The translations under genes and the position numbers were made by a program. A stretch of DNA of 24,276 nt from an uncultured Microcoleaceae cyanobacterium. Its GTDB lineage: Bacteria; Cyanobacteriota; Cyanobacteriia; Cyanobacteriales; Microcoleaceae. The notes beneath the pieces are model-generated. The model had not been told where the DNA came from, ran no database searches, and worked only from the letters and a program-made list of their open reading frames with translations. The stretch lies in the NCBI GenBank assembly GCA_938083405.1, contig CALKCV010000124.1, positions 1 through 24,276 on the forward strand, in the 5' to 3' direction. This document shows, one piece after another, positions 1-24,276 of this stretch (the first letter of the stretch is position 1; the number at the start of each line of letters is the position of its first letter).

Positions 1-42
1 TTAATTATTAATTGTTATAAAAAATTTGAGAGCATCAAGAAA

Positions 43-738
43 ATGAATCGACTTTTTCAACGGAAAAAAATCGTACTAGCCATATTATTAGTAGTGGCGA
101 TCGCTCTAGGATTAGCAGCCCCAGTAAAAGCTGCCAATCAACAAGATATAGAACGCCTTTTAACAGACAAATTGTGCGTTTCCTTTCTCTGGGATAGATG
201 CGATTTAAGAAAAGCCGATCTTCACGGTGCGAACCTCAAAGGAATTAACCTCTCGGGAGCAGATTTAAGAGGAGCAGATTTGGGGGATGCCGAATTAAAT
301 AATGCCGATCTTTCAGGAGCGGATTTAACGGGAGCGGATTTAACTAATGCTAGTTTATTTCAAGCAAATATCAATAAAGCAAACTTAACAGCCGCAGACT
401 TAAGCGGCGCTCGTTTGTGGGAAGCAGATCTTACTCTAGCAAATTTGAGTCGCGCCAATTTAAAAGATGCCAATTTCTTAGAAGCCAGACTATGGGGGGC
501 TAATCTGGTGGAAGCCAATTTAAGCGATGCCAGCTTTCACGGTGCGGATTTAGAATACGCCAACTTAGCCGATACTAATTTAACTGGGACTGATTTTCAC
601 GGCTTCTTTTTTAGAAGCTATAAAAAGATAACTAATATGAGAAAAACCAATCTCCAAGGAGCAAAAATTAACGATACTGACTTAAAAGGAGTGCTTTTGG
701 AAGGAGCAGTTATGCCGGATGGTTCGATTAAAGAATAG
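43..738 (+). CDS. Exported (periplasmic/lumenal) pentapeptide repeat protein
   Basis: Basic N-terminus, hydrophobic stretch and VKA-A signal-peptidase-like site; then about 30 tandem A(D/N)LxX pentapeptides (ADLHG ANLKG INLSG ADLRG...). Confidence 0.93.
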   Translation: MNRLFQRKKIVLAILLVVAIALGLAAPVKAANQQDIERLLTDKLCVSFLWDRCDLRKADLHGANLKGINLSGADLRGADLGDAELNNADLSGADLTGADLTNASLFQANINKANLTAADLSGARLWEADLTLANLSRANLKDANFLEARLWGANLVEANLSDASFHGADLEYANLADTNLTGTDFHGFFFRSYKKITNMRKTNLQGAKINDTDLKGVLLEGAVMPDGSIKE

Positions 739-868
739 TTAATTGTTGCTTGGTAATTGGGGGCTGGTCAACTAGAATATTTGTTAACTAGGGAGCCGAT
801 ATAGAAACAGGATTTATGGCTCCCGAAGAAGTTCGCAACGAGCAATTTCTCCTGAAACAGGAATAAAA

Positions 869-890
869 AAACAGAGCGATCGCTCTGTTT
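869..890 (-). terminator. Perfect 22-bp palindrome centred on HIP1; probable intrinsic terminator (U-tract on minus strand)
   Basis: AAACAGAGCGATCGCTCTGTTT, preceded by an A-run on the plus strand; lies between the convergent pentapeptide gene and mazF. Confidence 0.55.
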
Positions 891-1010
891 GCTCAAAAAT
901 AAAAAAGTCAAAAGTGCCGAACGAGGTAATTATAAATCAATTAATAATTCTAAGTCATTGTTTTAGAATTAGGAAGAAACTTTACCTTAAAAATTTAGAC
1001 TTTTGACCTT

Positions 1011-1115
1011 TAAGGGACTTCCAAAAATTAAAATCTCCAAAAATACAATAGTATTGTTGGGTTGCGTTTCACCGAGCCCAACCTACGGCTCCATTATTTA
1101 TTTGGGTACCCCTAA
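1011..1115. mobile_element. MITE/REPIN-like element (family C) with degenerate TAAGGGACTT-type ends enclosing a GTAG REP hairpin
   Basis: Left end TAAGGGACTTCCAAAAATTAAAAT; right end reads TTAGGGGTACCCAAATAAATAAT on the minus strand; internal 1056-1086 reads GTAG-GTTGGG...CCCAAC on the minus strand. A related copy is at 7610-7740. Confidence 0.55.
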
Positions 1116-1171
1116 GTCAAGAGGAATAATTCTGAATTTATAACTTTCAACTCAAGAAGCGATCGCCTCTA

Positions 1172-1528
1172 TTATTCAACTTCATTGGGAGTTAAAAGCA
1201 GCTTAACTCCCTCAACTATTTTCCGAACTTGCCCTGCTGAAAGGGTAGCGATTTTTTCCTCTAACTGATTTTTGGGTACTGTAAAAATCTGCGAAGTATT
1301 AACAACACTTTCCATCGCTAAATTAGATTCTCCCGTTCCTAAAAAAACATTCCCCGGGACTGCAGCGAGTTTGGTGTTATAACTCAAAGCACAAACCACA
1401 ACAGAGTTAATTTTGCTTGAATTAAAAACATTGTTTTGGACGACAACATGGGGATGTCGATTAACTGGTTCGGAACCTAATGGTTCTTTGAATTTAATCC
1501 AGAAAATATCGCCTTGATTAATTACCAT
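1172..1528 (-). CDS. mazF: PemK/MazF family endoribonuclease toxin
   Basis: QGDIFW...GSEP..RHP.VVVQNNVFN...VVVCAL...PGNVFL motif set; 118 aa; start overlaps the antitoxin stop by 7 nt. Confidence 0.92.
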   Translation of the reverse strand: MVINQGDIFWIKFKEPLGSEPVNRHPHVVVQNNVFNSSKINSVVVCALSYNTKLAAVPGNVFLGTGESNLAMESVVNTSQIFTVPKNQLEEKIATLSAGQVRKIVEGVKLLLTPNEVE

Positions 1529-1779
1529 TCTCCTTCTACAATACTTTTATGATTTTGAGTCATACCATCCAGAGGATTTGGTTCTTCTGTTGCTGCCGGG
1601 ATTTCTCCATAAGCAGCGTTGATTTTTTCTAGTAATTGCCGATTATGATGGCGACGGATAAATTCCTCAAGAGCGATCGCTATTAAGCGACTTCGCGATA
1701 CTTTCATTTCGGCCGCGAGAACCTCCGCTTGTTCAAAGAGGGACTCTTGCAATGAAATAGCAGTTTTGACAGTGGCCAT
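1522..1779 (-). CDS. Ribbon-helix-helix antitoxin (cognate of the MazF-like toxin)
   Basis: KTAISL..SLFEQAE.LA.EM..SRS.LI..AL RHH signature; acidic C-terminus; 85 aa; directly upstream of and coupled to the toxin. Confidence 0.88.
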   Translation of the reverse strand: MATVKTAISLQESLFEQAEVLAAEMKVSRSRLIAIALEEFIRRHHNRQLLEKINAAYGEIPAATEEPNPLDGMTQNHKSIVEGEW

Positions 1780-1806
1780 CTTCTTATACTTTCACGTCAG
1801 AATTTC

Positions 1807-1835
1807 AGTATAACCGTTTCTCATATCAATGTCAA
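1807..1835 (-). promoter_or_regulatory. Sigma70-type promoter of the TA operon
   Basis: Minus strand TTGACA (1835-1830), 17-nt spacer, TATACT (1812-1807), about 27 nt before the antitoxin ATG. Confidence 0.8.
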
Positions 1836-2007
1836 ACTGGAAAAAAATTTCCAAAAATACGATTTTTGGCCATAAAATCTCCCTTTTTCTCTATTTTTTA
1901 GGCCTTTTCCAGACTAAATCCGAATAACATCTATAATCTAAAAACTAAAGGCCAGTGAATCCGATAAAATACTTCTTTAGCCACAAAAAACGTACCCAGT
2001 CGAACAG

Positions 2008-2742
2008 ATGGAAACTATCCAAACTTTTCTCTACGAAATAGCACAATTTGCCAACAACCTCGTGGCCAGCCAACTCACCCACCTAAGCTGGCTAAGTATT
2101 GGCGTTATCTTTGCCGCAGGCTTGCTAACAAGCCTTACCCCCTGTATGCTGTCCATGCTTCCTATTACCATCGGCTACATTGGCGGCTACGAGGCCCAAA
2201 CTCGCCTCCAGGCTGCGGCCCAGTCTGCCTGGTTTTCTCTGGGATTAGCTACAACCCTAGCTGGATTAGGCATTCTAGCATCATACATTGGAAGAGTTTA
2301 CGGTCAAATAGGGATAGGTTTGCCCATAGTTGTCAGTATCATTGCCATCCTCATGGGCCTTAACCTCCTAGAAGCTCTCCCGCTTACCATGCCATCCTTT
2401 GACAGCATGGGTTGGATATCTGGGGACTTACCAAAAGGAGTCCGATCCTATTTATTAGGCTTGACATTCGGTTTGGTGGCATCTCCCTGCAGCACTCCGG
2501 TATTAGCAACTTTATTAGCTTGGGTTTCTACCACTGGCGATACAATTTTGGGCGGTGTTTTACTCTTAGCTTATGCTAGTGGTTATGTGGCTCCTTTAAT
2601 CCTAGCTGGCACTTTTACTGCTAGTATTAAAAAGTTATTGGAAATGCGACAGTGGTCTGCTTGGATTACACCGACTAGCGGCGCTTTATTAGTGGGATTT
2701 GGTGTGTTTTCTCTGCTGTTTAGATTGATTCCAGTAGGTTGA
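2008..2742 (+). CDS. ccdA: Cytochrome c biogenesis thiol-disulfide membrane protein CcdA
   Basis: Multi-TM protein with the two conserved Cys motifs LTPCMLSMLP and ASPCSTPVL; upstream of ccs1. Confidence 0.93.
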   Translation: METIQTFLYEIAQFANNLVASQLTHLSWLSIGVIFAAGLLTSLTPCMLSMLPITIGYIGGYEAQTRLQAAAQSAWFSLGLATTLAGLGILASYIGRVYGQIGIGLPIVVSIIAILMGLNLLEALPLTMPSFDSMGWISGDLPKGVRSYLLGLTFGLVASPCSTPVLATLLAWVSTTGDTILGGVLLLAYASGYVAPLILAGTFTASIKKLLEMRQWSAWITPTSGALLVGFGVFSLLFRLIPVG

Positions 2743-2880
2743 TGGCGATGAGTAGTTATCAATTTTGAGGAAGATTAATAACTGCTTTTTGTTGATGGTT
2801 AGTTGGGAGAAAAAGTCTGTTGAGACTAATTGATGGGAACCCGATACCAATAGACAAGAGATAGGAGAGGGAAAAACAAG

Positions 2881-2936
2881 CAACTAACAACTAACAATTA
2901 ACAAGCAACAACTAACAACTAACAACTAACAATTAA
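2881..2936 (+). repeat. Heptamer tandem array (CAACTAA-type STRR), 8 units
   Basis: caactaa caactaa caattaa caagcaa caactaa caactaa caactaa caattaa; ends 4 nt before the ccs1 ATG. Confidence 0.95.
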
Positions 2937-2940
2937 TTAG

Positions 2941-4362
2941 ATGGTTTATCGAATTTTATTTTTATCGAAAATATCTGGGGCTTGGGATGGTATCCAGAAA
3001 ACATTCCGACGGGAAATCCTGCCTATTTTAGCGGATTTACGTTTGGCGATCGCCCTGTTATTAATAATAGCGGGATTCAGCATCTCCGGTACGGTGATAG
3101 AACAGGGTCAATCCATAGCATTCTATCAAGAAAACTATCCAGAAAGTCCAGCATTATTTGGTTTTTTAACCTGGAAATTTATCGTTCTTTTAGGATTAGA
3201 TCGCGTCTATGGTACTTGGTGGTTCTTATCAATCCTAATTTTATTTGGCTCTAGCTTAACTGCCTGTACTTTTACCAGACAACTGCCAGCATTAAAAGCT
3301 GCTCGCCGCTGGAAATTTTACGACAAACCCAAGCAGTTTGAAAAATTAGCTTTAAGTGCCGAAATAGAAACTGGTTCGTTAAATTATTCAGAAAAATTAG
3401 AACAAATATTGCAGCAACGCCGCTATAAAATATTTAAAGAAGGAGACAAACTTTATGCTCGTAAAGGCATAATAGGCAAAATAGGTCCGATTATAGTTCA
3501 TGCCAGTATGTTAATTATTTTGGCTGGCTCTATAGTAGGGACTTTGACAGGATTTATGGCTCAGGAAATAGTGCCAAGCGGTAACACTTTTGAAATAACC
3601 AATCTGGTTACTGCCGGACCTTTTGCTAAGTGGCAATTTCCGAAAGATTTTTCAGTAAAAGTTAATCGTTTCTGGATAGATTATTTGCCAGATGGAAATA
3701 TAGACCAATTTTATTCCGATTTGTCGGTATTGGATAAGACGGGAGAAGAAGTCGATCGCCAAACTATTTATGTGAATAAACCGTTAAAATATGGCGGTGT
3801 CACCATGTATCAGGCAGATTGGGCGATCGCTGGCGTGCGAGTGCGCATCAATAAAAGCCCGGTGTTGCAATTACCAATGGCTCAATTAGATACTGGCGGT
3901 AGAGGTAGAATTTGGGGAACTTGGATTCCGACTAAACCAGATTTTAGCGAGGGAGTTTCTTTATTAGCTACAGATTTACAAGGAACTCTATTAGTTTACG
4001 ATCCTAAAGGTCAACTAACCTCCACTGTAAGAGCGGGAATGTCAACAGAAGTTAATGGCGTGACTTTATTTGTGGATGAATTAATCGGCAAGACGGGTTT
4101 ACAAATTAAGTCCGATCCTGGCATCCCTCTTGTTTATTTAGGATTTGGTTTGTTGATGGTTAGCGTCTTGATGAGTTATGCTTCCCACTCGCAAATATGG
4201 GGGTTGAAAAATGGAGATAAGATTTATCTCGGTGGTAAAACTAATCGCGCTAAAGTAACTTTTGAACGCGAAGTTTTAGAGATATTAGATAGTTTGAGCG
4301 ACTCTCCAGATACTAAAGATTTAGCCGCCACGGGTTCCGGTTCTTTGGCCAGTCAAAATTGA
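2941..4362 (+). CDS. ccs1: Cytochrome c biogenesis protein Ccs1/CcsB (System II)
   Basis: [36 protein letters not shown] (conserved His), [10 protein letters not shown] motifs; adjacent to ccdA. Confidence 0.94.
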
Positions 4363-4436
4363 GCGGGACAAAAGAGAAAAATAAAATGGCCGAGAAAAAA
4401 GTTTGCCATACTACTAGCCAAATTCCTTTATGAATG

Positions 4437-4445
4437 TGATAGGAT
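4437..4445 (+). promoter_or_regulatory. Extended -10 promoter for tRNA-Pro
   Basis: TG-A-TAGGAT about 20 nt upstream of the mature tRNA; no clear -35. Confidence 0.45.
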
Positions 4446-4465
4446 GGTAGGAGTATTGTTTAAAC

Positions 4466-4539
4466 CGGGATGTAGCGCAGCTTGGTAGCGCACCTCGTTC
4501 GGGACGAGGGGGTCGCAGGTTCAAATCCTGTCATCCCGA
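4466..4539 (+). tRNA. trnP: tRNA-Pro(CGG)
   Basis: Full cloverleaf: acceptor CGGGATG/CATCCCG, D stem GCGC/GCGC, anticodon stem CCTCG/CGAGG with TT-CGG-GA loop, T loop TTCAAAT; CCA not encoded. Confidence 0.97.
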
Positions 4540-4649
4540 TCGCCGCTCCTTTCCCCCAAAAAATTTCACTATTGGTGAAACGAGATCGAGTCTGGGGGAA
4601 GCGATCGGCAGACTTTGGCAAAATTAAAAAAATTTGAGTCTAGGTAACA

Positions 4650-5528
4650 GTGGTAGTAAAACCAGACTGGTTGCGAGTAAAGGCACCTCAGTGGGAGCGC
4701 GTTGGTAACATCAAGGGCATCCTCCGTGACTTGGCCCTTAATACTGTCTGCGAGGAGGCATCCTGTCCTAATATCGGCGAGTGCTTCAACGCGGGCACTG
4801 CTACATTCTTAATTATGGGACCGGCCTGCACTCGTGCTTGTCCCTATTGCGATATAGATTTTGAGAAAAAGCCTCAAGCGCTAGATCCCACCGAACCGCA
4901 AAGACTGGCAGAGGCAGTGCGCCGAATGAAATTGAATCATGTGGTAATTACTTCTGTTAATCGGGACGATTTGCCCGATGGGGGCGCGTCTGTGTTTGTC
5001 CTTTGTCTCAGGGCAGTGCGCGAGGTTTCGCCAGAGACAACAATAGAGGTTTTGATACCAGATATGTGTGGCAATTGGCAAGCTTTAGAAACAATTCTTA
5101 ATGCCAAGCCAGAGGTACTAAATCACAATACGGAAACTATTAGGCGATTGTATCCGCGGACGAGGCCCCAGGGAGATTACGATCGCACTTTGGAATTATT
5201 AAAAAAGGCCCGCAAGTTAGCCCCGGGAGTTTACACCAAATCGGGAATTATGGTGGGACTGGGGGAAACCGATGAGGAAGTGCGAGAGGTAATGAGGGAC
5301 TTGCGAGAGGTAGATTGCGATATTTTGACTGTAGGACAATACCTGCAACCTAGTCCCAAGCATTTGCCCTTGGTGGATTTTGTCAGGCCCGAACAGTTTG
5401 AGGCCTGGAAAGAGTTTGGGGAATCTTTGGGATTTTTGCAAGTGGTGGCTTCTCCCTTGACTCGCAGTTCTTATCATGCGGAACAGGTTAGGGGTTTGAT
5501 GGAACGCTATCCAAGGCAGGAAGGATAA
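4650..5528 (+). CDS. lipA: Lipoyl synthase (radical SAM)
   Basis: [12 protein letters not shown] (CX4CX5C), CTRACPYC (CX3CX2C) and C-terminal RSSY; GTG start. Confidence 0.97.
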
Positions 5529-6182
5529 GGAAAAGGGGACTGCTGGTTGGGACTAGCAGTGGGCGATAGCCCTCATAGTATCTAAGATATGTAGGATCGA
5601 TAGCCTAGTCGCTCGGTAATGGGCCGCGATCGCCAGAAGGATGCGATCGCGATCGCACTTAGAGGGTGAGTTAATTACTGGATAATCCGATGGCAGGAAA
5701 ACAAATTTTTTTCAAAGAACGGATAAAGAGCTACACTATCTCGTTCTAAAAAGCTTATTTTTCAAGGTTTTTGTCTCAATCTAATTGTAGCAAGTAAAAA
5801 AAGAAGTGAAGTGAAAATCTCCATCTATAGCAGCATGAAATAACGATATTTCAATGCGATCGGGAACACTCGTGGAGGGTGATGAAGATTAATAGACATT
5901 CTGATAAACGTCACTTTTTTGGGTAATAGATCTCCATATACTAGACACTAAGCCCAGAAAAAATGTCCTTATGACCCTTCCGGGGACCATTAGATGCGAA
6001 GCAAGCTAACGAACGCTAGTTTAGGCCTACATTCAAAACGGGGCAATCTGCCAAAAGCATCAAGGTCAACTGAAGGCAATAAGGAAAAGAACTAGGATTT
6101 TGATGCCTAGTCTCAGAAAAAATGGGCCTATTACGCACGGTTTGTCAAACAGTGCAACCTTTTGTTACCCGGAGCTACTGAG

Positions 6183-7439
6183 ATGAGCGTTATACCTGCA
6201 ATTTCTTACGATTCTGAAGTTTCTTCCGAAGAAGAACAGCAAGCAGCCAACTTGCAAACAGAAATCATAGACGAGGTTCTCGAACCAGCCGTCGCCGAAC
6301 TGATGGACTTGGAAGAAGAGACAGAAAAAGCCAAAAAACAGAAAAACGTCAATCGTAACACAACGGATTTAGTACGTTTGTACCTTCAGGAAATCGGCCG
6401 CGTCGATTTGTTGGGACGAGATCGGGAAATCGGCGAAGCCCAGAAAGTCCAACGCTACATAGAATTACTAGAATTGCGGAGTCAAGCTGCCGAACGGGAT
6501 GAAGGGCCTCTGAAAGGTTATGTCCATTTAGTAGAAGTTCGGGACCAGATGGCAGCCAAATTGGGACACCGCCCTTCCCTGGAAAAGTGGGCGGAGACAG
6601 CAGGTGTAACCTTGTCGGAGTTAAAGCCGACGATGGCAGCAGGAAAAAGGCATTGGGCCCAGTTGGCGGGTTTGTCAATTGAGGAGTTAGAAAAGATTCA
6701 AGCTGAGGGAATAGATGCTAAGAATCTGATGATCAATGCCAACCTGCGCTTGGTGGTGTCGGTGGCGAAAAAATATCAAAATCGCGGTTTGGAGTTGTTG
6801 GATCTAATCCAAGAAGGAACTCTCGGACTCGAAAGGGCAGTTGAGAAATTTGACCCCACTCGCGGATATCGCTTCAGCACTTATGCTTACTGGTGGATCC
6901 GTCAGGGCATTACCCGAGCGATCGCTACCCAAAGTCGCACTATTCGCCTCCCAGTCCACATCACCGAAAAACTCAACAAAATCAAAAAAGCCCAACGTAA
7001 AATCTCTCAAGAAAAAGGCCGAACAGCAACTCTTGACGACATCGCCGCCGAGTTAGAAATGACTAACGAACAAGTGCGGGAGGTTTTGTTAAAGGTGCCT
7101 CGGTCTATTTCTTTGGAAACCAAGGTGGGTACCGACAAAGATACAGAGTTGGGCGATTTACTCGAAACTGAAGAAGATTCCCCCGAACAACTGTTGATGC
7201 GAGAGTCCTTAATCAAGGCATTGCAGGGAATTTTAGCCGATTTGAGCGGTCGGGAGAGGGCAGTGATTTCTATGCGATATGGTTTAATGGATGGCCATGC
7301 TTACTCTTTGTCAGAAATCGGTAAAGCCCTGAAGTTGTCGCGAGAACGAGTTCGTCAAATCGAAGCGAAAGGTCTTCAAAAGTTGCGCCAACCCAAGCGC
7401 CGCAATCAGGTGCGCGATTATTTGGAGTCTATGACCTAG
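6183..7439 (+). CDS. sigC: Group 2 RNA polymerase sigma factor SigC (ATG 6183 preferred over TTG 6162)
   Basis: TTDLVRLYLQEIGRV, ANLRLVVSVAKKYQNRG, DLIQEGTLGLERAVEKFDP, STYAYWWIRQ, RERVRQIE; long 1.2-2.1 insertion; GGAG upstream of 6183; sigC-furA synteny known from Anabaena. Confidence 0.88.
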   Translation: MSVIPAISYDSEVSSEEEQQAANLQTEIIDEVLEPAVAELMDLEEETEKAKKQKNVNRNTTDLVRLYLQEIGRVDLLGRDREIGEAQKVQRYIELLELRSQAAERDEGPLKGYVHLVEVRDQMAAKLGHRPSLEKWAETAGVTLSELKPTMAAGKRHWAQLAGLSIEELEKIQAEGIDAKNLMINANLRLVVSVAKKYQNRGLELLDLIQEGTLGLERAVEKFDPTRGYRFSTYAYWWIRQGITRAIATQSRTIRLPVHITEKLNKIKKAQRKISQEKGRTATLDDIAAELEMTNEQVREVLLKVPRSISLETKVGTDKDTELGDLLETEEDSPEQLLMRESLIKALQGILADLSGRERAVISMRYGLMDGHAYSLSEIGKALKLSRERVRQIEAKGLQKLRQPKRRNQVRDYLESMT

Positions 7440-7609
7440 AAGCGCAATCATAAGCTATTGCACATTTAATTTGCATTCGTTAGGAATGACTCTCCATTGA
7501 GGAGCGATCGACCTTTAACTTATTTCGGACAAATTAAATGTATAGCAGCTTACCGTTGAGGAGTTTGTTTTTCTTATTCTGCTTAGGGACTTGGTATTTA
7601 ATAAGGTAC

Positions 7610-7740
7610 TAAGGGAGTTGCAATTTAATAAAATACCGACTGTTGGGTTCGGTTCGCTCCAGCCGACCTACGAGACTGATACTCAATTGGGAAAATATTA
7701 ATTGTTATTACTGGTATTTTATTTCTCCACGAGTCCCTTA
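7610..7740. mobile_element. MITE/REPIN-like element (family C) with 28-bp imperfect TIRs
   Basis: Left TAAGGGAGTTGCAATTTAATAAAATACC versus right (minus strand) TAAGGGACTCGTGGAGAAATAAAATACC; internal degenerate GTAG-GTCGG...CCCAAC at 7642-7671 on the minus strand. Confidence 0.6.
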
Positions 7741-7743
7741 TAG

Positions 7744-7762
7744 CAATTTATTCTCAATTAGC
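7744..7762. promoter_or_regulatory. Possible Fur box (autoregulation)
   Basis: AT-rich AATTTATTCTCAATTA resembles cyanobacterial FurA boxes and lies just upstream of the fur -35; similarity judged by eye. Confidence 0.35.
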
Positions 7763-7769
7763 TATTTAG

Positions 7770-7799
7770 TTGACAATGCCCTAGGGAATTGTGTATCAT
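7770..7799 (+). promoter_or_regulatory. Sigma70-type promoter of fur
   Basis: TTGACA (7770-7775), 18-nt spacer, TATCAT (7794-7799), about 32 nt before the GTG start. Confidence 0.65.
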
Positions 7800-7831
7800 T
7801 GTCAATAAGTGTAGATATTTGAAAAAAAACC

Positions 7832-8389
7832 GTGGCTCTTTACACACCGACTGCATTCAAAGCAGAGCTAAACGAGAAAGGCTGGCGAATGACTCCCCAA
7901 CGGGAAACAATTCTACACGTCTTTCAGAATCTTCCCGACGGCAACCATCTCAGCGCAGAAGACCTCTTTAAAGTCCTAGAAAATCGAGGAGAAAATATCA
8001 GTCTCTCCACAATTTACCGAACTTTAAAGCTAATGGCAAGGATGGGAATTCTCAGAGAATTAGAACTAGCAGAAGGACATAAACATTACGAACTAAATCA
8101 GCCATATCCCCATCACCACCATCATCTAGTTTGCGTTCAGTGCAATAAAACCATCGAATTTAAAAACGATTCAATTTTAAAAATAGGTCTCAAACAGGCA
8201 GAAAAATCGGCATTGCACCTCCTAGATTGCCAATTAACGATTCATAGTATTTGTCACGAAGCTTTACGGATGGGCTGGCCATCGCTAGTTTCTAGCAATT
8301 GGTCTTGTCCCAGAGCGATCGCCAGCGAGTCCCAACCGTCGGAAAGCACTGCTCCTCTCAAGGAGGAGGATAGTCAGGAAAGCAATTAA
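7832..8389 (+). CDS. fur: Ferric uptake regulator, FurA-type
   Basis: KAELNEKGWRMTPQRE, HLSAED, SLSTIYRTL, GHKHYELNQPYPHHHHHLVCVQC, C-terminal ALRMGWPS tail typical of cyanobacterial FurA; GTG start. Confidence 0.95.
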   Translation: MALYTPTAFKAELNEKGWRMTPQRETILHVFQNLPDGNHLSAEDLFKVLENRGENISLSTIYRTLKLMARMGILRELELAEGHKHYELNQPYPHHHHHLVCVQCNKTIEFKNDSILKIGLKQAEKSALHLLDCQLTIHSICHEALRMGWPSLVSSNWSCPRAIASESQPSESTAPLKEEDSQESN

Positions 8390-9624
8390 GGTTGAAACAA
8401 AATATCTGCGGCACTAATGCCATATAGCTGCCTTGCTCTGGCGATCGCTTGCTGCATTTGAGAGTTATAAATGCCGTCGAAAGGTCCAGAATAAAGCCCC
8501 TGTAAGTTCAGCCGCCTTTGCAACTGTAAAATCCCAGAGCGATCGTTTGCGAAAGTCCCGCTAACCCTATAACCCTGTTGCGGAAGCCTTGCAGAATTCT
8601 GGGTAGAACCTACCAGGGAAACTTCTAAATAATTCTGAGTAGAACCGAGTTGGGTAAGGTTGAGATAATTTGTTAAAGCTAAAAACGTACTTTGGGTGAA
8701 CTCGCCAGTAGCGAAAATTCCCAAATCTTCCTGGAGTCGCCTTACAGCTAGTTCGGTGGTCGAGCCAAAAACCCCGTCAACCGAACCAGCCCCATAGCCT
8801 AACCTGTTTAAAAAACCCTGAAGCAGTCTCACCGACAGACCGCGATCGCCCGGCCGAAGTTGAACTTGGGGTAGAGTTCCCTGGGAAGGAGGCCGGGGCG
8901 ATGGTGGTGGTGTAGTAGGAAACAAAAACGCCTTTGTAGTCGGTCCTACCCGACCGGTGGCAGTAATTTGATTAGTTTGTTGGAACAGAAGTACGGCTTG
9001 CTGAGTATTGCCGTCAAAAAAATTATTGATAAACCCAAAGTAATACCCCAAATCTTGTAACCTTTGTTGAACCCTTCCGACCTCTGGAGAGGAGTCGCCA
9101 AAAGAGAGTATGGCAGAAGAGATAGGAGGAGAAGGAAAATTGGCAGGGAAACTTTGGGGTAAATTTGTGGGATTAGGGACCAAACCCAATAAATAGGATA
9201 GAGTAGTAGGCCCCACTAGACCGTTGGCTGTAATTCTTCGATCGCCTTGAAAGCGTCGAACGGCATCTTCTGTTATGGGACCGTAGAAGCCAGTGGGAGT
9301 AGTCTGAAAATAGCCAAGGTTTTGTAACAATTGTTGGAGTGCCGCTACGGCAAAGCTTCTGTCTCCAGGTTGAAAAAATCCTCTGGGGGGTAGTGGAATT
9401 GTTTGACCCCCCGAAAAAGTTTGGCCTTGGACGGGGGGGAAGCCCGTTAAAACCTGTGCTAAAGAGGCTTCAGCTATTATTAGCACTGAAAGTATGACCC
9501 AGAGGCAGAAAAACCGTATGAAGCCTGGGGCGGAGAGTTTTTTCCAGTCAACGAGCTCGAAAGATTCTAATCGTGTTGCGGCTTCCCAGGTAAGGGCAAG
9601 CTCTTGGTATGCTATTGATTCCAT
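8386..9624 (-). CDS. Peptidoglycan-binding domain protein (about 4 PG_binding_1 repeats; alr1690-like)
   Basis: Repeated (P/F)GD....V..LQ..L..LGY......G.(F/Y)G..T..AV..FQ......G.VG..T units with Pro-rich linkers; N-terminal TM segment; no catalytic domain recognised; stop overlaps the fur stop. Confidence 0.9.
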   Translation of the reverse strand: MESIAYQELALTWEAATRLESFELVDWKKLSAPGFIRFFCLWVILSVLIIAEASLAQVLTGFPPVQGQTFSGGQTIPLPPRGFFQPGDRSFAVAALQQLLQNLGYFQTTPTGFYGPITEDAVRRFQGDRRITANGLVGPTTLSYLLGLVPNPTNLPQSFPANFPSPPISSAILSFGDSSPEVGRVQQRLQDLGYYFGFINNFFDGNTQQAVLLFQQTNQITATGRVGPTTKAFLFPTTPPPSPRPPSQGTLPQVQLRPGDRGLSVRLLQGFLNRLGYGAGSVDGVFGSTTELAVRRLQEDLGIFATGEFTQSTFLALTNYLNLTQLGSTQNYLEVSLVGSTQNSARLPQQGYRVSGTFANDRSGILQLQRRLNLQGLYSGPFDGIYNSQMQQAIARARQLYGISAADILFQP

Positions 9625-9666
9625 ATATGCTTGGGGTTAGCTTTACTATTAACGATCGCAGGCATT

Positions 9667-9678
9667 AATAGTATATCA
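9667..9678 (-). promoter_or_regulatory. Extended -10 promoter for the PG-binding gene
   Basis: Minus strand TG-A-TATACT at 9678-9670, about 45 nt upstream of the ATG. Confidence 0.5.
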
Positions 9679-9829
9679 AACTTTTTTTCATGACTAGAGT
9701 TTGACATCTATCGAATAGAGACAGTCCTAGCATTAGATCGAGTCGCAAGGGGCTCGCCCAGGCAGAAAATAAAGAGAGGAAAAAGGGGAATGCAAGACGG
9801 AACAAGGCTCCCAGAACAACACTCAATCA

Positions 9830-9864
9830 TTAATTATTAATTATTAATTATTAATTATTAATTG
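9830..9864. repeat. Heptamer tandem array (TTAATTA) x5
   Basis: ttaatta x4 plus ttaattg. Confidence 0.95.
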
Positions 9865-9925
9865 ATATTAGAGATTTATCGACATCTACCCAGACGGGGA
9901 TACGCAACAAAGCTTCGATCGCTTG

Positions 9926-10027
9926 TAAGTAAGTAGGCAAAAATAAAAACATAAAATTCTTTTCTATTTGCCCGTAGAACAGGCCGGAATGCCTGTTCGG
10001 TACGTAATTAATTTTCGCAGGTACTTA
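9926..10027. mobile_element. MITE-like element (family B) with TAAGTA...AAAAT(T/A)AA ends enclosing a GTAGAACAGGC REP hairpin
   Basis: Left TAAGTAAGTAGGCAAAAATAAAAAC; right (minus strand) TAAGTACCTGCGAAAATTAATTAC; internal GTAG-AACAGGC-cggaat-GCCTGTTC at 9974-9998; 5 nt from the clpB stop. Confidence 0.6.
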
Positions 10028-10032
10028 TGTCT

Positions 10033-12780
10033 TCAAGCTTCTGCTAAGACAGTATCTGCTAGTTTAACTTCTTCCTTTTTCTCTGGTTTTTTGAACAGTA
10101 CGGTTTTATCGACACAATCAATAAGAATAGTATCCCCCTCGACAAACTCATTTTCCAGAATCTTAGTCGCCAAAGGATTCTCCAACATCCTTTGAATAGC
10201 CCGTTTCAGAGGTCGAGCCCCGTAAACAGGATCGTATCCCTCATCGGCAATATAATCCAAAGTTGCGGAAGATAGTTCCAAACTAATTTTCTGTTCCGAC
10301 AGCAACTTCTCGATGCGCTTAACCTGAATTTCGACAATTTGTCGCAACTCGCTCTTCTGCAACGTGTGGAAGACTATTTTATCGTCAACCCGGTTTAAAA
10401 ACTCCGGTCGAAAATGCGATCGCAAAGCATCCATCACGCGGTCGTGCATCTTATCGTAGTTCCCATCATCCCCCGCCATATCCAAAATATACTCGCTGCC
10501 AATATTGCTAGTCATAACGATAACAGTATTTTTAAAATCGATCGCCCGTCCCTGGGAATCAGTAATTCTGCCGTCGTCCAAAACCTGCAACAAAATATTA
10601 AACACGTCTGGGTGAGCCTTCTCCACCTCGTCAAACAAAATCACAGAATAAGGATGGCGGCGAATGGTCTCCGATAGCTGCCCTCCTTGGTCGTATCCCA
10701 CATATCCAGGAGGAGCCCCCACCAGTCGCGAGACAGCGTGTTTCTCCATATACTCCGACATATCGATGCGCACCAGAGCATCCTCGCTGTCGAACAAAAA
10801 CTGCGCCAAAGCCCTTGCTAACTCAGTTTTACCCACGCCGGTCGGACCCATAAATAAGAAAGAGCCGATGGGTTTGGCCGGGTCTTTCATACCCGCCCGG
10901 GCGCGACGGATAGCCGCTGACACCGCAGCCACCGCCTCCGACTGACCGATAACTCGCTGGTGGAGGTGTGTTTCCAATTGCAGGAGTTTCTGACGTTCCG
11001 ACTCCAATAACCGATTGACGGGAATGCCGGTCCACTTAGCAACGATAGTCGCTATATCGCCATCGGTTACTTGTTCGCGCAACAGGGAAGAGCCTTGAGC
11101 CTGGGCCTTTAACAATTCTCCTTCTCTTGCCTCCAACTCCCGATGTAACTTTTCGAGCATTCCATATTTCAACTGGGCGGCTTTATTGAGGTCGTAATCT
11201 CGTTCTGCCTGTTCGATCTGCACCCGGAGTGTTTCTTCCTCTGCCTTTAAATTTTTAATGGCATCCAAAAGCTGCTTCTCTCGCTGCCACTGGGAAGAAA
11301 ACTGCTCTTGTTTCTCTTTCAAAACTGCGATTTCGCTGGTAATTCTTTCCAAAGCGGGGGAAGAGACTGGGGGAGTGGGGGCAGACTCTTCCTCCGTCGC
11401 GCCATAACTGCCTCCTTGCAATTCTCCTTCTAGGGAGAGCTTTTCCATTTCTAGCTGCATCATCCGTCGGTCGATGGCCTCCAACTCCACCGGTTTAGAA
11501 GTAATTTCCATTTTTAATTGAGCGGCGGCCTCATCTACCAGGTCGATGGCCTTGTCTGGCAGGAAGCGATCGCTTATATAACGATGGGAAAGCATGGCTG
11601 CAGCGACCAAAGCCGCATCAGTTATCTTAACGCCGTGGTGAGCTTCGTAGCGATCTTTTAGCCCCCGCAAAATAGAAATAGTATCGGTAACGGTTGGTTG
11701 ACCGACATAAATTTGCTGGAAGCGGCGATCGAGGGCGGCATCTTTTTCGATATTTTTGCGATATTCATCGAGAGTAGTAGCGCCGATGCAGCGAAGTTCG
11801 CCTCGGGCGAGCATGGGTTTGAGCAAATTCCCCGCATCCATCCCCGAACCAGTTGCGCCACCAGAACCGGTACCGACGACGGTATGGAGTTCGTCGATGA
11901 AGAGAACGATTTGACCGTCGGAATTGGTTACCTCTCGCAGGACCGATCGCAACCGTTCTTCAAATTCTCCTCGAAACTTGGCTCCAGCGATGAGGCTGCC
12001 CATGTCCAGGCCGATGAGTTGGCGGTTTTTGAGAGATTCGGGAACGTCGCCATTAACGATCCGTTGGGCGAGGGCTTCGGCGATCGCCGTTTTGCCTACT
12101 CCTGGTTCCCCGATGAGGACGGGGTTATTTTTGGTGCGGCGAGACAGACAGCTTATGACCCGCCTGATTTCTTCGTCCCGTCCGATTACGGGGTCTAGTT
12201 TGCCTGCTTTTGCCTGTTCTGTGAGGTCGCGCCCGTATCTGGAGAGCGCGTCGTAGTTGGCTTCTGGGTTTTGGTCTTGGACTTTGGCACGTCCGCGCAC
12301 TGCTTTGATGGCGGCTTCTAGTTGTTCGCGCTCTAATACGGGCGATCGCGGACGCTCGAACCCCGGTCTTTGTGGGGTACTAGGTTTCTCGCCTTCCCCC
12401 AGGAGTTTGCTGCCGATGCGTTTGTCTTCTTGGAAGGCGAGGAGGAGATGTTCTATTGCGATATATTTGTCTTCCCAGTCTTCTCTGATTGCCTCAGCCA
12501 TATCCAGCATGACTTCGAGACCGCGACCTAGATATAGGTGTTCTATGCTAGCTACTTTGGGCTGGCGTTTGGCGAAGGCTTCTAGTTGTTGTTTTAGCTT
12601 GGGCGTGTCAACTCCCGCGCGAGCGAGGATTTTGTTGGCTGTGCCTTCTTGTTCTAGCAGAGATATGATTAGGTGTTCTACTTCTAGTTGTTGGTTTTGA
12701 TAGTTACGGGCGATATCTTGGGATTTGACAATTCCATCCCAGGCTTGTTCGGTGAATTTGCTCGGATCTGTTGGCTGCAT
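10033..12780 (-). CDS. clpB: ATP-dependent chaperone ClpB (probably the ClpB2 paralogue)
   Basis: Two AAA+ modules ([13 protein letters not shown]; [17 protein letters not shown]), coiled-coil middle domain, YGARPLKR. The ClpB2 assignment comes from recall of the MQPTDP.KFT..AW..IVKSQD N-terminus. Confidence 0.96.
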
Positions 12781-12786
12781 TTGTAC

Positions 12787-12835
12787 GATTTTAGGTTTTA
12801 GATTTAGTTATTTTTTATTGTAGATTTTAGATTTA
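12787..12835. repeat. Degenerate GATTTTA-type heptamer array
   Basis: gattttaggttttagatttag...tagattttagattta directly upstream of the clpB start. Confidence 0.7.
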
Positions 12836-12895
12836 TGGTTTTTTCCCACGGGTCATTTTTGGAATAGGAAGATAGGAATAGGAAGACAGAATAAG

Positions 12896-12930
12896 TAATT
12901 AATAATTAATAATTAATAATTAATAATTAT
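12896..12930. repeat. Heptamer tandem array (TAATTAA) x5
   Basis: taattaa x4 plus taattat; reverse complement of the TTAATTA arrays. Confidence 0.95.
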
Positions 12931-13026
12931 TGGACTTCCACCGTCTGAATGCCGAATAAGCGTGAATACCATGCAGTCGGCATCCCCAAATTTTTGAACG
13001 AACATTCCGCCGGCCGCGACTACTCA

Positions 13027-13061
13027 CGAAGACAGAATACGAAGACAGAATACGAAGACAG
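13027..13061. repeat. 13-bp tandem repeat CGAAGACAGAATA x2.7
   Basis: Units start at 13027, 13040 and 13053 (partial); the GAAGACAGAATA motif recurs at 12882-12893. Confidence 0.9.
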
Positions 13062-13101
13062 GCAAATTATATTCGAGTGCCTGTCCCACGGCGACAATTA
13101 A

Positions 13102-13536
13102 TTAATTAGCGGCTGCCGCTGCTTCCTTTTCGGTTTTATTTCCCTGGGTCTTCATTTCGATCAACTCTACTTTATAACCGTTTGGGTCTTCAACAAAAGC
13201 AATAACTGTAGTTCCGTGTTTCATGGGGCCTGGTTCCCGGCTGACTTTGCCGCCTTGGGCCTTGATTCCGTCGCAGGTTTTGTAAATGTCTGCAACGCCA
13301 ATGGCAATATGACCGAAAGCATCGCCCATTTCATATTCCCCGACGCCCCAATTGTAGGTAAGTTCGATTACGCTATGGTCGGACTCGTCGCCATAGCCGA
13401 CAAAGGCGAGGGTAAATTCGCCGCCTGGGTAGTCTTTTTGCCGCAAGAGCTTCATTCCCAGGAGGTCGCAGTAGAATTTGAGGGATTCTTCGAGGTTTTT
13501 TACTCGAATCATCGTATGTAGCAATCGCATGGCCAA
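13102..13536 (-). CDS. gloA: Lactoylglutathione lyase (glyoxalase I)
   Basis: [54 protein letters not shown]; SD AGGAG upstream. Confidence 0.96.
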
Positions 13537-13681
13537 CTCCTAATGTTTTACAAGGTTCTTCAGTTATTGTGAAGTATTTTTGCCGATTTAGGACAGGCCC
13601 CAGGCCAAAAACCCTCTTGGGGTAGAGCCGCTAACATTGGTGGCCTGTCTAGCGAGGGGCCACAAGAAAACAAAAAAATAG

Positions 13682-13711
13682 TGGGAGGGTCCGCGATCGC
13701 GGACTCTCCCA
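13682..13711 (-). terminator. 30-bp near-perfect palindrome centred on HIP1; probable tRNA-Asp terminator
   Basis: TGGGAGGGTCCGCGATCGCGGACTCTCCCA with one mismatch; followed on the minus strand by CTATTTTTTTGTTTTC. Confidence 0.65.
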
Positions 13712-13720
13712 ATTTGGCTA

Positions 13721-13818
13721 GTAGTAATCGCTTTAGCGATTTAGAGCCGATTTGTTTTTTATTGTTAAGAGCGATCGCTACGAACTTTTCCTATCGCGAA
13801 GAGCGATCGCTACGAACT
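13721..13818. repeat. REP family A cluster (one forward unit and inverted HIP1-bearing variants)
   Basis: GTAGTAATCGCTTTAGCGATTTA at 13721; 20-bp direct repeat AAGAGCGATCGCTACGAACT at 13767 and 13799. Confidence 0.75.
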
Positions 13819-13836
13819 GTTGAAGTCCAATAATAA

Positions 13837-13871
13837 TTAATTATTAATTATTAATTATTAATTATTAATTT
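13837..13871. repeat. Heptamer tandem array (TTAATTA) x5
   Basis: ttaatta x4 plus ttaattt, 3 nt from the tRNA-Asp 3' end. Confidence 0.95.
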
Positions 13872-13874
13872 TTA

Positions 13875-13948
13875 CGGGACTGACGGGATTCGAACCCGCA
13901 ACTTCCGCCGTGACAGGGCGGTGCTCTAACCAGTTGAACTACAGTCCC
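13875..13948 (-). tRNA. trnD: tRNA-Asp(GTC)
   Basis: GGGACTG/CAGTCCC acceptor, CCGCC/GGCGG anticodon stem with CT-GTC-AC loop, T loop TTCGAAT; CCA not encoded. Confidence 0.97.
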
Positions 13949-13969
13949 TTGTTTCTCAAGCCATATATA

Positions 13970-13998
13970 ATTGTGCCTGCTCTTCCTAAATTTGTCAA
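13970..13998 (-). promoter_or_regulatory. Promoter of tRNA-Asp
   Basis: Minus strand TTGACA (13998-13993), 17-nt spacer, CACAAT (13975-13970). Confidence 0.65.
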
Positions 13999-14109
13999 GG
14001 GTTTTGCAAAAGTTTTTTTTTTCAGGGATTCTCGGAGAAGTCTAAACTTGCTCTATTTCTTATCCCGCATAGCTTTTGCCGCTTCGGTCTTTTTCTGATT
14101 GGGCAGTTT

Positions 14110-14164
14110 TTTAGATTTTAGATAGGATTTTTTTCTATAATCTAAGCATTTTCTAAAATCTAAA
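14110..14164 (-). terminator. Inverted heptamer-type repeat at the 3' end of the phytase-like gene
   Basis: TTTAGATTTTAGA (14110-14122) pairs perfectly with TCTAAAATCTAAA (14152-14164), which contains the TAG stop. Terminator role is inferred. Confidence 0.4.
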
Positions 14165-15266
14165 GCTTAAAAACCAAAAATTGGGTCACTTGGAAGAAAT
14201 TAAAATTATTATCGCCGACCAGGACGAGGGATGGCCGCCCATCGGCAAGAATTGGGCCAAAAGTCATGCCTTCAATATTATCTAAGGCAAAACCCAGGTT
14301 ATTTAAGTCCAAAAGGAGGGTTTTTTTAACGGGAGAAATCTCTGGCATCCCCTCTTTGAGACTATCGATGTCTTTAATATCGGTTGCTGCTTCGAGAGAA
14401 AAAACGAACAATTTAATAAAATTACCAGGTCCGACAGAAAAGGACCGCTCTAAACTCAGAAAGTGGCGATCGCTTAATGCTAGGAGTTCCACTAAACCAT
14501 TTGTCATCAAACCACCCTCGCTGGTGGAGGGTGCGGCAATAGGTTCGGTTAGATAAAGATACTCTTCTTGAGGTTGGTAATTATTCAAATCGTACCGCAA
14601 AATACGAATAGGACTGCCCGTAGTTAAAGTTGCTTCTTCGCCATCTTGAGTTAAAGCATTTTCGGTGGCGGCGAAGAGAGATTTTCGATCGGGGGTTACG
14701 GTCAAACTTTCAAAGGCTAAATTATTTCTAATGCCGCCGTTAGGTTTGGCTAAAATTTTTTCGGGAAGGGGCAAACTGCGGAGATATTTACCGTCTAAAG
14801 AAAATTCTTTGATGAAGGGTGGAATCTGACGGTTGACGTCTCCTTCTGACGCAATAAATAAAGAATTTTCCGTCAAAGCTATTCCTTCGGGGTCGAGACT
14901 AAATTCTGGGAAGGGTTTCTCGTTTTCATCTAAGAGGGTGGTAACGTCGAGAAAAGTTATGTTTTCTTCGGAAAATGAATTTTTAGAGAGGTCAATTTCG
15001 AGCGTGTAAAATCTGGCTGGTGCTTTGCTGCTGCGGTCGTCGGAGATGGCGTAATAAACTTGTTTTTCCCCGTCGTAAGTAATGCCAGATAGCCCGCCTA
15101 CTTCCGTATTTTTGAAAGTCAAACCGGTACCTAATAAGCCTTGACCAAAAAATGCTGGCTGTACCCCAGAGGTAGAAGCGATCGCTACGATATTAATCAG
15201 TATTGCTGTTATTAATCCCAGGAGCAAGTATCTAGTTATTTTGGGAATCTCACAAAGATTAGGCAT
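14160..15266 (-). CDS. Esterase-like activity of phytase family protein (exported beta-propeller); ATG 15266 preferred over 15326
   Basis: GGLSGITYD, YAISDDRS, DPEGI, IASEG, RNNLAFESL, ATENAL.QD, LERSF, DNIEGMTFG, LVGDNNF motifs; N-terminal TM segment; the later start removes the overlap with the upstream gene. Confidence 0.88.
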   Translation of the reverse strand: MPNLCEIPKITRYLLLGLITAILINIVAIASTSGVQPAFFGQGLLGTGLTFKNTEVGGLSGITYDGEKQVYYAISDDRSSKAPARFYTLEIDLSKNSFSEENITFLDVTTLLDENEKPFPEFSLDPEGIALTENSLFIASEGDVNRQIPPFIKEFSLDGKYLRSLPLPEKILAKPNGGIRNNLAFESLTVTPDRKSLFAATENALTQDGEEATLTTGSPIRILRYDLNNYQPQEEYLYLTEPIAAPSTSEGGLMTNGLVELLALSDRHFLSLERSFSVGPGNFIKLFVFSLEAATDIKDIDSLKEGMPEISPVKKTLLLDLNNLGFALDNIEGMTFGPILADGRPSLVLVGDNNFNFFQVTQFLVFKL

Positions 15267-15289
15267 ATTATTTCTGATTTGTACTTCAA

Positions 15290-16798
15290 CTAAATAACTG
15301 CTTGACGAAGAAAATTTTCCAGCCATTTTTTAACAGAATAAGTAGCATAACAATCATCTTCATTGTAACGAACGATCGCCTCTAAGACAGAGCGATCGCC
15401 AGTCTTTAACCATCGCTCGTACCAGCAAACAGATTGAGCGCCATTAGCATTTTCATCCCGCCATTCAAAACCGAGCCAGCGAGCGATATGTTTGAGAGCG
15501 TAACTTTCCACTGGCAGAGTCGCAGTTTCCCTAACCAACTTATGAATATCCACGGCTCTTTTGAGTAAAGGTTGCCACTTATAGGCTGGAGTATTATAAA
15601 CTCCAGCCAAACGTTTAATCGTCTGAGTTTCGTACTCGCAGAAATGATAAATAGGAGCGATGGGATATTGCCAAAATAACTTTAATAATTGCTCCCAAAT
15701 CGCTTCTTCCTCCGTAGAATTTTCCGCCAACATAACCTTAAAATTTTGAGTATTATTGCGATTATCTACTACTAAAACGCCGTGTAAATAATCCAAATTA
15801 TTTTCTGGCTGCGCTTCTATATCAAAATAAAGTTCCACGGGAGCAGAAGTCAAATTAGGTAATTGGTAAGAATAAAGAGGTAAAGGTTCTGGATAACTAT
15901 CTAATTCCCGTTTTTTTATCGTCAATTCCCAACCGATAAAAGGGCGATTTTCTAGGCTAGATTTAGCTTGTAAAACTACTCTATCGGCGATAACATCGGG
16001 AAATTGCGGGTAAACAGCCAAAACTTCTGGTTTGACCTCGGCAAGAGAATCTAAAGCAGTCAAATTAAGAGTCTTTAATATAGAATAACGACTGGGGGTT
16101 ACTCCCGGCACGAGAGAAAGATGTTGTCCTGAAGAGGCGAGGGAATGACAGCTACTATACCAAGTACAAAGACTGCATTTTTGGCGAGACATAAAAACCT
16201 CTGGTTCTTGTTTGTTCGCCAACATTTCTATTAACTCAGATAGAACAGCTTCCATCCCCGGCACTCGCAGTTCCAAATTCACGGCAAAAGGAGCTTTTTT
16301 GCGGAAAATAAGCCAGGCAGTATCGGGCCAGGTTCCTTGTACGGAAGCTAAGATTTGAGCGTTAAAAGCGGCCACCAGTTGATAGTCCAGCTTGGGCCGC
16401 TTGCCCAGTTTCAGGTCTGCCGGAACGTAAGACCAATCTCCAAACTCAGAAGGTAGTGCTTCTTTTATCAGCAAACGGGGCTTGGCCATGAGGGTAAGAG
16501 GCTCGCCCTGGGGGGAGAAGCTGGACATCTGTACGATGCCGCGATAGATCGTAGCGACTCCTTGACGCATTAAAGCTAAAGTAGCTTCTGCCCCAGCATT
16601 CCAATCTCCGCGAGGATAGTCTGGTTTATGATAGATTTGATTTTCTAAAAAGCTCGAATCAAAGGCCAAACTATCCTGTATTAGTTTGAGGAGAAAATCG
16701 CTTTTGGGGTCTTGTTCTCGGCGATCGCCATAAACTTCTAAAAATGTTTGTCGCGGACAGCGCTGATAGGAAAGTAATTGTGTATCGGTTAAAAACAT
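15290..16798 (-). CDS. TM0106 family RecB-like putative nuclease with C-terminal RNase H/DEDD-like domain; ATG 16798 preferred over 16831
   Basis: LLSYQRCPR, DLKLGKRPK, EPEVF..RQKC..C.W...C, HhH-like LVPGVT, YFDIEA, IYHFC.YE, SYALK.IA..LGF.WR, YNEDDC.AT. Confidence 0.9.
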   Translation of the reverse strand: MFLTDTQLLSYQRCPRQTFLEVYGDRREQDPKSDFLLKLIQDSLAFDSSFLENQIYHKPDYPRGDWNAGAEATLALMRQGVATIYRGIVQMSSFSPQGEPLTLMAKPRLLIKEALPSEFGDWSYVPADLKLGKRPKLDYQLVAAFNAQILASVQGTWPDTAWLIFRKKAPFAVNLELRVPGMEAVLSELIEMLANKQEPEVFMSRQKCSLCTWYSSCHSLASSGQHLSLVPGVTPSRYSILKTLNLTALDSLAEVKPEVLAVYPQFPDVIADRVVLQAKSSLENRPFIGWELTIKKRELDSYPEPLPLYSYQLPNLTSAPVELYFDIEAQPENNLDYLHGVLVVDNRNNTQNFKVMLAENSTEEEAIWEQLLKLFWQYPIAPIYHFCEYETQTIKRLAGVYNTPAYKWQPLLKRAVDIHKLVRETATLPVESYALKHIARWLGFEWRDENANGAQSVCWYERWLKTGDRSVLEAIVRYNEDDCYATYSVKKWLENFLRQAVI

Positions 16799-16835
16799 TA
16801 GTTCGGGGTAAAAGGTAACGCTCGTTAACAATTAA

Positions 16836-16877
16836 TAATTGTTAATTGTTAATCGTTAATTGGTTAATTGTTAATTA
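16836..16877. repeat. Heptamer tandem array (TAATTGT-type), about 6 units
   Basis: taattgt taattgt taatcgt taattgg t taattgt taatta in the divergent intergenic region. Confidence 0.9.
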
Positions 16878-16898
16878 CCAAAATAATCGCTATAAAAA

Positions 16899-19718
16899 AT
16901 GTCATCAAATAACAAGAAACAAAGTCTAACAAGTTGGCTGACGGTACTCTACATTGCGGGACTAGGTGCCATTGCTGGCATCTTTATCATAGGGCAGATT
17001 TTAGTCTCGCGATCGCTCAAATACCAATTTACTAGCTCCCGAGTCATCAACATCGCAGGCAGGCAACGAATGTTAAGCCAGAAACTCAGCAAAACAGCGT
17101 TGGCCCTGAAATTTCAAACCGATGCCGACAAACTGGCGAGACGAAAAAAGGAACTGGAGGAAGTCGTCCAATTATTCCAAAGATCCCACGAAGGATTGCA
17201 AAATGGCGATGAGGAACTGGGACTGCCGGCTAATAACAACAGTGCCACAATAGCAAAAATGTTTGCCGAGATGGAATTAGACTATCAGCCGATAATCGAG
17301 GCAAGCGAAGAACTGCTGGTTGAATTGGAGAGTAGTTCTGGGGATGAGGATATTTCAGCCTTAGTACAAACAATACTCGATCGCGAAGGCTCCTTCCTCC
17401 GGCAAATGAACGATATTGTCTTTCAATACGATCGCGAGTCCCAACAGCAGGTAGCCAGAGCCAGAAAGATCGAAGAAATTTTGTTTATTATAGCCCTGCT
17501 ACTGCTCTTATCGGAAGGTTTATTCGTATTTCGACCGGCAGTGCGGCGGCTGGAGCGATATATTCGGGAACTGGCAAAATCCGAAGAAGAAACTGCCCGG
17601 GTAGCTGCCGAACTAGAGAGCAAAAACGAAGCTCTGGATATAGCGCTTCAGGAAGCACAGTCTGCCACGCAGCTAAAGTCGGAATTTTTGGCTAACATGA
17701 GCCACGAAATTAGAACGCCGATGAATGGAGTTATCGGCATGACCGGTTTGCTGCTCGATACTGAGTTGGAGGAAAACCAGCGAGATTTTGTCGAAACTAT
17801 CCGCAATAGCGGGGAAGCGTTGCTGGAGATTATTAACGATATTTTAGACTTTTCTAAAATCGAGGCAAACAAGCTGGAGTTGGAAACTCAACCTTATAAC
17901 CTTCGCGACTGTATAGAAGCTTGTTTGGATTTATTAGCTCCCGAAGCGGCAGAAAAGGGCATTGAGTTAGCCTACATTTTTGACGAAGAAACTCCCGAAA
18001 CTCTGGTGGGCGATGCGACTCGGGTGCGACAAATTTTAGTCAATCTTCTGAGCAACGGGCTTAAATTTACCCAGGCAGGGGAAGTGGTAGTGACGATCGC
18101 CTCTCGGGAAATGTCGGAAGAAACGGACAGGGTGGAATCGGGGTTGTATGAAATTCATTTTGCTGTCAAGGATACCGGCATTGGCATTCCTCCAGAAGGA
18201 ATGGAGCGATTGTTTTTGTCGTTTTCTCAAGTGGATGCTTCTACCACGCGAGAATATGGGGGCACTGGTTTGGGCTTGGCTATTAGCCAGCGCTTGTGCG
18301 AAATGATGGGGGGAAGGATGTGGGTCGAAAGTGGGGGTAATATAGCTGGATATCCTCCTGTTGGCTTTAAAGCCTCGGTCGGCGAATATCCCTGGAGCGA
18401 AGGCGGTTCTACTTTTCATTTTACTCTTGTTGCTCCCACTGCAGCGAGCAAACCCCAAGCTTTTTTGCTTCCTCAACCGTTATTGAGGGGTAAAAAAGTG
18501 TTAATTGTGGACGATAATGCCACTAATCGCTTAATTCTAAAGCTGCAAGCGCAGAAGTGGGAGATGACGAGCCTGGATGTAGCCAGCGGCAAGGAAGCTT
18601 TGGAGTTGCTCGCTCGCGGTGAATATCTCGATCTGGCAATTCTGGATATGCAGATGCCGGAGATGGATGGGCTTACTTTGGCTTCAGAAATCCGCAAGTA
18701 TCGAGACCGTAACGCCCTGCCACTGGTGATGCTTACTTCTATGAGTTGTCCTACTGGGGACGCGAAGCTCAATTTTGCTGCTTGTTTGAATAAGCCGGTG
18801 AAGCCTTCTCAACTTCACGATGTCTTGATGGATACTTTTGCCCAACGTTTCCAGCGAGAGAGAATGAAGCCGACGGCTAAGGGCAATATTGATTCCGAGC
18901 TAGCCCTTCGCCTGCCTTTGCGGATTTTGATGGTTGAGGATAATGCGGTAAATCAAAAGGTGGCGCAGTCTATCTTGGGGCGCATGGGTTATCGCGCCGA
19001 CGTGGCGGGTAATGGGGTGGAGGGCTTGGCCGCTCTGGAAAAAGTGGCTTACGATGTACTGTTGATGGACGTGCAGATGCCGGAAATGGGAGGGTTGGAA
19101 GCAACCCGGCGCATTCGCTCTAAATACGGAAAGGGACCGGATGCTAGACCTATTATTATTGCGATGACGGCGGGGGCGATGGAGGGCGATCGCGATCGCT
19201 GTCTGGAGGCGGGGATGAACGATTATATTAGCAAGCCGGTTAAAGTAGGATATTTACAAGATGCTCTCAAGCATTGGGGGGCGATCGTATCCGAGAGAAC
19301 TGCAGCGTCCCCAACTTCTTCCGAACTCGCGCCTCCACCGCCCTCGACTCCTGTTAGTTTTCTTGGCGATCGTCGGGTTAATTTGGAAGTGCTGCGGCAA
19401 ATGGAGGAAAACTTTCAGGGGCAGGGTGGTGCAGAATTGGTGAGGGAGTTGATCGATATCTTTTTTGAAGATACTCCCCAATTGTTGGCTAAGATGCGAG
19501 ACGCCATAGCGGCAGGAAAGATAAATGAGATACAGCTAGCCGCTCATTCTCTTAAGGGTAACAGTCGTACTATGGGGGCTAATTTTATGGGGGAGCTTTG
19601 TGCGGAGTTGGAGCTAAAAGCTGAGGTGGATTCTTTGGATGGGGCCGAGAAATGTCTCGAAGAGTTGGAGCGAGAGTTTGAGAGCGTGCGAAGGGTGCTT
19701 GAGGGTTTTAAGGTTTGA
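16899..19718 (+). CDS. Hybrid sensor histidine kinase: TM-PilJ/NarX-like sensor-TM-HisKA-HATPase-REC-REC-Hpt
   Basis: [14 protein letters not shown] in the extracytoplasmic domain; [14 protein letters not shown] (H box); [22 protein letters not shown]; two REC domains (VDDN/LDMQMP/KP and VEDN/MDVQMP/KP); Hpt AAHSLKG. Confidence 0.93.
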
Positions 19719-19768
19719 GGGAGGGTTTTTCTGCTAATATTATCCTCGACCGAAGATTTTAACTGAAA

Positions 19769-20947
19769 ATGAATCCTAATAATTCTAATTTGTCAAGTCA
19801 CAGAGAAAAGTTTCCTGCTTTAGCTAATAAAGCTTATTTTAATTATGGCGGTCAGGGCCCCCTGCCTCAAGCAGCTTTGGATGCTATTTACAAATCTTTC
19901 CAAAAAATCCAAACTGACGGGCCTTTTTGTGGAAAAATCTGGCCTTTGGTACAGGAAGAAACTAATTTGACCCGAGAGGCGATCGCTTCTGAATTAAACG
20001 TCTCTCCAGAAACAATTACTCTGACGGAAGATGTGACCGTTGGCTGTAATATTGCTCTCTGGGGAATTGATTGGCAGCCGGGGGATAATGTTTTGCTCTC
20101 CGATTGCGAACATCCGGGAATTATTGCGGCAATTGGAGAAATTCAGCGCCGATTTAATCTAGAAGTTTCTGTTTTTCCTTTGATGGAAACTTTGAACGAA
20201 GGAGACCCGGTAGCTGCTATAGAAAAACATTTAAAACCTAATACTAAGTTATTAGCAATAAGTCATATTTTGTGGAATACGGGTCAAGTTTTGCCTCTGG
20301 CAGATATCGTAAAAGTATGCCACCAAAATGGAGAACGACCGGTTAAAGTATTAGTTGATGCGGCTCAATCTGTAGGGGTTTTGCCTCTGAATTTAGCAGA
20401 AACCGGAGTTGATTTTTATGCTTTTACCGGGCATAAATGGTTGTGCGGACCGGAGGGAGTGGGGGGGCTTTACGTCAGCCCAGAAGCTCGAAAAGATTTA
20501 AGCCCCACTTTTATCGGTTGGCGCGGAATAACTGTTAGTAAAAACGGTCAACCGACGGGATTTAAAACAGGCGGACAACGATATGAAATTGCTACTTCAG
20601 CGACTCCTTTATATAAGGGTTTGCAGGAGGCGATCGCCCTTCACCGTAGCTGGGGCACTGCTGAGGAACGTTACGAACAAATCAAACAATTAAGCGCCTA
20701 TCTTTGGCAGGGTTTATCAGAAATAAATAACGTTAATTGCTTGCGAAAAACTCCGCCAGAAGCAGGATTAGTTTCCTTTACTTTAACTAACGGCAAACCC
20801 CATAAAGACCTAGTTGACTTTTTAGAAAGCCGGGGAATAATGGTGCGGACTATTCTCGATCCCGATTGCGTGAGGGCATCGGTTCATTATCTTACCTTAG
20901 AGTCGGAAATCGATCGATTAATTGCAGCAGTTAAAGAATATAGTTGA
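19769..20947 (+). CDS. PLP-dependent class V aminotransferase; L-cysteine/cystine lyase (C-DES)-like
   Basis: FPALANKAYFNYGGQGPLP, DCEHPG, SHILWNTGQ, DAAQS, FTGHKW (PLP lysine), R.S.HY; lacks the IscS/SufS catalytic-loop pattern; closely recalls Synechocystis C-DES. Confidence 0.85.
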   Translation: MNPNNSNLSSHREKFPALANKAYFNYGGQGPLPQAALDAIYKSFQKIQTDGPFCGKIWPLVQEETNLTREAIASELNVSPETITLTEDVTVGCNIALWGIDWQPGDNVLLSDCEHPGIIAAIGEIQRRFNLEVSVFPLMETLNEGDPVAAIEKHLKPNTKLLAISHILWNTGQVLPLADIVKVCHQNGERPVKVLVDAAQSVGVLPLNLAETGVDFYAFTGHKWLCGPEGVGGLYVSPEARKDLSPTFIGWRGITVSKNGQPTGFKTGGQRYEIATSATPLYKGLQEAIALHRSWGTAEERYEQIKQLSAYLWQGLSEINNVNCLRKTPPEAGLVSFTLTNGKPHKDLVDFLESRGIMVRTILDPDCVRASVHYLTLESEIDRLIAAVKEYS

Positions 20948-21040
20948 AAGTTTGTCCCTTTCGGACTAAAATTGAAGTAAACCGATGCAACCCTAATTTT
21001 GGGGTTGCATATCTAGTTGTTTAATGAGTTAAAAAAACCA

Positions 21041-21817
21041 ATGGGAAGCGAAAGAATCGTTTTATTATCAAAAAGAGAAATAGAAAAGATGCGGCGGGCG
21101 GGGCGCGCGGCAGCAGCATTACTACACTATCTCGAACCTCATGTCAAGCCGGGAGTCACCACTGCGGAACTCGACGAGATAGCCGAAAGTTGGACGAAAG
21201 AACGGGGATACCGCAGCGCCCCTCTGGGGTATCACGGCTTTCCTAAGTCTATTTGCACCAGCGTTAATAACGTCATCTGTCACGGCATCCCCAATAAGAA
21301 ACAGGTATTAAAGGACGGAGATATTATCAATATCGACGTAACGCCAGTGGTGGATGGCTATCACGGCGATACTTCCAAGACTTTTTTCGTGGGGGAACCA
21401 TCTGCCGAGGCGAGGAAGTTAGTAGAGGTTACGGAGAAATGTCTTTATCAAGCTATTGAAGAAGTTAAACCGGGGAACCGGATCGGGGATCTGGGTGCTG
21501 CCATTCAGGAATGTGCCGAGCCCCAGGGTTTTTCCGTAGTGCGAGATTTTGTCGGTCACGGCGTGAGCAATGTTTTCCATACCGCCCCCCAGGTGCCCCA
21601 CTTCGGCACTCGGGGAAAAGGCAAGCGCTTGCGACCTGGAATGGTGTTTACGATCGAACCGATGATTAACGAGGGAAGTTGGGAAGCTAAGGTGCTTGAG
21701 GATGAGTGGACGGCGATTACGGTGGATGGGGGCTTATCGGCACAGTTCGAGCATACTGTTGCGGTCACTCCAGATGGGGTTGAGATTTTGACCTTATACG
21801 AAGGAGACGACGTTTAA
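21041..21817 (+). CDS. map: Methionine aminopeptidase type I (ATG 21041 preferred over 21017)
   Basis: CTSVNNVICHGIP, NIDVT, HGDTS, GHG, FTIEPM, AQFEHT metal-ligand motifs. Confidence 0.97.
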   Translation: MGSERIVLLSKREIEKMRRAGRAAAALLHYLEPHVKPGVTTAELDEIAESWTKERGYRSAPLGYHGFPKSICTSVNNVICHGIPNKKQVLKDGDIINIDVTPVVDGYHGDTSKTFFVGEPSAEARKLVEVTEKCLYQAIEEVKPGNRIGDLGAAIQECAEPQGFSVVRDFVGHGVSNVFHTAPQVPHFGTRGKGKRLRPGMVFTIEPMINEGSWEAKVLEDEWTAITVDGGLSAQFEHTVAVTPDGVEILTLYEGDDV

Positions 21818-21829
21818 AGCGATGGGTTC

Positions 21830-21967
21830 GTAGTAATCGCGAAGAGCGATTCATCCATAAGCACCCGTGCCAAATTAATTAGACATATTGAACAGGCGAG
21901 ACGCCTGTTCTACGAACAAATCTTTGTCTAAATATTTTTGCTTATAAATCGCTAAAGCGATTACTAC
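21830..21967. mobile_element. REP family A inverted doublet (REPIN-like) with a nested family B element at 21858-21944
   Basis: Outer perfect 13-bp IR TCGTAGTAATCGC (21828-21840)/GCGATTACTACGA (21957-21969); inner TAAGCA...TTAGACA / TGTCTAA...TGCTTA ends enclosing GAACAGGC-gagac-GCCTGTTCTAC. Confidence 0.75.
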
Positions 21968-21981
21968 GATCGAGCTAACAA

Positions 21982-24090
21982 CTACAGCTCGATACCAATT
22001 AATTGAAAACTTCGTTTAATCTCTTTTGCTAAATCCGCTTTTTGCTGTAATTCGTACAATTCTACTGCTTTGAGATAAGCATTTCGCATTTCCAGAAAGT
22101 TAGCATATCCCTCCCCCGCTTCGATAAGATGAAACAAAACCCAGCCTAAATTATGATACGCTTCGGCATAACTTGGGTTTAATTTCACTGCCGCTTCCAG
22201 ATAAGAACGCGCTTGCGATCGCTCCCCGCGATCGCCTAACAAACTACCCAAACGAAACAGACAAAAATCGTCCCCGAAACTGGAGTTATCCAAAGAAGTT
22301 CGATTCAACTTTTGTCGATAGATATCCATGGCGGCATCCTGCCTTCCCACCCGTTCGCAAGCAACGCCCAAATTCACAAAGGCCCACCAGGGAACTTCCT
22401 GTTGGCCGGTTGCCGTTTGTAAAAGAGCGATCGCTTCTTCCCATCTACCCCGACTCGCCAGCTTCCAACCCTTGTATCCCCAGGCAAAAGCGCTATCCGG
22501 TATTTGCTCTAGAAACTCTTCTATACACCTATCCGCATCGGGGGCGGTTTCACCGGCTAGGGCCTGGGCGATCGCTACGGTCAAACAAGGATAAAGCCAT
22601 CGCTGCAATTCCAGATTATAATTGTTATTAAACTGCTTTAATTTAGTAATAGCCGGGCGAGTGGCGCGGATAGACTCTACCCACCGATTTTGCTTTACTA
22701 AAATCCAACCTTTTAAGCCCAATGCAAAACTAGAATTGCTATCTAATTCTAAAGCGCGATCGCAAGTTTTTTCTGCTTTTTCCCAATAGCCTAATTTAGC
22801 CAAAGCCCAAGCAAAATTAGCCTGTATCCAGGACTCATCCGGCGCTAAAAACGCTCCCCGCTGTAACAGAGAAAGTGCCTCTTCCCAGTTAGCTTGGCGA
22901 GCGCTTATTAACCCTAAAACGCCATAACTTCTACCGTCATTCGGCTGTAATTCAATAGCTTTATTAGCTGCCGATGCCGCTTGGCGATCGCTACCCTCAG
23001 ACATAAGCAACATTGCCAGCTCCACCGCAGCCAAACCATTATTTGCTTCTCGCGCCAAACATTCCTCATAAGCAGAAATAGCCTCTACAATTTTTCCCGC
23101 TTTAACTAACTCTCGCCCCCGCCTCAAAGAAGGAGAAATAAACTCACCTTTTAAAGCATCAATTAACTCATCCGCGCTCTGAAAGCGTTCCTGGGCTTTC
23201 AACTTCATACCAGTTAAAACGATCTGTTCTATGTGGCGAGAAATTGACGGCATTATTTGTCGCGGTGGAACCAAAGTATCGCTCGTCATTCTAGCAGGAG
23301 AAGCCACAGGAATTACCCCGCTTAAAGCGTGATACATCGAGGCGCAAAAAGCATAAAAATCCGTACTGGGATGGCGCTTGCCGAAATGAGCGTATTGTTC
23401 TAAAGGGGCGTATCCGGGAGTTAACATGGCAGTCATTTTTTTCGTAATACCTGCCATAAATTCTCTGGCGGCCCCGAAGTCGATGAGAATTGCTTTGTCT
23501 TCGGAATTAATAATAATATTATCTGGTTTAATGTCTCGGTGTAATAAATTATTACTATGAACTACTTTTAGGGCATCTGCCACTTGCAGAAAATAATTTT
23601 TAACGCGATTTTCTGGCAATTGCCCCTCGGCTTTTAACATTCTAGAAAGAGGCTTTCCTTCGACAAAATCCATGACGAGATAGGCCGTGTTATTTTCTTC
23701 AAACCAGTCATAAACTCGGACAATATGAGGATGAGCGCATCGTTTTAAAGATTCTGCTTCTGTTTTAAATTTTTGGATTTGTTCCTCTCTAGCTTGTGCC
23801 GGCAGAGAATTGGCATAAATAATATTGGGGCCCTCTCTGGTAAACTTGTCCGGGCATAGTTCTTTAATGGCAACTTCCGCAGAAATGTCGGTATCGATCG
23901 CTTTGTAGGTGATGCCAAAACCGCCTTCGCCTAAAGTTTTTTCGACGATATATCTGCTCTGCTGAAGTTTAGTTCCAGGAGGGAGTTGATATCCCGGAGA
24001 AGATAAAATAGTTAGGGGAAAACTGCAGGCAGCACAAGTAATGGAAGTATCTAAGTTTTGAGCGCTGCATTTAGGACATTTGATAGGCAT
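21982..24090 (-). CDS. Ser/Thr protein kinase with N-terminal double zinc ribbon and C-terminal TPR repeats
   Basis: CPKC...CAAC; GEGGFG, VAIKE, HRDIKPDN, DFG, TPGYAPLEQ; multiple TPR units (e.g. YAEAYHNLG); no TM segment seen. Confidence 0.93.
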   Translation of the reverse strand: MPIKCPKCSAQNLDTSITCAACSFPLTILSSPGYQLPPGTKLQQSRYIVEKTLGEGGFGITYKAIDTDISAEVAIKELCPDKFTREGPNIIYANSLPAQAREEQIQKFKTEAESLKRCAHPHIVRVYDWFEENNTAYLVMDFVEGKPLSRMLKAEGQLPENRVKNYFLQVADALKVVHSNNLLHRDIKPDNIIINSEDKAILIDFGAAREFMAGITKKMTAMLTPGYAPLEQYAHFGKRHPSTDFYAFCASMYHALSGVIPVASPARMTSDTLVPPRQIMPSISRHIEQIVLTGMKLKAQERFQSADELIDALKGEFISPSLRRGRELVKAGKIVEAISAYEECLAREANNGLAAVELAMLLMSEGSDRQAASAANKAIELQPNDGRSYGVLGLISARQANWEEALSLLQRGAFLAPDESWIQANFAWALAKLGYWEKAEKTCDRALELDSNSSFALGLKGWILVKQNRWVESIRATRPAITKLKQFNNNYNLELQRWLYPCLTVAIAQALAGETAPDADRCIEEFLEQIPDSAFAWGYKGWKLASRGRWEEAIALLQTATGQQEVPWWAFVNLGVACERVGRQDAAMDIYRQKLNRTSLDNSSFGDDFCLFRLGSLLGDRGERSQARSYLEAAVKLNPSYAEAYHNLGWVLFHLIEAGEGYANFLEMRNAYLKAVELYELQQKADLAKEIKRSFQLIGIEL

Positions 24091-24133
24091 TTTTTTCGGG
24101 GAATAAATTGTTTTGGTGGTGCGGGAGCGGTTG

Positions 24134-24191
24134 TTTGTAGTAATCGCTAAAGCGATTCATACCTATAAATCGCTTTAGCGATTACTACAAA
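24134..24191. repeat. REP family A inverted doublet, empty form
   Basis: TTT-GTAGTAATCGCTAAAGCGATTCAT-acct-ATAAATCGCTTTAGCGATTACTAC-AAA. Confidence 0.85.
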
Positions 24192-24276
24192 TTTGAAATA
24201 ATAAACGAATATTGCCGATGGTAATTTCGTCTCCTGAATTTAAAGTTTCTGGGGCGGTAATTTTCTGATATCCAGT
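24175..24276 (-). CDS. 3' end of a probable FHA-domain protein (5' part outside the window)
   Basis: Open frame from the window edge: TGYQKITAPETLNSGDEITIGNIRLLFQICSNR*; L..GD.I.IG...L.F matches the FHA C-terminal strands. Only 33 aa are visible. Confidence 0.65.
   Translation of the reverse strand, partial: TGYQKITAPETLNSGDEITIGNIRLLFQICSNR

Follow-up and report, generated by a model that had tools for sequence, protein, structure and literature searches.

A putative IS630-type MITE nested in a REP doublet between map and a protein kinase gene of a Microcoleaceae cyanobacterium

How does one palindromic repeat come to lie within another? This question is raised by the 164-nt gap between two convergent genes, map and a Ser/Thr protein kinase gene, near the end of the window, by which we mean the whole 24,276-nt stretch of DNA analysed here. 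The gap houses a filled family A doublet (21830-21967), in which an 85-nt family B element separates two GTAG-type REP arms in inverted orientation. An earlier note on this DNA had read the arrangement as a hierarchy in which one repeat family targets the axis of another's hairpin. We favor, with considerable confidence, a reading in which B, probably an IS630-type MITE mobilised in trans, inserted at a TA of a pre-existing doublet after the window's lineage had split from that of a close congener, the nesting being incidental.

For comparison we used the window's own genome (G000; 3.04 Mb in 576 contigs, 55% complete), which has a GC content of 44.5% and is rich in HIP1 (1.17 GCGATCGC per kb), together with three congeners, G001, G002 and G003. 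G002 is 99% complete and shares about 94% nucleotide identity with the window in the flanking genes. In a scan of named genomes, the best match to the MAP protein came from Okeania sp., with 81% amino-acid identity.

Anatomy of the filled doublet and its repeat families

The features on which the argument rests are as follows, with a strand given where one is assigned.

21017-21817, + strand: methionine aminopeptidase gene map (Pfam Peptidase_M24, E 3.4e-58; from the ORF list)
21826-21851 (arm 21830-21851): family A left arm, with GTTC tail, GTAG box, stem AATCGC, loop GAAGA and stem GCGATT (read directly)
21852-21857: first six spacer bases, CATCCA, the same as the spacer start of the empty G002 orthologue
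21858-21859: left copy of the target TA (filled versus empty site, compared with G002)
21860-21942, + strand: body of the family B MITE, short subfamily (aligned to 31 full copies; 86% identical to the consensus)
21890-21913, + strand: REP2 hairpin inside B, with stem GAACAGGC, loop GAGAC and stem GCCTGTTC, followed by TAC
21943-21944: right copy of the target TA (filled versus empty site, compared with G002)
21945-21946: final two spacer bases, TA in the window and TC in G002 (same comparison)
21947-21971 (arm 21947-21967): family A right arm, with stem AATCGC, loop TAAA, stem plus CTAC box GCGATTACTAC and tail GATC (read directly)
21982-24090, - strand: Ser/Thr protein kinase gene with TPR repeats (Pfam Pkinase, E 8.3e-41, plus TPR families)
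24133-24192 (52-nt core 24137-24188): empty doublet of family A, on the upstream side of the kinase gene, with loops TAAA and TTTA and spacer CATACCTATA
9926-10027, - strand: free-standing family B MITE between the two copies of its duplicated TA (82% identity with the B consensus; the orthologous G002 site has no B)

The filled doublet, the empty doublet at 24137-24188 and the free-standing B at 9926-10027 had all been described in the earlier note, and all three are present. With 302 A arms, 47 perfect doublets and 38 two-ended B copies in G000, these repeats are not chance matches. The map stop codon lies 12 nt upstream of the filled doublet and the kinase stop codon 10 nt past its other side, and a scan of 21600-22200 gave no intrinsic terminators. 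The left arm agrees with the family A consensus, which was derived from 43 doublets, and the right arm is identical in the window and the G002 orthologue. Since B itself carries the REP2 hairpin, the structure has three layers: a REP hairpin in a DDE-type MITE in a REP doublet. The composite folds into one nested hairpin (dG -33.5 kcal/mol, z -7.8), and the empty doublet at 24137-24188 folds as a single perfect 24-bp hairpin (dG -25.8 kcal/mol, z -12.4).

The arms of family A in G000 begin with GTAG and take the form GTAGTAATCGC, a 4-5-nt loop and GCGATT. Inverted around a 10-nt TA-rich spacer (consensus yATmkAkATr) and extended by GTTC and GAAC tails, they make up doublets with a dominant size class of 52-54 nt, and the loops of the paired arms are complementary in 55 of 68 doublets. 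Family A is very lineage-specific: perfect doublets number 370 in G002, 47 (52-54 nt) in G000, and 3 and 2 in the other two congeners, and elsewhere in the order arms occur in one of 120 other sampled genomes. The arms are extragenic palindromes of 20-40 nt, tagged with GTAG at one end and present in high copy, as in GTAG-type REPs; in the doublets two such REPs stand in inverted orientation, at a short constant distance, and fold into one hairpin, as in REPINs. Judged by its sequence, the family A doublet is thus built like a REPIN, a dimer of GTAG-tagged REPs.

No cognate RAYT gene with REPs at its sides, of the kind the earlier note had suggested looking for, turned up among the PF01797 matches of G000 (55% complete) to G003, most of which are short or interrupted. 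Two inspected Y1_Tnp loci (G000:C566 and G002:C254) are of IS200/IS605 type with a TnpB-like neighbour, and neither A nor REP2 motifs were seen beside Y1 transposase genes at the four loci scanned. We therefore rejected the Y1_Tnp genes as the RAYT of family A, those examined being IS200/IS605-type genes or fragments. The insertion target and duplication of family A were unreadable at C45:1556 and C45:3077, two G000 doublets missing from G002, because the surrounding intergenic DNA is otherwise rearranged. Separately, the window carries one A arm and two HIP1-containing arm variants at 13721-13818, near tRNA-Asp (13875-13948, - strand). In G002, A half-units are repeated here in tandem over a long stretch, with a period of 29 nt, and this array terminates both contigs (G002:C240:1-300 and the end of G002:C55).

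Family B is a small, non-coding, multi-copy element of roughly 90-105 nt, whose full copies typically measure about 90-113 nt. The 55%-complete G000 holds, besides the 38 copies with both ends, 91 exact ends in all, and the congeners hold 274 (G002), 356 (G001) and 30 (G003). B ends read TAAGTA....GCAAAA and are unlike each other further in, one continuing ATTAATT and the other ATATTT. The nested copy is 92% identical to G000:C17:904-990. It is missing 8 nt from its right inverted end and, because of this loss, is probably immobile now.

REP2 hairpins number 224 in G000, 36 of them within B and 188 free, and copies outside B are often tandem. A GTAG/CTAC tag accompanies 200 of the 224, in keeping with GTAG-type REPs, of which REP2 is a second family, carried within B. 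A 66-nt B-like element in G001:C126 (L016, about 1555-1620) has ends of a single type and lacks an internal REP hairpin, which suggests that the REP hairpin of B was acquired. A further level of nesting was seen at G000:C470:5907-6084, where a 178-nt B copy encloses another palindromic element with ends CTCTCCAG...TGGAGAG, flanked by a TTAGAC duplication.

A third MITE family, present in the window at 9738-9880, ends in TTGCGACTTGATAT and carries arrays of an AATTAAY heptamer. By eye, about 80 of its 99 motif matches in G000 seem genuine; in most, TAG or AAG comes next. Four copies or more lie in or at A arms (G000:C217:3897, C107:8700, C253:2214 and C92:1293); three of them directly precede TAGCGATT and so sit at the TA of a TTTA loop. 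One window copy is absent from G002.

Empty and filled sites and the direction of change

The earlier note had taken B for a separate non-autonomous mobile element that entered a pre-existing A doublet, and the orthologous map-kinase junction in a relative bears this out. In the congener G002, an intact, empty 52-nt doublet with spacer CATCCATATC stands directly after the map stop (G002:C55:3887-3938), and in place of that spacer the window reads CATCCA-TA-[B]-TA-TA. With TA as the duplication, the pre-insertion spacer becomes CATCCATATA, of the canonical 10 nt. The ATAA duplication proposed earlier was rejected; it leaves an 8-nt spacer, whereas TA restores the canonical length and fits G002. 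The free-standing copy behaves in the same way, with CTTG-TA-TGGG in G002:C240 versus CTTG-TA-[B]-TA-TGTC in the window, so that TA instead of ATAA is found at two orthologous empty sites in G002. Consistent with this, a second filled doublet at G002:C229 gives a reconstructed spacer of TATCAA-TA-TG, and four copies (G000:C19, G002:C18, G002:C205 and G001:C480) sit at the TA of a CTAC box, GCGATTAC-TA-C. Both the G002:C229 copy and those in CTAC boxes rebuild the canonical A sequence when TA is taken as the duplication.

The filled form also occurs in contigs assembled independently, from two studies. Comparing 21300-22500 with the Logan contigs of four runs, we saw no locus-anchored empty allele in these contigs, which by their nature cannot show absence. 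Several 'joints' that skip 84-95 nt were rejected as empty alleles; their sides span only 20-26 nt and represent A doublets elsewhere. Besides the empty doublet, G002 has about 1.7 kb separating the doublet from the kinase gene (G002:C55:2150-3885) that is absent from the window (21972-21981). This segment holds two tandem paralogous small gene pairs and further A doublets, and the short motif AGCTAA is common to both of its boundaries.

We propose the following course of events. The 164-nt gap that separates map from the kinase gene would already have held a 52-nt family A REP doublet. After the split from G002, B would have inserted at the TA in spacer positions 7-8, duplicating this TA, by the action of an IS630-family DDE transposase that, supplied in trans, would cut B and paste it into TA sites. 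With the REP2 hairpin that B brought along, the locus would have become three nested palindromes folding as one long hairpin. The nesting itself would be incidental, the spacer being one of many TA-rich noncoding targets for an element without preference for A.

The same comparison could be read in reverse, with B ancestral in the doublet and lost from G002 by precise excision. No outgroup carries a doublet at the map-kinase junction, the two more distant congeners having none after map, and the nested copy, fairly diverged at 86% identity to the consensus and damaged at one end, is not very young. However, when IS630/Tc1-mariner elements excise, a footprint usually stays behind or the donor site is broken, and the G002 spacer is a perfect canonical 10 nt with no footprint. 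Moreover, G002 likewise has a clean TA where the window carries its second B, so that two precise excisions would be needed. We consider excision very unlikely. Since G002 bears no footprint and two separate B copies differ likewise, we infer that B was inserted in the window's lineage rather than excised in that of G002. Elsewhere, B copies at separate loci are identical or one base apart, and lineage-specific B insertions are seen in both G000 and G002; as far as these sequences indicate, B has been active in both lineages since their split.

Something besides the insertion of B did happen here, since the left-arm loop, at 21841-21845, is GAAGA in the window and TTTA in the orthologous G002 arm. 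The altered loop would suit an arrival of B through recombination or gene conversion, with another filled doublet as donor, instead of by transposition. Such a view could also draw on G000:C147, which joins the same GAAGA-loop arm to a B fragment of the same CATATTG subfamily (84% over 77 nt), and on the whole-unit replacement seen at other orthologous A doublets. Yet the six spacer bases to the left of B and the right arm both match G002, which would confine any converted tract within the element; C147 has no right half of B; and the TA duplication is what transposition predicts. Conversion as the source of B therefore seems to us extremely unlikely, and we retain insertion by transposition.

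The changed loop has parallels at other sites. Among four orthologous pairs of A doublets from G000 and G002, the one after map included, the loop type differs in three. At C287:8110 (versus G002:C19) both loops differ, GCTCT/AGAGC versus TTTA/TAAA; at C234:2296 (versus G002:C221) both loops again differ, and the two 10-nt spacers are exact reverse complements of each other. At C234:5972 (versus G002:C221, about 11650) the loops agree, the spacer differs at 3 of 10 positions, and an arm that is GTAGTAATCGC in one genome is GTAGCGATCGC in the other, a TA versus CG difference that creates HIP1. Where both loops changed, in two pairs, they changed together and are complementary, or near-complementary (GCTTT/AAAGC versus TTTA/TGAA). 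The perfect doublets listed for G002 have almost only TTTA-type loops, and the strain of run X4 has a right arm with loop GGAGC next to the same kinase-side flank.

Family A copies thus appear to be renewed or converted in place, and the loop and spacer changes suggest either replacement of whole units or concerted conversion in situ. Site-specific re-insertion or hairpin-templated conversion by some enzyme could account for this turnover. It is a speculative idea that family A is REPIN-like but RAYT-less and that its copies are replaced or homogenised where they stand, and we think it unlikely to hold as stated. If it is true, the doublet split by B, whose loops are now non-complementary, would be a copy no longer renewable as a unit, and the more unusual element may then be the host doublet rather than the insertion.

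The IS630-family partner and the distribution of B

The earlier note had placed the transposase of B outside the window, and candidate partners were indeed found in two congeners, at L122:853-2000 (G001:C372) and L121:857-1999 (G003:C299). These elements are 1143-1148 bp long. At either end the identity is 87%: positions 1-23 of B align with 1-23 of the IS, and positions 82-104 of B with 1126-1148. The ends thus correspond side for side over 23-24 nt each, and some B copies match at 17/17. In between, the interior of B is unrelated to the partner, and the parent IS has no REP2 hairpin. The G001 copy encodes an intact 329-aa transposase at L122:994-1983, and the match of the G003 copy shows one TAA stop. 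The 329-aa protein, with HTH and DDE_3 domains, scores 204 bits against the IS630-family model NF033545 (cut-off 100), and its closest plasmid-borne relatives are IS630-family genes of Nostoc, 52% identical to it. By its DDE transposase, and by the TA insertion and TA duplication seen for B, the partner falls in the IS630 family. As TA duplication is the hallmark of the IS630/Tc1-mariner group, the TA duplicated by B agrees with such a partner.

B is small, non-coding and multi-copy, shares its inverted ends with an IS, and shows a duplication at empty/filled site pairs; on these sequence features it classifies as a MITE of the IS630-family (DDE) type. From the matching ends we infer that an IS630-family transposase would mobilise B in trans. 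Neither G000 (55% complete) nor G002 (99% complete) yielded the partner. Multi-copy IS are often missing from short-read assemblies, so this is not evidence of absence. The only DDE_3 genes seen in these two genomes, G000:C255 and G002:C90, were rejected as the partner of B; they belong to a distant IS630-like element with different ends. What had been taken for a single REP/MITE system therefore comes apart into B, which groups with DDE-type IS630-family MITEs, and the GTAG-type REPs, namely family A and the internal hairpin of B. Family A and REP2 would use another enzyme (RAYT/Y1) than the DDE transposase of B.

Does B home on family A, its transposase recognising the A doublet and preferring the axis? 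In line with the earlier note, B does lie between A arms elsewhere, in at least three loci in all: the window, G002:C229 and G000:C377, the last a non-canonical A doublet, to which a rearranged fragment at G000:C147 may be added. In both clean cases B sits at the TA in spacer positions 7-8, but each of the two spacers offers two TA sites, so that the chance of a shared position is about one in four. Furthermore, 7 of 204 B ends lie at most 12 nt from an A arm. Against all genomic TA sites (0.87%, 1.8 expected), this amounts to a roughly four-fold enrichment of B ends near A. MITEs, however, survive mainly in noncoding DNA. Of the noncoding TA sites, 2.8-3.4% adjoin an A arm, giving 5.7-6.9 expected ends (P 0.35-0.54), and the excess vanishes.

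Doublet centres tell little in G000, where the power is low: 68 doublets offer 165 TA sites among 41,691-53,256 noncoding TA sites, and about 0.35 insertions are expected from some 100 B copies, versus one canonical, one non-canonical and one rearranged case. In G002, by comparison, a single one of the 370 perfect doublets is filled by B despite 274 B ends. Near A, G002 has that one copy in a doublet centre, two copies within CTAC boxes and two next to lone arms, and the number of B copies within doublets in G002 is no more than chance, possibly fewer. About 97% of the B ends lie nowhere near A, and the flanks of B outside the TA show no obvious consensus by eye. REP-specific insertion of the IS1397 kind, with most copies within REPs, is not the pattern seen for B. 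Homing of B on family A is thus not supported, the counts fit the noncoding-TA null and the nesting, real and recent as it is, looks like ordinary chance; we regard a targeted hierarchy of the kind the earlier note had proposed as very improbable.

At G000:C147:4060-4230, direct repeats of about 45 nt, consisting of flank plus A left arm, enclose 37 nt of B. We rejected this locus as a third clean nesting; a B fragment between such repeats looks like a rearrangement.

Comparison with known systems

The locus offers a clean, dated example of how layered palindromic repeats accumulate in cyanobacterial intergenic DNA. It associates the MITE with a likely transposase family (IS630) and with a target (TA), and removes the claim of homing by one repeat family on another. 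In annotation, such composites are better split into separate families, which would use different enzymes. What most merits further work is how family A doublets turn over at orthologous sites, along with the RAYT that was not found. The small dispersed repeats of Nostoc punctiforme, likewise very small and mobile and belonging to a filamentous cyanobacterium, are reportedly often embedded in one another.

Cyanobacterial MITEs that share their ends with IS and show empty and filled sites between relatives are known; one example is Nezha, with its ISNpu3-like elements (Zhou et al. 2008, summarised in PMC3184786). Like these elements, B is small and non-coding, has inverted ends in common with an IS and is flanked by a short direct duplication; it occupies AT-rich intergenic targets, may fold into a stable hairpin, and is present at some sites that are empty in close relatives. 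Unlike them, B shares only about 24 nt per end with its IS, and its interior holds a GTAG REP hairpin. We liken the two by description and do not claim that they belong to the same family.

Family A resembles REPINs and GTAG-tagged REP dimers (Bertels and Rainey 2011, PMC3116915; Di Nocera et al. 2013, PMC3733652) in its inverted GTAG REPs at a fixed short distance, its single hairpin and its hundreds of extragenic, lineage-specific copies. It is unlike REPINs in that no RAYT was found among the Y1 matches examined in G000-G003. REP dimers nested within other palindromes have been described in Anabaena (PMC3733652).

Insertion sequences that land in REPs include IS1397, ISKpn1, ISPpu9/10, ISPa11 and ISRm19/22 (Tobes and Pareja 2006, PMC1525189). 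As with IS1397-type elements, B sits inside a REP structure and the REP doublet served as its landing site. In contrast to these, which are REP-specific and have most of their copies within REPs, B is not REP-specific and is a MITE rather than a full IS. Insertions of IS and MITEs into REPs being already documented, this locus is a well-documented further example, in which the TA duplication and the putative IS630-family origin of B are the new details.
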